64,000 nt of DNA, taken from the NCBI GenBank assembly GCA_947074295.1, contig CAMTPC010000004.1, positions 3 through 64,002 on the forward strand, in the 5' to 3' direction. Origin of the DNA: an uncultured Bacteroides sp. Lineage in GTDB: Bacteria > Bacteroidota > Bacteroidia > Bacteroidales > Bacteroidaceae. The notes beneath the pieces were generated by a model that worked only from the letters and a program-made list of their open reading frames with translations, did no database searches and was not told where the DNA came from. Shown piece by piece: positions 1 through 64,000 of this stretch; within the stretch, counting starts at the first letter, position 1; each line of letters starts with the position of its first letter. A program made the position numbers and the translations under genes.

Positions 1-408
1 ATATTGCATCCTATGACGGTACATTTTCCTATAGCATTAATACTTGTTTCATGTTTGCTTGCTATCATTTATTTGATTCGTAAACATGATATTGGTATGT
101 CAGATTGTATAAAAACCCTCGTCATTTTGGGCTGTTTGGGTGCTTGGGCTGCTGTCATTACGGGCAACTATCACATGGAACTCACTCCGGAAGCCGAAAA
201 AATAAAAAATATACATCACAGCTTTGCAGGCTGGACGGCAGCAATTATCACGTGCCCTGCTGCTATATACCTGTTGTCCTATTTTATAAAGGAATCATTG
301 CCTAATTGGTTGTACTGGTTAGCTTTTATACTATTAGGAGCTGCAACAATTCTGATAGCTGTGACGGGGTATTTTGGAGGATATATTGTTTACAACGTTA
401 TGCTTTAA
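1..408 (+). CDS. DUF2231-like membrane protein (probably 5'-truncated by window edge)
   Basis: HPxxVHFPIAL N-terminal motif, 4 TM segments, H-H and GxxGG-xx-VY C-terminal pattern; frame is open back to base 1. Confidence 0.7.
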   Translation: MLHPMTVHFPIALILVSCLLAIIYLIRKHDIGMSDCIKTLVILGCLGAWAAVITGNYHMELTPEAEKIKNIHHSFAGWTAAIITCPAAIYLLSYFIKESLPNWLYWLAFILLGAATILIAVTGYFGGYIVYNVML

Positions 409-431
409 GTTTCATTTAAATAGTTTTCAGT

Positions 432-848
432 ATGGATATTAGTGTTACAGATAAGATCGATAAAAAGGATGAAGAAGAATTGATTCAACATCTTGCAGAT
501 TATAATTACACCCAAGCTCATAGCAAGCCTGGCGAATTGGGTGTATTCCTGCGCGATGATAATGACAGAATTATTGCAGGACTGATTGGGCATACATGGG
601 GCAAATGGTTATTCATCAAAACCCTATGGGTACACGAAGATTATCGGGGCAGTGGACTTGGCGCACGCATTCTGACAATGGCTGAAGATAAAGCCGTTGA
701 AAAAGGGTGCAAATTTGTATTTCTAGATACATTTAGTTTTCAGGCTCCTAAGTTTTATCCAAAAATGGGGTATCAAGAATCTTTCACACTGAATGAGTGT
801 CCAATAAATGGAACAAGGATCTATTATACTAAAAAACTTGGTAGTTAG
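432..848 (+). CDS. GNAT family N-acetyltransferase
   Basis: LWVHEDYRGSGLG acetyl-CoA motif A; LDTFSFQAPKFY. Confidence 0.9.
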   Translation: MDISVTDKIDKKDEEELIQHLADYNYTQAHSKPGELGVFLRDDNDRIIAGLIGHTWGKWLFIKTLWVHEDYRGSGLGARILTMAEDKAVEKGCKFVFLDTFSFQAPKFYPKMGYQESFTLNECPINGTRIYYTKKLGS

Positions 849-895
849 ACATTAATTAAATCTATTTCTTTTGAGAAGTATTACTATACTATTTA

Positions 896-966
896 CTGAC
901 TAGGGCTACCCAATATGCTGAATAGTCCTAGTCGGCATGCTGAATGGCCCTAGCCAATATGCTGAG
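896..966. repeat. Degenerate 22-bp quasi-palindromic tandem repeat (REP-like)
   Basis: CAATATGCTGAATAGTCCTAGT / CGGCATGCTGAATGGCCCTAGC / CAATATGCTGAG; CTGACTAGGGCTA..TAGTCCTAGTCGG inverted pair. Confidence 0.6.
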
Positions 967-1058
967 AACATCTTCTCAATAATGCTACTATTTACCATTG
1001 ATTTTCAATTCTTTACATCTATTGCATTTTTCGTTAAAAACAATCACTTTGCAATCAT

Positions 1059-1106
1059 AAAAAAAAATAATCTGCTATCTTTTTACATTAAGATAACAGA
1101 TTATTT
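1059..1106 (-). terminator. Intrinsic terminator of the oxalate/PFOR operon
   Basis: AAATAATCTG.TATCTT / AAGATA.CAGATTATTT stem, with the A-run at 1059-1067 giving a U-tract on the minus strand. Confidence 0.7.
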
Positions 1107-1138
1107 ATTGTTGAGCTGCCTTTTAAGTATTTGTCATT

Positions 1139-4100
1139 TTAATAAACATCTTTGGACTCATTGAGAATCTTATATAGTTCATCGCAGTCTTGTTGTAATT
1201 CTGCATGAAGTTCTTTAGCCTCATCGGGCATCATCTGCGTAAGAGCAGCATATCGATCTTCGCCTGCAAGGAAAGTAGGCATAGTTCCATCAGGTTGCTT
1301 GTAATCAACACTCAATGGATCTTTACCTGCTTTTGTCAAATCCGGATTGAATCTATAAAGTGCCCAATATCCACAAGCCACCGCATATCCTTCTTCCAAA
1401 ATGCTTGTACCCATGCCAGCACGCAGTCCTTGATTGATGCACGGACAATAAGCAATGACGATAGAAGGCCCTTCATATGCCTCGGCTTCACAAAGAGCGT
1501 TTATAGCATGTTGCTTGTTGGCACCGATGGCGATGGAAGCCACATATACATTACCATAGGTCATCATCATACGACCCAATTCTTTTTTATTGGTACGCTT
1601 ACCTGCTGACGAGAATTTGGCGATAGCACCAAGTGGTGTAGCTTTCGATGTCTGGCCACCTGTATTAGAGTAACATTCTGTATCAAGTACAAGTATATTC
1701 ACATTTTCGCCCGACGCCAACACATGATCAAGACCAGCAAATCCGATATCATAAGCCCAACCATCGCCTCCAATGATCCATACTGATTTCCTGCCAAACA
1801 TATCAGCATTGTTTCGCATCTCATTAAATATTGAATTATCAACGACATCTTTTATAGCCGATAATACTTTCTGGCCAAGTGCATAAGACTGATCTGGATC
1901 ATCTTTGGCTGCTTTCCAAGCATTAAGTGCTTGTTGAATATCTACCGGAAGATCCTTCATCGTTAGAGCCTCATCGACCAATAATTCCAACCGCGCTCTC
2001 CGTTGTTTCACAGCCGTAGCTATGCCATAACCATATTCAGCATTGTCCTCGAACAGCGAATTACCCCAAGCTGGTCCATGTCCATTCTTGTTTTTAGTAA
2101 ATGGCATACTAGGCATACTAGCCCCCCATATAGAACTACATCCAGTAGCATTAGCAATCAGCATTCGTTCACCAAACAGCTGTGTTACTAGTTTCACATA
2201 AGGGGTCTCTCCACATCCAGCACAAGCCCCAGAGAACTCCAACAATGGTTGAAACAACTGTGAGCCTTTGATGCTATTGCGTGGCAGCAGACCATCTTTC
2301 ATGGAGATATGCAACTGTGCAAATTCTAGATTAATGCGTTGTTCATCCACCTCATCACTATAGAGTTTAAACGACAATGCCTTGGCTGGACAAACATTGA
2401 TACAGCTACCACATCCTAGGCAGTCATCGGGATAGACCTGTATGCGATAGCTCAAATCCTTGAAAGCAGGACCACCTGTTGCAGCTTTTGTCGTAAATGT
2501 ATTTGGCGCACCATTCATCTCGTCTTTTGTAGGTAGATAAGGTCGTATCGCTGCATGAGGACATACAAAGGAACACTGTGTGCATTGGATACATTTATCA
2601 ATATCCCAATAAGGAATCTGATAGGCCACACCCCTCTTTTCATAAGCGGTAGTTCCCACAGGAACGAAGCCGTCTGGTGAAAATTTAGATACCGGCAGAT
2701 CATCCCCTTTCATCGCCAATATAGGTTTAGATACATAGCGAATGAAATCTGGTTCAATAACAGGCTTTTGAGGGTCATCTTTTGCGTCTTTCCATGCATC
2801 AGGATAGTTAATCTGAATCAATTCGGCAATGGCAGAATCTAAGGATTTCCAATCCTTATCAATCACGGCCTGACCTTCTTTGGCATAAATCCTTTGTATA
2901 TCAGATTTCAGTAAAGTAATAGCTTTATCGTAGTCAATGATATTGGCTAATTTAAAGAAAACTGCTTGCATAATCATATTGATGCGCACGCCCAATCCCA
3001 CTTCGGCAGCTACTTTCATTGCATCAATGTTATAGAACTTCAATCCCTTTTGGGCAATTGTACGACGCATTTGTGCGGGTAATCTTTTTTCCATATCTGC
3101 CAATGTCCATGCCGAGTTAAGGACAAATGTACCGCCAGGAATGATATCCTCCAACATATCAAACTCCTTGACATAGCTGCATTTGTGACAAGCCACGTAG
3201 TTGGCTCGCATGATAAGATAAGATGATAAGATAGGATCTATCCCAAAACGTAAATGTGATACTGTATAACCGCCTGACTTCTTCGAATCATGTGAGAAGT
3301 AAGCTTGAATATGCATATTGGTATTTTCGCCTATGATACGTGCAGCTTGTTCATTGGCACTAATCGTTCCATCCGAGCCAAAGCCATAAAACTTACATTG
3401 TATAGTTGATTGAGGAACGGGATCAATAACCTCATTGATTGATAAAGAGAGATGAGTGACATCATCATTGATACCAATCGTAAAAATTGGTATCAGTTTA
3501 GCAGACTGCATATTATCAAACACTGCTTTTACCATACTAGGCGTGAAATCTTTTGAACTCAATCCATAACGCCCACCCAAGACTTTAACTTTTAAATCAT
3601 TGGTTTGAATCGCTGTACAAATATCTTGAAAAAGAGGTTCGCCTTGCGCTCCTGGTTCTTTTGTCCGATCTAGAACAGATAAGATCTTAACAGATTTAGG
3701 AAGTGCTGCCAATAAATGCTCTACAGAGAAAGGACGATATAGGCGCACTTTAACTAGACCTACTTTCTGATTCTGCTTTAATAGATATTCCACCACTTCT
3801 TCCACCACATTGCAGCTAGATCCCATTGTGAGGATGACATATTCAGCATCAGGTGCACCTACATAATCGAATAGATTATATTGTCGTCCAGTAAGCTGCC
3901 CCACTTTCTTCATATTACTTTCCACAATGGCGGGTGTTGCTAGATGGAAGGAGTTGGATGCTTCCTTATTCTGGAAATATACATCGGGATTCTGGGCTGT
4001 GCCTCGCATATTTGGATTCTCAGAATTCATGGATCGTGCTCTGAAAGCATTTACCTTATCCCAATCAACCAATGGGCGAATATCTTCATAGTCAATCATC

Positions 4101-4651
4101 TCAATATTCTGAAGCTCGCTAGACGTACGCATACCATCCATAAAATGACAGAATGGAACAGATGAGTCTATGGCTGAAAGATGTGCAACCAAAGCAAGAT
4201 CCATGCACTCCTGGACAGAAGAAGAAGCCAAGAAAGCAAAACCGGTATGGCGACATGCCATTACATCTTGATGATCTCCAAAGATGGAAAGTGCATGTGC
4301 AGAAATAGAACGCGAAGTTACATGAAATACTGCTGGCAATAATTCACCTGCTATTTTGTACATATTAGGGATCATCAACATTAGACCTTGCGATGCTGTA
4401 AAGGTAGTCGTGAGTGCTCCACCCGATAAACATCCGTGCACTGCACCCGCAGCCCCTAGCTCCGATTCCATTTCATGTACCACCATGGTTTGCCCCATCA
4501 GATTCTTGCGTCCGTCCACTGCCCACTGATCAGCCAGCTCACCCATATCTGACGCAGGCGAAATGGGATAAATCGTAGCAGCGTCAGACATAGCGTAGGC
4601 TATATAAGTAGCGGCTGTACAGCCATCTACAATTTTTCTACTAGTAGCCAT
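1139..4651 (-). CDS. nifJ: Pyruvate:ferredoxin(flavodoxin) oxidoreductase family, homodimeric NifJ type; divergent copy
   Basis: YPISP, FTASQGL, ALSIFGDHQD, DSKKSGG, two CxxCxxCxxxCP ferredoxin motifs, ACAGCGE, TPP motif GDGWAYDIG..YSNTGGQ; 1170 aa. Confidence 0.93.
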   Translation of the reverse strand: MATSRKIVDGCTAATYIAYAMSDAATIYPISPASDMGELADQWAVDGRKNLMGQTMVVHEMESELGAAGAVHGCLSGGALTTTFTASQGLMLMIPNMYKIAGELLPAVFHVTSRSISAHALSIFGDHQDVMACRHTGFAFLASSSVQECMDLALVAHLSAIDSSVPFCHFMDGMRTSSELQNIEMIDYEDIRPLVDWDKVNAFRARSMNSENPNMRGTAQNPDVYFQNKEASNSFHLATPAIVESNMKKVGQLTGRQYNLFDYVGAPDAEYVILTMGSSCNVVEEVVEYLLKQNQKVGLVKVRLYRPFSVEHLLAALPKSVKILSVLDRTKEPGAQGEPLFQDICTAIQTNDLKVKVLGGRYGLSSKDFTPSMVKAVFDNMQSAKLIPIFTIGINDDVTHLSLSINEVIDPVPQSTIQCKFYGFGSDGTISANEQAARIIGENTNMHIQAYFSHDSKKSGGYTVSHLRFGIDPILSSYLIMRANYVACHKCSYVKEFDMLEDIIPGGTFVLNSAWTLADMEKRLPAQMRRTIAQKGLKFYNIDAMKVAAEVGLGVRINMIMQAVFFKLANIIDYDKAITLLKSDIQRIYAKEGQAVIDKDWKSLDSAIAELIQINYPDAWKDAKDDPQKPVIEPDFIRYVSKPILAMKGDDLPVSKFSPDGFVPVGTTAYEKRGVAYQIPYWDIDKCIQCTQCSFVCPHAAIRPYLPTKDEMNGAPNTFTTKAATGGPAFKDLSYRIQVYPDDCLGCGSCINVCPAKALSFKLYSDEVDEQRINLEFAQLHISMKDGLLPRNSIKGSQLFQPLLEFSGACAGCGETPYVKLVTQLFGERMLIANATGCSSIWGASMPSMPFTKNKNGHGPAWGNSLFEDNAEYGYGIATAVKQRRARLELLVDEALTMKDLPVDIQQALNAWKAAKDDPDQSYALGQKVLSAIKDVVDNSIFNEMRNNADMFGRKSVWIIGGDGWAYDIGFAGLDHVLASGENVNILVLDTECYSNTGGQTSKATPLGAIAKFSSAGKRTNKKELGRMMMTYGNVYVASIAIGANKQHAINALCEAEAYEGPSIVIAYCPCINQGLRAGMGTSILEEGYAVACGYWALYRFNPDLTKAGKDPLSVDYKQPDGTMPTFLAGEDRYAALTQMMPDEAKELHAELQQDCDELYKILNESKDVY

Positions 4652-4683
4652 ATTAGTTATTGATTTATGGTTATATATTCTTC

Positions 4684-5841
4684 TTATTTTTGTCTATTCC
4701 CAAACTCTTCACGAAGAGAAGTTCCTTCTTGATTTAGTTTTGGTGCCGGGGGGCGTGTTGATGAATCTGGAAAACCACTAATCTTGATAGGCATGCCAGG
4801 CATCATCACGCCTCCCGATTCGACTAACATTTTTCTATCATGTATTTCGGGAAGTTTCATCGCCTCTTCTACCGTCAAGATAGGACCAGCAGGGACACCA
4901 ACTTTATCGATTACCTTCAACCAATGATCGGCATTTTCATTCATCAATTTTTTCTCGAGTATTGTTTTAAGTTCATTCTCATGTATCACCCGTTCTTGAT
5001 TTGTAGCAAACCGTGAATCGGTAATGAGTTGAGATAAATCCAATGCCGAACAAAGTTTAGCAAAAAGATGATCATTACCACAGCAAATAGCTATGTATTT
5101 ATCTTTGGTCTTATAAATATCAAAAGGCGAAATATAAAGATCACGGTTGCCAACTCTCCCTGGCGACACACCTGTAGCTAGATAAGTGAGTAAGCCTTGT
5201 TCTAAAAAAGAAACAGCTGAGTCAAACATGGCAATATCTACATATGCGCCCCTTCCCGAGTGATTTCGTGCATAAAGAGCAGTTACAATACCACCAAAAA
5301 GATAAAGTCCTGTAGTCATATCAACCACAGAAGTACCAGCTCTTACTGGAGGCCCATCAGGGAATCCAGTTTGCATCATCAAGCCACTCATAGCCTGAAT
5401 GATAGTGTCGTATGCAGGAAATTGGGAAGCCGCTCCTGACTGACCAAAGCCCGAAAGCGATGCATAAATCAATCGGGGGTTCAAAGCAGATAACACTTCA
5501 TACGAAAAGCCGAGTTTCTCCATAGTACCAGGACGGAAATTCTCGGCGAGTATATCCGCTTGTTTCACCATGTTCAAGAAAATAGTCTTATCATCTTCTT
5601 TTGTTAAATCAAGCATAATACTCTCTTTACCTCTATTGACAAAAGAATATTCTAAGGATTCTCCTTTAACAAACGGACCCCAGTAGCGTGACTCATCACC
5701 ATCGGGAGGTTCCTCGATTTTAATGACTCGCGCACCAAGGTCGCAAAGTATGTTTGTGGCGAACGGTCCACTCAACACATGGGTCAGATCGACTACCAAT
5801 AATCCTGCAAAAGGACCTTGTTTTTTAGTTTCATTGTCCAT
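4684..5841 (-). CDS. yfdE: Class III (CaiB/BaiF) CoA-transferase, YfdE/UctC-like (acetyl-CoA:oxalate CoA-transferase family)
   Basis: GPFxGLLVxDxTHVLxGPF, ENFRPGTMEKLGFS, PAYDTIIQAMSG, catalytic Asp in GTSVVD, ICCGND; matches recalled E. coli YfdE end to end; operon position after yfdV. Confidence 0.85.
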   Translation of the reverse strand: MDNETKKQGPFAGLLVVDLTHVLSGPFATNILCDLGARVIKIEEPPDGDESRYWGPFVKGESLEYSFVNRGKESIMLDLTKEDDKTIFLNMVKQADILAENFRPGTMEKLGFSYEVLSALNPRLIYASLSGFGQSGAASQFPAYDTIIQAMSGLMMQTGFPDGPPVRAGTSVVDMTTGLYLFGGIVTALYARNHSGRGAYVDIAMFDSAVSFLEQGLLTYLATGVSPGRVGNRDLYISPFDIYKTKDKYIAICCGNDHLFAKLCSALDLSQLITDSRFATNQERVIHENELKTILEKKLMNENADHWLKVIDKVGVPAGPILTVEEAMKLPEIHDRKMLVESGGVMMPGMPIKISGFPDSSTRPPAPKLNQEGTSLREEFGNRQK

Positions 5842-5859
5842 TTAGCAGAGATTTTGTTT

Positions 5860-6879
5860 TTAATGCATATTGGCAACAAGTCCTGCCAGCCAATACCAGA
5901 AGGGGCAGGTTCCCATAAAGAGGAAGGTGCTCATTGCTAACGATGAGGTACCAGTCCGAACATAGATTTGGTAACGACTGCCAATGATAATTCCTGAGAA
6001 GGCTGGAGGCAATGCACCTGCCATAACCAACATTTGCAGATTGATAGGTTCCATATGAAACAACTTCCCGACAATCAACAATGCGCCAGGCATCAAGAAT
6101 AATTTAATAAGTGTATTGTAACAAATTTCCCAATCAAACTGAACTTTTTGTGCTGACAAGGTTACACCTGCAGCAAAAACGGCAACACCAGCATTAGCCT
6201 TAGCAATCAAATCAAATGTAGGATCCAACCCTTTTGGGAAACGAATACCTATAAGAATGAAAATTACTGCCAAGATAGGCGCCCATACAACTGGTTGTTT
6301 TAAAGCGTTAAGAAAAGCATTGCTTCCTTTTTTCTTTTTTTCAGGAGCAGCAGGTTGAGTTGGGGCAGCACCTGGTGTAGCTGTAGTGGTAGAAGATGCC
6401 GGAATAGGTGTGGTGTCTGGATCTAATAGGTAGAGACCAATAGGAATAGTAATAGCATTAACCACAATGGCTACGATTGCAATCACCAAACCAGTACTTG
6501 TATTAAAACCGTAAATAGGTTCTAATACGGCAAATCCCAAGAATCCAATAGTAGGAGAACCAGCTATCAAAGCACACACCGCAGCTTCTTTCTTACTATG
6601 TTTGAAGAACTTCTTGCAACCGAAGAAAGCCCACATGAAACATGCTACAATTACCACAATACTGATGATTAATAGCTTCAAGTCTTCGAAAAGCAAATGC
6701 CTATCAGCCTTAACTATAGACAAAAACAAAGCAGCAGGTAAAGCGTAGTTCAATACTAGTTTATTGAAGCTTCGCGCGTTTTCTCCTGTAAAAGCATTTG
6801 TTTTTCCGGATAAGTATCCGAGTAGCATTATCACGAATATAGGTAACAATGCATTTAATATCATTTGTCCAAATTCCAT
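5860..6879 (-). CDS. yfdV: AEC (auxin efflux carrier) family transporter, YfdV-like; probable oxalate/formate carrier
   Basis: [44 protein letters not shown]; ~10 TM; lies between oxc and yfdE as in E. coli. Confidence 0.88.
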
Positions 6880-6899
6880 ATAATAGAGTTTATGATTTT

Positions 6900-6942
6900 A
6901 ATTGCGTGCTGCAAGTGTTTATCATTCATGCAGCACACAATT
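6900..6942 (-). other. Intercistronic stem-loop (oxc/yfdV), no U-tract
   Basis: AATTG.GTGCTGCA ... TGCAGCAC.CAATT. Confidence 0.55.
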
Positions 6943-6961
6943 ATTTCAGGTTAGTAACTGA

Positions 6962-8689
6962 TTAACTTTTCAATGCAGTCGAAGGGTTCAAATTACCAAT
7001 ATGCCCACTTTCCAGACCTACTGAGGGATCGATCTTCACATCAATCATACAAGGTTTTTTAGAAGCAATTGCTTCAGTTAACGCTTTAGTCAATTCGGCT
7101 GGCGTTTCAGCATAATAAGATGTTCCACCAAAAGCTTCAATAATCTTCTCATAATGCGCATCAGGCATCAAAGTTGTAGGTGATGGATCGGTTCCACCAC
7201 TTAGATTAGGGCTATCGCCCTTATAGATACCGCCATTATTGAATACTACAACCGTAATGGGAAGTTTGAAGCGACACATTGTTTCTACTTCCATTCCACT
7301 AAATCCAAATGCACTATCACCATGGATAGATACTACTTGTTTGCCGGTAGTAATAGCTGCTCCTAGTGCGAAACCCATACCAATACCCATTACGCCCCAT
7401 GTACCACAATCCAATCGTTTCCGTGGTTCGTACATATTTATCACATTACGAGTATCATCGAGAGTGTTAGCACCTTCGTTCACTAGATAGTAATCTCTTT
7501 GTTTATCTAATACATCACGTACAGCTTTAAGGGCATTGAAAAAATTCATAGGTTCGGCAGTCGAAGCCAACTTAGCTTCCATTTTCTGAGCATTCACAGC
7601 TTTATCCTTATTGATGGCATCCATCCACGAAGGATCAACTTTTATTTGATGTTTTGCTAACCCATCAACAAATGCCTGCATACTTGAAACTATATCACCA
7701 GCTACGGGAGCATCTATAGGACGATTGCTGTCAAACTCCTTGGGTTCAATATCAAGTTGCACAAATTTAACTGCTGGATTCCAATGTTTACCTTTTCCAT
7801 GGCCGAGCAACCAATTAAGGCGCGCACCTATCAGAATAACCACATCCGCACCTTTCATTACGAATCCACGAGCAGCAGCGGCACTTTGTGGGTGATCGTC
7901 AGGTAACAAGCCCTTAGCCATAGACATAGGCAAGAATGGAATACCTGTTTTCTCGATAAATGCTTTGATGGTGTCATCAGCTTGCGCATAAGCAGCACCC
8001 TTACCCAAGATAATCAAAGGACTCTTAGCACTTGCAATCAAAGAAAGTGCTTGGTCAACAGAGGCGGCCGAAGGAATTGAAGCTGGAGCAGGATCTACAA
8101 CTGTGAAAAGTGTCTTATCTGCTTCATCTTGATCCATGGTGGCTGCAAGCATAGCTGTTGTTAAATCCAAATAAACACCTCCAGGACGACCTGAAGTAGC
8201 CGCACGAATAGCTCTCGCTATACCAGTAGCTACATCTTCAGGCTTATTAATACGATAGGCTGCTTTACAAAAAGGCTTAGCAATATTCATCTGATCCATT
8301 TCTTCATAGTCCCCTTGCTGAAGATCAATTATGGCACGATCACTAGAACCACTTATCTGAATCATAGGGAAACCATTAGTTGTTGCATTGGCCAATGCTG
8401 TGATTCCATTCAGGAAACCAGGTGCAGATACTGTCAAACAAATACCAGGCTTTTTCGTTAAATAACCAGCAATTGCTGCAGCATTCCCAGCCGATTGTTC
8501 ATGACGGAAACCAATATAACGTATACCTTCTTCTTGTGCATGACGTGCCAAATCTGTAACAGGGATACCCACAACTCCAAATATAGTATCTATTCCATTC
8601 TTTTTTAAAGCTTGAACTACGATGCGCATACCATCAGTGAGATTCTGAGGCTGTGCTTGAGATTGGGTTTGATTTTGTTCTGTTGTCAT
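6962..8689 (-). CDS. oxc: Oxalyl-CoA decarboxylase
   Basis: GVVGIPVTDLAR, FRHEQ, LTVSAPGFLNG, QQGDYEE, NEGANTLD, GTWGVMGIG, TPP motif GDSAFGFSGME..NN, C-terminal ESGHIGNLNP. Confidence 0.96.
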   Translation of the reverse strand: MTTEQNQTQSQAQPQNLTDGMRIVVQALKKNGIDTIFGVVGIPVTDLARHAQEEGIRYIGFRHEQSAGNAAAIAGYLTKKPGICLTVSAPGFLNGITALANATTNGFPMIQISGSSDRAIIDLQQGDYEEMDQMNIAKPFCKAAYRINKPEDVATGIARAIRAATSGRPGGVYLDLTTAMLAATMDQDEADKTLFTVVDPAPASIPSAASVDQALSLIASAKSPLIILGKGAAYAQADDTIKAFIEKTGIPFLPMSMAKGLLPDDHPQSAAAARGFVMKGADVVILIGARLNWLLGHGKGKHWNPAVKFVQLDIEPKEFDSNRPIDAPVAGDIVSSMQAFVDGLAKHQIKVDPSWMDAINKDKAVNAQKMEAKLASTAEPMNFFNALKAVRDVLDKQRDYYLVNEGANTLDDTRNVINMYEPRKRLDCGTWGVMGIGMGFALGAAITTGKQVVSIHGDSAFGFSGMEVETMCRFKLPITVVVFNNGGIYKGDSPNLSGGTDPSPTTLMPDAHYEKIIEAFGGTSYYAETPAELTKALTEAIASKKPCMIDVKIDPSVGLESGHIGNLNPSTALKS

Positions 8690-8696
8690 AAATAAT

Positions 8697-8703
8697 ACCT
8701 CCT
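8697..8703 (-). promoter_or_regulatory. Shine-Dalgarno AGGAGGT upstream of oxc
   Basis: Minus strand TAGGAGGT-attattt-ATG, 7-nt spacer. Confidence 0.8.
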
Positions 8704-8726
8704 AATTAAAAAAAATACTTGAAAAT

Positions 8727-8755
8727 GTCTTGTAGCCGGATATCAACTACAAGAC
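8727..8755 (-). other. Intercistronic stem-loop (frc/oxc)
   Basis: GTCTTGTAG ... CTACAAGAC perfect 9-bp stem. Confidence 0.6.
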
Positions 8756-8767
8756 TTCTCTACTTAA

Positions 8768-10057
8768 TTATTTGCAAACTACATGATCAGCGCGGAATTT
8801 AGCAATATCCGCATCAGTATAGCCCACTTCTTTAAGAATAGCATCTGTATCAGCACCCAATGCAGGAGCTGGAGTTACAACAGGCGTAAAACTTGAGAGT
8901 TTTGGAGGACAACCAATAGTAACGAATTTACCACGTTTAGGTTGATCTACCTCTACCAAAGTGCCACATTTATAAAGTGACTCATCCTTCATAATCTCGA
9001 GCATGCTCAATACAGGACCACAAGGAACACCCGCTTTGCCCAAAACATTCACGATATCTCCTTTTTCTTTATTGATAGTATATTCTTCTATACCTTTGTA
9101 GAGTTCTTCTTTTACCAGCTGACGTGCTTCAGCGGTATTAAATTTAGGATCAGTTATCCATTCGGGCTTTCCTAGAGCCTCGCAAGCTTCGTTGAATGCC
9201 TTTGCCTCATTTTGCAATACGATGTACACATATGCATTTGGATCAGTTTCCCAACCTTTACATTTGTAGCACCAGCCCAAAACTTGACCACCTTCAACAT
9301 TTCCAGCACGTGGAACGGCATCACCAAATTTCTCACCTGGATATTGTGGAAGATGCTTCAATACATGAATATTGTTGAGCATGATCTGGTCACGAAGTTT
9401 GATACGACAAAGATTCAATACTGCATCTTGCATTGATTGCTGAACAAAACATCCTTCACCGGTCTTTTCACGTTGCATTAGTGCTGCTAATAGGCCGATA
9501 CACAGATGCATACCAGTATTGCTATCACCTAGAGCAGCGCCTGATTGGGTTGGAACGTTATATTCGCCTTCCCACCATCCTGTAGTAGATGCTGCACCAC
9601 CTGCACACTGAGCTACAGGCTCAAACGCTTTCACACTAGCATAAGGAGAATCATCGTTAAACCCTTTAATAGTGCCATAGATACATTTTGGATTCATTTT
9701 ATGTACATCTTCCCATGAGAAGCCTAATTCATCAGCAGCACCTGGATGAAGATTCTCTACGAAGATATCAGCACTTTCAATGAGTTTTGTGAGAATTTCC
9801 TTTCCCTCGGGAGATTTTGCATTTAATTCGATTGAACGCTTATTACAATTCAATTGTAAAAAGTACAAACTATCAAGATCAGGATAATCAAGAAGTTCAG
9901 TACGCGTTGGATCTCCTGAACCAACACGTTCAATTTTAATCACATCGGCTCCTAACCAAGCCAACATTTGTGTACAAGACGGACCAGATTGTACTTGAGT
10001 CCAGTCTACAACTTTAATACCTTTTAATGGTGCAACATTTTGTGAAGTTGAAGCCAT
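8768..10057 (-). CDS. frc: Formyl-CoA:oxalate CoA-transferase
   Basis: [24 protein letters not shown] (catalytic Asp), [24 protein letters not shown]; adjacent to oxc. Confidence 0.95.
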
Positions 10058-10064
10058 AATAATT

Positions 10065-10070
10065 CCTCCT
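10065..10070 (-). promoter_or_regulatory. Shine-Dalgarno AGGAGG upstream of frc
   Basis: Minus strand TAGGAGG-aattatt-ATG, 7-nt spacer. Confidence 0.8.
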
Positions 10071-10133
10071 AGTTAAAATTGTGTTATATTAAAAATCTAT
10101 GATATAGATAATTTATTCTATTTCATTACTTTA

Positions 10134-10157
10134 AACACATTTTTAGGAGGAATGTTC
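10134..10157 (-). promoter_or_regulatory. Candidate ECF-sigma-type promoter GAAC-N16-TGTT for the frc operon
   Basis: Motif recurs upstream of several other genes in the window; ~77 nt upstream of the ATG. Confidence 0.4.
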
Positions 10158-10665
10158 AGGTAATAACTTGGAGTCATTAAGTTTAAATTTCTAAACTATT
10201 AACAAATCAAAGTAGGATATAATTGTTTAATAGAACATTAAAAAAGGCAGAATAGAACAAATTGAAAAATATAACAATAATCTATCTAGTTGTCAATTCA
10301 CACACTATATAATTTCGTTTAGCTTTGTTATAAAAGTGGGTTTATTTCATCTACTTCTCGTATCTTAAAATATCAAATTCGAAAATATATCCGATTAATT
10401 GATATATTTAGGAAAGCAAGAATATTAGCTATAAATTACGATTATCTATATAAGATAAATATGATCAGCAGATCAAATAAGGATAAAAGAATTATTGAAC
10501 AAAATATTAAATTCAGAGTCATTTTAATATTCGATATAAATCCATCCTAGATCATTACTTTTTAAACCAAATAGCTAGTCACTCATTATACAAATAAGTT
10601 TTTTTAACTATAAAGATTTTATCTAAGAAAAGTGCAAAAATAAGTATTTAGCTCAAATCAGATAA

Positions 10666-11160
10666 CTATAGTTTCAAGATATCGGGCCAATAATTATTGT
10701 CTGCGCTTGTTATTGCTACTGTATAGTCCAGTGTTCCATCTTCAGAATAAAAAAGAGCATATTCTTTATCGCCACTTTGTACTTCAAGAAGATACATAGC
10801 AGCATGTTGTGGAAAAGTAAGTTTTGTTTGATTATCCAATACATAGTTGGCATACTCACTATCAGAGAATGCTGTATCTACTGCTGAGGGCAAGTCGATT
10901 CTGAATATCTCTTCTTCACTCATCACCCAATCAGCATCTTTGTTGAACCATACATGAAGCTCTACTCCATTTACCCAGCAGTCAGCCACTTCATAATTGC
11001 CCTTTTTACTCCATGTTACATTTTCAACATTCGGATATAAATCCTTCAAAGCCGTAGTAATATCTGGGTTTGTAGGAATATAAGGGTTGTCCACACTACC
11101 ACAACCCATTATCATAAAAGATAAAATGAAAGAAAGGAATATAATCTTTTTCATAACCAT
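10666..11160 (-). CDS. PepSY-like / BLIP-like (DUF2874-type) lipoprotein
   Basis: Lipobox MG-C; two repeats of the YP..V.W..Y.(A/L)..F..DG pattern; LPSAV..AF. Confidence 0.75.
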   Translation of the reverse strand: MVMKKIIFLSFILSFMIMGCGSVDNPYIPTNPDITTALKDLYPNVENVTWSKKGNYEVADCWVNGVELHVWFNKDADWVMSEEEIFRIDLPSAVDTAFSDSEYANYVLDNQTKLTFPQHAAMYLLEVQSGDKEYALFYSEDGTLDYTVAITSADNNYWPDILKL

Positions 11161-11301
11161 TCAAATTAAAGTAATAGAAATCTAAATAGAATAATCACCA
11201 TACCCTATTAACGGTCAGAAAAGTCCAAATGATTACTGAAAACAATAGTATTTATTTGTTTTCAAATCATTTAACAACATAAAGAACTTGACGAGTTTAA
11301 A

Positions 11302-11865
11302 TCAAATTTCGTCTGGGGAATAAATATCTTCAAGTTGCTCATCTTTTTTCATGCTCACCTTACCATCTGAAGTTATGGTAATCGATACAGGAATATAGAG
11401 ATCTGTTTGAGGATAACATATACTTGCTGCAAACAAAAAACCTGCAGATGTGGTCTTATTAAAAACCATTCCTTCAAGAATAGATTTTCTTAGAAAAGCA
11501 TTGTCTATTATAGAAGAAAAGTCCTGTTTAGTGAAAGTTTTATTGAAGAACTTGTTACCGCCACGTAGCAGCGTTAATTCTATTATATTATCAGTGTATA
11601 GTTCTCCCATTTCACTCATCACTTTAGGCAATGACTCATCAGGCTGTCTATTAATTATAGAAGTATAAGCTATATCCCTGAACGTAAAATTATTTTCTGC
11701 TTTCGAAGTCTGAAGACTTTTTGCACCATCAGCACTTTTTCCTTCTTGGAGTAGCATACCAGATTCATTCCTATTTGTTGTGCCACTTTGTGATTTGCCA
11801 CCGCCACAACTCATCATGGCAAGTAAACTAAATACTATACAAATTTCATAGATTGTCTTTCTCAT
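11302..11865 (-). CDS. DUF4738-like Bacteroidetes lipoprotein
   Basis: Lipobox MMS-C; PDESLPKV, Y.DN.I.L, FTK.DF, SILEG.VF, FAAS..YPQTD.Y.P. Confidence 0.75.
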   Translation of the reverse strand: MRKTIYEICIVFSLLAMMSCGGGKSQSGTTNRNESGMLLQEGKSADGAKSLQTSKAENNFTFRDIAYTSIINRQPDESLPKVMSEMGELYTDNIIELTLLRGGNKFFNKTFTKQDFSSIIDNAFLRKSILEGMVFNKTTSAGFLFAASICYPQTDLYIPVSITITSDGKVSMKKDEQLEDIYSPDEI

Positions 11866-11925
11866 CTACTCTCAAAATTAAGAACACAAAGATATAAAAT
11901 AGAATCTATATTACAAAAGCATAAT

Positions 11926-11965
11926 AAAAAAGCCATGTTCACATCGCAATGAACATGGCTTTTTT
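11926..11965. terminator. Intrinsic terminator (A/T flanks on both sides) after the DUF4890-like gene
   Basis: AAAAAAGCCATGTTCA-N8-TGAACATGGCTTTTTT. Confidence 0.85.
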
Positions 11966-11987
11966 GACTATTTCTAGTAACTAAGAA

Positions 11988-12437
11988 TTATTTGTTTTTG
12001 TTTTTACCATTACCTTTTTTACCTCTTTCTCCGTCTGGATTTGCTTTGTCACGTTTAGATTTCTGCTCCGTATATTTAGCATACTGTTCTGGAGTTAAGA
12101 TAGCTTTTAGTTTAGCGTCATAGGCAGTGGCAGCGGCTTCTCTTTCTTGTCTCATTTTCTCACGAGCTTCTTTAGCTTCCGCACTATTGCGATCGGCTTT
12201 GTCTGCAGGTTTTTCAGGACGATTAGCAGCGAATTGTTCGGCTTGTGCCAAGTTCAATTCTAACACTTTTTGTTTTTGAGCATCAGTCAATGATAGATCT
12301 TTAGTCATACGCTCAGTCATTTGCTCTGCACGCGCTTTGGGATCTGTATTACCTTTTTGACCTCCTCTACCTTGACCTTGAGCCATTGCTATACCACTCA
12401 TCAATACTACTGCTAATAATAAAACGATCTTCTTCAT
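11988..12437 (-). CDS. DUF4890-like periplasmic helical protein (LTxxQ/Spy-like repeats)
   Basis: Signal peptide, RAEQMTERM..L.LT.AQ and KLK.ILTPEQY motifs. Confidence 0.75.
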   Translation of the reverse strand: MKKIVLLLAVVLMSGIAMAQGQGRGGQKGNTDPKARAEQMTERMTKDLSLTDAQKQKVLELNLAQAEQFAANRPEKPADKADRNSAEAKEAREKMRQEREAAATAYDAKLKAILTPEQYAKYTEQKSKRDKANPDGERGKKGNGKNKNK

Positions 12438-12646
12438 AATTGTTTCTATTTTTTTAAATCACTTGATTAATACTATTATTTTTTGTTGCAACTGATTATA
12501 TGACAACATTGGTTCCTAAAAGTTTAATTCAACATTTGTGTTTTAACACAAATACACAATCATTTTAAATAATAGCATATAAACAATGAGATAACAAATG
12601 ATAGATATACACCTAATATCCAGATCAATACAACATCCATCACTAT

Positions 12647-13336
12647 TTAAATAAGAGCCTTGAAAAATTTCTTGAAGTTATCATATTCTCCATAACAAAC
12701 TAAAACATCATCTTTTTGAATCTTATAGTCTTCTGCCAAGCCATTCGCTATTTTTGATTCATTTATTGCGAAACCAACACAATTCACCAACGTACCTTGT
12801 TCCTTTACTCCAATTATTTTAATCTGAAATTCTTCTTCCAATTTTAATTCATTCACCGAATATCCTACCATTCTATCAGGCACTTTAAACATAGCCACAT
12901 AATAAGTATCATCAATCTTGAAAGATTGAATTGAAGCATCAAATTCCAATTGATCCACAAAATCGCGTGCGGCATATTCTTCTGGAGATAAAATACGTGC
13001 AAGATTAAATGCCTGCAAAATGGCTTTATGGACAGAATCAACAGCACGGGCAAATATTTGTTTTGTTTTTCGCTCCTTTAGCAGAGCCACAATACGGATA
13101 GAAGCACCAAAATTTTCACCTATTGCTACTATTACGGCATCCACACTCGATAGTGGTAGAATATCCAAAGCATGACTATCACTGGCATCAAGAACAAAAG
13201 CGGTCGCTATTTTATCTTTAATATTCTCGACTCTACTTTCATCTATGTCAGCACCAATTACTTCGTGACCCATATTGGTGAACTCTTCAGCCAGAACTGT
13301 ACCAAAATTCCCCAAACCAATTATAATATATTTCAT
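12647..13336 (-). CDS. ktrA: Trk/Ktr K+ uptake regulatory (RCK, NAD-binding) subunit
   Basis: IIGLGNFG Rossmann motif, C-terminal TrkA_C domain; follows the membrane subunit. Confidence 0.88.
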   Translation of the reverse strand: MKYIIIGLGNFGTVLAEEFTNMGHEVIGADIDESRVENIKDKIATAFVLDASDSHALDILPLSSVDAVIVAIGENFGASIRIVALLKERKTKQIFARAVDSVHKAILQAFNLARILSPEEYAARDFVDQLEFDASIQSFKIDDTYYVAMFKVPDRMVGYSVNELKLEEEFQIKIIGVKEQGTLVNCVGFAINESKIANGLAEDYKIQKDDVLVCYGEYDNFKKFFKALI

Positions 13337-13337
13337 A

Positions 13338-15173
13338 TCAGTTGATTATTATGTCATCTTTTGGATAACTATAGTTTACAAATTTCTTCTGTTTGATGAT
13401 ACCCAACATTAATGTAATGAGACCTACTCTACCGACAAACATTAATGCTGAAATCAATAATTTACTCTTAAATACCAGCAATGATGTAGAATCTAAGCTC
13501 GATCCTACGGTACTAATCGCCGAGATACATTCAAATACAATCGAGATTATTGGCATTTCGGGTTGCCAGATTGAGATAAGGAATATCGAGACAAAGAGTA
13601 TCCCCAAAGACATAATTACAGTAGCATTAGAGCGCCGAATAGATTCTTGTGAAATCTGACGGCGAAAAATGTTCACTTTATTTGTGCCGCGCAACACGGC
13701 ATGCATATTCAGCACCACTGCCGCGAACGCATTGACCTTGATACCACCGGCAGTAGATTGTGCTGCACCACCAATCCACATCAGAACAATATAGATCAAT
13801 ACAGATTGCAAAGTAAAGGCTGATAAATTAACACTATTGAAACCTGCCGTGCGCGGACATACAGCATTAAAGAAAGCCTGTGTCCATTTATCGCCCACTG
13901 GCATACCCGCAAAAGACTCATTCCATTCGAAATATAAAATCGACAATGTACCTAACACAGTAAGAATCACTGTCATGATAAGGACGATACGCGTATTGAG
14001 TTCATACAGATGCTTCTTCTTGTAGCTTGAAAATTTGAAAGTGCATAACGCCTTCCAAAAATGCTTCATATTATAAAATATAATATCCTTGAAGTTCACC
14101 AAAATTGGAAAACCTATACCTCCTAGTAATATTAAGAAAGAAATAATCACATAGAAGCCATTATGATTAGTCATTAATTTATAGTAACCTAAATTATTGG
14201 GGACAGTCGAAAAACCGGCATTACAAAAAGCAGAAATAGAGTGAAACGCAGAAAAGCCAATTTCTTCTTTTAAAGTCATATCTAATGTTCCATGTATACT
14301 GACCCATATCAATGCCATTCCTATAATTTCTATGAAGAGTGTAAAAAACAAGATATAAAGAAGAGTTGAAAGCAGAGAGTTTAAAGATTTTGAACTAACC
14401 ATGTCGCGGACAACCAATTGATTATAAAGAGAGGTATTACCCATAAAAAACATCGCAAAAAAGCTGGTTAGAGTCATGATTCCCAATCCACCGATTTGCA
14501 CCAATATAATGATGACCACCATTCCCATGGTGGAAAAGGTCGAAGATACATCGACTGTAGTTAAACCCGTGACACAGACTGCGCTTGTTGATGTAAATAG
14601 TGCATCAATCCAGGCCAATGTCACCCCTGGCTGAGTGGAACGAGGAAGTAAAAGCAAGCCTGTTCCGATAAGTATAATAACCAGGAAGCTGACTGCCAAG
14701 ATCAAAGAAGGGTTTGTTCGTTTCCCTAACAGTCTAACAAGGGTATCAGACAGATTAAGTAAGGAAAATAAAGCCAAGATGGTTAATCCATAAGCCTCAC
14801 TATGAAAAAATAGCCAAAACTTTGCCGCGAAACCATGCCCTCCTGGATGGTGAAAAACAACAGGAACCAATGTCAGATAAAGCAGACCACTCAGTATAAA
14901 CGTGAGATGCTTATAACGATTTTTGAAGTTATGAAAATTAAGAAGAAAGTTAAGTGAGATATAAACCAAATAAACGATCCAAATCCAGCGGTATAAAATC
15001 TTTAAGTAATGAATATCCTCAGCAGTCATTGGAAATCCATATTGATAGACCACGCCTATTATCAGCAGCAAGGACGCGATGTTTGTCAAAACAGCGAATA
15101 AAGCCAATATAAAACGTATATATGGGCCCAGTAATTTGTTTTGATAAAGCAGAATTTTATGATATAGTTTCAT
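13338..15173 (-). CDS. ktrB: Trk/Ktr K+ uptake membrane subunit
   Basis: Four pore motifs SAVCVTG, SAFCNAG, PRTAG, STVG; STAGGIK. Confidence 0.9.
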   Translation of the reverse strand: MKLYHKILLYQNKLLGPYIRFILALFAVLTNIASLLLIIGVVYQYGFPMTAEDIHYLKILYRWIWIVYLVYISLNFLLNFHNFKNRYKHLTFILSGLLYLTLVPVVFHHPGGHGFAAKFWLFFHSEAYGLTILALFSLLNLSDTLVRLLGKRTNPSLILAVSFLVIILIGTGLLLLPRSTQPGVTLAWIDALFTSTSAVCVTGLTTVDVSSTFSTMGMVVIIILVQIGGLGIMTLTSFFAMFFMGNTSLYNQLVVRDMVSSKSLNSLLSTLLYILFFTLFIEIIGMALIWVSIHGTLDMTLKEEIGFSAFHSISAFCNAGFSTVPNNLGYYKLMTNHNGFYVIISFLILLGGIGFPILVNFKDIIFYNMKHFWKALCTFKFSSYKKKHLYELNTRIVLIMTVILTVLGTLSILYFEWNESFAGMPVGDKWTQAFFNAVCPRTAGFNSVNLSAFTLQSVLIYIVLMWIGGAAQSTAGGIKVNAFAAVVLNMHAVLRGTNKVNIFRRQISQESIRRSNATVIMSLGILFVSIFLISIWQPEMPIISIVFECISAISTVGSSLDSTSLLVFKSKLLISALMFVGRVGLITLMLGIIKQKKFVNYSYPKDDIIIN

Positions 15174-15266
15174 CGATATTGCAACAATAAATATTGATTA
15201 TTAAGAAAAATAACACATACTACTATATATTTGTTGACTTTTTAACGCGTTTTTTAAAATAATTCA

Positions 15267-15274
15267 TATATTTG
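15267..15274 (+). promoter_or_regulatory. Bacteroidetes sigma-A -7 box (TAnnTTTG) for trpB2
   Basis: TATATTTG 28 nt before the ATG. Confidence 0.65.
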
Positions 15275-15302
15275 GCCGTCAAAAAACTAAAGATTGAAAC
15301 CT

Positions 15303-16670
15303 ATGAGCAATAAAACGAAAAGATACATTCTTCCCGAAGAAGAAATTCCACACTATTGGTATAACATCCAGGCAGATATGGTAAACAAACCTATGCCACC
15401 TCTACATCCAGGCACAAAGCAGCCTCTTAAAGCAGAGGATTTATACCCTATTTTCGCAGAGGAGTTATGTCGTCAAGAGGTAAACCAAACGGATACATGG
15501 ATAGAAATTCCAGAAGAAGTACGCGAAATGTACAAATACTATCGTTGCACGCCATTGGTACGTGCCTATGGACTGGAAAAGGCACTTGGTACACCTGCTC
15601 ATATTTATTTCAAGAATGAGAGCGTGAGTCCTATGGGTTCACACAAATTAAATTCGGCTATTCCACAAGCCTATTATTGTAAGAAGGAAGGTGTCACACA
15701 TGTAACTACAGAGACTGGCGCTGGACAATGGGGAGCATCATTAGCTTATGCTGCTAAACTATTCGGTTTAGAAGCAGCTGTATATCAGGTAAAAATCAGT
15801 TATGAGCAGAAACCTTATCGTCGAAGCATCATGCAAACCTTTGGTGCACAAGTCACTCCTTCCCCATCTATGTCAACCCGAGCTGGGAAAAACATCTTAA
15901 CGGAACATCCGAACCATCAAGGTTCATTGGGTACAGCTATCTCGGAAGCTGTAGAATTAGCTCAAAGCACTCCCGGATGCAAATATACCTTAGGTTCTGT
16001 ATTGAGTCATGTAACATTGCATCAGACTGTGATAGGTCTCGAAGCCGAGAAACAAATGGCCATGGCCGGGGAATATCCAGACATTGTCATTGGATGTTTT
16101 GGTGGTGGTTCCAATTTTGGCGGTATTTCCTTCCCATTCATGCGCCACAACATATTGGATGGAAAGAAAACACGATTTATCGCGGCTGAACCCGCTTCTT
16201 GTCCTAAGCTAACACGCGGTCAGTTCAGATATGATTTTGGTGACGAAGCGGGTTATACTCCTTTATTACCGATGTATACTCTAGGGCACAATTTTGCTCC
16301 TGCCAATATTCATGCTGGCGGTTTGCGCTATCATGGTGCTGGTGTTATTGTTTCACAACTTCTCAAAGATAAGATGATGGAGGCAGTAGACATCACTCAG
16401 CTCGATTCATTCGAAGCCGGTTGTTTATTTGCACAAGCAGAGGGTATCATTCCAGCTCCCGAATCTTGCCACGCTATAGCAGCAGCTATCCAGGAAGCTA
16501 AGAAATGCATCGAAACTGGTGAGGAAAAAGTCATTCTCTTCAACCTTTCTGGACATGGTCTGATTGATATGTCATCTTACGATAAGTATCTTGCAGGAGA
16601 TTTAGTGAATTATTCATTATCCGATGAAGAGATTACTAATAACATTGAAAAACTGGATAGTTTGATTTAA
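15303..16670 (+). CDS. trpB2: TrpB2 (tryptophan synthase beta-like PLP enzyme)
   Basis: GSHKLNSA PLP lysine, TETGAGQWG, GGGSN, HAGGLRYHG, PAPES.HA, LSGHG; ATG 15303 preferred to TTG 15294. Confidence 0.93.
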   Translation: MSNKTKRYILPEEEIPHYWYNIQADMVNKPMPPLHPGTKQPLKAEDLYPIFAEELCRQEVNQTDTWIEIPEEVREMYKYYRCTPLVRAYGLEKALGTPAHIYFKNESVSPMGSHKLNSAIPQAYYCKKEGVTHVTTETGAGQWGASLAYAAKLFGLEAAVYQVKISYEQKPYRRSIMQTFGAQVTPSPSMSTRAGKNILTEHPNHQGSLGTAISEAVELAQSTPGCKYTLGSVLSHVTLHQTVIGLEAEKQMAMAGEYPDIVIGCFGGGSNFGGISFPFMRHNILDGKKTRFIAAEPASCPKLTRGQFRYDFGDEAGYTPLLPMYTLGHNFAPANIHAGGLRYHGAGVIVSQLLKDKMMEAVDITQLDSFEAGCLFAQAEGIIPAPESCHAIAAAIQEAKKCIETGEEKVILFNLSGHGLIDMSSYDKYLAGDLVNYSLSDEEITNNIEKLDSLI

Positions 16671-16687
16671 GCTACTCCGTAACATAT

Positions 16688-16740
16688 ATACTAAAAGATC
16701 CGAAGCGAATTACAATCATTCGCTTCGGATCTTTTAGTAT
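16688..16740. terminator. Bidirectional terminator between convergent trpB2 and fkp
   Basis: Perfect 23-bp inverted repeat ATACTAAAAGATCCGAAGCGAAT with 7-nt loop. Confidence 0.85.
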
Positions 16741-16757
16741 GCTATCGGTCAGTCCTA

Positions 16758-19613
16758 TCAGCTTCGTGATACTTGCAGACCACTATCAGACAATGACATC
16801 TCCACAAAACGCGCCAATGGATTCAAAGGATTATCCGTCAAGATACGACGAATTGCTGCAGCCGCCTGCGGATCCTTAGCCACCATATACAGATAGCCAC
16901 CTCCACCCGCTCCCGGCAATTTATAGCCCAAAGTATAATCTTTAATCTTATCAATAATCGCTTCTACAGCAGGTGGATTTGTACCACTATCCAAGGCTTT
17001 GTTTTGCGCCCAGGTCTTACCAATCAACTTACCGTATTGCTCAAAGTTTCCACGCATGATAGCTTCATTCATATCAAGTGCATGGATCTTCATCTCGTTA
17101 AGCAATCTCAAATGATCTTGTGAGTTAAGAAACATCGAGCGAACGATTTCCTGCAATATACCCTTTGCGGTTCGGGTAATACCAGTATAATATAATAAGT
17201 GACAATCACGATAATCAGGAAGTCTGAAAAGCTGTTCAGGAAGCCATCGCACCAGAGGAGTTTGATCAAATCCAGGCTTGGTTTGCAGCAGCTTCAGTCC
17301 AGAGAAAACCCCACCATACTGATCTTGCCATCCACCTCCAGTAGTAAGTAGTTGCTCCAATACCAATGTATAGCGACAAATATCATTCTTATCCCATGAT
17401 AAGCCACAGAAATCATTCAAAGCACCCAGTACTGTCGATGCCAATATAGAGCTTGTCCCCAAACCTGATCCAGCAGGGATGGCTGCCAAGAGAGTGATTT
17501 CTATCCCAGCACCAAACGCTTTCAACTGCTCCTGTAAAGACGAATATCTTTCATCAGAAAAACCTGGAACAAAACCTGCCAAAGCCAAAGCAGCTTTGGG
17601 TATCGAAAAGGGCGAACCTATTTTTTTATAATCTTGCAATTCCTCATAAGTCGTCACCACCTCGCGTGCACCCATATCGATAGATCGCATCACAATATGC
17701 AGCTCCCTACAAGGTTTCACATAAACTTGCAAAGGGGGTTGCCCGTTTAATTCGATTGCCAAATTAACCACATTGCCACCTGCATAGAGTGAATAAGGCG
17801 GTGTATCCGTCCAGCCACCTGCCACATCAATACGAACAGGGCTACGTGCCCATACTATTTGATCGGCATATACATTGAGTCGAGGTTGACTATGATTGGC
17901 ACAAACTTCGCTCAACAATCCATTGCGAAGCCAGCTAAATGCCTTTTCTTCCTCATCGGCAGCATGCGATGCTTTCGTCAACTGAGCCATACGCGCACGC
18001 AGCATTGTGTTATGCATTTGTAGCTGATGCGATTCATCTGTAGGTAGTAGTTTTGGCGCCTCCAATTCGAGAGCCACCATTTCGCGCGCAGCATCTTCTA
18101 AGTCGAGCTGATAAAATATACTTTTCTCATAATTAGCAGATAAGGCCTGCCAATTTTGACGGCGAAATCCTTCACGCTGTTTATAAAGCCTTTTCAGATT
18201 GGCGTTTGCAGATATTCCATCGGCCGATGTTTTAGGCAACCTCATCCATAAGGCTTTCCCTTCTGATAAGTCAGGCTCTGCAGTCATCCAACGCACCAAT
18301 AGACCTAACTCGTCTATCGATGTGGTGATGGGAAAAATTGCAGCTGCTTGTAAGTCGCTCTTATCTCCTTCAATGCAGTTTAGTTCCAATCCGCGTCGTT
18401 GCAACCATTCGGCAACAGCTATTCCTGTAAAGGTAGTAGCATTATCAGCCAGATCCCCTTTAAACACATCATCTATGCCATAAGGACGAGCCACGTAGGC
18501 TGTTTCTCCGATGGGTACTATATCAATACAAATATGCGAAGGCACGGTGATCTCCCAATCGTTCGTAGGTACACCAGTTATGATCTGTTGTGAGCCCAGC
18601 TTCCAGTCTTTTCCTATGCAACTATTCTCAATCCAGATAAACTCATTACCTTGTGTAAAAGCAATATCTGTTAAAGCATTTTGTACAAAAATGCCTGGAC
18701 TAGGCTTTACTTTTTTGTGCATGATAACACGCTGATCACGTACTTTTTGCTGCACAGCCAAAGTTGAACTAATCAGTTCACGGCTAGTTCCGTAATGGTA
18801 GAACTCACAACCGGGCAACGGCAATATAGCCACAGACAATTTATTGATTTCTTCGTCCACTATTTCCGGATTAGTACCCAGCGCTTTTCCAAAATCGGAA
18901 TAAAGGTCATAATATACCATTTCGCCCGTATCACTATTCACCGAACGCTTCATCAGCAACTCGATAGCACGATCACTTAGCACCCATACACCAATATCCA
19001 TCGAAAACAGATGCGTTTTGGCTAGCTGCTCCAGCTGATTGATTGATGGCTTTTGAAGCATAAAGTCCAGAGTTTCGGGTGTATCGCGATGAGCCACAAA
19101 AACACCATGTCGAGTAGCCAACGCCGGGCTTACCCATGAGGAATAGCAGACCACATCCACATCAGGCATAGAAGGCAATGTTTCCTCTGAACGAAGATAA
19201 ACGTCACCACTAGCAATCAATGTATTAAGTCGAGCCGGAGCTTGTTTCATTATCTTCTCATATAAAGGCAACTGTAGGGATAAGAGATTCTGCCCTAAAC
19301 GCTGTCCACGTTCCCAGCAAAAAATAGGAATGGGGGTCAACACCTTACCCGAAGGTGCATAGCTAGGCAATCGACGACTTTGACCACCGGCATGGAGCAA
19401 TATTCTTTTCTCCTGACCTAGCCATTCGTGCAATTCTTTACCATCCGTATATTCGGCATTAAAGCATGATTCTAATAACCAAGTAGTTCCCCCACCCGAA
19501 CCTAGTTTTTTGTCTATAGGATCAGAGGTGCAATAATAGTCTTTACGACTTAATTTTTCTATTTCATTAAAGCTATCCACTAGATTGGGCGGTAGGGAGA
19601 GGAGTTTCTTCAT
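16758..19613 (-). CDS. fkp: Bifunctional L-fucokinase / GDP-L-fucose pyrophosphorylase
   Basis: KLGSGGGT, HAGGQSRRLP, RIDVAGGWTDTPP, GHMP motif PAGSGLGTSS, GGWQDQ, GAGGGG; 951 aa. Confidence 0.96.
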   Translation of the reverse strand: MKKLLSLPPNLVDSFNEIEKLSRKDYYCTSDPIDKKLGSGGGTTWLLESCFNAEYTDGKELHEWLGQEKRILLHAGGQSRRLPSYAPSGKVLTPIPIFCWERGQRLGQNLLSLQLPLYEKIMKQAPARLNTLIASGDVYLRSEETLPSMPDVDVVCYSSWVSPALATRHGVFVAHRDTPETLDFMLQKPSINQLEQLAKTHLFSMDIGVWVLSDRAIELLMKRSVNSDTGEMVYYDLYSDFGKALGTNPEIVDEEINKLSVAILPLPGCEFYHYGTSRELISSTLAVQQKVRDQRVIMHKKVKPSPGIFVQNALTDIAFTQGNEFIWIENSCIGKDWKLGSQQIITGVPTNDWEITVPSHICIDIVPIGETAYVARPYGIDDVFKGDLADNATTFTGIAVAEWLQRRGLELNCIEGDKSDLQAAAIFPITTSIDELGLLVRWMTAEPDLSEGKALWMRLPKTSADGISANANLKRLYKQREGFRRQNWQALSANYEKSIFYQLDLEDAAREMVALELEAPKLLPTDESHQLQMHNTMLRARMAQLTKASHAADEEEKAFSWLRNGLLSEVCANHSQPRLNVYADQIVWARSPVRIDVAGGWTDTPPYSLYAGGNVVNLAIELNGQPPLQVYVKPCRELHIVMRSIDMGAREVVTTYEELQDYKKIGSPFSIPKAALALAGFVPGFSDERYSSLQEQLKAFGAGIEITLLAAIPAGSGLGTSSILASTVLGALNDFCGLSWDKNDICRYTLVLEQLLTTGGGWQDQYGGVFSGLKLLQTKPGFDQTPLVRWLPEQLFRLPDYRDCHLLYYTGITRTAKGILQEIVRSMFLNSQDHLRLLNEMKIHALDMNEAIMRGNFEQYGKLIGKTWAQNKALDSGTNPPAVEAIIDKIKDYTLGYKLPGAGGGGYLYMVAKDPQAAAAIRRILTDNPLNPLARFVEMSLSDSGLQVSRS

Positions 19614-19983
19614 GATTATATTGTCTATTTATAGTTTTTCAAAGCTGATTATTAAATATGAAGGCAAAAATAAAAAAGGGTTCATCGCAAAACAAACTTT
19701 ATTGTCAGGATTTCAAATAAATATCGGCACATACTTTTAGATTTTTGTTTTAGATGGAAAACAACATTTAAAATATAGACCAGACAACAATGCTAAAATC
19801 TTAAAAATAGAACATCGGCATCAAAATCAAAGCTGATATACAACCCAAGAGCTTTATATATATTTATTAAGATATATAAACATCATTAGGAATATTATTG
19901 TTATCTTTCGGGCGTTTATTCACATTATATTGCTTTTTACTCAATAATAAGATGATAAAGCAACAAATTTAATAAGTACAATC

Positions 19984-22803
19984 ATGAGAAGTTTCTTTTA
20001 TCTAAACCGCATGCGATATATTAAAAATACACTATTAACTATATCCTTCCTAATCACTTGTAGTTTGCTCAACGCACAAAAAATAAGTGGCTATATTTAT
20101 TCCTATACCAACAACGAACCACTGATAGGTGTAAATGTCTATTATAAATATAAGGATAAGACCACCGGTACCATTTCGAACATCGATGGATATTATGAAT
20201 TATCGATGCCCAACAATAATGTTTATGTAGTGTTCAGCTATATTGGCTATGACAGCCAGCAAATCTTAGTAAATGCCCGACAGGGCTATAACCTCAACCA
20301 AAACATTTATCTTAAGCCACAAAGCACGTTGATGGACGAGGTGGTGGTAAGCGCCAGTCGCTACGAACAAAAGCTCTGCGATCTTACTGTTTCGATGCAT
20401 GTACTCAAGTCAAATGAGATAACCAATCAGAGCGCTAAAGACCTTTCGTATATTCTCAATAATCTTCCGGGAGTAGATGTCACAGATAAGCAACCCTCAA
20501 TACGCGGAGGCAGCGGATGGACATATGGCGTGGGCAGCCGTAGCATGATTCTCGTAGATGGAATGTCCGTATTAACACCCGGCAATGGAGAAATCAACTG
20601 GAACACGATTCCTATGGAAAACATAGAACAAGTGGAAGTGTTAAAAGGAGCATCTTCGGTACTTTATGGCTCTTCGGCCCTAAACGGCCTCATCAATGTA
20701 CGTACCGCTCGTCCAGGACTAGATCCACAAACCAAGATCAACGTATATGGTGGTGTTTATGGTAAGCCAGCGCAAGATAGCTATGCATGGTGGAGCAAAA
20801 GCTACTGGGACGGCGACCAACATCCCGTAAGACCCATGATGCGACAATACATTGTCCAGAATCTCGACCACCCCATCTATGACGGGGTAGATGTGTCACA
20901 CACACGTCGCATCAATCATTTGGATTTTAGTCTAGGATTTAATTTTTTCAATGATGAAGGATACCGACTAGGTGACTATAACACTCGTTTTCGCGTAGGT
21001 GGTAATATGACCTATCATGATCCTAAAATACAAGGACTGAATTATGGTCTTAATTTTAATTATCTCTGGAATAACTATGGAGGTTTTTTCATTTGGCGTT
21101 CGCCCGAACAAGCCTACAATCCCTCGCCTATGGCCAATATGGGCAGAAAAGGGAACACATTTTATGTGGATCCATTTGCTAGCTATAGCGATGCGGAGAA
21201 CAATACAATTCATCGCGTTAAAGCGCGCTATTATAGAAAGAAAGACAAAATCGTGAAAAGCCAAACGGGCACCAACCCGTTCGAATTACTCGACAATATG
21301 GGATATGATTTCGACAAAACGGCAGATCTAATTAATCTGATCCAAAACCCCAGTTCCCTAGCCATCAAATTCTTACCTTATATCCTGAAAAAGGATTATG
21401 TGGGTCTAGCCAACAGCGCACTCGGAATGCTGGGAGAGTATTTTCCTACTGCCACCAACCCCGATTACATTGATCTGATTTCGCTTATCATGAACAATAC
21501 GCCTCTTCCTTCTAGTCAAGATGAACTTTTACCTTGGTTGAGCGATATCAATAACAATCAGTCTGGTATGATTCCTTCAAATACTACCTCATCAGCGTAT
21601 GTTGATTATCAGTTTAACAAAAGTTTTAATACAGCCCAAATCACTACTGGGCTGACTTACGAACATGTACAAGCCGATGCAGAAGCTGCAGGCAAGCATA
21701 GAAGTAACAATGCTGCACTTTTCTTTCAGTATGACGACAAATTCTTCGAACGCCTCAACATTTCGTTGGGAGTTCGCTTAGAATATTATAGCGTGGATAG
21801 CTATAAGAAGGAAGCGAAAACTGATATTTTTGGCGTTGAAGTTCCCTTTAGACCCCTATTCAGAGGGGGGATTAACTACCAACTAGCCGACTACACTTTT
21901 CTTCGTGGCTCATTCGGACAAGGCTATCGTTATCCATCTATAGTGGAAAAATATGTATTCAAGAATATCGGTGGAGTAGCAGCCTACCCCAACCCCGATT
22001 TAAAAGCGGAAAGTGGCTATAGTGCCGAGATAGGTATCAAGCAAGGATATCGCTTAGGTCCCGTTCAGGGGTTTGTTGACGTAGCAGGGTTCTACACTCG
22101 CTACAAGAACATGATTGAATTCCGTTTTGGTTTGTTCAACACTGAGACTTATGCCTATATAGATAATCTTTCGAATATGCTTAGCATGATAACCAATGGC
22201 GTGATGCCAGGCATCGGTGCACAATTTATTAATGTAGCCGATGCCAGTATAATGGGTTTTGACATTTCCACAAACGGAGTATGCCAATTTAACAGTAATG
22301 CGACATTGATGTACTCTTTAGGTTATGTATTCGTCGATCCTAAAGACAAAAACTCAGATAAATTAAATGCACAGGAGGACGCCAATGATGATATATTGGC
22401 CATTAAGTCGAAATCTAATCGTTCGGATTTTCTGAAATATCGACAGAAACATTCTTTAAAAGGGGGATTGGATTTTCAATGGAAAAGGCTTACTCTTGGT
22501 GGTAATTTCACATGGAAAAGTAAAGTGCTGGCTACTGACTACTTCTTGATTGATGAACGTGATAAAACTAGTGAAGATATTATGGATGTGGTTCGCTCAT
22601 TGATATTCGGAGATCTGAATACATACTGGAAAGATCACAACAAAGGCTATTTTACGATGGACTTGCGCATGGGAGTAGATTTGACCAAGAATATTCGCTT
22701 CCAGTTTCAGGTGAACAATGTTTTGAATAAAGAGTATTCGGCACGCCCTATGGATGTGGCTGCACCTCGAACTTATATCGGCAGATTTAACTTCAACTTT
22801 TAA
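19984..22803 (+). CDS. TonB-dependent receptor (no SusD partner)
   Basis: Signal peptide, CarboxypepD-like N-domain (FSYIGY), EVVVSA TonB box region, plug IEQVEVLKGASSVLYGS, C-terminal F; true start may be the second Met. Confidence 0.92.
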   Translation: MRSFFYLNRMRYIKNTLLTISFLITCSLLNAQKISGYIYSYTNNEPLIGVNVYYKYKDKTTGTISNIDGYYELSMPNNNVYVVFSYIGYDSQQILVNARQGYNLNQNIYLKPQSTLMDEVVVSASRYEQKLCDLTVSMHVLKSNEITNQSAKDLSYILNNLPGVDVTDKQPSIRGGSGWTYGVGSRSMILVDGMSVLTPGNGEINWNTIPMENIEQVEVLKGASSVLYGSSALNGLINVRTARPGLDPQTKINVYGGVYGKPAQDSYAWWSKSYWDGDQHPVRPMMRQYIVQNLDHPIYDGVDVSHTRRINHLDFSLGFNFFNDEGYRLGDYNTRFRVGGNMTYHDPKIQGLNYGLNFNYLWNNYGGFFIWRSPEQAYNPSPMANMGRKGNTFYVDPFASYSDAENNTIHRVKARYYRKKDKIVKSQTGTNPFELLDNMGYDFDKTADLINLIQNPSSLAIKFLPYILKKDYVGLANSALGMLGEYFPTATNPDYIDLISLIMNNTPLPSSQDELLPWLSDINNNQSGMIPSNTTSSAYVDYQFNKSFNTAQITTGLTYEHVQADAEAAGKHRSNNAALFFQYDDKFFERLNISLGVRLEYYSVDSYKKEAKTDIFGVEVPFRPLFRGGINYQLADYTFLRGSFGQGYRYPSIVEKYVFKNIGGVAAYPNPDLKAESGYSAEIGIKQGYRLGPVQGFVDVAGFYTRYKNMIEFRFGLFNTETYAYIDNLSNMLSMITNGVMPGIGAQFINVADASIMGFDISTNGVCQFNSNATLMYSLGYVFVDPKDKNSDKLNAQEDANDDILAIKSKSNRSDFLKYRQKHSLKGGLDFQWKRLTLGGNFTWKSKVLATDYFLIDERDKTSEDIMDVVRSLIFGDLNTYWKDHNKGYFTMDLRMGVDLTKNIRFQFQVNNVLNKEYSARPMDVAAPRTYIGRFNFNF

Positions 22804-22827
22804 ATAACGCTTATCTTTCTTCTTATA

Positions 22828-22868
22828 GGGAGTGCATGTTAAGATTCGTCTTCATGCACTCTTTTTTT
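22828..22868 (+). terminator. Intrinsic terminator after the TonB receptor
   Basis: GGGAGTGCATG..CATGCACTCT followed by a T-tract. Confidence 0.8.
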
Positions 22869-22994
22869 GCTCGTCCATGAACAACACTTCCACAATAACC
22901 TTATATATAATGATATTGAAGCCAATAATATGAGAATTGTACTTTGGCAAGAGAAGAATATCTGACCCGCTACCACCCCTATCCGAACAATAGT

Positions 22995-23063
22995 ATGAGT
23001 AAGGCTAATTGGGAAATAGATTGGGGCTACTCAACACGGTAGGCAGGGTTGGTCAGCACAGCC
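22995..23063. repeat. Second degenerate copy of the 22-bp repeat family
   Basis: GATTGGGGCTACTCAACACGG / AGGCAGGGTTGGTCAGCACAG resemble GACTAGGGCTA.TCAGCA units at 896-966. Confidence 0.4.
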
Positions 23064-23123
23064 ATAAAGGCAGGTTGAAAAAGAGGTGGTATAAGACATA
23101 ATATAAATCTATAATAGAAGAAT

Positions 23124-23900
23124 ATGAATACAACAGTTCAATTAATCAATTTAGTAGCTGAGACTATAACTTGCAATGGTGATTTCGCCATCCTGAGCTA
23201 TGATGAAAAAATAAAGTTCTTACAAGAACTACCTAATGGGCATCTTATCGTATTCACCCCAGAAACTCCTTCGAACAAGATTATAATGATGTGTCCTGGT
23301 GGTGGATTATCCCATATCAATGTGGGGCATGAGGGTTATGATGCAGCGACTTGGTTCAATGAGAGAGGCTTTACTTTTGCTATCTTGAAATATCGATTTC
23401 CAAACGAAATTGCTGATGGGCCATTGCAAGATACTGCAAAAGCATTATCATTGATAGAAAGGAACTATCCCGAACGTCCGCTAAAAGGTATCATGGGTGC
23501 ATCGGTAGGAGGTTATCTGGCTGCATATACCGCAACTGTCAACAAAGTTGATTTTCAGATTCTGATGTATCCCGTCTTGAGTATGCGCGATGAATATACA
23601 CATATACCTACACGCGAGAAATTATTTGGTAAAGAATTGACTGAAGAGGAAAAGAGCAACAAGTCCATGGAAATGCAAGTAAATGATAATACACCACCAA
23701 CCTTCTTAGTAGCCGCCGCCAATGATCCTATCGTACCGCCGCAAAGTAGCTGCCTTTATGGAGAGAAGCTATTAGTGCAGCACAAATCCCTATCATTGCA
23801 TATTTACCCCGAAGGTGGACATAGTTTCGGATTCAATGCATTTGCATTCAAAAAAAGCTGGTTAGATGAATTGAATACATGGTTATCGCTTTGGCCCTAA
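23124..23900 (+). CDS. Alpha/beta hydrolase (esterase, BD-FAE/xylan-esterase-like)
   Basis: CPGGG oxyanion region, GASVG nucleophile, NDPIV Asp, GGHSFG His. Confidence 0.85.
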   Translation: MNTTVQLINLVAETITCNGDFAILSYDEKIKFLQELPNGHLIVFTPETPSNKIIMMCPGGGLSHINVGHEGYDAATWFNERGFTFAILKYRFPNEIADGPLQDTAKALSLIERNYPERPLKGIMGASVGGYLAAYTATVNKVDFQILMYPVLSMRDEYTHIPTREKLFGKELTEEEKSNKSMEMQVNDNTPPTFLVAAANDPIVPPQSSCLYGEKLLVQHKSLSLHIYPEGGHSFGFNAFAFKKSWLDELNTWLSLWP

Positions 23901-24046
23901 TCATAATCGGATATATTGACCAATATCTTTCACGTTTGGAAAAAGCAACAAATTAATTATTTCGAAAACAAAAGATCATTTATAACGTTAAAAACATATA
24001 TTCATATAATTTTGCAAAAAAATAAAGCCAATTTTAATATCATTCA

Positions 24047-25198
24047 ATGATGAAGCGTAAAACCCTTAATATATTAATTGCATTACTTTTTACAGTTCCA
24101 AGCTACGCACAGCAAGAGACCATTGACCTTGAACCGCTAAGAAGTGATACAGGTATAGAACATAAACAAGGAGGGTTTATAGGCTTCGTGGGCAAAGTCT
24201 TAGATTGGTTTAGTGATTATGATACGACCTATGTGTCACCCAATAAATATAAGTATGCTTTAATGGTGGATCATTATACCAACTATGAATTTTATACTAT
24301 CCGAAGCAGCAAGCCCAATAAGCAGAAAATACGTTTCTCACCCAACCCTCATAACAAGATAGGCTTGTATTTTGGATGGCAAATCTTTTTTATTGGATGG
24401 TCTATTGATATAAACGACCTAGGCAAGCACACCAATGGCAGTAATAAAGGTACTGATTTTGAGCTGAGTCTTTATAGTGCTAAAATCGGAGTAGACCTCT
24501 ACTACCGCCGTACTAGTAATGATTATAAGATTCATAAGCTAAGTGGCTTCCCTAGCGATGTGCCCAAAGACTATGCAGTGCACTTTCGCGGCTTGAAAGT
24601 CGATATGAAAGGGATCAATATCTTCTATGTACTCAACAATCGAAAATTCTCTTATCCAGCAGCCTACAGTCAATCGACTAATCAGCGTCGCAACGCTGGT
24701 TCATTTATTGCCGGTTTCTCATTTACAAAGCATAATCTACATTTTGATTATGACAAATTGCCCCTTATCATCCAAATGAATATGAATCCCGAGATGAAGG
24801 TGAACCACATAAAATATCAGAACTACGGCATCAATTTCGGTTATGCCTATAACTGGGTGTTTGCTCGCAACTTCCTGGCCGACCTTTCTATCAGTCCCGA
24901 GCTTTCATATAATGTATCCCGAATAGAAAGCGAAGATGTCTCCAATAATGATTGGGACAATCGATTGAAAGTAGACTTCATACTTAGAGCTGGTATCGTT
25001 TACAATAATAGTAAATGGTATGGAGGTGCATGTTTTGTAGGCCGCACGTTTGATTTCAGCCAACGACATTTTAACCTAAACAATGGTTTTGGTACGTTGC
25101 AAGTGTATGTAGGTTTCAACTTTGGTTTGAAGAAAGAGTATAAAGAGGCAAAAGAGAAAGCGAAACTTAACCATAGAGAGCATACGTATCTATATTAA
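24047..25198 (+). CDS. DUF4421-like outer-membrane beta-barrel protein
   Basis: Signal peptide, DT.Y..PN.Y, N.RKFSYPAAYSQST.QRR.AGS, GYAYNWV. Confidence 0.8.
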   Translation: MMKRKTLNILIALLFTVPSYAQQETIDLEPLRSDTGIEHKQGGFIGFVGKVLDWFSDYDTTYVSPNKYKYALMVDHYTNYEFYTIRSSKPNKQKIRFSPNPHNKIGLYFGWQIFFIGWSIDINDLGKHTNGSNKGTDFELSLYSAKIGVDLYYRRTSNDYKIHKLSGFPSDVPKDYAVHFRGLKVDMKGINIFYVLNNRKFSYPAAYSQSTNQRRNAGSFIAGFSFTKHNLHFDYDKLPLIIQMNMNPEMKVNHIKYQNYGINFGYAYNWVFARNFLADLSISPELSYNVSRIESEDVSNNDWDNRLKVDFILRAGIVYNNSKWYGGACFVGRTFDFSQRHFNLNNGFGTLQVYVGFNFGLKKEYKEAKEKAKLNHREHTYLY

Positions 25199-25272
25199 GG
25201 GGATTGTATGCAGCCAACTTGCCAATAGATAAAATAAATCAGCAATTTTGAATGATTTCTAGAGTTTCTTCT

Positions 25273-25280
25273 TATTTTTG
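25273..25280 (+). promoter_or_regulatory. Sigma-A -7 box of the biotin operon
   Basis: TATTTTTG, with TTTG at 25247-25250; lies upstream of the leader ATG at 25310. Confidence 0.6.
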
Positions 25281-25309
25281 CGGACAATAGTTTTAATAGC
25301 TTGGTCTGC

Positions 25310-27718
25310 ATGAAGAACAACATTCATAAACAATCTCCTTCTTTTTTGCGCTTCAGACAATGGAGTCGAAAGAACTATGCCTCTTTTGTGAGCATAGGCC
25401 GAGAAGTGACCATAGGACAACTACACTATCAACTTACAGATTGTTCGCTGGCCAAGCAAAATGCCTTTCATAAACACTTATCACATATTCTTATGACAAT
25501 TAACGACTTGAAAAGTCGGGTGCTTACTGGTGGAGAAATTACTCCAGAAGAAGCTGCTTGGCTGGCTCTATATGCGTGTCGTGAGGAGCTCTATGCAGCT
25601 GCACATGAGATAACGCATCAGTGCGCTTCGCGCGAATTTGACATGTGCTCCATCATCAACGCCAAATCGGGCAAATGTCCCGAAAATTGCAAATGGTGCG
25701 CACAATCTTCCCACTATAAAACAAAAGCCGATGTATATGATCTAGTATCGGCAGATGAATGCCTCAGACAGGCTTCTTACAATGAAAATCAGGGTATCAC
25801 CCGTTTCTCGCTCGTCACCAGTGGACGAAAACCCAACTCCAAACAGCTCGCTCAACTTTGCTACACTACGCGTCATCTTCGCAAAAACAGCTCCATCCAA
25901 CTTTGTGCTTCTCTGGGTCTACTTACTAAAGATGAGTTGCAAGATCTCTTCGATGCTGGTATCACTCGCTATCATTGCAACCTGGAAACTGCACCATCTT
26001 ATTTCGGTGAACTGTGCACCACGCACACGCAAGAACAAAAGCTAGAAACACTAGCAGCCGCCCGCGAAGTGGGTATGGATATTTGCTGCGGTGGTATAAT
26101 CGGTATGGGTGAATCCCTCGAACAGCGCATAGAATTTGCCTTCACCCTACGTGATCTCAATGTAGGTTCTATACCTATCAATCTACTAAGCCCCATCGAA
26201 GGGACCCCTCTTGAAGGACAATCCTTGTTGAGCGATGAAGATGTTTTGACTACAATCGCGCTGTTCCGTTTTATCAATCCCAAAGCCTATTTACGTTTTG
26301 CTGGTGGCCGTGCACAATTATCTGCCGATACCATGAAACGCGCCCTCTATGTGGGCATCAACTCGGCTATCGTGGGCGATCTGCTGACCACAATCGGATC
26401 TAAGGTAGACGAAGACAAAGAGATGATTCTCGACGAAGGTTATGAACTGCCTGTATCGGGTTTTGACCGAGAACATTTGTGGCATCCCTATACCTCTACC
26501 ACCAATCCACTACCCGTGTACAAAGTAGAAAGTGCCGAAAGGTGTACCATCACCCTAAGCAATGGACAGCGACTAATAGAAGGAATGTCATCATGGTGGT
26601 GTGCCATTCATGGATACAACCACCCTGTATTGAACAAGTCCATAGAGGAGCAAACCAAGAAGATGGCGCATGTGATGTTTGGTGGTCTGACTCACGATCC
26701 GGCAATCGAGTTGGGTAAGTTGTTGCTTTCCATCGCGCCACCGTCGATACAAAAGATATTTTATGCCGATTCGGGATCGGTAGCAGTAGAGGTGGCGATG
26801 AAGATGGCTGTACAATATTGGTATGCGGCTGGAAAACCCACCAAAAACAATTTTACGACGATACACAATGGCTATCATGGTGATACTTGGAATGCCATGT
26901 CTGTATGCGACCCTGTAACGGGTATGCATAGCTTGTTTGGCAGCACCCTACCCGTACGTCATTTCCTACCCCGTCCAGCATCACGCTTTGACGGAACATT
27001 TGATAGTGCTGACATTGAGCCGCTGAAAGAATTGCTAGCGGCAAAGGCCGACGAAATAGCTGCCTTCATCTTGGAGCCTATCGTGCAAGGTGCTGGCGGT
27101 ATGTGGTTCTATCATCCCGAATACATACGTCGAGCTGCCGAACTTTGTCGCCAACACGATGTGTTGCTTATTTTTGACGAAATAGCGACTGGATTCGGAC
27201 GAACTGGTAAACGCTTTGCTTGGGAACATGCTGAGGTGGAACCAGATATCATGTGTATCGGGAAAGCATTGACAGGAGGTTACATGACTCTTTCAGCTGT
27301 ACTAACTACTAATGTAGTGGCGGATATGATTTCTAATCATGCACCGGGTGTATTCATGCATGGCCCCACCTTTATGGGCAATCCATTGGCTTGTGCCGTG
27401 GCCAGCGCATCGACTCGCCTTTTCATCGAATCAAATTGGGAAGGAAATATACAACGCATTGAAGAGCAATTAAGAAAAGAGCTTGCCCCCGCATGCGAAA
27501 TGAAGGTAGTGAATGATGTCCGCATACTGGGTGCTATCGGAGTGATCGAACTAAAACAACCCGTAGACATGGCCTATATGCAACGGCGATTTGTAGAGGA
27601 GGGTATCTGGATACGTCCATTCGGACGTTTGGTATATGTGATGCCACCTTATATCATTCGAGAAGAGGAATTGACAAAACTGACTAGCGGCATGCTGAAA
27701 ATCATCAATGAGCTATGA
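25310..27718 (+). CDS. bioAB: Fused biotin synthase (radical SAM) + DAPA aminotransferase BioAB; enzyme domain begins ~25493 after a 61-codon in-frame leader
   Basis: [11 protein letters not shown] radical SAM motif, [17 protein letters not shown]; then [52 protein letters not shown]. Confidence 0.93.
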
Positions 27719-28866
27719 GACTATACGATGAACTGCAACAAGAGTTAGATACCTTAAAACAAAAGGGTAATCTACGCCGTCTATCCGACATGATACATGA
27801 TGGAAAGATGATTTGCGCCAATGGTCAAGAGATGCTGAATCTTTCATCGAATGACTATCTAGGGCTAGCCACACGCCAAGATTTGCGCGAAGCATTCAAT
27901 AAGGAGCAATCGGGTAAAGGTGAATTATTTACTAGCTCTTCGAGTAGGCTATTAACGGGTAATTTCGCCATTTATGGAGTAGTTGAACAGCGTTTGCGTG
28001 AGCTTTTTGGTGCAGAAAATGCATTGGTCTTCAACAGCGGATACCATGCTAATACGGGAATCTTACCCGCGATATGCACTTCAGACACTTTGATACTTGC
28101 TGATAAATTGGTTCATGCCAGTATCATTGATGGGATTCGTCTTTCATCGGCCAAATACATTCGCTATCGCCACAATGACTATGGACAGTTAGAAAAACTT
28201 CTGGAAAAACATCAAGGAGAGTTCAATCATATCATCATCGCAACGGAGAGCATCTTTAGCATGGATGGGGATGAGGCGGATTTAAAGAGGTTGGTAGCAT
28301 TGAAAAAGCAATACGACAATGTCTATCTCTACGTAGATGAGGCTCATGCATTCGGGGTTAGAGGGAGGAAAGGACTTGGACTTGCCGAAGAACTGGATTG
28401 CATTCACGATATAGATTTCTTGGTAGGCACATTCGGAAAAGCGCTGGCTTCGATGGGCGCATATATTGTGTGCCGGGAAGTGGTGCGCGAGTATCTGATC
28501 AATCGGATGCGTACGCTGATCTTCACCACTGCATTGCCACCCATATGCCTAGCTTGGACTGATTTTTTACTGCAACATCTACCTAGCTTTACAGCAGAAC
28601 GGAAACAGCTACAAGTATTGAGCCGGTTATTGAAACAGTTGATAGAGGATAAGGGATTTGTTTGTCCATCGACCAGCCATATTATTCCACTCATCATCGG
28701 GCAAAGCAGTGAAGCTATCCTAAAAGCTGAGCAGTTGCAGAAACATGGCTTCTATGCACTTCCTGTACGCCCACCCACAGTACCTGAAGGTACTTCTCGA
28801 CTACGTTTTTCACTAAGTGCTGCTTTCACTGTGGAAGAGCTTGAACCTTTAAGAAGTTTATTATGA
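27715..28866 (+). CDS. bioF: 8-amino-7-oxononanoate synthase
   Basis: [44 protein letters not shown]; ATGA overlap. Confidence 0.95.
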
Positions 28867-29516
28867 AGTATCACTATATCACTAATGAAAATCGTCCTAG
28901 TCTGACACTCTTCTTTGCGGGTTGGGGAATGGATCAACATCCTTTCGAACAATACCAAAGCAAGGATAGCGATATGATTATCGTTTATGATTATCGCTCG
29001 CTAGAGTTGGATGAATCAATATTGAAGAAATACGATAAGATATATCTAGTGGCTTGGTCTATGGGAGTTTGGGCGGCTACTCAATGTCAATTTCTTGCAT
29101 CGCTCCCTATCAAAAGGAATGTGGCAATAAATGGAACACCTTGGCCTGTGGATGATGTTTATGGTATTCCAGAAGCGATCTTCAAAGGCACGTTGGCAGG
29201 ACTGAGAGAGGCAACATTGCGTAAGTTCCAATTAAGGATGTGTGGCAAAGGCGATGTATTTCGTCAGTTTCAAGCGGTGACACCACAACGCTCGGTGGAG
29301 GAATTAAAAGAAGAATTGGCTGCTATTGGTGAGGTTTGTAAGGTGTCTCCGATTTCGAATTTTCGCTGGGATGAAGCCTATATTGGTGAAAATGACTTGA
29401 TTTTTCCTGCCAACAACCAGAAAGCTGCATGGGAGAAAGCGGGCGTAGAAACAAAAACAGGAGATGCAGCGCACTATGATGTTGCTGTGTTTAAACACTA
29501 TTTAAATAGCATTTAA
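28863..29516 (+). CDS. bioG: Pimeloyl-ACP methyl ester esterase, BioG (DUF452) family
   Basis: FFAGWGMD, AWSMGV nucleophile, AINGT..P, D.IFP..NQ, HY; between bioF and bioC. Confidence 0.88.
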   Translation: MKYHYITNENRPSLTLFFAGWGMDQHPFEQYQSKDSDMIIVYDYRSLELDESILKKYDKIYLVAWSMGVWAATQCQFLASLPIKRNVAINGTPWPVDDVYGIPEAIFKGTLAGLREATLRKFQLRMCGKGDVFRQFQAVTPQRSVEELKEELAAIGEVCKVSPISNFRWDEAYIGENDLIFPANNQKAAWEKAGVETKTGDAAHYDVAVFKHYLNSI

Positions 29517-30293
29517 ATGGGAAATACAACCATGAATAAAACACTGATTACAGAAAGGTTTACCAAGGCAGCACATACCTATGGGCATGAGGCTGAAGCT
29601 CAAAAAAGGATAGCCGAGCACATGGCGGCTCTTCTGGGCTCACATCTGCATAATTTCTGGCCGAATAGAATTGCTGAATTTGGATGTGGCACAGGGAATT
29701 ATTCCAGACTACTCTTTAAACAATACTTCCCAAAGGAGATGTTGATGAATGATATATGTGGGGAGATGCGCCACTGCTGCAAGGAATTATTGGAAAAGGG
29801 CGCACAATTTGAAGTAGGAGACGCTGAGCACTTTTGCTTCCCAAAAGAGTGTGATTTAATCACTTCTTGCTCCACCTTACAGTGGTTTGATAATCCCAGT
29901 GTTTTTTTCGGACATTGTAGCCAATATCTTGGGCAACAAGGATATCTAGCTTTCAGCACTTTTGGTCTCGACAACATGAAGGAGGTGCGACAAATTGCGG
30001 GGTATGGTCTACCCTATCGTTCGTTGAGCGAACTGATTGAAGGGCTTCAACCCTACTACGAGATCGTACATGCCGAGGAGCAAGTATTAACCTATCATTT
30101 CGACCATCCTATGTCAGTGCTACGCCACCTCAAACAAACGGGAGTGACTGGCATCACGTCACAACAATGGACACGCGGCCGACTCAATGACTTCTGTGAT
30201 GCCTATCAACTTCAATTTAAGAGTAGTAAAGGTGTGTCACTGACTTATCACCCCTTATACATCATCGCTAAAAAGAAAAATCATGAAGAATAA
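29517..30293 (+). CDS. bioC: Malonyl-ACP O-methyltransferase
   Basis: RF..A..TY...A..Q, EFGCGTG SAM motif, LQW, LKQTGV, LTYHP. Confidence 0.92.
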   Translation: MGNTTMNKTLITERFTKAAHTYGHEAEAQKRIAEHMAALLGSHLHNFWPNRIAEFGCGTGNYSRLLFKQYFPKEMLMNDICGEMRHCCKELLEKGAQFEVGDAEHFCFPKECDLITSCSTLQWFDNPSVFFGHCSQYLGQQGYLAFSTFGLDNMKEVRQIAGYGLPYRSLSELIEGLQPYYEIVHAEEQVLTYHFDHPMSVLRHLKQTGVTGITSQQWTRGRLNDFCDAYQLQFKSSKGVSLTYHPLYIIAKKKNHEE

Positions 30294-30927
30294 TATAATA
30301 TTTGTCAGTGGTATCGATACTGACGCAGGTAAAAGTTATGCCACTGGTTATATCGCCAAACAGTGGCTGAATGAAGGCAGACACATTATCACACAAAAAC
30401 TGATTCAGACGGGTAATATGGGACGATCGGAAGATATAGAATTGCATCGCAAAATCATGGATTTGCCATTATTGGAAGAGGATCTTTCTGGTGTCACCAT
30501 GCCTCAGATCTTCTCTTATCCTGCATCTCCCCACTTGGCAGCACGAATCGATGGAAAAAACATCGATTTTAAAAAGATAGATGAGGCGTCGCAAATACTC
30601 TCTGAGAAATATGACACAGTATTACTAGAAGGTGCAGGTGGTTTGATGGTGCCACTTACAGAAGATTATCTTACCATTGACTATATTGCCGAAAGAAACT
30701 ATCCTATCCTATTTGTCACATCGGGAAAATTGGGCAGCATTAACCATACTCTTTTGAGCCTAGAAGCCATAAAAAAAAGAGGTCTTACACTACACACGGT
30801 AGCGTATAACCTCTTTCCAACTGTGTCGGATACAACAATCCAACAAGATACAATGCAATTCATCAAGAACTATTTAGCCAAACACTTTCCGGAAACTGAC
30901 TTTGTGATAGTGCCGGAGTTGACTTAA
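30283..30927 (+). CDS. bioD: Dethiobiotin synthetase
   Basis: GIDTDAGKS P-loop, SPHLAA, EGAGG..VP, LGSINHTLL. Confidence 0.95.
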   Translation: MKNNIIFVSGIDTDAGKSYATGYIAKQWLNEGRHIITQKLIQTGNMGRSEDIELHRKIMDLPLLEEDLSGVTMPQIFSYPASPHLAARIDGKNIDFKKIDEASQILSEKYDTVLLEGAGGLMVPLTEDYLTIDYIAERNYPILFVTSGKLGSINHTLLSLEAIKKRGLTLHTVAYNLFPTVSDTTIQQDTMQFIKNYLAKHFPETDFVIVPELT

Positions 30928-30930
30928 ATC

Positions 30931-32310
30931 CTAGGCCAACATCTCTACTCCACTCTTGACTTTTCTTTTGTCCAACCAATATATAATCAGCACACAAAGG
31001 AAAGTCATAAGTTCGGAAATGGGTACTGCCAGCCATACACCTGCATCACCCCACCATAAAGGAAGTACTACAAAGCAAAGCAGCATGAATATGAAACCAC
31101 GCAATACGGTAATAATGGTAGCATTGCGGATGCGCTCAATACTCTGGAAATAACCTATCGAAATGATGTTCACTGCAAATGGAATAAAGCCCAATGCAAA
31201 TAACGGAAATCCTTTTGTGGCAATAGCATGCGCGGGCTCTGTTGAACTAATAAACATCGAAACGATATAAGAATCAAAGCAAATAGTCAATAAAATGAGA
31301 CTTGTGCCAAAGATTAAAGCTGTTTGTAAGGCTACACGGAAAGTGTGATTAACTCTACTCAGATCATTAGCACCATAATTATAGCTTATGATAGGCTGAG
31401 CTGACTGAGCTATTGAATTATACATCATAAAGATGATAGGAAAGAAATAGCAAGCTATGCTGAATGCTGCGACGCCTTCTTCACCCATATAGGCCATAAA
31501 TACATAGTTGCCACAGAGCATCATAGAGGCAATGGCCAACTCACAGAGAAATGACGAAAAACCAAGGTTGCACATGTAAATCGTGTTTCGCCAAGTCAAT
31601 CGCATACTGTTGCGACTCATCTTGATACGCACAAAATGCAACTTGCTACTACGCTTGAAAAGGAAACAAAGCATCATCACTACACCAATAATAGTGCCTA
31701 CACCCGTAGCTAAAGCCGCACCAAAGATGCCCCAGTCGAAAACGAATATCCAAAGATAGTCCAATATGATGTTGATGACAGCAGCCACTATAGAGCAAAT
31801 CATAGCAAAACGTGGTGCACCACTAAGACGCACAAAGAAGCCCGATGAAACGATCAAAGCATTGGTCGTGAGGAAAGGTACAAACCCGTAAATATAGTCA
31901 CGTCCCAACTCCATCAACCGCTCAGAACATCCAAAAAGAACTAGTACTTGATCTGTAAAAATCAGAACTAATGCCGAACATATCAATAGAAATAATGAGG
32001 ATATAGAGAGCGCTTGCGTCATATTGATACGAGCAGCTTTATCTTTACCCGTTGATAAATGGATAGAGGCAACAATAGAAGCACCCATACCAAACATCAA
32101 ACCGATTCCTGTAGAAAACAAGAAAAGAGGTGCAGTGATATTAATGGCAGCCAAAGCATCACTGCCTAAACCATGCCCTACAAAAATGCCATCTGTAATA
32201 ATGAATACGGCATTGAACAACATACCCAAAAGTGTGGGATACAACATTTTGCGAAATAATGAAGGGATATTTTCGCACCCAAAATCAATCTTATCTTTCA
32301 ACTCTTTCAT
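30931..32310 (-). CDS. MATE family efflux transporter (MepA-like)
   Basis: DGIFVG..LG..ALAA, NIILDY.F..GI.GAALAT, QPIISYNYGA; start set at ATG 32310, downstream of the promoter. Confidence 0.9.
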   Translation of the reverse strand: MKELKDKIDFGCENIPSLFRKMLYPTLLGMLFNAVFIITDGIFVGHGLGSDALAAINITAPLFLFSTGIGLMFGMGASIVASIHLSTGKDKAARINMTQALSISSLFLLICSALVLIFTDQVLVLFGCSERLMELGRDYIYGFVPFLTTNALIVSSGFFVRLSGAPRFAMICSIVAAVINIILDYLWIFVFDWGIFGAALATGVGTIIGVVMMLCFLFKRSSKLHFVRIKMSRNSMRLTWRNTIYMCNLGFSSFLCELAIASMMLCGNYVFMAYMGEEGVAAFSIACYFFPIIFMMYNSIAQSAQPIISYNYGANDLSRVNHTFRVALQTALIFGTSLILLTICFDSYIVSMFISSTEPAHAIATKGFPLFALGFIPFAVNIISIGYFQSIERIRNATIITVLRGFIFMLLCFVVLPLWWGDAGVWLAVPISELMTFLCVLIIYWLDKRKVKSGVEMLA

Positions 32311-32340
32311 AACCTTTATCCTAATATTGAAAACTGCGTG

Positions 32341-32386
32341 CAAAGGTAGAGGTAGTTGATGGCATAAAAATTACCAAATGGTAATT
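32341..32386 (-). promoter_or_regulatory. MATE promoter: -7 box TACCTTTG plus palindrome AATTACCA-N2-TGGTAATT (candidate site for the adjacent Crp-family regulator)
   Basis: -7 box 32341-32348; perfect 8-bp inverted repeat 32369-32386. Confidence 0.65.
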
Positions 32387-32479
32387 AAATCAAAATTTCT
32401 CTACTAAAGAACGCCACATCTATGTATCTTTGCAAAAAATGCAACTGCTTAAATAAGCAAACATAGTGTAATTACATAG

Positions 32480-33061
32480 ATGGAATCATTCAAAGATAAA
32501 CTTTGCAAAGAATATGCCTTGACTGTAGAGCAAGCTGACCTGCTAATCTCGGAAATGAATCAAATGGACTTCAAGAAAGGAGATTATGTGGTACGCGAAG
32601 GCGAACGCAACACCAACTTTTATATTCTAAAAAGTGGCGTTTGGCGAAGCTTCAGAATGAATGATGGAGAAGAGATGACCTTATGGTTTGCCTCAAAAGG
32701 AGATTGTGTATTTGCCATCTGGGGCTATACCAATGACAATGTTTCACAAACCACTATAGAGATTGAAGCGGATAGTAGTGCATTAGTTATTTCCAAAAGT
32801 AGAATTGATGAACTATGTCACCAATCTATTGAGATGGCCAATCTGATACGGACAATATTTGAGAATCATGCACTGTGGGCAGAGAACTTCCTAATTTTCT
32901 TCGCCGATCATGTAAGCGCTCAACAACGTTATCAAGCCATTATGCAAAAGAGCCCAGAACTGTTACAACAGGTTTCACTAAAGAAATTAGCTTCCTATCT
33001 CTATGTCACTCCACAATCCTTGAGCCGCATACGCGCTGGAATGAAGAAATCTAAAGAGTAG
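32480..33061 (+). CDS. Crp/Fnr family transcriptional regulator
   Basis: cNMP-binding barrel (KKGDYVVREG, G.E.T.WF), C-terminal HTH LASYLYVTPQSLSRIR. Confidence 0.9.
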   Translation: MESFKDKLCKEYALTVEQADLLISEMNQMDFKKGDYVVREGERNTNFYILKSGVWRSFRMNDGEEMTLWFASKGDCVFAIWGYTNDNVSQTTIEIEADSSALVISKSRIDELCHQSIEMANLIRTIFENHALWAENFLIFFADHVSAQQRYQAIMQKSPELLQQVSLKKLASYLYVTPQSLSRIRAGMKKSKE

Positions 33062-33126
33062 AAAAGAGTATTTGTAATCATTCAGAACTATTTAATAACT
33101 TTTATGTTTATTATATATAAGCTAGA

Positions 33127-34188
33127 ATGAACATACACATGGATACTTTCAAAGAAAAATACTGGAAATACTCTTTAATCACCATTGTCATAGTCTTAGG
33201 TGTTATCTTACTTAAGGAAGTAACTCCTTATTTAGGTGGTTTACTTGGTGCTATCACACTTTATATTTTAGTGCGCAAACGCATGATTAAACTCACTACT
33301 GTGAAGAAAATGAAACGAGGAAAGGCAGCGGCAATCATCACTTTCGGCGTTATCTTTTTTTGCTTGATACCATTAGCTGGATTTATATGGTTAGTAATAT
33401 CGCAAATGGGTAAGATCAATATAAGTCCTGGATCCATCGTTGATTTATTAGATAAAGTTGAGTCCTTCATCAAAATTAAAACAGGCTTTGATATATTCGG
33501 AAGTGATAGCATTTCATATGTTGTATCGGCTGTACCAGAAGTTGTACAAGCCATTATGGGAGAAATTAGTACCTTTACCATCGATATGTTCGTAATCATC
33601 TTTGTGCTCTACTTTATGTTGATAGGTGGTAATAAAATGGAGCAATATATCAAAGATATTCTCCCGTTTAATGACGTCAATACACAGCATGTTTGTCATG
33701 AAGTAGATCTCATCGTTAGATCCAATGCCATTGGCATACCAGTCATTGCCATAATTCAGGGAACTATTGCAACAGTAGGTTATTTAATATTCGGAGTGCA
33801 CGATGTGATTCTAGTAGGTATTCTAACATGCTTTGCCACAGTGATTCCAGTAGTAGGAACCGCATTAGTTTGGGTGCCGGTAGCTATAATACTTGCTATA
33901 AAAGGACATTGGTTTGGTGCCGTAGGTATTATGGCATATGGTGTTTTGGTAGTGGCACAAAGCGACAACCTCACCCGTTTCATCCTCCAAAAGAAAATGG
34001 CAGACATACACCCCCTTATCACTATATTCGGTGTGGTTATCGGTATATCCATGTTTGGCTTCATGGGGGTGATTTTCGGGCCACTTATCCTTTCGCTGTT
34101 TGTGCTATTTGTCAATATGTTCAAACAAGAATATTTGGATGCACCACCAAATAATTCGGAAGATAGTGCGCCTAATCAGGAAGAATAG
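33127..34188 (+). CDS. AI-2E family transporter
   Basis: IPVVGTALVWVP, DNL.R, HPLITIFGV..G...FG..GVIFGP. Confidence 0.9.
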   Translation: MNIHMDTFKEKYWKYSLITIVIVLGVILLKEVTPYLGGLLGAITLYILVRKRMIKLTTVKKMKRGKAAAIITFGVIFFCLIPLAGFIWLVISQMGKINISPGSIVDLLDKVESFIKIKTGFDIFGSDSISYVVSAVPEVVQAIMGEISTFTIDMFVIIFVLYFMLIGGNKMEQYIKDILPFNDVNTQHVCHEVDLIVRSNAIGIPVIAIIQGTIATVGYLIFGVHDVILVGILTCFATVIPVVGTALVWVPVAIILAIKGHWFGAVGIMAYGVLVVAQSDNLTRFILQKKMADIHPLITIFGVVIGISMFGFMGVIFGPLILSLFVLFVNMFKQEYLDAPPNNSEDSAPNQEE

Positions 34189-34223
34189 ACTAATTTTGCG
34201 CCATATATACTTTGACACATCTC

Positions 34224-35375
34224 ATGGAAACCATCATTCTTGCCGCTATAGCCGGACTATTATTTTGCATACAATTGCTGTATTTATTTATAATCTATAA
34301 TGGTATTTACAGAAAACACAAAAAGGCTCAATCAAACAAATTGGAATATGCAAATGAACTGCCATCAGTATCTATTATTATAAGTGCTCACAACCAAGGT
34401 GAATATCTTCAAAATAATCTGCCAGCTATATTGACACAGGATTATCCCAATTACGAAGTTATCGTTATTAATGATGATTCGACTGACGAAACCAAAGAAA
34501 TACTTACTTTACTAGAACAAGAGCATCCTCATTTATATCACAGTTTCACCTCACAGAGCGCACGCTATATCAGCCACAAAAAACTATCACTAACATTAGG
34601 GATAAAGGCGGCAAAAAATGATTGTTTAGTATTCACTGAACCCTATTGCTGTCCAAAGAGCAATCAATGGCTTAGATTAATGGCGCGCAATTTCACACCA
34701 GACACCGATATAGTATTGGGGTATAGCAATTATATATCGAATCAAAAGAATCGACAGCGATTTATTTCATTCGATACATTAATCACAGCGATGCGCTACA
34801 TGGGTTACGCAGTTTTGGGAAAGCCATACATGGGTGTAGGCTATAATATGGCATATAGAAAGAGTCTATTCTTAAAGAATAAAGGGTTTGCATCTCATCT
34901 AAATTTGCTACGTGGCGAGGATCAATTGTTTGTCAACAAGTATGCTACTGCTACTAATACAAAAATTGAAATTGATGCAAACGCAACCGTATATATAGAG
35001 ACTTTCGATGATAACAGAGATTGGCGAGATACCAAGATGAATTCTATCGTAAACAAGAAGAGTTTTAAATCGACACAAAAGTTTAATTTTGCACTAGAGA
35101 GTATATTAATTGGTTTATTCTACTCAGTCAATATAGTGGGAGTAGTATTTTGTATTATCTTCAAAACATGGTTTATACTACCTCTATTTTTGTTATTAAT
35201 GCTGTTATATCTATTCTGCCAAGGTACTGTCATCAATATTACAGCTAAAGCCCTGGGAGACGAACAACGCTATTACCTTCTAATACCACTGTTCGATATT
35301 ATCCGGCCGATACGAACTCTTTATTTAAAGCTAAAACTAATCTTCATGAATAAGAAAGAATACATGCGCAACTAA
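34224..35375 (+). CDS. Glycosyltransferase family 2 (membrane-anchored)
   Basis: SVSIII.AHN, QDYP.YEVIVINDDSTD, KKL.LTLGIK, G.NMAYRK; C-terminal TMs. Confidence 0.88.
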   Translation: METIILAAIAGLLFCIQLLYLFIIYNGIYRKHKKAQSNKLEYANELPSVSIIISAHNQGEYLQNNLPAILTQDYPNYEVIVINDDSTDETKEILTLLEQEHPHLYHSFTSQSARYISHKKLSLTLGIKAAKNDCLVFTEPYCCPKSNQWLRLMARNFTPDTDIVLGYSNYISNQKNRQRFISFDTLITAMRYMGYAVLGKPYMGVGYNMAYRKSLFLKNKGFASHLNLLRGEDQLFVNKYATATNTKIEIDANATVYIETFDDNRDWRDTKMNSIVNKKSFKSTQKFNFALESILIGLFYSVNIVGVVFCIIFKTWFILPLFLLLMLLYLFCQGTVINITAKALGDEQRYYLLIPLFDIIRPIRTLYLKLKLIFMNKKEYMRN

Positions 35376-35382
35376 TAAAACA

Positions 35383-36627
35383 TTATTCATAACGCATTGA
35401 ACTTGCTGGATGTATTCGTGAAATTAAGAATGAAGGACCGACAAGCATCAGAATAGAAGCACCTAGCGTTGCTATATTGATAAGCAGTATTACAGGGATA
35501 TTTATACCAATTGGAACAGATTCGATATAATAGTTGGAGGGATCGAGTGCAAAGACTTGGAATTTAGATTGAAGAAAACAGAACAGTAAACCTACAGCAT
35601 TTCCCCATAGCATTCCTTTGCCAATAAGAAAAACCGAAAACCATAAGAATACCTTTCGTATCGTGAAATTGTTGGCACCTAAAGCCTTGAGTATGCCAAT
35701 CATATTAGTTCTCTCTATGATAATAATCAGCAAACCTGAAATCATAGTAAAACCCGCTACACCCGTCATCAATATCAGAATGACAATCACATTTAGATCC
35801 AAAAGACTCAGCCACTCAAATATCTGAGGATTCATCTCTTCTATGTTCTGAACGAAGTAGTTACCTCCATATTTGTCTATGCGATTATCGACTTGCTCGG
35901 CAATCAATTCGGTAGCCTCTTCTAATTTATTATAATCTCTCAACTGTATCTCTACTCCACTTACTTGTCCTGGTTCCCAGTTGTTAAGGCGATTGGCCGT
36001 ATAGATATCAGTAAGCAAAAAAAGGTTATCATATTCTGAGAAGTTCGTTTGGTATATACCTTTAATAGTCATGGGACGTACTCGCACATTATCCTGGATG
36101 AAATAAGCAAACACCCTATCTCCTAATTTCAACCGAAGCTTATCAGCGATAGGCTTAGAAATGACAACTTCATTGGAAGCTATGGTGTCACTGAATAGAG
36201 GTATTTCCCCTTCGATAAGGTGAGATTCAAAGAAGGAACGATCATACTCGGGGCCAATTCCTTTGAGGACCATGCCTTGAAAAGCATCGTCCGTTTTGAT
36301 GATACCAGGTTTTGTGGTATAACGCTGTACATGCTTCACCAAGTCTTGTGCAGTCAACACTTTGCGAAGACTATCTTCCACCAATATAGGTCGCGTTTCG
36401 AAAGAGCGTAAAGCATCGAAGTTGGTTATTTGTATGTCTGCACCAAACCCTGTCACTTTATTGGTAACTTCTCGTTTGAAGCCAATCACCACCGCTACAG
36501 TAATTATCATGATAGCCAAACCAATAGCTATACCTATTAGAGCAATAAGCACAGCAGGTCGAGATACTTGCTTACCACCATCAGTTTCGCCATAAATACG
36601 TTTGGCTAGGAAAAAAGATAAAGACAT
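35383..36627 (-). CDS. ABC transporter permease, LolC/E (FtsX-like) family
   Basis: AVVIGFK.E, MacB-type periplasmic domain, ERT.MIGILKALGA, P..S.RYE. Confidence 0.85.
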   Translation of the reverse strand: MSLSFFLAKRIYGETDGGKQVSRPAVLIALIGIAIGLAIMIITVAVVIGFKREVTNKVTGFGADIQITNFDALRSFETRPILVEDSLRKVLTAQDLVKHVQRYTTKPGIIKTDDAFQGMVLKGIGPEYDRSFFESHLIEGEIPLFSDTIASNEVVISKPIADKLRLKLGDRVFAYFIQDNVRVRPMTIKGIYQTNFSEYDNLFLLTDIYTANRLNNWEPGQVSGVEIQLRDYNKLEEATELIAEQVDNRIDKYGGNYFVQNIEEMNPQIFEWLSLLDLNVIVILILMTGVAGFTMISGLLIIIIERTNMIGILKALGANNFTIRKVFLWFSVFLIGKGMLWGNAVGLLFCFLQSKFQVFALDPSNYYIESVPIGINIPVILLINIATLGASILMLVGPSFLISRIHPASSMRYE

Positions 36628-36647
36628 ACAAAAAGAAAGGTATTATA

Positions 36648-37847
36648 TTAAATAGTCCGCCCAGGATAGGCCTCTAACGCTTTTTGAAGCACAAAGAGAG
36701 CTCGCGTCAAATCCTCCTTCTTCAACACATAAGCGATACGTACTTCATTGATACCTCCACCTGGAGTGGTATAGAAACCACTGGCGGGCGCCATAAAGAC
36801 TGTCTGGCCCTCGTATTCGAACTCAGAAAGACACCATGCACAAAACTTATCCGAATCATCCACAGGCAGTTTCGCTACGGTATAGAATGCCCCCATAGGT
36901 ATGGGCGAATAAACGCCTGGTATACGGTTCAAACCATCAATCAAGCATTTACGGCGTTCTACATATTCATCGTACGTATCGCGCAAATATTCTTCACCTG
37001 CATCCAGTGAGGCCTCAGCCGCAATCTGTCCAATTAAAGGCGGGCTAAGACGTGCTTGGCAAAACTTCATCACTGCATCACGTATTTCTTTATTCTTAGT
37101 GATCAGTGCGCCTATGCGGATACCACATTCGGAATATCTTTTCGATACAGAGTCGATAAGCACCACATTGTTTTCAATACCCTCGAGATGACAAGCCGAA
37201 ATATATGGAGAACCAGTATAGATGAATTCACGGTACACTTCGTCAGAGAATAAGAAAAGGTCATACTTCTTTACCAAATCACGAATCTGATTCATCTCAC
37301 GACGTGAATATAGATAGCCTGTAGGATTATTAGGATTACAGATTAAAATAGCCTTAGTACGTTCATTGATCAACTCCTCGAACTTCTCTACTTTAGGCAA
37401 AGAAAAACCTTCCTCAATAGTAGTTGCTATGGTGCGAATCACGGCACCTGCCGATATAGCGAAAGCCATATAATTAGCGTATGCAGGTTCGGGCACAATT
37501 ATTTCATCGCCTGGATTGAGGCAAGAAAGGAAGGAGAACAACACTGCCTCTGAGCCACCAGAAGTTATGATAATGTCTTCTGCTGTGAGATTAATATTGA
37601 ATTTCTTGTAATAACCTACCAGCTTCTCACGATAACTACGATTACCTGCACTCGGACTATATTCGAGCACACTACGGTCGATGTTGCGTATGGCATCAAT
37701 GGCTACTTGTGGTGTGGGCAAGTCTGGCTGTCCGATATTGAGATGGAACACATGCACACCACGTTGCTTGGCTGCATCAGCCAACGGTGCCAGTTTGCGT
37801 ATAGGAGAAGCCGGCATTTCATTGCCGCGTATCGATATAGTAGGCAT
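36648..37847 (-). CDS. Class I/II PLP-dependent (aspartate-type) aminotransferase
   Basis: SPIRKL, LNIGQPD, NPNNPTG, DEVY, SVSK.YS.CGIRIG; start at ATG 37847, downstream of -7 box TACATTTG (37890-37897). Confidence 0.92.
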   Translation of the reverse strand: MPTISIRGNEMPASPIRKLAPLADAAKQRGVHVFHLNIGQPDLPTPQVAIDAIRNIDRSVLEYSPSAGNRSYREKLVGYYKKFNINLTAEDIIITSGGSEAVLFSFLSCLNPGDEIIVPEPAYANYMAFAISAGAVIRTIATTIEEGFSLPKVEKFEELINERTKAILICNPNNPTGYLYSRREMNQIRDLVKKYDLFLFSDEVYREFIYTGSPYISACHLEGIENNVVLIDSVSKRYSECGIRIGALITKNKEIRDAVMKFCQARLSPPLIGQIAAEASLDAGEEYLRDTYDEYVERRKCLIDGLNRIPGVYSPIPMGAFYTVAKLPVDDSDKFCAWCLSEFEYEGQTVFMAPASGFYTTPGGGINEVRIAYVLKKEDLTRALFVLQKALEAYPGRTI

Positions 37848-38017
37848 AATAAATGATCTAAATTTATGTTCGTTAAATTTTAGTGACGACAAATGTACAC
37901 AATAAAACGCACACACATACATAAAAACTTTAAAAAGCTTATCAACGTTAAAAATCTTGGTTAATATGGAAAGATTACTATACATTTGTCAAGCAATAAA
38001 CCATTAATCATACTATT

Positions 38018-39253
38018 ATGGTGGTAAATCTGATTACATTTGCTTCGACCTTAATGAAGCCCTCTGCTATACTGAGTTCTCATGAGCTTTTATTGAGCGA
38101 ACTGGAAAAACATTTCACTATACGTATTGTCAGTCATGACAAGATAGGAGAACTAACTGCTAATGATTTTAGCATTCTTTTTATCGCTTCGGGTGGCGTG
38201 GAGCGAATGGTAATCCAACGCTTCGAGGAACTTCCTAGACCCATTTACTTATTGGCCGATGGGCTACACAACTCTTTGGCTGCTGCATTAGAAATATCAG
38301 CTTGGATTAAGACGCGTGGAATGAAAAGCGAAATCCTCCACGGAGAGCTTTCGGTCATTATAGAGCGCATCAACAAGCTTTATCAGAATTTTGATGCAAA
38401 ACGAAGATTGCGTGGTACAAAAGTAGGTGTAATTGGTTCGCCATCACACTGGTTAGTATCAAGCAGCGCCGATTATCTTTTAACAAAACGTAGATGGGGT
38501 GTCGAATTTGTAGATATACCACTTGAGAAAGTTTATGAGATTTATCAGCGCATAGAAACAGACGATGCAATATCACTTAGCGAAGAGATTACAGCTAAAG
38601 CTTTGGCCATCCGCGAGGGAAATCAGACTGAGATAAGAAAAGCTGTCAAATTATATTTGGCAGTAAAGGAGATTTGCAAGAACGAAAACCTGAATGCAAT
38701 AACATTGAGTTGTTTCAAACTGATCGACCAGACCGAAACAACCGGTTGTCTAGCATTATCTCTGCTCAATGACGAAGGTATAATTGCAGGATGTGAGGGT
38801 GATTTACAGTCTGTGTTCACTCTGTTGGTAGCCAAAATTTTGATTGGCCAGGAAGGTTTTATGGCCAATCCTTCATTGATTCATGTTAAGCAAAACGAGG
38901 TAGTATTGGCACATTGCACCATTGGAATGAATCAGACTGAGCAGTTTATCATACGCAGCCACTTTGAGACAGAAAAAGGCATAGCCATACAAGGTGTTTT
39001 GCCAACAGGTGAAATCACACTATTCAGATGTGGTGGTGAAGCATTAGATGAATATTACCTTTCTAAAGGTACACTTTTAGAAAATACCAACTACATCAAC
39101 CTATGTCGTACGCAGGTGCGTGTCAGACTTGAAACGCCAGTCACCTATTTTCTCAAGAATCCTTTAGGCAATCATCATATCCTCCTTCGCGGCGATCATG
39201 CCAATTTATTGCATGAGTTCATGCAAAGCAATAGTTGCAAACGCGCAGAATGA
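38018..39253 (+). CDS. L-fucose/L-arabinose isomerase-like protein
   Basis: NSLAAALE, CF..I....TTGCLALS.LND.G..AGCEGD, FMANP, AHCT, CRTQ, GNHH. Confidence 0.75.
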   Translation: MVVNLITFASTLMKPSAILSSHELLLSELEKHFTIRIVSHDKIGELTANDFSILFIASGGVERMVIQRFEELPRPIYLLADGLHNSLAAALEISAWIKTRGMKSEILHGELSVIIERINKLYQNFDAKRRLRGTKVGVIGSPSHWLVSSSADYLLTKRRWGVEFVDIPLEKVYEIYQRIETDDAISLSEEITAKALAIREGNQTEIRKAVKLYLAVKEICKNENLNAITLSCFKLIDQTETTGCLALSLLNDEGIIAGCEGDLQSVFTLLVAKILIGQEGFMANPSLIHVKQNEVVLAHCTIGMNQTEQFIIRSHFETEKGIAIQGVLPTGEITLFRCGGEALDEYYLSKGTLLENTNYINLCRTQVRVRLETPVTYFLKNPLGNHHILLRGDHANLLHEFMQSNSCKRAE

Positions 39254-39267
39254 GTAAGTCGATGGTT

Positions 39268-40107
39268 TTAGCCAATCGGTATATCCATCCACTTGCCTCC
39301 ATGAAGTTCGCGAACTGTTTTGATACCAGCCTTCTCCAATAGCCGCAATGCCTCTGGACGGTTGGTATTGATGCGTTCGGGGTAATGCGAATCACTATTT
39401 ACCAAAAGAGGCAGATCTAATTCCTTTAATAGATGAAAATGACATTCATTAGGGAAAAAGACATTAAAAACATCGTATGATTTTGTATTAATCTCGACCA
39501 TCAATTGATGTTTTGATGCCGATTCGAAAAGTTCAAGAATCAAACTCTGATACCAAGGCTCTTTCATTATTCCCGGTTGGCAATATTCCGCATTAAAATG
39601 CAGTTTGTCAGGATGTCCCAATATATCAAATCCTCCGAGTTCTATCATACGCATTTGTCGATAGAAATAAGCCTGAACCAAACTCTTTAAATCCCCATCA
39701 AAATGTTGTGAGACAATATCACTAAAGATTGGTGCCGCTACATCTATATCAACTGTTTCACCATTCACATCCTGCAAAAGATGCACAGATCCTATTCTAT
39801 AGTCCAGTGGCAATTCTTGAAAAATAATTGATGAAGGATTATATTCATCATTCAGATAGTCTATTTCTAAACCCAGATAGAATTCGATTTGATCATTATA
39901 TTTTTTCTTTAGCCAAGAAAACTCATTCAAATAATGCTCCATCTGTTCCCACTCCATACTCCAAGGCGTGTGATAGGGCAATGGTGCATGCGATGAAACA
40001 CCATAAGAAGTAAAGCCTTGCGCAATGGCAAAGCGAAGGAATGATTCCATATCAGCTCTACCATCACAAAACAGGCAATGACTATGATAATTGGTTAGAT
40101 TACTCAT
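39268..40107 (-). CDS. PHP-family histidinol-phosphatase-like (HisJ/HisK)
   Basis: NYHSH..CDG, SSHAP, GLEID, DYRIGSVH, GHPD, EINT, NSDSH. Confidence 0.85.
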   Translation of the reverse strand: MSNLTNYHSHCLFCDGRADMESFLRFAIAQGFTSYGVSSHAPLPYHTPWSMEWEQMEHYLNEFSWLKKKYNDQIEFYLGLEIDYLNDEYNPSSIIFQELPLDYRIGSVHLLQDVNGETVDIDVAAPIFSDIVSQHFDGDLKSLVQAYFYRQMRMIELGGFDILGHPDKLHFNAEYCQPGIMKEPWYQSLILELFESASKHQLMVEINTKSYDVFNVFFPNECHFHLLKELDLPLLVNSDSHYPERINTNRPEALRLLEKAGIKTVRELHGGKWMDIPIG

Positions 40108-41972
40108 GATTCTATCTCGCTAAGTTCGAGCCAACGCATTGTTTTTTCATCAATCAATTCATTCACCTCAGGAAGGCGTTTGGATTTCTCTGTCAATTGC
40201 TCCACACTGAGTTCGCCACTGCATAGTTGCGCTTCAATCTGTGTTTTTTCGTCTTCTAAGTCGGCAATCTCACTCTCAAGTTGTTCGTACTCGCGTTTTT
40301 CTTTGAAGGTCATTTTACGTTTATCGGATGTCGATCTTACTCGAGTAACTTTCTCTTCTATCTGCTTAACCTCTTCCTTTTCCTTCTGCTCTTTGGCTTC
40401 TTTCCATTCACGATAGTGTGTGTAGTTCCCTGGGAAATCGCGTATATCACCATCACCATTAAAAACCATAAGATGATCCACCACCTTGTCCATGAAATAG
40501 CGGTCATGCGATACCACTATAACACATCCTCCAAAATTCTTCAGATAATCTTCCAATACATTCAGCGTGATGATATCCAGGTCGTTTGTTGGTTCATCAA
40601 GAATCAGGAAATTAGGGTTTCGCATCAGAACCGTACAAAGGTATAGGCGGCGCTTTTCCCCTCCGCTTAACTTATGTACATAGCTATGTTGTGTTTCGGG
40701 CGTGAAAAGAAAATGTTGCAAAAACTGCGACGCTGTAAGCTTCTTGCCATTTCCCAGTTCGATAACCTCTGCAATATCTTGTACTACATCGATCACCTTC
40801 ATCTGCTCATCAAATTGCAATCCATCTTGCGAATAATAACCAAAGCGCACTGTCTCGCCAATATCAAGTGTTCCACTATCAGGCATTACCTCACCCATCA
40901 GTATTTTCAGGAAAGTAGATTTACCCGTACCGTTATTTCCGACGATTCCCATCTTTTCATATCGCGCAAAGATGTATGAGAAATCTTTAAGGATCCTCAA
41001 GTCGCCATAACTCTTATACAAATGGTCAGCTTCGAAAATTTTACTTCCTATATAGGAAGATTTAATTTCTAGCTTCACGTTAGAATTGTTCATTCGTTGC
41101 TTAGCTACTTTTTCCAAGTCATAGAAAGCCTCTTCGCGATAGCGAGCTTTGTGTCCGCGTGCTTGCGGCATACGTCGCATCCATTCCAGTTCGGTGCGAT
41201 ATAGGTTGTTGGCACGTTCTATCTCTGCACTCTTTGCTAATATACGTTCCTCGCGTTTTTCCAGATAGTAGCTATAATTACCTTTATAGGAATATATGGT
41301 GCGATTGTCTATTTCTATTATCTCCGAACAAACTCTATCCAGGAAGTAGCGATCATGCGTCACCATCAAAAGACTCAAGTTTGTACGTTGTAAATACTCT
41401 TCCAACCACTCTGTCATATCTAAATCCAGATGATTAGTAGGCTCATCAAGAATCAACAAATCGGGTTCAGTTATCAAAGCATTGGCTAGTGCAACACGTT
41501 TCAGTTGCCCACCGGACAACTGTTTTATAGGTTGGTCAAAGTTGCGAATCTTCAGTTGCGACAAGATCTGCTTGGCCTTTTGCTCGTATTCCCATGCATG
41601 TAGGAGGTCCATACGCGCCAAAAGTTTATCCAAACCAGGATGCCCTTCTGTCTCCAAACATTTCTCATAGTCTTTAATCAATTGCACCACTTCATTGCCA
41701 TGATAGAAGCACGCTTCCAATACCGTCAAATTCTCGGGATAACGTGGATCCTGTTCCAGATAACCCACTTTAAGATCACGACGAAATGAGATAGTTCCAT
41801 TATCATAGCCCTCTTTTCCGGCAAGAATATTTAGAAGAGTTGTTTTCCCTCTACCATTTTGCGCTATAAGACCTATGCGTTGCCCTTCGGATATACCGAA
41901 GGAAATATTATCAAACAAAACCAAGTCTCCAAACGATTTGGTCAGATTTTCTACTTGTAAATAAGATACCAT
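40104..41972 (-). CDS. ABC-F family ATPase (Uup/YfmR-like)
   Basis: Two ABC domains (NGRGKTT, LSGGQ, LDEPTNHLD; NGTGKST, LSGGEK), C-terminal coiled coil, no TMs. Confidence 0.92.
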   Translation of the reverse strand: MVSYLQVENLTKSFGDLVLFDNISFGISEGQRIGLIAQNGRGKTTLLNILAGKEGYDNGTISFRRDLKVGYLEQDPRYPENLTVLEACFYHGNEVVQLIKDYEKCLETEGHPGLDKLLARMDLLHAWEYEQKAKQILSQLKIRNFDQPIKQLSGGQLKRVALANALITEPDLLILDEPTNHLDLDMTEWLEEYLQRTNLSLLMVTHDRYFLDRVCSEIIEIDNRTIYSYKGNYSYYLEKREERILAKSAEIERANNLYRTELEWMRRMPQARGHKARYREEAFYDLEKVAKQRMNNSNVKLEIKSSYIGSKIFEADHLYKSYGDLRILKDFSYIFARYEKMGIVGNNGTGKSTFLKILMGEVMPDSGTLDIGETVRFGYYSQDGLQFDEQMKVIDVVQDIAEVIELGNGKKLTASQFLQHFLFTPETQHSYVHKLSGGEKRRLYLCTVLMRNPNFLILDEPTNDLDIITLNVLEDYLKNFGGCVIVVSHDRYFMDKVVDHLMVFNGDGDIRDFPGNYTHYREWKEAKEQKEKEEVKQIEEKVTRVRSTSDKRKMTFKEKREYEQLESEIADLEDEKTQIEAQLCSGELSVEQLTEKSKRLPEVNELIDEKTMRWLELSEIES

Positions 41973-41982
41973 AAATCTTTTA

Positions 41983-42810
41983 TTATCCGTTTAATGCCTG
42001 TTTATAAGCATCTTCTACACTCCATGTTTCACCAGCTTTTACTTTGCTCCATACCAACTTCATGGGATCGACCAAACGACCATCTGCAAATTGAAGTACA
42101 GGCGCTTCACGATTGCCGTCTACAAGAGTCAACCATTCCACATTATCTACCTCATTGGTCACGATGACACAGATGACAATTCCCAAAGCCAACCAAAGAT
42201 CTTTCTTCTTTGGAGCGATCAAACCTTCATCCACTAATTTCTGCAATTTAGGGAGATCAGGCTCATGTCCTTGAAAATCTTGTTTCATACGATTCTTAAC
42301 CTCCAAAGAGGCCCATTCATAACTCTCGTTTATTAAGAATATCTCAGAAAGACGCACAGGAATCAATTCTAACGGATATTTCTTTTCAGTAGAACGAACT
42401 TCTATTGACTGTATCACTTTTAATGCCTCGTCTTTACTAGCGCCTTTTGATACTGTGAAGGAGCAATCAAAGACGACATCACCAGCATCTATCACCCACC
42501 AATGCGTGGTATAATAAGCCTCATCCTCCATGAACATCTCTTTACCATAGACACACGAATAGTCGCCCACACTAATTGGTTGCGCGGATGGATTGTCTTT
42601 TAAAGTTTGCTTTAGAGTCGATGCGCCATAAGATGTCCCCGTTTTTCGATCATTCTTTCCACGAAAAGCTGATATTCGGAAATTTCCCGACCAATTCTCG
42701 GGGTCATAGAAAAGGAAGGAATCTTCGCTATCTTCAAATTCGTTCCACGTTGCAGGATAGAGCATAGAAAACCATCCACCAGGTGCTATAAACTTTTTAT
42801 TGAGTATCAT
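41983..42810 (-). CDS. DUF3805/DUF3806-like conserved Bacteroidetes protein
   Basis: KKFI.PG.WFSM.YP..W.EFED.E.SFLFY.P..W.GNFRISA; start uncertain (42810 or 42828). Confidence 0.7.
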   Translation of the reverse strand: MILNKKFIAPGGWFSMLYPATWNEFEDSEDSFLFYDPENWSGNFRISAFRGKNDRKTGTSYGASTLKQTLKDNPSAQPISVGDYSCVYGKEMFMEDEAYYTTHWWVIDAGDVVFDCSFTVSKGASKDEALKVIQSIEVRSTEKKYPLELIPVRLSEIFLINESYEWASLEVKNRMKQDFQGHEPDLPKLQKLVDEGLIAPKKKDLWLALGIVICVIVTNEVDNVEWLTLVDGNREAPVLQFADGRLVDPMKLVWSKVKAGETWSVEDAYKQALNG

Positions 42811-43323
42811 ACAAGGATATATATTCATTAATAGAATCAGAGGCCATTTGACTTCCGCTCACAAAAATACATCTTTGCCATTATCAGTCAAAGTGTTCGA
42901 CCAAAACATTTGCGAGTATCTACCTCTAAAATACGTATTAACGAGAGAGCTTCTTGATTTATAACAAATATTTGTTGAAACCAAGTATAAGTGGGAGCAA
43001 CTCGGGAAAACATTTCCGATAGTTTAGCTTTACTCTCCCCATACACTATAAACTATAGTCTATTTCTAGTTTTACTAACACACATCTGCAAACAGATTAT
43101 AATCCACCCTTGAATTGATTAGTGAGTAGCGTTATATACCATGGTGCACAAGGCTATGCACGGAAGTGTATCAGTGTATACACCAGGAAAATCAAGAAGT
43201 CCCACTCACTAAATGCTGCTTGCGCTAAATTAAGCTCTGCGCAGCGTTATTTTTTTATCAAACCAAGAGAGCTTCTAAATAGATTTATAATTTTGCAATA
43301 TACTTTGCAACAAATCCGTTGAG

Positions 43324-43353
43324 TGTAACATAACTGTAACATTTGTTTCAACA
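43324..43353 (+). promoter_or_regulatory. OmpR/PhoB-type direct repeat TGTAACA-N4-TGTAACA (pho-box-like)
   Basis: Perfect heptamers at 43324 and 43335 (11-bp period), a degenerate third copy, upstream of the response regulator. Confidence 0.6.
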
Positions 43354-43429
43354 CTACGTAATAAAGAAAACCCTATTTTGCAGTGAGATTAAACAAAGTA
43401 GTACATTCCATTTTAAAAAGACATACACT

Positions 43430-44119
43430 ATGAGTGATTACCGTATTTTAGTTGTTGATGACGAAGAGGATCTATGTGAGATTCTAAAGTTCAATTTAGA
43501 GAATGAAGGTTATGAGGTCGATACAGCCAATTCGGCTGAAGAGGCTTTAAAAATGAACATCAGTAGCTATAACCTTTTGCTACTCGATGTAATGATGGGT
43601 GAAATTTCAGGATTCAAAATGGCCAATATTTTGAAGAAAGATGTCAAGACAGCTAGTGTGCCTATTATCTTTATCACTGCAAAAGACACTGAAAACGACA
43701 CGATTACCGGCTTCAATCTAGGTGCAGACGACTATATCTCTAAACCTTTTTCGCTTCGCGAGGTCATAGCACGCACAAAGGCCGTGCTAAGACGTACCGC
43801 CGAAACAGAAGCCAATAAAGCACCAGAACAGATCAGTTATAAAACACTAACCATAGATATAAGCAAGAAAAAGGCTATTATAGATGGAGAAGAGATATCG
43901 CTCACGAAGAAAGAGTTTGAAATATTATTCTTACTTCTTCAGAATCAAGGACGCGTATTCTCCAGAGAAGATATATTGGGGAAAGTATGGAGTGATGAAG
44001 TATATGTACTCGATAGAACCATCGATGTAAATATCACTCGCCTGCGTAAGAAGATTGGAGTTTATGGTAAATGCATAGTGACGCGTCTAGGATATGGTTA
44101 TTGCTTCGAAACAGAATAA
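43430..44119 (+). CDS. OmpR/PhoB family response regulator
   Basis: VVDDE, LLDVMM, ITAK, GADDYISKPF, winged helix RTIDVNITRLRKKI. Confidence 0.93.
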   Translation: MSDYRILVVDDEEDLCEILKFNLENEGYEVDTANSAEEALKMNISSYNLLLLDVMMGEISGFKMANILKKDVKTASVPIIFITAKDTENDTITGFNLGADDYISKPFSLREVIARTKAVLRRTAETEANKAPEQISYKTLTIDISKKKAIIDGEEISLTKKEFEILFLLLQNQGRVFSREDILGKVWSDEVYVLDRTIDVNITRLRKKIGVYGKCIVTRLGYGYCFETE

Positions 44120-44121
44120 AG

Positions 44122-45897
44122 ATGGATTTAGAATCAAACAACAAACAATTTCTCACTTTTAGCCGAAAATTATTTCTTTCGGTTGTAGCGTTATTTATCG
44201 TTTTCTCAATCTGCTTCTTGTCTTATCAGTATCAGCGTGAAAAAGTATATAAAGTAGAACTGCTTCATAGCAAACTGCAAGACTACAATGCACGACTGCA
44301 TGAGAATTTCGACTCTATACCCAACATCAATGAAATCGTCGATTTCCTGAACGATAATATAGTGACAGACCTCCGTGTGACGGTGATTTCTCACGACGGA
44401 CATGTGATTTATGACACATCGGAAAACGACACTAGTAAGATGGACAATCACAAGAATCGCATTGAAATTCAGGAGGCAATAAAAAAGAAAAAAGGGTATG
44501 CCGTTCGACGAACATCTGAAACGACGGGTGTCCCCTACTTCTACTCTGCTACCAATTATCCCGATTATATCATTCGGTCTGCCGTGCCCTATGACGTCAC
44601 TTTAGCCAACTATCTAAAAGCTGACGCTCATTTCTTTTGGTTTACTGGTCTCATCATATTGATTCTATTATTTATCTTCTATAAATGGATCGAAAGACTT
44701 AGTACTTCGATCAATCAACTGCGCGAATTTGCTATGCGTGCTGATCGCAATGAGGCGATCGATATGGATATGCATCTGAGATTCCCGCACAATGAATTAG
44801 GAGATATCTCACAACACATCATCCAAATCTATAAACGTCTGCATGAAACAAAGGAAGCTTTGTATATAGAGCGCGAAAAGCTCATCACTCATCTACAAAT
44901 CTCACACGAGGGACTTGGTGTGTTCAATCGCAATAAAAAAGAGATTCTGGTAAACAATCTATTTACCCAGTTCTGCAATCTTATATCTGATGATTATCTC
45001 GAGACTGCCGAGGATGTGTTTAGCGTGAAAGAGTTCAAGGATATCAATGACTTCATCAACAAGTCGCATACACGTCGATGGGAAAATGAAGAAAAACGGA
45101 TGTCGATGACAATACACAAAAGCGGGCGGACATTTGTAGTCGAATGTATCATGTTTCAAGACCTCAGTTTTGAAATCAGCATCAACGATATCACTTTAGA
45201 AGAGGAGCAAAGCAAGATGAAACGACAACTTACACAAAATATAGCCCACGAGCTTAAGACGCCCGTTAGCAGCATACAGGGCTATCTTGAAACAATGGTG
45301 AGCAATGATCATATCCCACGTGACAAGATGAATGTTTTTCTTGAACGCTGTTATGCCCAAAGCAATCGTTTAAGCCGCTTGCTCCGAGATATTTCAGTAT
45401 TGACTCGCATGGATGAAGCCGCCAATATGATTGATATGGAAGTGATTGATATCAGCCAATTGGTAGGTGGCATGATTAACGAAGTTTCGCTCGAATTAGA
45501 GGAAAAACAAATCCGCGTCACCAATCTACTTAAAAACAATATAAGGATAAAAGGAAACTATTCGTTGATTTATTCCATTTTCAGGAACCTTACGGATAAT
45601 GCGATTGCCTATGCGGGTGCCAATATTAATATCACGATTAATTGTTTTCGGGAAGATGAGAACTTCTTCTATTTCAGTTTTGCAGATACCGGCATCGGAG
45701 TCGCTCCCGAACATTTAAATCGCTTATTTGAAAGATTCTATCGCATAGACAAAGGACGATCGCGAAAACTAGGAGGCACAGGATTGGGTCTTGCTATTGT
45801 CAAGAATGCTGTAATCATACACCGTGGTAGCATCTCAGCAAAAATCAATAGCCATGGAGGTTTGGAATTTATATTCACATTAGCCAAAGATAAATAA
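44122..45897 (+). CDS. Sensor histidine kinase (PhoR-like)
   Basis: 2 TMs, NH.NR.EI periplasmic motif, HELKTP, NL.DNA, DTG.G, FERFYR.DK.RSR..GGTGLGL. Confidence 0.92.
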   Translation: MDLESNNKQFLTFSRKLFLSVVALFIVFSICFLSYQYQREKVYKVELLHSKLQDYNARLHENFDSIPNINEIVDFLNDNIVTDLRVTVISHDGHVIYDTSENDTSKMDNHKNRIEIQEAIKKKKGYAVRRTSETTGVPYFYSATNYPDYIIRSAVPYDVTLANYLKADAHFFWFTGLIILILLFIFYKWIERLSTSINQLREFAMRADRNEAIDMDMHLRFPHNELGDISQHIIQIYKRLHETKEALYIEREKLITHLQISHEGLGVFNRNKKEILVNNLFTQFCNLISDDYLETAEDVFSVKEFKDINDFINKSHTRRWENEEKRMSMTIHKSGRTFVVECIMFQDLSFEISINDITLEEEQSKMKRQLTQNIAHELKTPVSSIQGYLETMVSNDHIPRDKMNVFLERCYAQSNRLSRLLRDISVLTRMDEAANMIDMEVIDISQLVGGMINEVSLELEEKQIRVTNLLKNNIRIKGNYSLIYSIFRNLTDNAIAYAGANINITINCFREDENFFYFSFADTGIGVAPEHLNRLFERFYRIDKGRSRKLGGTGLGLAIVKNAVIIHRGSISAKINSHGGLEFIFTLAKDK

Positions 45898-45898
45898 T

Positions 45899-45947
45899 AA
45901 AGAAAACGTAGCCATAGAACAATCTCTATAGACTACGTTTTCTTTTT
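45899..45947. terminator. Terminator between the convergent kinase and queF
   Basis: AAAGAAAACGTAG..CTACGTTTTCTTTTT. Confidence 0.75.
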
Positions 45948-46057
45948 GGAAACTATCTGTGTCTATTTCAACATCAAACAATTTATTTTTATTAATCTTG
46001 AGCTTTCCCCACTATTTCTTCAATCTGAATATCAGCTCTTTTTTAGCTTTAAGATTC

Positions 46058-46513
46058 TTATTCATGTCTTAGCAAGCGCTGATGGGCCATTTCTTCATAC
46101 TTAGTACCAGGACGTCCATAGTTGGCATAAGGGTATATAGAGATGCCACCACGAGGAGTAAAGATTCCAGTCACCTCAATATATTTAGGATCCATTAATT
46201 TAATAAGATCTTTCATGATGAGATTGACACAGTCTTCGTGAAAACCACCATGGCTACGAAAGCTGAAAAGATAAAGTTTAAGACTTTTGCTCTCCACCAT
46301 TTTCACATCGGGCAAATAACTGATACGTATCTCTGCAAAATCGGGTTGACCCGTGATAGGACATAGGCTCGTGAATTCTGGACAGTTGAAGCGCACCCAA
46401 TAATCATTCTCTGGGTGTTTGTTATCAAATGCCTCAAGCACTTCGGGAGCGTAGTCCTGCTTGTATTCTGTATGTCTTCCTAATAACGAAAGTTGATCTT
46501 TTAAGTCAGCCAT
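46058..46513 (-). CDS. queF: NADPH-dependent preQ0 reductase
   Basis: [35 protein letters not shown]. Confidence 0.96.
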
Positions 46514-46535
46514 ATTCTTTTAATTATTTAAGTTA

Positions 46536-47198
46536 TTACTTATTATCACGCATTGCAAGATAAGTCATCAATCCTTCATGACGCAATTGGCATGCAGGAC
46601 ATTGACCACAACCATCACCTTGAACTCCATTGTAACAAGTCAATGTATCATTGCGAATGATATCAAATACACCTAATTCATCAGCCAGCTGCCAAGTTTG
46701 AGCTTTATCAATCCACATTAGGGGAGTATGTAGCACGAATTGCTCTTCCATGGCTAGATTCAAAGTCACATTAAGCGATTTAATAAAAGCATCTCTACAA
46801 TCTGGATAACCACTGAAATCTGTTTGCGACACACCAGTCACGATATGATTCACCCCCAGTTCGCGCGCATAAACTGCAGCGATACTTAAAAAGAAAAGAT
46901 TACGTCCAGGCACGAAAGTATTGGGTAGGCTATTCTTCGGCTTTTCTTTATCCATCACTACAGATAAATCCGTAAGAGAGTTATGTGAAAGTCCCGCAAT
47001 GAATGAGACATCCATTATGCGCAAATCAACGCCTGCATTTTCGGCAATATTCTTAGCCAAATCAACCTCGTGAACATGCTTTTGCCCATATACAAAACTC
47101 AGTGCATACACTTTTTTAAAATTCCTTTTTGCCCAAAATAGACAGGTAGTGGAATCTTGTCCACCACTAAATACGACTAAAGCTTCTTCTTTGTTCAT
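46536..47198 (-). CDS. queC: 7-cyano-7-deazaguanine synthase
   Basis: [28 protein letters not shown]. Confidence 0.96.
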
Positions 47199-47202
47199 AT
47201 TC

Positions 47203-47883
47203 TTATATATCTTTTACTTTAAGTACATTGTAGGAAATATCTTCGTCATATACATCACTACCTTCTACCTTCTTGATATAATTGACAACGATGATAGTGA
47301 CGGGTAAAATGATTATCTCATAGACGGTTTTCAAGATAATTTGCACAGCCATCATTAGCAATAATTCGCGAAAAGGAATAAGACCAGCAAATGCTATCGG
47401 GAAGAAAACTATGGAATCGCCTGTCTCGCCAATTATAGTCGAAAGGACAGCACGTGCAGAGAAGTTCTTGCCGCCACTGGCCACTTTCATTTTACTCATG
47501 ACGTATGCATTGAGAAATGAACCAATGAGGAAGGCAGTCAAGCTGGCAGCAACAATTCTGGGTGTCATACCAAAAACAAAATTGAAGTGCTCCTCGCCTT
47601 CCCAAAAGGGAGCGGCTGGCAAAGCGACTGCCAACATGCCCATACCAGCCACAAAGAAGTTCATCAGAAAACCGCTCCAGATAATGAGACGTGCTTTCTT
47701 GAATCCCCAAATCTCGGCGATACAATCATTGATAATATAAGAAATAGGAAAAACTAGCAATCCGGCAGTCATTGTTAAACTACCTATCTGAATCACTTTA
47801 GTCTCGAGAAGGTTGGCTGCAATTAAACATACGTTAAACAATATGCCGAGCAGCATGAAGGGTATAGATACTTTTTCTTTCAT
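47203..47883 (-). CDS. yhhQ: Queuosine precursor transporter (VUT family)
   Basis: N...TK, FP.SY..ND...E.WG, RI..AS..AF, R...ST..GE..DS; first gene of the que operon. Confidence 0.9.
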
Positions 47884-47921
47884 CTTTCCTGTTTTTTACG
47901 TGGTGTTCTAGAATACACGAC
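47884..47921 (-). ncRNA. preQ1 class I riboswitch-like element (variant)
   Basis: CGUG-UAUUCUAG-AACAC-CACG-UAAAAAAC-AGGAAAG-AUG: P1 stem, UUCUAG loop, ACAC, A-rich tail, directly before yhhQ-queC-queF. Confidence 0.75.
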
Positions 47922-47962
47922 CGCTATTAACGGCATCATACATATTTAAATTTTATTGAGCA

Positions 47963-47970
47963 CAAAAGTA
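47963..47970 (-). promoter_or_regulatory. Sigma-A -7 box of the que operon
   Basis: TACTTTTG on the minus strand, upstream of the riboswitch. Confidence 0.6.
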
Positions 47971-48107
47971 GAGTTATTTCCCAAAATAATAAAGTAATTA
48001 GCAGTATTTATGCTGAAAACACGAAAATTAGACAAAAATACCTTTTGAAACACAACCATTTCTTATTAAACGTTGTTTATGATGCATTCACCTAAACTTA
48101 ACTTACA

Positions 48108-49430
48108 ATGAAACCAAAAATTAAATTTTTAGTATTTTTATTAGGACTTGGGCTATTGCCATGCAGTTTTGTGGCAGCGCAAGTCAACACTGTTGAGGTA
48201 GAGGACGAAGCGCCTAATACCGTTATGTTCATCTCAAGAGATAAAGCCAATAAAGAAGTCGTAAAAGTAATGAATGAGACTAAGCCGCCTTATTTTAGAG
48301 AGCCTGGTGCACCACGTTTTTTATTGACAGACCGACAAGGAAAATTTGCTTTGGGTATCGGAGGTTGTCTTCAAGCAGTTGCCGAATATGACTTTGGAGG
48401 GATTGCTAAAGACATTGATTTTTTCCCATCTTTTATACCAGCTAAAGGTAGTACGGCTGTAAAAAATCAATTCCAAATGGATATTACAACCTCAACCCTT
48501 TTCTTGAAAATGGTTGGTAGAACAAAGAAATTAGGCGATATCGTTTTCTACACTGCTGGTAATTTCAGAGGTGATAATAATACTTTCCAGATGTTGAACT
48601 GTTATGTTCAATTCTTAGGATTCACATTTGGTTATAGCTATGGTAGCTTTATGGACCTTGCGGCCATCCCAGCAACAATTGACTATGCTGGTCCTAGTGG
48701 CGTCGTTTATTATCGTACTACTCAATTTTCTTACCGATATAATAAAGCCAAACACTGGAGTTTTGCGCTAGGCGTAGAAATGCCTTCTGTAGATGGTACT
48801 TATAATACATCGAGCTCTTTGAAATATACAGCTGAATCGGCAGCACAAAGAATGCCCGACTTCACTGGTAATGTACAATATAGCTGGGGAGCTGGTAGCC
48901 AAATACGCGCTGGTGCCTTGGTACGTAGCATGACTTACAACAGTTTCAACAAAAGCGGTGACATGAAAGCGAGATCAACTTTAGGATGGGGCGTTCAATT
49001 ATCTACCACATTTACCTTAGGTTCTTTATTCCAAGTCTATGCACAAGGTAATTACGGTAAAGGTATTGGCCAATTCTTCAATGACATCAGCAACTTAAGC
49101 GTTGATTTAGTTCCCGACCCTGACAATCCTGAAAAAATGCAAGCACTCCCAATGATGGGATGGTATGCAGGTTTACAATGCAATCTTAATCCAAATGTAT
49201 TCATGACAGCAACTTATAGTGCAACAAGATTATATTCGGATAATGGATGGCCAGTAGAAAATTCGGATTTCTATCGCTATGGACAATATTTTGTTACTAA
49301 TATTTTTTGGAATGCAACAAACAACCTTCAGCTAGGCGCTGAATATTTAAGAGGTTGGCGCACAGGTTTCCTAGACAACTCTACCCGCCATGCCAATCGT
49401 ATCAATGTAATGGTACAGTATTCATTCTAA
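48108..49430 (+). CDS. DcaP-like outer-membrane porin
   Basis: Signal peptide, F.D....P.TID..GP, Q..Y..GVEMP, QRMPD, G.GI....ND, C-terminal QYSF. Confidence 0.75.
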   Translation: MKPKIKFLVFLLGLGLLPCSFVAAQVNTVEVEDEAPNTVMFISRDKANKEVVKVMNETKPPYFREPGAPRFLLTDRQGKFALGIGGCLQAVAEYDFGGIAKDIDFFPSFIPAKGSTAVKNQFQMDITTSTLFLKMVGRTKKLGDIVFYTAGNFRGDNNTFQMLNCYVQFLGFTFGYSYGSFMDLAAIPATIDYAGPSGVVYYRTTQFSYRYNKAKHWSFALGVEMPSVDGTYNTSSSLKYTAESAAQRMPDFTGNVQYSWGAGSQIRAGALVRSMTYNSFNKSGDMKARSTLGWGVQLSTTFTLGSLFQVYAQGNYGKGIGQFFNDISNLSVDLVPDPDNPEKMQALPMMGWYAGLQCNLNPNVFMTATYSATRLYSDNGWPVENSDFYRYGQYFVTNIFWNATNNLQLGAEYLRGWRTGFLDNSTRHANRINVMVQYSF

Positions 49431-49529
49431 TGAAGAATATTTAAATGTAATATTTCAACCCTAAAAAACATATAGAGGCTAGTATGACATATCCTTCATA
49501 AAGAGATACTTCATCATCTGTTTATATTT

Positions 49530-49560
49530 ACATGAGCTCGGTATTGTACCGGGCTCATGT
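49530..49560 (+). terminator. Stem-loop downstream of the DcaP-like gene (probable terminator)
   Basis: ACATGAGCTCGGTA-TTG-TACCGGGCTCATGT; weak U-tract. Confidence 0.5.
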
Positions 49561-49690
49561 CATTTATGTATTATTCTTTCTTATCGAATGCAATGACATC
49601 AAAGTTATTTTCACAATAATTTCGAAAACAATACATCAATGCACGATGTTAAATCAGAGAATAGAAACGAATGACTTTAAGAACGACATC

Positions 49691-50989
49691 ATGAAATCTA
49701 AATCATTATTGTGCTTACTTGTACTCACCTTTCTCGCATTTCAATTGCCAGCCCAGGAACTAACGCTTTTTGGTGAGTTGCGTCCTAGAGGCGAATATAG
49801 AGATGGTTATGCCAAACCTATAATCACAAGCAATCGAGGCGGCTTCTTCATTAAACAGAGAACTCGTTTAGGCGCTAATTTCACAAATTGGTTGCTTACC
49901 ATGGAAGTCACCTTTCAAGATTCACGTGTATGGGGCGATTCGGCTGATGACACAGACAATCCATCCATTGGACTTTATGAAGCATGGGCAAAAATTAATA
50001 TCCTTCCTGGTTTCACTGTCAAAATCGGTCGTCAATCTCTTCAATATGACAATCGTAAATTATTTGACCCTGGCGACTGGACAGACTCTGGCAACTCATT
50101 TGACATGATTCTTCTGAAATATAACCTGAATGATGACTTCATGGTAGATGCGGGTTTTTCATACAATAACAATTCTGATATTTCGCAAGAAACCTACTAT
50201 CAATCAGCTATGAAGTTTCGCTTCATGGAAATGCTATGGATATCAAAAAAGATAACTGATGACATGCGCGTTACTGCTATAGGTGCCGTATTGGCCAATC
50301 AAGATACTATAAAAAGTGGCGGTAGTGATAATTATAACACCTATCATCATTATCATCAAGCCACCATCGGAGGCACTTTCAGATATGAGCCCCGAAGTTT
50401 TCCCTTGAAATTTATGGCCGAAGGCTATTATCAATTTGGGAAAGTAGTATATAAGAATGCATTGGATAAACTAAAAAGCTTTTATATTGTGGGAAATATA
50501 TCTTATCAAGTACTACCCTTCCTCGGAATAGCAGGCGGATACGAATATATATCGGGAGATAGGAATCCAGAAAATGGCATACAAAGAGGATTTCTTCATC
50601 TCTTTGGAGACACGCATGATTTTAATGGAACAATGGATTATTGGACTAATACTGGCGAGCGCGGTTTGCAAGACATTTACATAGGCACCTTATGGGAGTT
50701 CAATAAGAAAAAGACTTCGGTAGAAGCAATATATCATCATTTCAAGACAGCCGTACAAACAAGTGGTCTCAATGGCAAAAAACTTGGCAATGAATTAGAC
50801 TTTATCATAAAACACGAACAAACCTCATGGTTGAAATTTGAGCTAGGCTATAATTTTTATTTCGTAAATGATAATGTGAAGATATTGAAAGGAATTCAAA
50901 ACGAAAAGACACGTTTGGCACAATGGTTTTATCTGAATATATCCATCAAGCCATCTGTGGTTTTGGCATTAGCTAAAAAGAAAGATTGA
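49691..50989 (+). CDS. Alginate-export (AlgE)-family outer-membrane beta-barrel
   Basis: ELRPR.EYR.G, QRTRL, QDSRVWG, KIGRQ.L.YD, F...FG..H.FNG.MDY, LG.ELD. Confidence 0.8.
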   Translation: MKSKSLLCLLVLTFLAFQLPAQELTLFGELRPRGEYRDGYAKPIITSNRGGFFIKQRTRLGANFTNWLLTMEVTFQDSRVWGDSADDTDNPSIGLYEAWAKINILPGFTVKIGRQSLQYDNRKLFDPGDWTDSGNSFDMILLKYNLNDDFMVDAGFSYNNNSDISQETYYQSAMKFRFMEMLWISKKITDDMRVTAIGAVLANQDTIKSGGSDNYNTYHHYHQATIGGTFRYEPRSFPLKFMAEGYYQFGKVVYKNALDKLKSFYIVGNISYQVLPFLGIAGGYEYISGDRNPENGIQRGFLHLFGDTHDFNGTMDYWTNTGERGLQDIYIGTLWEFNKKKTSVEAIYHHFKTAVQTSGLNGKKLGNELDFIIKHEQTSWLKFELGYNFYFVNDNVKILKGIQNEKTRLAQWFYLNISIKPSVVLALAKKKD

Positions 50990-51020
50990 TGATAGAGATT
51001 TAAATAACCGTCCCGTAAAA

Positions 51021-51068
51021 TGAGCTACGCCCCAAAAGTATTATATCTAACTTTTGGGGCGCAGCTCA
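51021..51068. mobile_element. 48-bp palindromic IS3/IS150-type end relic (MITE-like), probably serving as a bidirectional terminator
   Basis: TGAGCT.CGCCCCAAAAGT-N10-ACTTTTGGGGCG.AGCTCA; TG..CA ends, AAA on both flanks. Confidence 0.6.
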
Positions 51069-51108
51069 AAATGGAAAAGTCATTTATTTTATATATCGAT
51101 TCACGAGG

Positions 51109-52707
51109 TCAAACAATCAGACTAGCTATACATTGGATACAAAGAATCAAAACAACCATAGCAATAGGATAAACTGTTGCATAGGCTACACTAGGAATAT
51201 TACTATCGACCATAGAATCAGCTGCAGCAAGACCCGGCGTACTGGTCATTCCCCCCGTAATAGTACCTAACAGATCGATTACTGATATCTTGAATACCAA
51301 ACGACCTACAAAGACTGCAATAAACATTGGCACTATAGTAATGATAGCTCCAACACCAAACAAAAGCAAACCGCTATCTTGGAACGTAGCCACTAGATTC
51401 TTACCGGCAGATGTGCCCACCTCGGCAAGAAATAATAATAACCCCAATTGACGCAACAATTGATTGGCTGGACCTGACATTGACCAAATAATAGGACCTG
51501 TCTTACCAATGGCGCTTAATACAAGTGCCATAATCAGGATACCTCCCGTAAGCCCAGGAGAAAATGAGAAACCACCAGGGAAAGAAATATTCAGCTTCCC
51601 GAAGATGACACCCAAGACTATACCCATTGCAATAGGGAAAAAATCGGTATCTGACAATTTCTTCACATCATTACCCACCAGACGTGCAATGTTCTGAATG
51701 CCTTCACGTTCACCGACAACCATCAACTTATCACCAAATTTTAAAGCTAAGTCAGGCGAAGGTGAAAGATCAATACCACTTCGGCGAATACGAGTTACGG
51801 TACAACCAAAATTGCGTTGTAAGTTAAGATCACCCAATTGCTTATTGATCATATCTTTCTTTGTAAGCAACAAAGATTCAATTTCTTGTGTCTGCTGCAA
51901 AGGCAGCTCTCCTTCATGACGCTCGCCCACCAAAACAGCTAATTGTTCCAATGCACCATCACTACCTACAGCCTGAATTATATCACCTTCGTGCAATACA
52001 GTGTTGGCCACTGGAATAAGAATATCATCACCATGCTTTAAACGCGAGACAACCGCCCCAGTCATGGCACGTACATGTATCTGAGCTAAAGTCTTTCCAA
52101 TAACACTACTGTTTTTAACAGTAAAGATACAAGTGTTCAGTTCGGGGTATTTACCACGTCGCTCTTTCTCTAAGCGTCGAGCCTCCTTTTCTAGATCAAT
52201 TCGAAGTACCTTAGGCATTAGCTTCACAAACAATATAACACCAATAACTCCAAATGGATAGGCTATACCGTATGCAATAGATGCAAGAGGAGAATTAGTA
52301 CTATCAATAGCTACAGCTAGACCAGGAGTACTAGTTAATGCGCCTGCTATGAGCCCCACTACACTCGGCGTATCAATATCAAATAGATATTTTAAACCTA
52401 CCGCTGTAAGTGAAGCAGAAAGTACAATGAGCAGTGTAATGATAATGAGCGTCTTGCCTTTGCTGCGAAAAGAGTCAAAGAAGCCAGGACCGGCCTGAAT
52501 ACCAATGGTAAAAATGAAAAGAACCAAACCGAAATTACCCAACTCTTTGGGAATGATAACTCCAAAATGGCCAAAAAGCAAAGCAATGAAGATCACAGCA
52601 GAAACATCAAGCGAGAGTCCTTTTATCTTTATCCGTCCAAGCATGAAACCAAGAGCTACAATCAAGAACAGAGCGAAGTAGGACGATTTTAATAGGTCCG
52701 TCAACAT
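51109..52707 (-). CDS. AspT/YidE/YbjL family transporter (two TrkA_C domains)
   Basis: LF..TIG.QAGP.FF, GA.TSTPGLA twice, YA.VYP; start at ATG 52707, downstream of -7 box TACTTTTG (52740-52747). Confidence 0.9.
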   Translation of the reverse strand: MLTDLLKSSYFALFLIVALGFMLGRIKIKGLSLDVSAVIFIALLFGHFGVIIPKELGNFGLVLFIFTIGIQAGPGFFDSFRSKGKTLIIITLLIVLSASLTAVGLKYLFDIDTPSVVGLIAGALTSTPGLAVAIDSTNSPLASIAYGIAYPFGVIGVILFVKLMPKVLRIDLEKEARRLEKERRGKYPELNTCIFTVKNSSVIGKTLAQIHVRAMTGAVVSRLKHGDDILIPVANTVLHEGDIIQAVGSDGALEQLAVLVGERHEGELPLQQTQEIESLLLTKKDMINKQLGDLNLQRNFGCTVTRIRRSGIDLSPSPDLALKFGDKLMVVGEREGIQNIARLVGNDVKKLSDTDFFPIAMGIVLGVIFGKLNISFPGGFSFSPGLTGGILIMALVLSAIGKTGPIIWSMSGPANQLLRQLGLLLFLAEVGTSAGKNLVATFQDSGLLLFGVGAIITIVPMFIAVFVGRLVFKISVIDLLGTITGGMTSTPGLAAADSMVDSNIPSVAYATVYPIAMVVLILCIQCIASLIV

Positions 52708-52769
52708 AATTTTTATGGATAGAATGTTATTTTGGGGTGCAAAAGTACAATAAATCAAGGGATAATGCA

Positions 52770-52814
52770 ACAGCCGCCGAAATGTTTTTACATTCAAAAC
52801 ATTTCGACGGCTGT
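52770..52814 (-). terminator. Strong stem-loop after eda (probable terminator)
   Basis: ACAGCCG.CGAAATGTTTT-N7-AAAACATTTCG.CGGCTGT. Confidence 0.6.
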
Positions 52815-52950
52815 CCCTTTTAAACACCTTTAAACAAAATGATATATGCCCCACACTAACAAACTAACTAACCCTTATTGGGGCACTAACTTATAATAAG
52901 TCAAGAGGGCTTAGCGTTACCAAAACGACAAACCACCTTCATATACATTT

Positions 52951-53619
52951 TTACTTACGAGCTTCAGCAATATAGCCAAGAGCTTCAGCACATTTAGCCG
53001 AAACATAAGCCCAATCTTCGGCTGCAACCTTATCGTTAGGGAACAATTTAGAACCCATACCTACGCAGAATACACCAGCCTTAATCCAAGAAGTAAGATT
53101 TTCTTTTGTAGGCTCTACCCCACCTGTCACCATGATCTTCGACCAAGGCATTGGAGCCATCAAACCCTTCACGAAGTTTGTACCGTATACATCACCAGGG
53201 AATACCTTGCAAAGATCGCAGCCAACTTCTTGTGCGAAACCAACTTCAGATACAGAGCCACAGCCTGGAGCATAAGCTACCAAACGACGGTTACAAATCT
53301 TAGCAATTTCAGGATTGAACAATGGTCCAACAATGAAGTTTGCACCTAATTGGATGTAAAGAGCAGCAGTAGCAGGATCAACGATTGAGCCGATACCCAT
53401 TGCCATCTCTGGACATTCTTTTGCAGCAAATTTCACGATTTCAGCAAATACTTCATGAGCAAAATCGCCACGATTAGTGAATTCAAATGCACGAACACCA
53501 CCTTCGTAACAAGCCTTTACAACTTTCTTTGCTACTTCTGCATCTTTATGGTAAAACACAGGAACCATACCAGTTGAACCAATCTTGTTCAACACAGTTA
53601 TTTTATCAAATTTAGCCAT
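52951..53619 (-). CDS. eda: KDPG/KHG aldolase
   Basis: FEFTNR, G.GS..D, GANFIV.P, PGC.S.SE, K.FPG, M.TGGV. Confidence 0.93.
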
Positions 53620-53639
53620 TACTTTATTTACAATTTACG

Positions 53640-53674
53640 ATGTACAAAGATGACAAAACATCATCTTTGTACAT
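53640..53674 (-). other. Intercistronic stem-loop (kdgK/eda)
   Basis: ATGTACAAAGATGA-N7-TCATCTTTGTACAT perfect 14-bp stem, no U-tract. Confidence 0.6.
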
Positions 53675-53703
53675 TGAGTAATTATTATATTAGTGCTATA
53701 CTA

Positions 53704-54729
53704 TTATCTTTGAACACGGCCACTAGCATCACCACCAGCCAAAGCTTCCACTTCCTCGATAGAAACAAGGTTGAAGTCACCATTGATTGTATGCTTCAAT
53801 GCAGAAGCAGCTACTGCAAACTCAAGAGCTTCACCTTGGTTTGGTTTAACAAGCAAACCATGGATGATACCACCAGAGAAAGAGTCACCACCACCTACAC
53901 GGTCAACGATAGGATCGATGTCATAACGCTTAGAAGTATAGAACTCCTTACCATCATAGATCATAGCTTTCCAGCCATTGTGAGTTGCCGAGAATGATTC
54001 ACGAAGCGTAGAGATCACATATTTGAAATCGAACTCTTTCAACATTTGCTCGAAGATACCTTTGTAGCCTTCAGCGTCTGTATGACCAGCTTCAACATCA
54101 GCATCTGGTTTGAAACCAAGACAAAGTTCAGCATCTTCCTCATTACCGATACATACATCTACGTACTGCATCAAAGGTTTCATGATAGATTGAGCTTTTT
54201 CTTTTGTCCAAAGCTTCTTGCGGAAGTTTAAGTCTACTGATACAGTAACACCGTGACGTTTCGCAGCTTCGCAAGCCAAACGAGTCAATTCAGCAGCTTT
54301 ATCAGAAATTGCAGGAGTAATGCCCGACCAGTGGAACCAGTCAGCACCTTGCATGATAGCATCGAAATCGAAATCAGTAACGTCAGCTTCAGCGATTGAA
54401 GAGTTAGCTCTATCATAGATTACCTTGCTTGGACGCATAGATGCACCTGTTTCAAGATAGTAGATACCAACACGATCACCACCACGAGCGATAAAGTCTG
54501 TTTTTACACCATATTTGCGCAAAGCGTTAACAGCCGACTGTCCAATTTCGTGCTTAGGCAGTTTAGAAACAAAATAAGCTTCGTGGCCATAGTTGGCGCA
54601 GCTCACAGCTACATTGGCTTCACCTCCACCATATACTACATCAAATGAATCTGATTGAACGAAACGAGTGTTTCCCGGAGTTGATAATCTTAGCATGATT
54701 TCGCCTAATGTAACGATTTTCTTTCCCAT
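53704..54729 (-). CDS. kdgK: 2-keto-3-deoxygluconate kinase (PfkB family)
   Basis: GEIMLRL, GG.EANVA, YDRA.S, HWSGITPA, DLNFR, NEED, DRVGGGDSF. Confidence 0.93.
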   Translation of the reverse strand: MGKKIVTLGEIMLRLSTPGNTRFVQSDSFDVVYGGGEANVAVSCANYGHEAYFVSKLPKHEIGQSAVNALRKYGVKTDFIARGGDRVGIYYLETGASMRPSKVIYDRANSSIAEADVTDFDFDAIMQGADWFHWSGITPAISDKAAELTRLACEAAKRHGVTVSVDLNFRKKLWTKEKAQSIMKPLMQYVDVCIGNEEDAELCLGFKPDADVEAGHTDAEGYKGIFEQMLKEFDFKYVISTLRESFSATHNGWKAMIYDGKEFYTSKRYDIDPIVDRVGGGDSFSGGIIHGLLVKPNQGEALEFAVAASALKHTINGDFNLVSIEEVEALAGGDASGRVQR

Positions 54730-54869
54730 AATAAATATGTTTTAATATTATAACTAAATAAAGTTGTTAAGTTTCAATTCGTCAGTACGCAGAGGCCAAC
54801 AAATAACAGTTTGTTTATCTGCTATATAAAGGAGATTACATAAGATGACATCTCCACTACAGACCTTTC

Positions 54870-54881
54870 GTGTACGGGCAC
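54870..54881. promoter_or_regulatory. LacI-type operator 1 GTGTACGGGCAC, abutting the kdgK -7 box (TATCTTTG, 54881-54888, minus)
   Basis: GTGnnCGnnCAC palindrome with central CG. Confidence 0.7.
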
Positions 54882-54950
54882 AAAGATACACTAATTTTCG
54901 TAATTACAAAAATTGTTATATATTTGTGACGAAAATATTAAGATTATTAT

Positions 54951-54964
54951 TGTGTTCGTGCACA
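54951..54964. promoter_or_regulatory. LacI-type operator 2 TGTGTTCGTGCACA, downstream of the plus-strand -7 box TATATTTG (54919-54926)
   Basis: Second GTGnnCGnnCAC copy in the same divergent intergenic region. Confidence 0.7.
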
Positions 54965-55076
54965 TTTTTGTATTTCACCCCGAATTCAATACATATCCCA
55001 ATTATTTTATACATAGTAATTGATTATATATAATATAGTAGGCAGCCAGCATATTTCTCAAAAGACAGATAAAAAG

Positions 55077-56159
55077 ATGAATAAATTACCGGAGAGAATT
55101 AGAATTAAAGATATCGCCCGACTTGCAGATGTGTCAGTAGGCACTGTCGACCGTGTATTGCATGGCCGCAGTGGTGTTTCAGAAGCCAGCCGCAAGCGTG
55201 TAGAAGAGATTTTAAAACAATTGGACTACCAGCCCAACATGTATGCTAGCGCATTGGCTTCTAACAAAAAATATACTTTTTGTTGTCTCTTGCCTCAACA
55301 TGAGGAAGGAGAATATTGGTCAGCTGTTGAAAAAGGCATTTCAAACGCACTGAGAACTTTTTCAGACTTTCATATCTCGGTAAAAACGATCTATTACGAT
55401 CCGTACGATTATCAATCTTTTGCCAAAGCGGCTAAAGAAATCCTCGAATTGGAACCAGATGGAGTAATGGTAGCACCTACAGTGCAAGCTTACACTGAGA
55501 ATTTCATTCTTCGACTCAATGAACAGCAAATTCCTTTTATATATATAGATTCAAACATTAAAGAGCTCCCTGGCTTGGCCTTTTATGGACAAAACTCACG
55601 CCAAAGTGGCTATTTTGCAGCACGCATGCTGATGCTACAAACAACACCCACTAACGGAACGGTGATATTCCGCAAAATCCAACAAGGTGTAGTAGGATCT
55701 AACCAGCAAGAGAATCGCGAAAAAGGTTTTCGCCGTTATATGCAAGAGCATCATCCCGACTGCATCATATACGAATGTAATTTGCATGCAGAAAGTGGAA
55801 ATGATGACACAGAAATGCTCTATAAGTTCTTCAAACTCCATCCCGAGGTGAAGAGTGGCATTACTTTTAATTCGAAGGCATATATAATCGGTGAATATAT
55901 TGCAACTCAAGACATGACCGATTTCAATCTTATAGGCTATGACCTCTTGGATCGAAACGTTGCTTGTCTTAAAAATCGTGGTATATCTTTTCTAATCGCT
56001 CAGCAACCCGAGCTTCAAGGTTTTAGCGGTATAAAGACTCTTTGCGATTACCTCATCTTCAAAAAGGATGTTAAGCATACCAATTATATGCCAATAGATC
56101 TGCTTTCTATCGAAAATATAGACTATTATAGCAATGTCAATTACGCTAATCAAGATTAA
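55077..56159 (+). CDS. kdgR: LacI-family hexuronate regulator (Bacteroides KdgR-type)
   Basis: IKDIA.LA.VS.GTVDRVLH.R..VS, Y.PN..A..LA, sugar-binding domain; between kdgK-eda and uxaA. Confidence 0.8.
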   Translation: MNKLPERIRIKDIARLADVSVGTVDRVLHGRSGVSEASRKRVEEILKQLDYQPNMYASALASNKKYTFCCLLPQHEEGEYWSAVEKGISNALRTFSDFHISVKTIYYDPYDYQSFAKAAKEILELEPDGVMVAPTVQAYTENFILRLNEQQIPFIYIDSNIKELPGLAFYGQNSRQSGYFAARMLMLQTTPTNGTVIFRKIQQGVVGSNQQENREKGFRRYMQEHHPDCIIYECNLHAESGNDDTEMLYKFFKLHPEVKSGITFNSKAYIIGEYIATQDMTDFNLIGYDLLDRNVACLKNRGISFLIAQQPELQGFSGIKTLCDYLIFKKDVKHTNYMPIDLLSIENIDYYSNVNYANQD

Positions 56160-56198
56160 CAGAACAAGAAAACAACTATTTTAATTACAATATACACA

Positions 56199-57689
56199 AT
56201 GGAGACTAAGTTTTTAAAGATCAACACTGCCGATAATGTAGCAGTAGCTATCGTTGATTTGCCAGCAGGTGAGCAAATGGTGATTGACGGTATCACTATT
56301 ACTCTTAATGAGAATGTACCAGCCGGTCACAAATTTGCGCTGAAGGATTTCGCGGAAGGCGAAAACGTGATCAAATATGGTTACCCTATCGGTCATGCTA
56401 TTTCCGCAAAGAAACTAGGCGACTGGATAAATGAAGATAATATCAAAACAAATCTTGCAGGTTTGTTGGATTATACATATAGCCCTGTAGATGTGACACT
56501 GGATATTCCCGTGAAAGATCTTTCATTCAAAGGCTATCGCCGCGCCAATGGCGAAGTGGGCATCCGTAACGAAGTATGGATCATTCCTACTGTGGGTTGC
56601 GTAAACGGCATTGCTAACCAGTTGGCCGAAGCACTTCGCCGCGAAACAGGCGAACAAGGTGTAGATGCGATTGTATCTTATCCTCACAATTTTGGTTGTT
56701 CTCAGTTGGGCGATGACCATGAGAATACAAAGAAAATCCTTCGCGACATGGTACTTCATCCTAATGCAGGTGCTGTGCTTGTGGTAGGTCTGGGCTGTGA
56801 AAACAACCAACCTGATGTATTCGAAGAATTCATCGGCGAGTATGACAAAAGCCGCGTAAAATTCATGGTAACACAAAAGGTAGGTGATGAGTTTGAAGAA
56901 GGTATGACTTTACTGCGTGACATTTATGCTGTTGCGTCTAAAGACGAGCGTGTTGATGTTCCATTGTCAGAACTTCGTGTGGGCTTGAAATGTGGTGGCT
57001 CTGACGGTTTCTCGGGCATTACCGCTAACCCTCTTTTGGGCCTCTTCTCTGACTTCTTGATTGCGCAGGGTGGCACAAGCGTTTTGACCGAAGTTCCTGA
57101 AATGTTCGGCGCAGAGACTATTTTGATGAACCGCTGTCGCGACAAGGCTCTTTTCGACCAAACAGTTAGTTTGATCAACGACTTTAAAGAATATTTCTTA
57201 TCACATGGCGAGCCTGTAGGCGAAAATCCATCTCCAGGAAATAAAGCCGGCGGTATTTCTACATTAGAAGACAAAGCTTTGGGCTGTACTCAAAAATGTG
57301 GCAAAAGCTTGGTTGAAGGCGTGATGGGCTATGGCGATAGACTGAAAGTAAAAGGTCTTAACCTACTTTCTGCTCCTGGCAATGACCTGGTTGCTTCTAC
57401 AGCTTTGGCTGCATGCGGTTGCCACATAGTGTTGTTCACTACAGGTCGCGGTACTCCATTTGGAACATTTGTGCCTACCATGAAGATTTCGACCAACTCT
57501 ACATTGGCTGCCAACAAACCAGGATGGATCGACTTCAACGCTGGCGTTATCGTAGAAAACGAACCTATGGAGAAAACTTGCGAACGCTTTATTGACTACA
57601 TGATACGTGTAGCTAGTGGCGAGCAGGTAAATAATGAAAAGAAAGGCTATCGTGAGATTTCTATCTTCAAGAATGGTGTAACTCTTTAA
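56199..57689 (+). CDS. uxaA: Altronate dehydratase
   Basis: SAF domain (GHKFAL), PTVGCVN, GCSQLGDDH, GLGCENNQ, KCGGSD.FSG, NPSPGNK.GG, FTTGRG. Confidence 0.95.
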   Translation: METKFLKINTADNVAVAIVDLPAGEQMVIDGITITLNENVPAGHKFALKDFAEGENVIKYGYPIGHAISAKKLGDWINEDNIKTNLAGLLDYTYSPVDVTLDIPVKDLSFKGYRRANGEVGIRNEVWIIPTVGCVNGIANQLAEALRRETGEQGVDAIVSYPHNFGCSQLGDDHENTKKILRDMVLHPNAGAVLVVGLGCENNQPDVFEEFIGEYDKSRVKFMVTQKVGDEFEEGMTLLRDIYAVASKDERVDVPLSELRVGLKCGGSDGFSGITANPLLGLFSDFLIAQGGTSVLTEVPEMFGAETILMNRCRDKALFDQTVSLINDFKEYFLSHGEPVGENPSPGNKAGGISTLEDKALGCTQKCGKSLVEGVMGYGDRLKVKGLNLLSAPGNDLVASTALAACGCHIVLFTTGRGTPFGTFVPTMKISTNSTLAANKPGWIDFNAGVIVENEPMEKTCERFIDYMIRVASGEQVNNEKKGYREISIFKNGVTL

Positions 57690-57739
57690 TCAGCATAGTA
57701 GCTTCCTCATCTGAGCAAGCTTAGCGATTGAAATACAAC

Positions 57740-57784
57740 AGGTAAAGCAGAGTCGTAAGACATATCTGCCTTACCTTTTTTTTT
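57740..57784 (+). terminator. Intrinsic terminator after uxaA
   Basis: AGGTAA.GCAGA..TCTGC.TTACCT followed by a T-run. Confidence 0.8.
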
Positions 57785-57893
57785 GTTTTAAAGCAAGTGG
57801 TAAAAAATAGACCGATACTTTATTGGTTGTGAAACACAGTTTTTTTACCTTTACCGTCCGTAAAAGAAACTTCACCCATCAAAAAGAATCAAA

Positions 57894-58832
57894 ATGGAAA
57901 ATAGAAGCTTAGTCACTATTGCCGACCACTCGAAAGAGAAGATCCTTTATCTACTTGAAATGGCCAAGCAGTTCGAGCTAAAACCCAATCGAAGATTACT
58001 TGACGGACGCATCGTAGCCACCCTGTTTTTTGAGCCATCTACCCGCACACGTCTTAGTTTTGAAACCGCAGCCAATCGCCTTGGTGCCCGTGTCATAGGT
58101 TTCAGTGACCCAAAGGCCACTAGCTCTTCGAAGGGAGAAACACTGAAAGACACTATAAAAATGGTGAGCAACTATGCTGATATCATTGTGATGCGTCATT
58201 ATCTTGAAGGCGCAGCCCGTTATGCCAGCGAAGTATCAGATGCCCCTATTGTCAATGCAGGCGATGGTGCCAACCAGCATCCATCGCAAACCATGCTCGA
58301 CCTCTACTCTATCTACAAGACGCAAGGAACACTGGAGAACCTGAATATCTGTTTAGTGGGAGATTTGAAATATGGACGTACGGTTCATTCACTATTAATG
58401 GCTATGCGTCATTTCAATCCGACTTTCTTCTTTATTGCACCCGAGGAATTGAAAATGCCCGAAGAATACAAGCTTTATTGTAAGAAGCATGGAATAAAAT
58501 ACTTCGAATCAACAGAATTTAGCGAAGAACTCATCAACAAAGCCGACATCCTTTACATGACACGCGTTCAGCGCGAACGCTTCACCGACCTGATGGAATA
58601 TGAACGTGTCAAGAATGTATATATCCTACGCGCTAAGATGTTGGAAAATACTAAACCCAACTTACGCATCTTGCACCCTCTACCCCGTGTCAACGAAATA
58701 GCTTATGATGTGGATGATACGCCTCAAGCTTATTACTTCCAGCAAGCCAAGAATGGTCTTTATGCACGCGAAGCTATTCTGTGTGATGTTTTAGGTATAA
58801 CACTCCAAGATATTATTGAAGACAATGAATGA
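57894..58832 (+). CDS. pyrB: Aspartate carbamoyltransferase catalytic subunit
   Basis: [48 protein letters not shown]. Confidence 0.97.
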
Positions 58833-59286
58833 CAATAAACAAGCTCTACAGGTAGCCGCTCTATGCAACGGCACTGTAATAGACCACATCCCCAGCGAAA
58901 AACTTTTCACCATCGTACGACTACTGGGTTTGGAATACATGCCCAATAATATCACTATCGGATTCAACTTGGAAAGCCAAAAGCTTCACAAAAAAGGCAT
59001 CATCAAGATAGCAGATAAATACTTCAGTGATGAAGAGTTAAATCGTATTGCCGTAGTCGCACCAAACGTATTACTCAATATCATCAAAGACTATGAGGTA
59101 ATTGAGAAACGCGAAGTTGAATTGCCAGACGAATTGATCAATGTCGTGAAATGTGCCAATCCAAACTGCATCAGCAACAACGAACCAATGAACTCCATTC
59201 TACGTGTCATTGATAAGAAGCTTTGCATTGCCAAATGCCATTATTGCGAGAAGGAGCAACGTAAAGAAGAGTTTGTTATTATTTAA
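58825..59286 (+). CDS. pyrI: Aspartate carbamoyltransferase regulatory subunit
   Basis: [16 protein letters not shown], Zn site C.NPNCI..CHYC. Confidence 0.95.
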
Positions 59287-59316
59287 ATATAAACGCTCAT
59301 CATCCCCTTTAACGAG

Positions 59317-59892
59317 ATGAAACAAGATTGGAAACCCGGAACTATGATCTATCCGCTACCTGCCGTTTTGGTGAGTTGCGGTAGTGTTCCTGAAGATTAT
59401 AATATTATCACCATAGCGTGGACTGGTACTCTTTGTACCAATCCACCTATGTGCTATATCGCTGTGCGCCCTGAACGCCATTCGTACGACATTATCAAAA
59501 AGAACATGGAGTTTGTCATCAATCTCACCACAGTTGATATGGGTTATGCCACAGATTGGTGTGGTGTTCGCTCTGGCAAAAATTATAATAAGTTTGAAGA
59601 GATGAAGCTGACACCTGGCAAATGTACTGTTGTCAGAGCCCCACTCATCGAAGAATCACCTCTGTGCATTGAGTGTCGTGTTAAAGAAATACAAGCTTTG
59701 GGCTCTCATCATATATTTATTGCCGATGTAGTAAATGTCAGAGCAGATGACAAACACTTGAATCCCGATACCGGTAAACTTGAGTTGGCACAAACCAACC
59801 CTTTGGTGTATCTTCATGGGGGCTATTATGGCCTAGGCGAAAAGGTAGGCAAATTCGGATGGTCGGTTGAGAAAAAGAAAAGAAATAAATAA
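59317..59892 (+). CDS. Flavin reductase-like (flavoredoxin) protein
   Basis: YP.P.VLV, N..T.AW, RP.R.S, EFVIN, CG..SG...K, P..ECRV, GSH..FIA. Confidence 0.88.
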   Translation: MKQDWKPGTMIYPLPAVLVSCGSVPEDYNIITIAWTGTLCTNPPMCYIAVRPERHSYDIIKKNMEFVINLTTVDMGYATDWCGVRSGKNYNKFEEMKLTPGKCTVVRAPLIEESPLCIECRVKEIQALGSHHIFIADVVNVRADDKHLNPDTGKLELAQTNPLVYLHGGYYGLGEKVGKFGWSVEKKKRNK

Positions 59893-59910
59893 CATAATCC
59901 CTTTGTTTTG

Positions 59911-60654
59911 ATGATGCACAGAAAAATCATTCCTTTTTTGATGGCGCTATTGATAGCAACCTCTGTCTATGCCCGTGAAGACAAGAATGAAATTGCCTCA
60001 TCCCTCACGCCCAACTGGCGGAGCTTCAATATAGGCGTCAAGGCGGGTTTTAATTCATCGATGTTCGTTGTTTCGCGCTTCAAAATACAAGATGTGACGA
60101 TACACGATTTTCAAAACAATTATCAGTTGGGTTATTTTGGAAGTGTTTTCATGCGCTTTAATTGGCGTCGTCATTTTCTTCAACCCGAGGCTTCTTATAA
60201 TATCAGTAAAAGCGAAATTAGCTTTGATAAACTAGGAACTCAGCACCCAGATATTGAGCCCGATTATGCCGCTCTCCGCTCCACCATCCACAGTTTTGAT
60301 ATTCCACTTCTTTACGGTTATCATATAGTGAAGCAGGGCCCTTATGGCATGGCTCTTTTTGGAGGTCCTAAAATTCGATATATCTGGAGTAAAAGAAATC
60401 GCATTACCTTTGAAAATTTTGATCTGAATAATATCCAAGAGGAGCTATATCCATTGAATGTCAGTGTTACAATAGGTATAGCGGTAAACATATCACGCAT
60501 TTTCTTCGACTTCCGCTATGAACAGGATTTACGCAATATCTCGCGTCACGTCACCTATGAAAGTAGCAACACCGATGGAAGCACAGCCATAAGTCTCATC
60601 AAACTTCATCGCCGTGAGCAAACGCTAAGTTTCTCACTGGGCATGTTATTCTGA
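59911..60654 (+). CDS. Outer-membrane beta-barrel (porin/PorT-like family) protein
   Basis: Signal peptide, GVKAGFN, LQPE..Y, IP.L.G, GGP, D.RYE, terminal F; start approximate. Confidence 0.75.
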   Translation: MMHRKIIPFLMALLIATSVYAREDKNEIASSLTPNWRSFNIGVKAGFNSSMFVVSRFKIQDVTIHDFQNNYQLGYFGSVFMRFNWRRHFLQPEASYNISKSEISFDKLGTQHPDIEPDYAALRSTIHSFDIPLLYGYHIVKQGPYGMALFGGPKIRYIWSKRNRITFENFDLNNIQEELYPLNVSVTIGIAVNISRIFFDFRYEQDLRNISRHVTYESSNTDGSTAISLIKLHRREQTLSFSLGMLF

Positions 60655-60777
60655 TTTAAAATAGCCTTATCTACCACATTTAGCCAACTCTTTTTCGGCT
60701 ATTTTCATATATTTTTCATAGCTTTGTGCGCTTAATAATGAAGACTCTCGATTTTACAAACTTATTTATTTAAACAA

Positions 60778-62058
60778 ATGAAAAGAGACGATTTAATTTT
60801 CGAAATTATCGAAAAGGAGCATCAAAGACAGTTGAAAGGTATAGAACTTATTGCATCAGAAAACTTTGTTAGCGATGAAGTAATGCAAGCTATGGGTTCT
60901 TGTCTCACGAATAAGTATGCCGAAGGCTATCCAGGAAAGCGCTATTATGGTGGCTGCGAAGTGGTAGATCAAAGCGAACAGTTGGCCATCGATCGTCTAA
61001 AAACGATTTTCGGCGCAGAGTGGGCCAACGTACAACCTCACTCAGGTGCCCAAGCCAATGCAGCTGTATTTCTAGCTGTACTCGAGGCTGGAGATAAGTT
61101 CATGGGCCTTAACCTCGCCCATGGTGGTCATCTTTCTCATGGTTCATTGGTAAATACTTCTGGAATTCTATATACTCCTTGCGAATATAATGTAGACAAA
61201 GAAACTGGCCGTGTAGACTATGATCAGATGGAAGAGGTCGCTCTTCGCGAACGTCCAAAACTGATTGTAGGTGGTGGTTCAGCCTATTCACGTGAGTGGG
61301 ACTACAAACGCATGCGCGAAATCGCCGACAAGGTTGGTGCATTGCTCATGATTGACATGGCTCATCCTGCTGGCTTGATCGCTGCTGGCTTACTCGAAAA
61401 TCCTGTCAAATATGCTCATATCGTGACTTCTACTACCCACAAGACTCTCCGCGGTCCCCGTGGTGGTGTTATCATGATGGGCAAAGACTTCCCTAATCCA
61501 TGGGGTAAGACTACGCCAAAGGGTGAAACCAAGATGATGTCTCAACTTCTGGATTCTGCTGTATTCCCAGGTGTGCAAGGTGGTCCATTGGAGCACGTTA
61601 TCGCCGCTAAGGCTGTTGCTTTCCACGAATGCCTACAACCCGAATATAAGGCTTATCAAGAACAAGTACAGAAAAATGCTGCAGTATTGGCTCAAGCTCT
61701 TATTGATCGTGGTTTCACCATCGTTTCGGGTGGTACAGACAATCACTCTATGTTGGTTGACCTTCGCGCCAAATATCCAGAATTAACTGGTAAGGTAGCA
61801 GAAAAAGCATTGGTAGAAGCTGATATCACCGTCAACAAAAACATGGTACCATTTGATAGTCGTTCAGCTTTCCAAACATCTGGTATCCGCCTAGGTACAC
61901 CTGCCATCACAACTCGTGGTGCTAAGGAAGATTTAATGGTCGAGATCGCAGAAATGATTGAAACTGTTCTATCCAACTTTGATAAACCAGAAGTTATCGC
62001 AGCTGTTCGCGAACGCGTTAACAAAACCATGGAGAAATATCCTATTTTCGCTGACTAA
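60778..62058 (+). CDS. glyA: Serine hydroxymethyltransferase
   Basis: [52 protein letters not shown]. Confidence 0.98.
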
Positions 62059-62106
62059 TTTCATGCATATGTTTCTGAATCTCAGGATTCAGATAAAATA
62101 AATCAT

Positions 62107-62145
62107 AAAAACCGCTCTTCTCTTTGAGGATAGAGCGGTTTTTTT
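62107..62145 (+). terminator. Intrinsic terminator after glyA
   Basis: AAAAACCGCTCT..AGAGCGGTTTTTTT. Confidence 0.85.
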
Positions 62146-62356
62146 GCTTCTTACATGAACCTTTGCATTTGTCCAAATGTTCTATAAGTAAAGAAAAATA
62201 GCTTTTCTGAAGTTAAGAAATAACCGGCCGGTATTATATATATACTCAAGAGGCTGTGTCTTATTCATAATGCTTTTAGCATAAGACACAACCTCTTTCT
62301 TATGAAATCTACCCTTACAAAGCGGGGGCAACGCTATAAACTCTGCAACAGTTAAG

Positions 62357-62635
62357 ATGAAGTACATTGTATCTTTTTCAGAAACCGAGAATGGATTCCA
62401 GCCATTATTGTCAGATGGGAAGTCACAAGTGGTCTACACAACCCAAGAAGAAGCCGTAAATAGATATCAAAAAGAACTGGCTGAATGCAAATTTGAAAAA
62501 TTAGCCATGCTCGATTTTGACCCAGTAGATGAAGAAGCAATTGGTAATGCTACCTTCCTTTCAGTGGTGGATTTCAGCGACCCCAAAAATCTTAAGCCAG
62601 TTGAAGTTTCAGATTACTTTTGGGTAAAAAAATAG
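62357..62635 (+). CDS. Small acidic hypothetical protein
   Basis: 92-aa ORF with ATG, protein-like composition, followed by a terminator; no family recognised. Confidence 0.6.
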   Translation: MKYIVSFSETENGFQPLLSDGKSQVVYTTQEEAVNRYQKELAECKFEKLAMLDFDPVDEEAIGNATFLSVVDFSDPKNLKPVEVSDYFWVKK

Positions 62636-62655
62636 GATTATACCCCATACTATAT

Positions 62656-62704
62656 AAAAAAGCGATATGTACAAAATATTTAGTATATATCGCTTTCTTT
62701 TTTT
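62656..62704. terminator. Bidirectional terminator
   Basis: AAAAAAGCGATATGTAC..GTATATATCGCTTTCTTTTTTT between convergent genes. Confidence 0.75.
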
Positions 62705-62715
62705 AAATCGAATAT

Positions 62716-63372
62716 TTATGGCTTTCGCTCATTTTTCTCCACTATATATATCACCACAGTGGCAAAGATATAAAAGACGAGGGCCGATATCGCTATTGAT
62801 TCAACGCCTGCAGGAGTCATTCCATCGCCTCTGAAAGAAGATCCAATAGTAGACACTACTATAAAACACCAGAACAGCCATGCTGCCCATCTCTTAAAAC
62901 CACCTACTGCAATAGAGTAGCAGATAGCACCGATTAGATAAATAGCCACTTCGACGGCTACTGCCCATACTGGATAATTCCAGAGTCCTAAACCAATCTT
63001 CATCGAATCCCCCCAAATAGGCAAATCGGGTCTATGCGATAGGAAATCGAGTATCCAATGCGAGAAGATGGCCGCGCCGAGCCACCACGCCACATCTCTG
63101 TGGCGTCTGAAGTAGGGAAATAGAAGTAAAATACCAACAATAACTAGACTGTAAAGCAAAGTCGAAACCATGCCATGCGAATAGGGCATATAAGAAAGAT
63201 CCAAAGGATTTGAAGTGAGGTCATTATTTATATTCGCTCGCTCTACGCCACCCAAAATCAGTGTTCCCCAGATAATATCAGGTACTTGTACAGCGATAAA
63301 AAGTGCCCATAGCGGTACTTTCTTATCAATAGCCTTTATTATAAAAGCCGGTCCGTAATGTCCAATCAGCAT
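62716..63372 (-). CDS. Membrane-bound metal-dependent hydrolase-like protein
   Basis: GH, PD, P.SH, SHW.LD...H.PD.P, GLGLW; multiple TMs. Confidence 0.75.
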   Translation of the reverse strand: MLIGHYGPAFIIKAIDKKVPLWALFIAVQVPDIIWGTLILGGVERANINNDLTSNPLDLSYMPYSHGMVSTLLYSLVIVGILLLFPYFRRHRDVAWWLGAAIFSHWILDFLSHRPDLPIWGDSMKIGLGLWNYPVWAVAVEVAIYLIGAICYSIAVGGFKRWAAWLFWCFIVVSTIGSSFRGDGMTPAGVESIAISALVFYIFATVVIYIVEKNERKP

Positions 63373-63385
63373 AATCTTTTTAGGG

Positions 63386-63432
63386 CAAAAATAAAGCGTG
63401 CAAAGCTATGAGACATGACACATTTGTGTCAT
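63386..63432 (-). promoter_or_regulatory. Hydrolase promoter: -7 box TATTTTTG plus palindrome ATGACACA-N2-TGTGTCAT (candidate Crp-family site)
   Basis: -7 box 63386-63393; perfect 8-bp inverted repeat 63415-63432. Confidence 0.65.
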
Positions 63433-63442
63433 TAAAAGAGTT

Positions 63443-64000
63443 TCACATTATTCGCTTTCGAATACGTGTCAACGTCTGCCGCTCCATGCCTAGATAGGAT
63501 GCTAGCTGAGAGATAGTAAGCCGCTTCATCAAATCAGGGTTCTCCTGCAGAAATCGCTTATACCTTTCTTCCCCGTTCTCGAAAATAAAGCTATCAATAC
63601 GCTGCTGCTTATGATAAAGCTCTTGTTCGATAACTAACCGTAAATAATGTTCCATAGCTGCAAACCGGGCACAACAGATGCGTATATGCTCTAGTGGAAT
63701 GTTGATCATCACTGTGGGCTCAATGCATTGAAAGGAATATTTGCTGGGTTCACTTCTCACTGTCGCTCCATAGTGAATCACATACCCACCTTCTTTAATA
63801 AAAGCCACATTAATCTCACTACCCTTCCTATCTATATAGTAGGCTCGCACCAGCCCACTTAGTACATATCCTGTTGATGTTTGGACATCACCTCTGTCAA
63901 TACAATGGGCATTACGTTTATATCGGCTTATACACAAAGCCGATACATAATGGTCAATGGCCTCATCGGTAATACTCGGACTGACTCTGAGAATAGACTC
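63443..64000 (-). CDS. Crp/Fnr family transcriptional regulator (5'-truncated by window edge)
   Basis: GLVRAYY..G.E.N..F..EG, ERY..F, LASYLGMERQTLTRIR; frame stays open to base 64000. Confidence 0.88.
   Translation of the reverse strand, partial: ESILRVSPSITDEAIDHYVSALCISRYKRNAHCIDRGDVQTSTGYVLSGLVRAYYIDRKGSEINVAFIKEGGYVIHYGATVRSEPSKYSFQCIEPTVMINIPLEHIRICCARFAAMEHYLRLVIEQELYHKQQRIDSFIFENGEERYKRFLQENPDLMKRLTISQLASYLGMERQTLTRIRKRIM

Follow-up and report, generated by a model that had tools for sequence, protein, structure and literature searches.

The oxalate operon of an uncultured Bacteroides sp. ends in a gene for a second, distinct PFOR, and phylogeny shows this protein to be a member of an old paralogue clade confined to Bacteroidales, here termed PFOR-B, that is separate from the housekeeping nifJ. 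Judging from its distribution and sequence, PFOR-B is very probably coupled functionally to the oxalate pathway, whatever the exact reaction that it catalyses.

In the window, meaning the whole 64,000-nucleotide stretch of DNA analysed here, the genes frc, oxc, yfdV, yfdE and PFOR all lie on the minus strand, separated by intergenic gaps of 78, 82, 18 and 32 nt, an arrangement given in a preliminary description of this DNA that matches the ORF coordinates exactly. Together the five genes make up a single operon serving the uptake and decarboxylation of oxalate. The first, frc (8768..10057), encodes a formyl-CoA:oxalate CoA-transferase of 429 residues (TIGR03253, 648 bits against a cut-off of 504) with E. 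coli YfdW as its nearest solved structure (560 bits), and oxc (6962..8689) encodes an oxalyl-CoA decarboxylase of 575 residues (TIGR03254, 939 bits; cut-off 739) that is 65% identical to E. coli Oxc, the nearest solved structure (PDB ID: 2Q27; 822 bits). A TAGGAGG ribosome-binding site precedes each of the two. The AEC-family permease encoded by yfdV (5860..6879; 339 residues; PF03547, 201 bits; NF007384 "transporter YfdV", 414 bits, cut-off 404) is presumed to carry oxalate, or oxalate and formate, a substrate taken from gene context alone. The product of yfdE (4684..5841; 385 residues) is a homologue of acetyl-CoA:oxalate CoA-transferase (NF008511, 572 bits; cut-off 522) that matches E. coli YfdE, its nearest solved structure (PDB ID: 4HL6), over its full length with 521 bits, and has GNRD at the site of the E. 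coli GNRH. Last comes PFOR-B (1139..4651; 1170 residues), a single-chain nifJ-type 2-oxoacid:ferredoxin oxidoreductase (TIGR02176, 1727 bits; cut-off 911). An identical PFOR protein, flanked by the same genes, occurs on 15 contigs that derive from at least four independent samples, which rules out an assembly chimera as the source of its linkage to the oxalate genes. Upstream of frc stands a PepSY-like ORF rather than yfdX, and OxlT (TIGR04259), already reported absent in the preliminary description, was not found in the window's genome, which is 88% complete.

An intrinsic terminator follows PFOR on the minus strand (1065..1106; 17-bp stem, U9 tail; -23.6 kcal/mol, z -4.8). It had been described as the single clear terminator of the operon; it is strong, but the frc-oxc and oxc-yfdV spacers also hold strong minus-strand hairpins. 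That between frc and oxc (8727..8755; spacer MFE -24.7 kcal/mol, z -6.2) is followed by a U-rich run and is possibly a partial terminator or mRNA-stability element; the other lies at 6904..6938 (spacer MFE -24.6 kcal/mol, z -5.9). The operon structure is supported by the lack of structure in the 32-nt yfdE-PFOR spacer, by the absence of a TAnnTTTG box on the coding strand over 1.5 kb upstream of PFOR, and by the position of the terminator only after PFOR. Upstream of frc lies a 608-nt AT-rich region (10058..10665, minus strand; about 28-33% GC), the presumed promoter and leader, which has one TAnnTTTG box (10642-10635, minus strand) and no match to an Rfam family. We searched for a regulatory motif common to the upstream regions of frc and of unlinked PFOR-B genes and found none.

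The E. coli yfdXWUVE operon, linked to oxalate and acid tolerance, has the order frc-oxc-yfdV-yfdE in common with the window, with proteins 59-65% identical. The annotated record reads yfdX-frc-oxc-yfdV-yfdE, with yfdX upstream and, as the preliminary description held, no PFOR in or beside the operon, whereas in the window PFOR starts 32 nt after yfdE. The oxalate set of Muribaculaceae (S24-7), comprising frc, oxc and an adjacent permease (Ormerod 2016, PMC4936053; Lagkouvardos 2019, PMC6381624), matches three genes of the window in order and is patchy in the family and rare elsewhere in Bacteroidales. Both papers are silent on a PFOR: the former contains neither the word "ferredoxin" nor "pyruvate", and the latter does not contain "ferredoxin oxidoreductase". 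To this published set the PFOR paralogue adds a fourth conserved gene, and we found no prior report in the literature of an association between PFOR-B and oxalate genes.

The operon's PFOR is not the only one in the genome. A second, ordinary PFOR is present as a contig-end fragment, which is 46% identical to the window's PFOR and 86% identical to the single PFOR of congeners; five congeners lacking oxc have the ordinary type only, and two PFORs per genome are also seen in five of five further genomes whose PFOR is linked. The oxc-linked copies form a clade with 100% support in both trees (FastTree, 92 sequences; IQ-TREE LG+C20, 38 sequences), and the housekeeping PFORs of Bacteroidales fall elsewhere, among Firmicutes enzymes.

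The linkage extends well beyond this strain, and the earlier proposal that a full-length PFOR belongs to the oxalate module holds across several Bacteroidales families. We found frc-oxc-yfdV-PFOR again in about 20 species-level loci, cultured isolates included, with PFOR-B usually directly downstream of yfdV (gaps of 11-131 nt) and with different flanks in each; the linkage is thus kept despite divergence of the PFOR to about 55% identity and reshuffling of every flank. Among the PFOR-linked operons fetched, yfdE occurs only in the window's genus (the window's genome and G006), and the conserved unit across these families is frc-oxc-yfdV-PFOR, without yfdE outside that genus. Supplying acetyl-CoA to YfdE, the role first suggested for the PFOR, therefore cannot be the general explanation.

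PFOR-B is also nested within the distribution of oxc. In an order-level sample of 401 genomes, scored by a clade-profile search, the seven genomes with PFOR-B are exactly the seven with oxc, and the two genes are always adjacent; the top seven matches score 1954-2178 bits and the next best 1638. In a sample of 201 Muribaculaceae genomes oxc is present in 62/62 genomes with PFOR-B, 56 genomes have oxc alone, and PFOR-B occurs in 0/83 of those lacking oxc (Fisher P = 3e-17, computed before one correction, when 61 of the PFOR-B genomes were scored as having oxc). Among those 61, PFOR-B is adjacent to oxc in 41 and non-adjacent in 20, and oxc is likewise present elsewhere in ten out of ten additional genomes whose PFOR-B is unlinked. 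Both samples combined, PFOR-B appears in none of about 477 genomes lacking oxc. In the other direction the dependence is looser: all genomes with oxc carry PFOR-B in the other families sampled, but only about half do so in the Muribaculaceae sample, and the 56/118 without it indicate that PFOR-B is accessory and not essential. Since one deletion takes out all four genes, part of the co-occurrence could stem from physical linkage.

PFOR-B aligns over its full length with the homodimeric nifJ-type enzymes of Desulfovibrio africanus (PDB ID: 1B0P) and Moorella thermoacetica (PDB ID: 6CIN) at about 1500 bits (1516 for the latter), and like them has domains I-VI, three [4Fe-4S] cysteine sets and the ThDP motif; neither this motif nor the cysteine ligands of any of the three clusters vary. 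The first shell is of the pyruvate type (S/T31, E64, R114, L121, I123, A219, I841, N996), with retention of every pocket residue that was assigned in the D. africanus enzyme (PMC5020499), and T/S31, R114, L121, A219, I841/I843 and N996 common to PFOR-B and both structures. Differences from other nifJ-type PFORs lie in the second shell, where the fixed changes S33 to I/V/A, Q62E, A65L, S112 to G/T, A113 to C/T/S, A/T115S and V993C each stand beside an active-site residue. Position 33, for instance, is S in 49/49 other PFORs versus I/V/A in 42/42 clade members, and position 993 is V/I in 50/50 versus C in 42/42, with a similar pattern at 62, 65, 112, 113, 115, 369 and 490. Substitutions proposed from the window alone are in this way confirmed and extended to all four active-site loops. 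Clade-specific positions are enriched within three residues of T31, E64, R114 and N996 (P = 2.4e-4). Domains II-III carry the fixed changes T369F, N/V490K and Y497F, and clade-specific changes also mark positions 437, 455/456, 490 and 497 of the retained CoA domain. The protein is under purifying selection (dN 0.13, dS saturated).

The most likely of the readings that we considered, to which we give a probability of roughly 0.45, is that PFOR-B is a pyruvate isozyme tuned for the oxalate-loaded cell. The YfdV permease, Frc and Oxc would handle oxalate, and PFOR-B would still catalyse the CoA-dependent reaction pyruvate <-> acetyl-CoA + CO2 + reduced ferredoxin, tuned to function in a cell full of oxalate, oxalyl-CoA and formyl-CoA. 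Co-expressed with the importer, it would maintain thioester supply and ferredoxin electron flow during the Frc/Oxc cycle, and in the window's genus its acetyl-CoA may be used directly by YfdE as the acetyl-CoA-dependent primer. The cycle can operate without PFOR-B, which is retained only where the cycle is present. Against this, a housekeeping PFOR already makes acetyl-CoA, so that a need for another pyruvate enzyme has to be assumed, and the substitutions beside catalytic residues may suit a changed substrate equally well; a literature search gave no report of oxalate, oxalyl-CoA or formyl-CoA inhibiting an ordinary PFOR. A PFL-PFOR formate cycle was also considered as a role for PFOR-B and rejected.

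A changed substrate could be glyoxylate, as the preliminary description proposed in its more novel reading, with PFOR-B catalysing glyoxylate + CoA + oxidised ferredoxin <-> formyl-CoA + CO2 + reduced ferredoxin or, run in reverse, acting as a formyl-CoA carboxylase. Formyl-CoA is common to Frc and Oxc, so such an enzyme would benefit only cells whose Frc can accept or supply it, which would explain the nested distribution and the confinement of PFOR-B to genomes with frc and oxc. The chemistry has precedent in archaeal OFORs, for some of which the rate with glyoxylate is 89-105% of that with pyruvate (PMC13768988, Table 1), the bulk that A65L and S33I/V add near the catalytic centre could favour a smaller substrate, and the changes flanking T31, E64, R114 and N996 and those in the retained CoA domain point the same way. 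We nevertheless consider this reading doubtful, given that the methyl-pocket lining of pyruvate-specific PFOR (L121, A219, I841, N996) is unaltered, that no glyoxylate source was found, and that searches of 16 genomes found neither a glyoxylate carboligase over cut-off nor a malate synthase, leaving transamination to glycine or reduction to glycolate as the only outlets; our literature search turned up no description of such an enzyme. Less likely by far is oxidation of oxalyl-CoA or oxalate to 2 CO2 and reduced ferredoxin, by analogy with the oxalate oxidoreductase (OOR) of Moorella thermoacetica, a member of the same superfamily that is likewise tied to oxalate catabolism. Fdh-alpha was not found in 16/16 genomes, so that formate electrons are otherwise lost, and if this reading were true, bacteria without formate dehydrogenase would recover low-potential electrons that they otherwise excrete as formate. 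The dependence of PFOR-B on genes that form oxalyl-CoA, and the changes in the CoA domain and beside the residues that bind the carboxylate, would agree with this. However, OOR consists of three subunits, does not depend on CoA, and carries Arg where PFOR has Thr31, in a remodelled pocket that shares only the Arg of PFOR (PMC5020499), whereas PFOR-B shows no OOR hallmarks: it is a single chain that keeps the hydrophobic PFOR pocket, has a YPI(T/S)P motif without Arg at position 31, and scores 81/64 bits with the NCBIfam OOR alpha/beta models, far under the cut-offs of 500/590. Release of free CoA would, we infer, also drain the self-priming Frc/Oxc cycle.

PFOR-B could, finally, be an ordinary redundant PFOR travelling as a passenger with oxalate genes that spread and are lost as a block, its co-occurrence reflecting physical linkage and shared history and no specific biochemical role. 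The score far over the PFOR equivalog cut-off, the first shell identical to that of pyruvate PFORs and the many genomes in which the oxalate genes function without PFOR-B are as expected of a passenger, as is the adjacency in 41/61 Muribaculaceae, where a single deletion could remove both genes. Yet the linkage has outlasted the divergence of the PFOR and the reshuffling of its flanks, none of the 20 Muribaculaceae with a non-adjacent PFOR-B has lost oxc, although its loss is common in this family, and no genome lacking oxc has PFOR-B in either sample. The concentration of clade-specific substitutions at the active site and the strong purifying selection also count against a passenger, which we regard as improbable.

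In gut Bacteroidales that degrade oxalate, the operon often closes with a second, distinct PFOR. That PFOR-B is found only alongside oxalate genes suggests that oxalate breakdown, a pathway of relevance to kidney-stone biology, includes a further step not recognised before.

The PFOR that closes the oxalate operon of the window (frc, oxc, yfdV, yfdE and PFOR, minus strand) is an extra copy and not the housekeeping enzyme of its genome. The preliminary description had advised looking for a second, canonical nifJ, and a C-terminal PFOR fragment does lie at the end of contig C167 of the same genome; it shares 46% identity with the window PFOR and 86% with the one PFOR that oxc-less congeners have. 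Within the window's genus oxc occurs in 2/25 genomes, namely the window's own (G000) and G006, which has the same five-gene cluster with the same flanks, a PFOR 81% identical to the window's and likewise a fragment of a second PFOR. Two PFORs were found in all five of the other genomes with an oxc-linked PFOR, and one in each of five oxc-less congeners. The housekeeping copy is broken at contig ends in G000 (C167; L002:1468-1812) and G006 (C12), and in the same way in G041 (C22), G362 (C40), G490 (C59/C30) and G615 (C27); in MAGs with the broken gene, the operon-type paralogue, which we call PFOR-B, is assembled intact. The breakage is probably an assembly effect on a highly conserved gene common to co-occurring strains, and because of it such genomes can seem to have a single PFOR. 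No housekeeping PFOR was found in G200, which carries PFOR-B. Searches for pyruvate formate-lyase (PFL, TIGR01255) found it in the oxc-less congeners G002 and G011 but not in the oxc-positive G000 (88% complete) and G006 (90%); most of the Muribaculaceae tested are without it too.

A survey of gene neighbourhoods, which had also been proposed, covered the 80 closest PFOR loci of species-representative genomes, and in at least 17 loci of other species oxalate-operon genes stand beside PFOR. The order is frc-oxc-yfdV wherever the contig is long enough, shorter contigs showing just oxc, just yfdV or the two together, and the sources are Muribaculaceae, cultured isolates included, and a Prevotellaceae-labelled MAG. 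When neighbours were clustered, frc, oxc and yfdV were the only conserved ones, the flanks differing in every lineage. Two trees, one from FastTree (92 sequences) and one from IQ-TREE with a site-heterogeneous model (38 sequences), agree that all linked PFORs do form a clade of their own, the Bacteroidales-only group PFOR-B, with 100% support in both; its two subclades are a window-type one and one of Muribaculaceae, and the housekeeping PFORs of Bacteroidales lie elsewhere, with Firmicutes enzymes. The operon persists across PFOR divergence to about 55% identity. Among the linked operons fetched, yfdE was seen in the window's genus only: it is absent from the window-type operons of two genomes of one family (G255 and G362, f87) and one of another (G394, f132), where yfdV and PFOR are 11-27 nt apart, and from that of the Prevotellaceae-labelled MAG (L015), where the gap is 65 nt.

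Several members of the clade are unusual in themselves. In the linked PFOR of L015 (10001-13513) codon 625, which falls in the linker ahead of the EKR domain, is an in-frame TAA; either the gene is a pseudogene or the stop is a sequencing error. A 16-kb contig binned as Paenibacillus sp. (L071) carries frc-oxc-yfdV-PFOR-B, nested among Duncaniella-type sequences; most likely the contig belongs to Muribaculaceae and was mis-binned. In one Muribaculaceae MAG (L021:1-7433) PFOR-B adjoins frc but is divergent from frc-oxc-yfdV, so that the adjacency is kept and the operon structure is not. A long-branch variant found in the Muribaculaceae genus g237 (for instance G488:C28:14549-17950, G573, G614 and G623) and in L041 has reading frames of 1250-1297 aa, in which the match to the clade profile ends near position 1120-1136 of 1171; this suggests a C-terminus that has diverged or been extended.

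The dependence of PFOR-B on oxalate genes can be followed across genomes. In a sample of the order (401 genomes from 148 families), PFOR-B and oxc occur together in seven genomes, neither occurs in the other 394, and none has one without the other; the seven best matches to the PFOR-B profile (1954-2178 bits, the next being 1638) are exactly the seven oxc-positive genomes, and every PFOR-B sits about 1 kb from oxc on the same contig. In a second sample of 201 Muribaculaceae genomes at least 90% complete, with PFOR-B called at 1750 bits or more (the next score down is 1552), the raw counts were 61 with both, one with PFOR-B only, 56 with oxc only and 83 with neither (Fisher P = 3e-17, a value that overstates the evidence because related genomes are not independent). 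In the sole PFOR-B-only genome (G537) oxc is split over two contig ends, which gives 62, 0, 56 and 83. Both samples are subsets of their groups and many of the genomes are MAGs. The relation is thus nested: PFOR-B occurs only with oxalate genes, and oxalate genes often occur without PFOR-B. In the oxc-only genomes, closed ones included, there was no PFOR-B remnant and no consistent substitute gene after yfdV. Of the 61 Muribaculaceae genomes that have PFOR-B and were scored oxc-positive, PFOR-B adjoins oxc in 41 and does not in the other 20, and ten more genomes in which PFOR-B is unlinked all have oxc elsewhere.

PFOR-B aligns with the Moorella and D. africanus PFORs over the full length at about 1500 bits. 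Three sets of cysteine ligands (C687/690/693/697, C744/747/750/754 and C810/813/838/1071), which by D. africanus (Da) numbering presumably serve particular [4Fe-4S] clusters, are invariant in the clade alignment, as is G962-D963-G964 of the ThDP/Mg motif GDG...N. In the D. africanus enzyme pyruvate is recognised by Thr31 and Arg114, which bind the carboxylate, and by a methyl pocket of Leu121, Ala219, Ile843 and Asn996 (PMC5020499). PFOR-B keeps this set as R114, L121, A219, I841 (Da 843), N996 and S/T31, position 31 being Ser in 6/6 window-type sequences and Thr in other members of the clade, a conservative change. Beyond these residues, the substitutions reported for the substrate loop of the window PFOR proved to be part of a wider pattern, with clade-fixed changes in every active-site loop. 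Compared with other PFORs (given first), PFOR-B differs at positions 33 (S, 49/49; I/V/A, 42/42), 62 (Q, 49/49; E, 41/42), 65 (A/G, 49/49; L, 41/42), 112 (S, 49/49; G/T, 42/42), 113 (A, 49/49; C/T/S, 40/42), 115 (A/T, 49/49; S, 41/42) and 993 (V/I, 50/50; C, 42/42), and in domains II-III at 369 (T, 48/49; F, 42/42), 490 (N/V, 49/49; K, 42/42) and 497 (Y, 48/49; F, 41/42). The stretches within three residues of T31, R114, N996 and E64, the last of which we take to be the ThDP-activating Glu, are enriched in clade-specific positions (5/24, P = 2.4e-4). Between the window and G006 the PFOR dN is 0.13 with synonymous sites saturated, so the gene is under purifying selection.

The companion genes are what their names imply. 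Frc, the formyl-CoA transferase, scores 648 bits with TIGR03253 (equivalog cut-off 504) and 560 bits with the E. coli YfdW structure; Oxc, the oxalyl-CoA decarboxylase, scores 939 bits with TIGR03254 (equivalog cut-off 739) and 822 bits with E. coli Oxc (2Q27), and has all three TPP-enzyme domains (N, M and C). The permease is a YfdV-type AEC protein (NF007384, 414 bits, above the cut-off), and YfdE, a CoA:oxalate CoA-transferase, scores 572 bits with NF008511 (equivalog cut-off 522) and matches E. coli YfdE (4HL6) over residues 6-381 at 521 bits and about 59% identity. The substitution described in a loop of YfdE, for which a role in specificity has been proposed, is present: residues about 232-235 read GNRD where 4HL6 has GNRH, a departure from GNxH. 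The PFOR itself is a single-chain nifJ-type protein (TIGR02176, 1727 bits with a cut-off of 911, positions 2-1161 of 1167) with the complete Pfam order POR_N, PFOR_II, POR, EKR, two Fer4 and TPP_enzyme_C. OxlT was not found in the window's genome (88% complete), in line with its reported absence. The E. coli record bears out the order frc-oxc-yfdV-yfdE without a PFOR, with yfdX upstream and evgS convergent after yfdE; the window operon keeps this order but has a PepSY-like reading frame upstream and PFOR appended, and so departs from the yfdXWUVE type. The oxalate proteins are 59-65% identical to those of E. coli and 54-65% identical to those of Muribaculaceae. These values point neither toward nor away from a mosaic operon, in which imported frc and oxc genes would have been added to a PFOR native to the lineage. 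The oxalate genes themselves are ordinary and E. coli-like. Those of Muribaculaceae are already known as frc and oxc with an adjacent permease (PMC4936053, PMC6381624). Neither these papers, nor a November 2026 review of PFOR diversity (PMC13768988), nor full-text literature searches mention a PFOR tied to the oxalate genes of Bacteroidales.

The five reading frames lie on the minus strand at 1139-10057, with spacers of 78, 82, 18 and 32 nt just as described, and encode 429, 575, 339, 385 and 1170 aa in operon order. An identical PFOR protein sits in the same gene context on 15 contigs, which derive from four or more independent samples and show the arrangement to be real. The claim of a single terminator holds with one reservation: one with a 17-bp stem and a U9 tail follows PFOR on the minus strand, but strong hairpins on that strand also occupy the frc-oxc spacer (8690-8767, -24.7 kcal/mol, z about -6, with a U-rich run after it) and the oxc-yfdV spacer (6880-6961, -24.6 kcal/mol, z about -6). 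These two could make expression differ from gene to gene in the operon or affect the stability of its mRNA. The frc-oxc spacer has a second helix as well, formed between its U-run and the AGGAGG ribosome-binding site of oxc. The yfdE-PFOR spacer folds into no structure, and the coding strand has no TAnnTTTG, the -7 box of Bacteroidota, in the 1.5 kb before PFOR begins; both fit co-transcription of PFOR. Perfect TAGGAGG Shine-Dalgarno sites, unusual for Bacteroidota, stand 7 nt before the ATG of frc and oxc (10058-10070 and 8690-8705, minus strand), and yfdV, yfdE, PFOR and the neighbouring genes are without one. Before frc lies a very AT-rich intergenic stretch of 608 nt (10058-10665), whose only TAnnTTTG box is distal. 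The leader and spacers gave no meaningful match in Rfam, the regions upstream of frc and of unlinked PFOR-B genes share no more 10-mers than expected by chance, and among 23 regions upstream of frc no dyad was more frequent than in shuffled sequence.

On evidence that is comparative throughout, we tentatively read PFOR-B, with a probability of about 45%, as a pyruvate-handling isozyme adapted to run alongside the oxalate cycle. There it would be a source of thioester and of electrons on ferredoxin, and it might be tolerant of oxalate or of oxalyl- or formyl-CoA. A pyruvate isozyme is favoured because the first shell of the active site is unchanged; a literature search on inhibition of PFOR by oxalate found no evidence of it, so the tolerance to oxalate is a part that we infer. 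The role suggested earlier, feeding acetyl-CoA to YfdE, does not hold as a general one, yfdE being confined to the window's genus, where such a supply may be a local elaboration. A general role in oxidising formate to CO2 through PFL and PFOR was likewise rejected, since PFL was found neither in G000 and G006 nor in four of four PFOR-B-positive Muribaculaceae, a 2-contig genome among them. The alpha subunit of formate dehydrogenase was not found in 16 genomes, and formate is therefore presumably excreted.

The preliminary description had also raised a more novel reaction, such as glyoxylate + CoA <-> formyl-CoA + CO2 + reduced ferredoxin. On this reading PFOR-B would be a natural glyoxylate/formyl-CoA:ferredoxin oxidoreductase, either turning formyl-CoA made by Oxc into a C2 acid by ferredoxin-dependent carboxylation or bringing glyoxylate, converted to formyl-CoA, into the Frc/Oxc cycle. 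Archaeal 2-oxoacid:ferredoxin oxidoreductases show that enzymes of this family can use glyoxylate well (PMC13768988), but across 16 genomes no glyoxylate carboligase scored above its cut-off and no malate synthase was found, and the lack of these outlets weakens the proposal, which we regard as less likely than a pyruvate isozyme but next to it in probability. Were it true, the reaction would be new for the PFOR family and would give dominant Bacteroidales of the gut a new branch of anaerobic oxalate and C1 metabolism. That PFOR-B is a passenger seems improbable: physical linkage can account for some of the joint loss, but it leaves unexplained both the unlinked cases and an operon that has lasted to about 55% identity. 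Least probable is an oxidiser of oxalyl-CoA or of oxalate itself. The oxalate oxidoreductase (OOR) of Moorella thermoacetica has three subunits and an Arg at the position of Thr31, whereas the window PFOR is a single chain of 1170 aa with Ser at that position (Ser or Thr across the clade), and it scores 81 and 64 bits with the OOR alpha and beta models (NF045791 and NF045792; cut-offs 500 and 590). An OOR-like enzyme was rejected on these models and hallmark residues.

The enzyme families are known; what appears to be new is a conserved, pathway-dependent fourth component of the oxalate module. PFOR-B offers a clean and testable case of PFOR subfunctionalisation, with diagnostic residues (C993, non-Ser33, E62/L65, K490 and F369) and with cultured Duncaniella muris, Heminiphilus faecis and Muribaculaceae Isolate-002 to hand, and it is a metagenome marker that divides oxalate degraders into two genotypes. 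Gut bacteria that degrade oxalate give protection from hyperoxaluria and calcium-oxalate stones, and in rodent guts Muribaculaceae are dominant carriers of oxalate genes. Since the fourth gene is conserved, selected and dependent on the pathway, the Bacteroidales version probably exceeds the textbook two-enzyme cycle, and the added function may be a coupling to ferredoxin and acyl-CoA pools, a shielding of central metabolism from intermediates of the oxalate pathway, or a new formyl-CoA/glyoxylate reaction.

Follow-up and report, generated by a model that had tools for sequence, protein, structure and literature searches.

Among the described systems closest to the leader reported here are TnaC and SpeFL of enterobacteria, which respond to tryptophan and ornithine, respectively: both are short leaders of about tunnel length, conserved at the amino acid level, aromatic and rich in arginine (PMC8429421; 10.1101/604074). 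They arrest at the stop codon and turn expression ON by blocking Rho. Eukaryotic cases are the fungal arginine attenuator peptide (AAP), named in PMC8429421, and Arabidopsis CGS1, cited in PMC11890864. Neither of these two is coupled to a terminator, and their ligands are amino acids or SAM. In AAP and CGS1 MTO1, arrest induced by the end product represses a biosynthetic gene, the peptide being a uORF or the N-terminus of the enzyme. In E. coli pyrBI a terminator is masked by the ribosome, and the input is UTP-dependent pausing of RNA polymerase. In S. gallolyticus pil1 a leader ORF is translated into a terminator hairpin for read-through, with repeat slippage as input (PMC3894217). The leader amino acids are conserved in neither pil1 nor pyrBI. 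Control of biotin genes has been described for DNA-binding repressors with operators (BirA/bioO, BioR and BioQ), of which BioR is the repressor of a biotin regulon. The BirA and BioQ biotin regulons are listed in PMC6593275.

In the window analysed here (the whole stretch of DNA, 64,000 nucleotides long), bioB-bioA is preceded by a leader with relatives in other Bacteroidales. It has the same peptide traits as TnaC and SpeFL, and like them it stands upstream of metabolic genes, with control proposed to act via transcription termination; amino acid conservation and a cis 5' position at genes of one metabolite are also traits of arrest peptides. However, its conservation ends in the middle of the ORF, arrest would give OFF through an intrinsic terminator, the proposed signal is a vitamin cofactor, the leader also occurs fused to enzymes and to a signal peptide, and no sequence similarity to TnaC or SpeFL was found. 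Repression by the end product, through a uORF or an enzyme N-terminus, is proposed here and is the mode of action of AAP and CGS1, whose sequences are unrelated and whose ligands are present at far higher concentration. With pil1 and pyrBI the Bacteroidales uORFs have in common a leader running into a terminator (36/36 here) and no antiterminator, whereas the conserved amino acids set them apart, and the window copy is a fused variant in which the terminator is lost. The uORFs also recall the trp and leu attenuators, with a leader ORF and a terminator before a biosynthetic operon, but stalling would give OFF and not ON; a trp-type attenuator was rejected because there is neither a control-codon run nor a terminator/antiterminator pair. 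Biotin synthesis and uptake genes are co-regulated by the BirA/bioO, BioR and BioQ repressors as well, while here BirA is too short to hold a wHTH and an operator was not found. By analogy, the leader would work like a sensing peptide of the TnaC/SpeFL/AAP type combined with a masked terminator of the pyrBI/pil1 type, and it is homologous to none of these.

The features of the locus are listed in the table. A first-pass annotation of this DNA had placed a -7 promoter upstream of the leader ATG and had described a 61-residue segment running in frame into a second start, where BioB begins. The box was confirmed, with a predicted 5' UTR of about 25 nt, and the frame of 61 codons is stop-free into the second ATG and on to the end of the 802-aa ORF, in which the BioB match (TIGR00433) begins at residue 77 and the BioA match (TIGR00508) at residue 390. 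BioB orthologues lacking the motif start at the Met equivalent to this second ATG. All 25 fused relatives retain this Met, at a distance of 12-20 codons (mostly 13-14) downstream of the conserved Lys, although the linker in between is variable. No terminator-like hairpin precedes it in the window copy, where spacer and hairpin appear to have been lost by deletion, so that the AU-rich region from which bioB was initiated is now part of the frame; one fusion (L189) still holds the entire tail and terminator.

Table. Features of the leader-bioB-bioA locus of the window, with examples of the associated genes from other loci
Feature	Position	Strand	Basis or remark
Possible -33 element TTTG (Bacteroidetes housekeeping promoter)	25247..25250	+	22 nt 5' of the -7 box; consensus inference
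-7 box TATTTTTG (TAnnTTTG)	25273..25280	+	Sequence; predicted TSS about 25285
Leader start ATG and 13 variable basic N-terminal codons	25310..25348	+	Length fixed, sequence free
Conserved leader core, residues 14-50	25349..25459	+	Alignments, pN vs pS
Two small hairpins	25352..25397	+	Weak, unconserved; not regarded as functional
Codon of K49	25454-25456	+
AU-rich variable linker, terminator-free	25460..25492	+	pN 0.31; probably the old bioB initiation region, now read in frame
Retained BioB start Met	25493..25495	+	13 codons after K49
Leader-bioB-bioA fusion ORF, 802 aa	25310..27718	+	ORF, family matches
bioF	27715-28866	+	Operon remainder (27715..30927 in all)
bioG	28863-29516	+	Operon remainder
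bioC	29517-30293	+	Operon remainder
bioD	30283-30927	+	Operon remainder
Probable MATE-type transporter converging on bioD	30931-32343	-	Translation only
Divergent Crp-like gene	32480-33061	+	Translation only
TonB-dependent receptor, example	L050:3474-5528	+	Family often auto-annotated as B12 or iron receptor
TonB-dependent receptor, example	L053:6575-8644	-	As above
C92 amidase, example	L179:5417-6244	-	Motif on the amidase

The counterpart in B. thetaiotaomicron, BT_1442, has a mapped TSS, which is primary in all three tested growth phases (PMC7366714). This TSS lies 5 nt past the same TAnnTTTG box and 28 nt ahead of the leader ATG, and the ORF of 804 aa carries the motif at its start, so that the model species shares the fused design; as in the window, the version is terminator-less and the BioB Met is kept. 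In about ten metagenome relatives found by matching the BT_1442 promoter (within L228-L307), the leader opens with a GTG codon in place of ATG, its spacing to the TSS being unchanged.

An exhaustive search of 1.84 billion representatives gave 381 relatives of the leader at E<=1e-3. An HMM made without the window matches the window leader at E 4e-23, and an HMM built from 34 TonB-receptor N-termini has the window leader as its sole significant match in a six-frame search of the genome (E 4.7e-10); the leader is therefore not a chance reading frame. No second copy was found in the window's genome, and a first search for near-length homologues found none. Searches of Pfam, NCBIfam, Rfam and PDB sequences gave no match, hence no homology to a described peptide family, and the ESM Atlas gave nothing usable. 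AlphaFold predicts an ordered beta-alpha-beta-alpha model for the 47-aa core (pLDDT 84, pTM 0.50), and fold searches were uninformative with a model of this small size (Foldseek best E 5.3, best Z 2.3, Atlas TM<=0.53).

Conservation is limited to window residues 14-50 and ends abruptly after K49-Q50, with F15, W18, F26, I35, G36 and K49 invariant or nearly so. Residues 15-38 are common to the TonB-receptor N-termini, while 39-50 are specific to the copies at bio genes; the conserved stretch thus ends at Lys49 in the bio-type and at Leu38 in the receptor-type copies, Lys49 being invariant in the former and missing from most of the latter. The start Met mostly lies 12-14 codons (median 13) before the first invariant Phe in every class, and this constant distance supports 25310 as the real start. 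Against the nearest relative (L001, protein 87% identical), pN is 0.023 in the core, where pS is 0.48, compared with 0.075 in BioB, 0.31 in the linker and 0.38 in the N-terminal leader codons: the core is more strongly conserved than BioB itself. Information by codon position is 0.88/1.11/0.32, Arg CGN and AGR as well as Ser TCN and AGY codons are both in use, and all synonymous codons occur. From this analysis it is evident that purifying selection acts on the peptide, over core codons 14-50. The earlier proposal had been a nascent-peptide or RNA module, to be checked by comparing selection with RNA structure; the peptide part was supported and the RNA part was not, RNAalifold finding no consensus fold.

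We then consider where the motif occurs. Among 151 Bacteroidales genomes, all 65 matches at E<=1e-3 belong either to bioB/bioA (21) or to a single TonB-dependent receptor family (44), which agrees with the association that the HMM survey of downstream genes had been suggested to look for. In the Bacteroidaceae, matches were found in 128/150 genomes, nearly always as one copy each, and 36/37 bioB genes have the motif directly upstream; model species B. thetaiotaomicron (BT_1442) is among the carriers. In a sample of the phylum (301 genomes), convincing matches were found only inside Bacteroidales, where the mini-peptide is widespread and apparently undescribed. The motif is absent from 19/42 bioB-positive Bacteroidales (~45%, bio genes) and from about 31/75 receptors; the sampled genomes are related, so co-occurrence counts are not independent.

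Five layouts were observed: a uORF before bioB/bioA, which is the commonest bio layout, a fusion to BioB or BioAB, the N-terminus of the receptor's signal peptide, a uORF before the receptor, and the N-terminus of a C92 amidase preceding a plain receptor. The first-pass annotation had mentioned a similar motif in front of some TonB receptors and in small ORFs close to bio genes, and both forms were borne out. In every layout the motif stands on the first ORF of its unit. A TAnnTTTG box mostly comes immediately before it and lies <=80 nt from the leader start in 32/37 uORF-bioB loci; in ten uORFs the ATG is 5-8 nt past the box, and these would be leaderless. Motif-less BioB and receptor orthologues have ordinary N-termini, so the motif is an add-on dispensable for the proteins. 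It is detachable, moving to whichever ORF comes first, including the amidase before a plain receptor.

Several individual loci deserve mention. Tandem copies, with a bio-type uORF directly before a motif-led receptor and no strong terminator between them, occur in L013 / L063 (G098), a bioB-less genome. At the N-terminus of one receptor (L016 / L034:6566-8650, minus strand) the complete bio-type motif with its Lys precedes the hydrophobic signal region, which makes this a possible intermediate form. The motif-less bioB genes of L089, L092, L093, L095, L097, L100, L101 and L106 have an N-terminus unlike the window's type and apparently represent a second BioB lineage in Bacteroidales. In P. distasonis a uORF-bioB-bioA-bioF operon lies on a sequence listed as a plasmid, maybe a chromosomal contig (L333, NZ_OY725812.1), and its uORF is annotated as hypothetical protein WP_005854776.1. 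The uORFs of L192 and L193 contain remnants resembling a signal peptide and a TonB box, and in L053 and L070 a hairpin separates the receptor stop from bioB; together these suggest the order receptor-terminator-bioB, then uORF, then fusion.

The uORF form coupled to a terminator was absent from the first-pass annotation, and it supplies both a mechanism and its polarity. A terminator hairpin of <=-10 kcal/mol followed by a U-tract was found in 36/44 uORF loci, at a median of 21 nt before the downstream ATG (15-30 nt before bioB, in the commonest bio form), and is weak or absent in the other 8/44; shuffled sequences average about -4 kcal/mol, and only 1/20 motif-less bioB genes has such a terminator. 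In all 36 terminator loci the motif frame reaches the hairpin, with its stop <=12 nt before it (one ribosome footprint), compared with 1/36 for each of the other frames, the frame being set by the motif and not by its openness. In these loci it stays open for 128-239 nt beyond the Lys, a spacer that exceeds the need of a simple masking model, and every uORF has >40 codons after the core. No antiterminator was found in the uORF leaders (arm complementarity, mean z -0.33), and the terminator is retained in 30/31 whole-leader folds. The tails evolve much faster than the cores (pN/pS about 0.5-0.75 vs 0-0.2, in 7/8 pairs), which indicates that the tail mainly has to stay open. From the open-frame geometry, the missing antiterminator and the weakly constrained tails, it appears that read-through depends on the presence of a ribosome at the hairpin. 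A coupling of transcription and translation has been suggested for Bacteroides (PMC11685472). Between +48 and +77 after the first Phe the tails show a weak pattern (an acidic patch, Pro and a Leu-rich stretch) that may be left over from the TonB-box region of the receptor or may serve a separate function. One 236-aa uORF without terminator (L010:1464-2181) shares about 170 nt with bioA in another reading frame, so that its output geometry differs.

The receptor linked to the motif is single-copy, falls below every NCBIfam cut-off and lacks a closely related solved structure; the receptor-type motif is the n-region of its Sec signal peptide. Within the Bacteroidales it is present in 8/42 bioB-positive vs 67/109 bioB-negative genomes, and across the phylum in 3/102 vs 53/99 (both genes in 3/201). 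One family splits exactly (26 bioB + 7 receptor = 33) and the exclusion recurs in several families, in which related genomes are not independent. In two genomes the receptor stands directly before bioB; no orthologue was found in the window's genome (88% complete). We infer that the receptor is a candidate outer-membrane importer of biotin, and it is this role that would connect the leader with biotin and not just with bioB. A Peptidase_C92 (YiiX/YaeF) amidase is repeatedly found upstream of the receptor, among others in L042, L049 and L108, and in nine loci (L177-L185, with Pfam run on L177 and L179) it carries the motif itself; it is a candidate biotinidase that would free biotin bound in biocytin or peptides. 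The strict association in genomes, the place on the first ORF and the uORF-terminator geometry all favour the earlier idea of a portable module for biotin synthesis and uptake genes.

A repressor of the classical kind is difficult to accommodate. The only BirA of the window's genome is a 251-aa ligase without N-terminal extension, as had been anticipated in the claim that it lacks a DNA-binding domain, and a wHTH would not fit into it; 150/151 Bacteroidales genomes have a single BirA of similar short length, most open frames measuring 243-290 aa. The absence of an operator palindrome was also upheld, the best BirA-type score being 10/14, at background level. Control of the BirA/bioO type was consequently rejected, with neither a wHTH-bearing BirA nor a palindromic operator at the promoter.

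We therefore considered how the peptide itself could act. The leader is very probably translated, and it is highly likely to be a cis-acting, biotin-linked regulatory peptide controlling biotin genes. In the working model the nascent leader would make the passage of the ribosome through the first ORF conditional: with sufficient biotin, the ribosome would arrest or drop off at or just past the core, around codons 38-50, and with scarce biotin it would read through. In the uORF layout an arrested ribosome would fail to mask the terminator before bioB/bioA and transcription would stop. In the fused layout of the window and of B. thetaiotaomicron, arrest would directly block the synthesis of BioB-BioA and probably also obstruct the retained BioB start, 39 nt past K49, with polarity carrying the effect to bioFGCD; in the receptor layout it would block the putative biotin importer whose signal peptide starts with the motif. 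Any stop of the ribosome at the core turns the uORF operon OFF, and for genes of biotin synthesis and uptake OFF should match biotin sufficiency. Conditional arrest, which we regard as the probable mode of action, is favoured above all because a single arrest event would account for every layout, with OFF as the outcome; the arrest position is a putative one, and since conservation ends at different residues in the two classes, a single arrest site is not obvious.

The nature of the signal is a more delicate question. Free cellular biotin is far below the millimolar range. Tunnel sensors, on the other hand, have been assayed at about millimolar ligand (5 mM Trp, 10 mM ornithine; PMC8429421; 10.1101/604074). 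This comparison weakens direct sensing and makes an indirect signal at least as likely. Free biotin or biotinyl-AMP in the tunnel is a rather doubtful candidate, and a protein reporting biotin status (holo-BirA, a biotin carrier) or a downstream metabolite is a tentative one. The complete proposal, that Bacteroidales sense biotin on the ribosome through a portable module of about 36 residues arresting translation by biotin or biotinyl-AMP, in the tunnel or via the ligase, with the receptor as biotin importer, seems to us evenly poised between right and wrong.

The alternative that survives best, still unlikely in our opinion, is that the peptide acts after leaving the ribosome, with a trans factor binding the beta-alpha-beta-alpha module and controlling either the ribosome that follows or how stable the fused protein is. 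Such a factor could be a protease, a chaperone or holo-BirA, the last perhaps by biotinylation of the invariant Lys, and in the window the leader would then provide BioAB with a feedback tag or with a degron that depends on biotin. BirA responds to biotin at physiological concentrations, the modelled core is ordered, Lys49 is invariant in bio-type copies, and the codons following the core in every uORF suffice for emergence. However, this Lys is the residue missing from most receptor-type copies and its context is unlike the AMKM biotinylation motif; moreover, a degron leaves the terminator and open-frame geometry of the uORFs unexplained, and in the fused copies the linker, although short at about 13 codons, has a conserved length.

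A coupling to the ribosome that needs no ligand, either a constitutively slow or pausing sequence that keeps the basal level low or a sensor of general translation or membrane-export status (SecM-like, released by pulling), serving the biotin genes as a mere damper, is quite improbable. The terminator geometry requires only a ribosome, the receptor form is a Sec n-region, and the BT_1442 TSS is primary in every growth phase tested, all of which would suit it; but the confinement to biotin synthesis and a bioB-complementary receptor, at about one copy per genome, and a conservation above that of the enzyme are hard to explain without a biotin-specific signal, and the cytoplasmic BioAB fusions involve no export step.

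A structured RNA (biotin riboswitch or protein-binding site) with an incidental reading frame has very little to recommend it. The whole region does fold at z -2.2 vs dinucleotide shuffles, with a slight mean shift of -0.6 to -0.9 z vs synonymous recodings, and one Ser shows an AGY bias. The two hairpins noticed earlier can form, but they are weak (-2.2 and -7.4 kcal/mol), folding does not surpass that of synonymous recodings (z -0.03), and only 20-39% of relatives preserve the hairpin pairs at wobble positions. RNAalifold gave no consensus structure for either class (49 or 52 sequences), no antiterminator was seen, and Rfam, in which a biotin riboswitch is not catalogued, gave no match. With no conserved secondary structure and third codon positions nearly free, a riboswitch or structured cis-RNA was rejected. 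Finally, a non-functional relic, in which the 5' end of a receptor gene donated promoter and start codon, is scarcely credible: the remnants in L192 and L193 and the hairpins in L053 and L070 make a receptor origin plausible, but purifying selection is strong in uORF and fused copies (pN/pS ~0.05), the bio-type second half is not found in most receptors, and 36/36 frames are open to the terminator.

Conditional arrest by the nascent leader is consequently the reading we retain. In the literature consulted, in which subscription journals were largely missing, we found no account of the leader, of an arrest peptide for biotin or of BT_1442 being controlled by biotin, nor a description of how biotin genes are regulated in Bacteroides and relatives; to our knowledge, no arrest peptide sensing a vitamin cofactor has been known before. 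If our reading is true, nascent-peptide sensing would be extended to a trace cofactor, and one peptide would give the same OFF output via three architectures. It would also name a likely biotin importer and a candidate biotinidase, with a bearing on vitamin cross-feeding in the gut, and the module would stand in for a biotin repressor or riboswitch in a dominant gut lineage. The element is a concrete candidate for the control of biotin genes in bacteria without a DNA-binding BirA.
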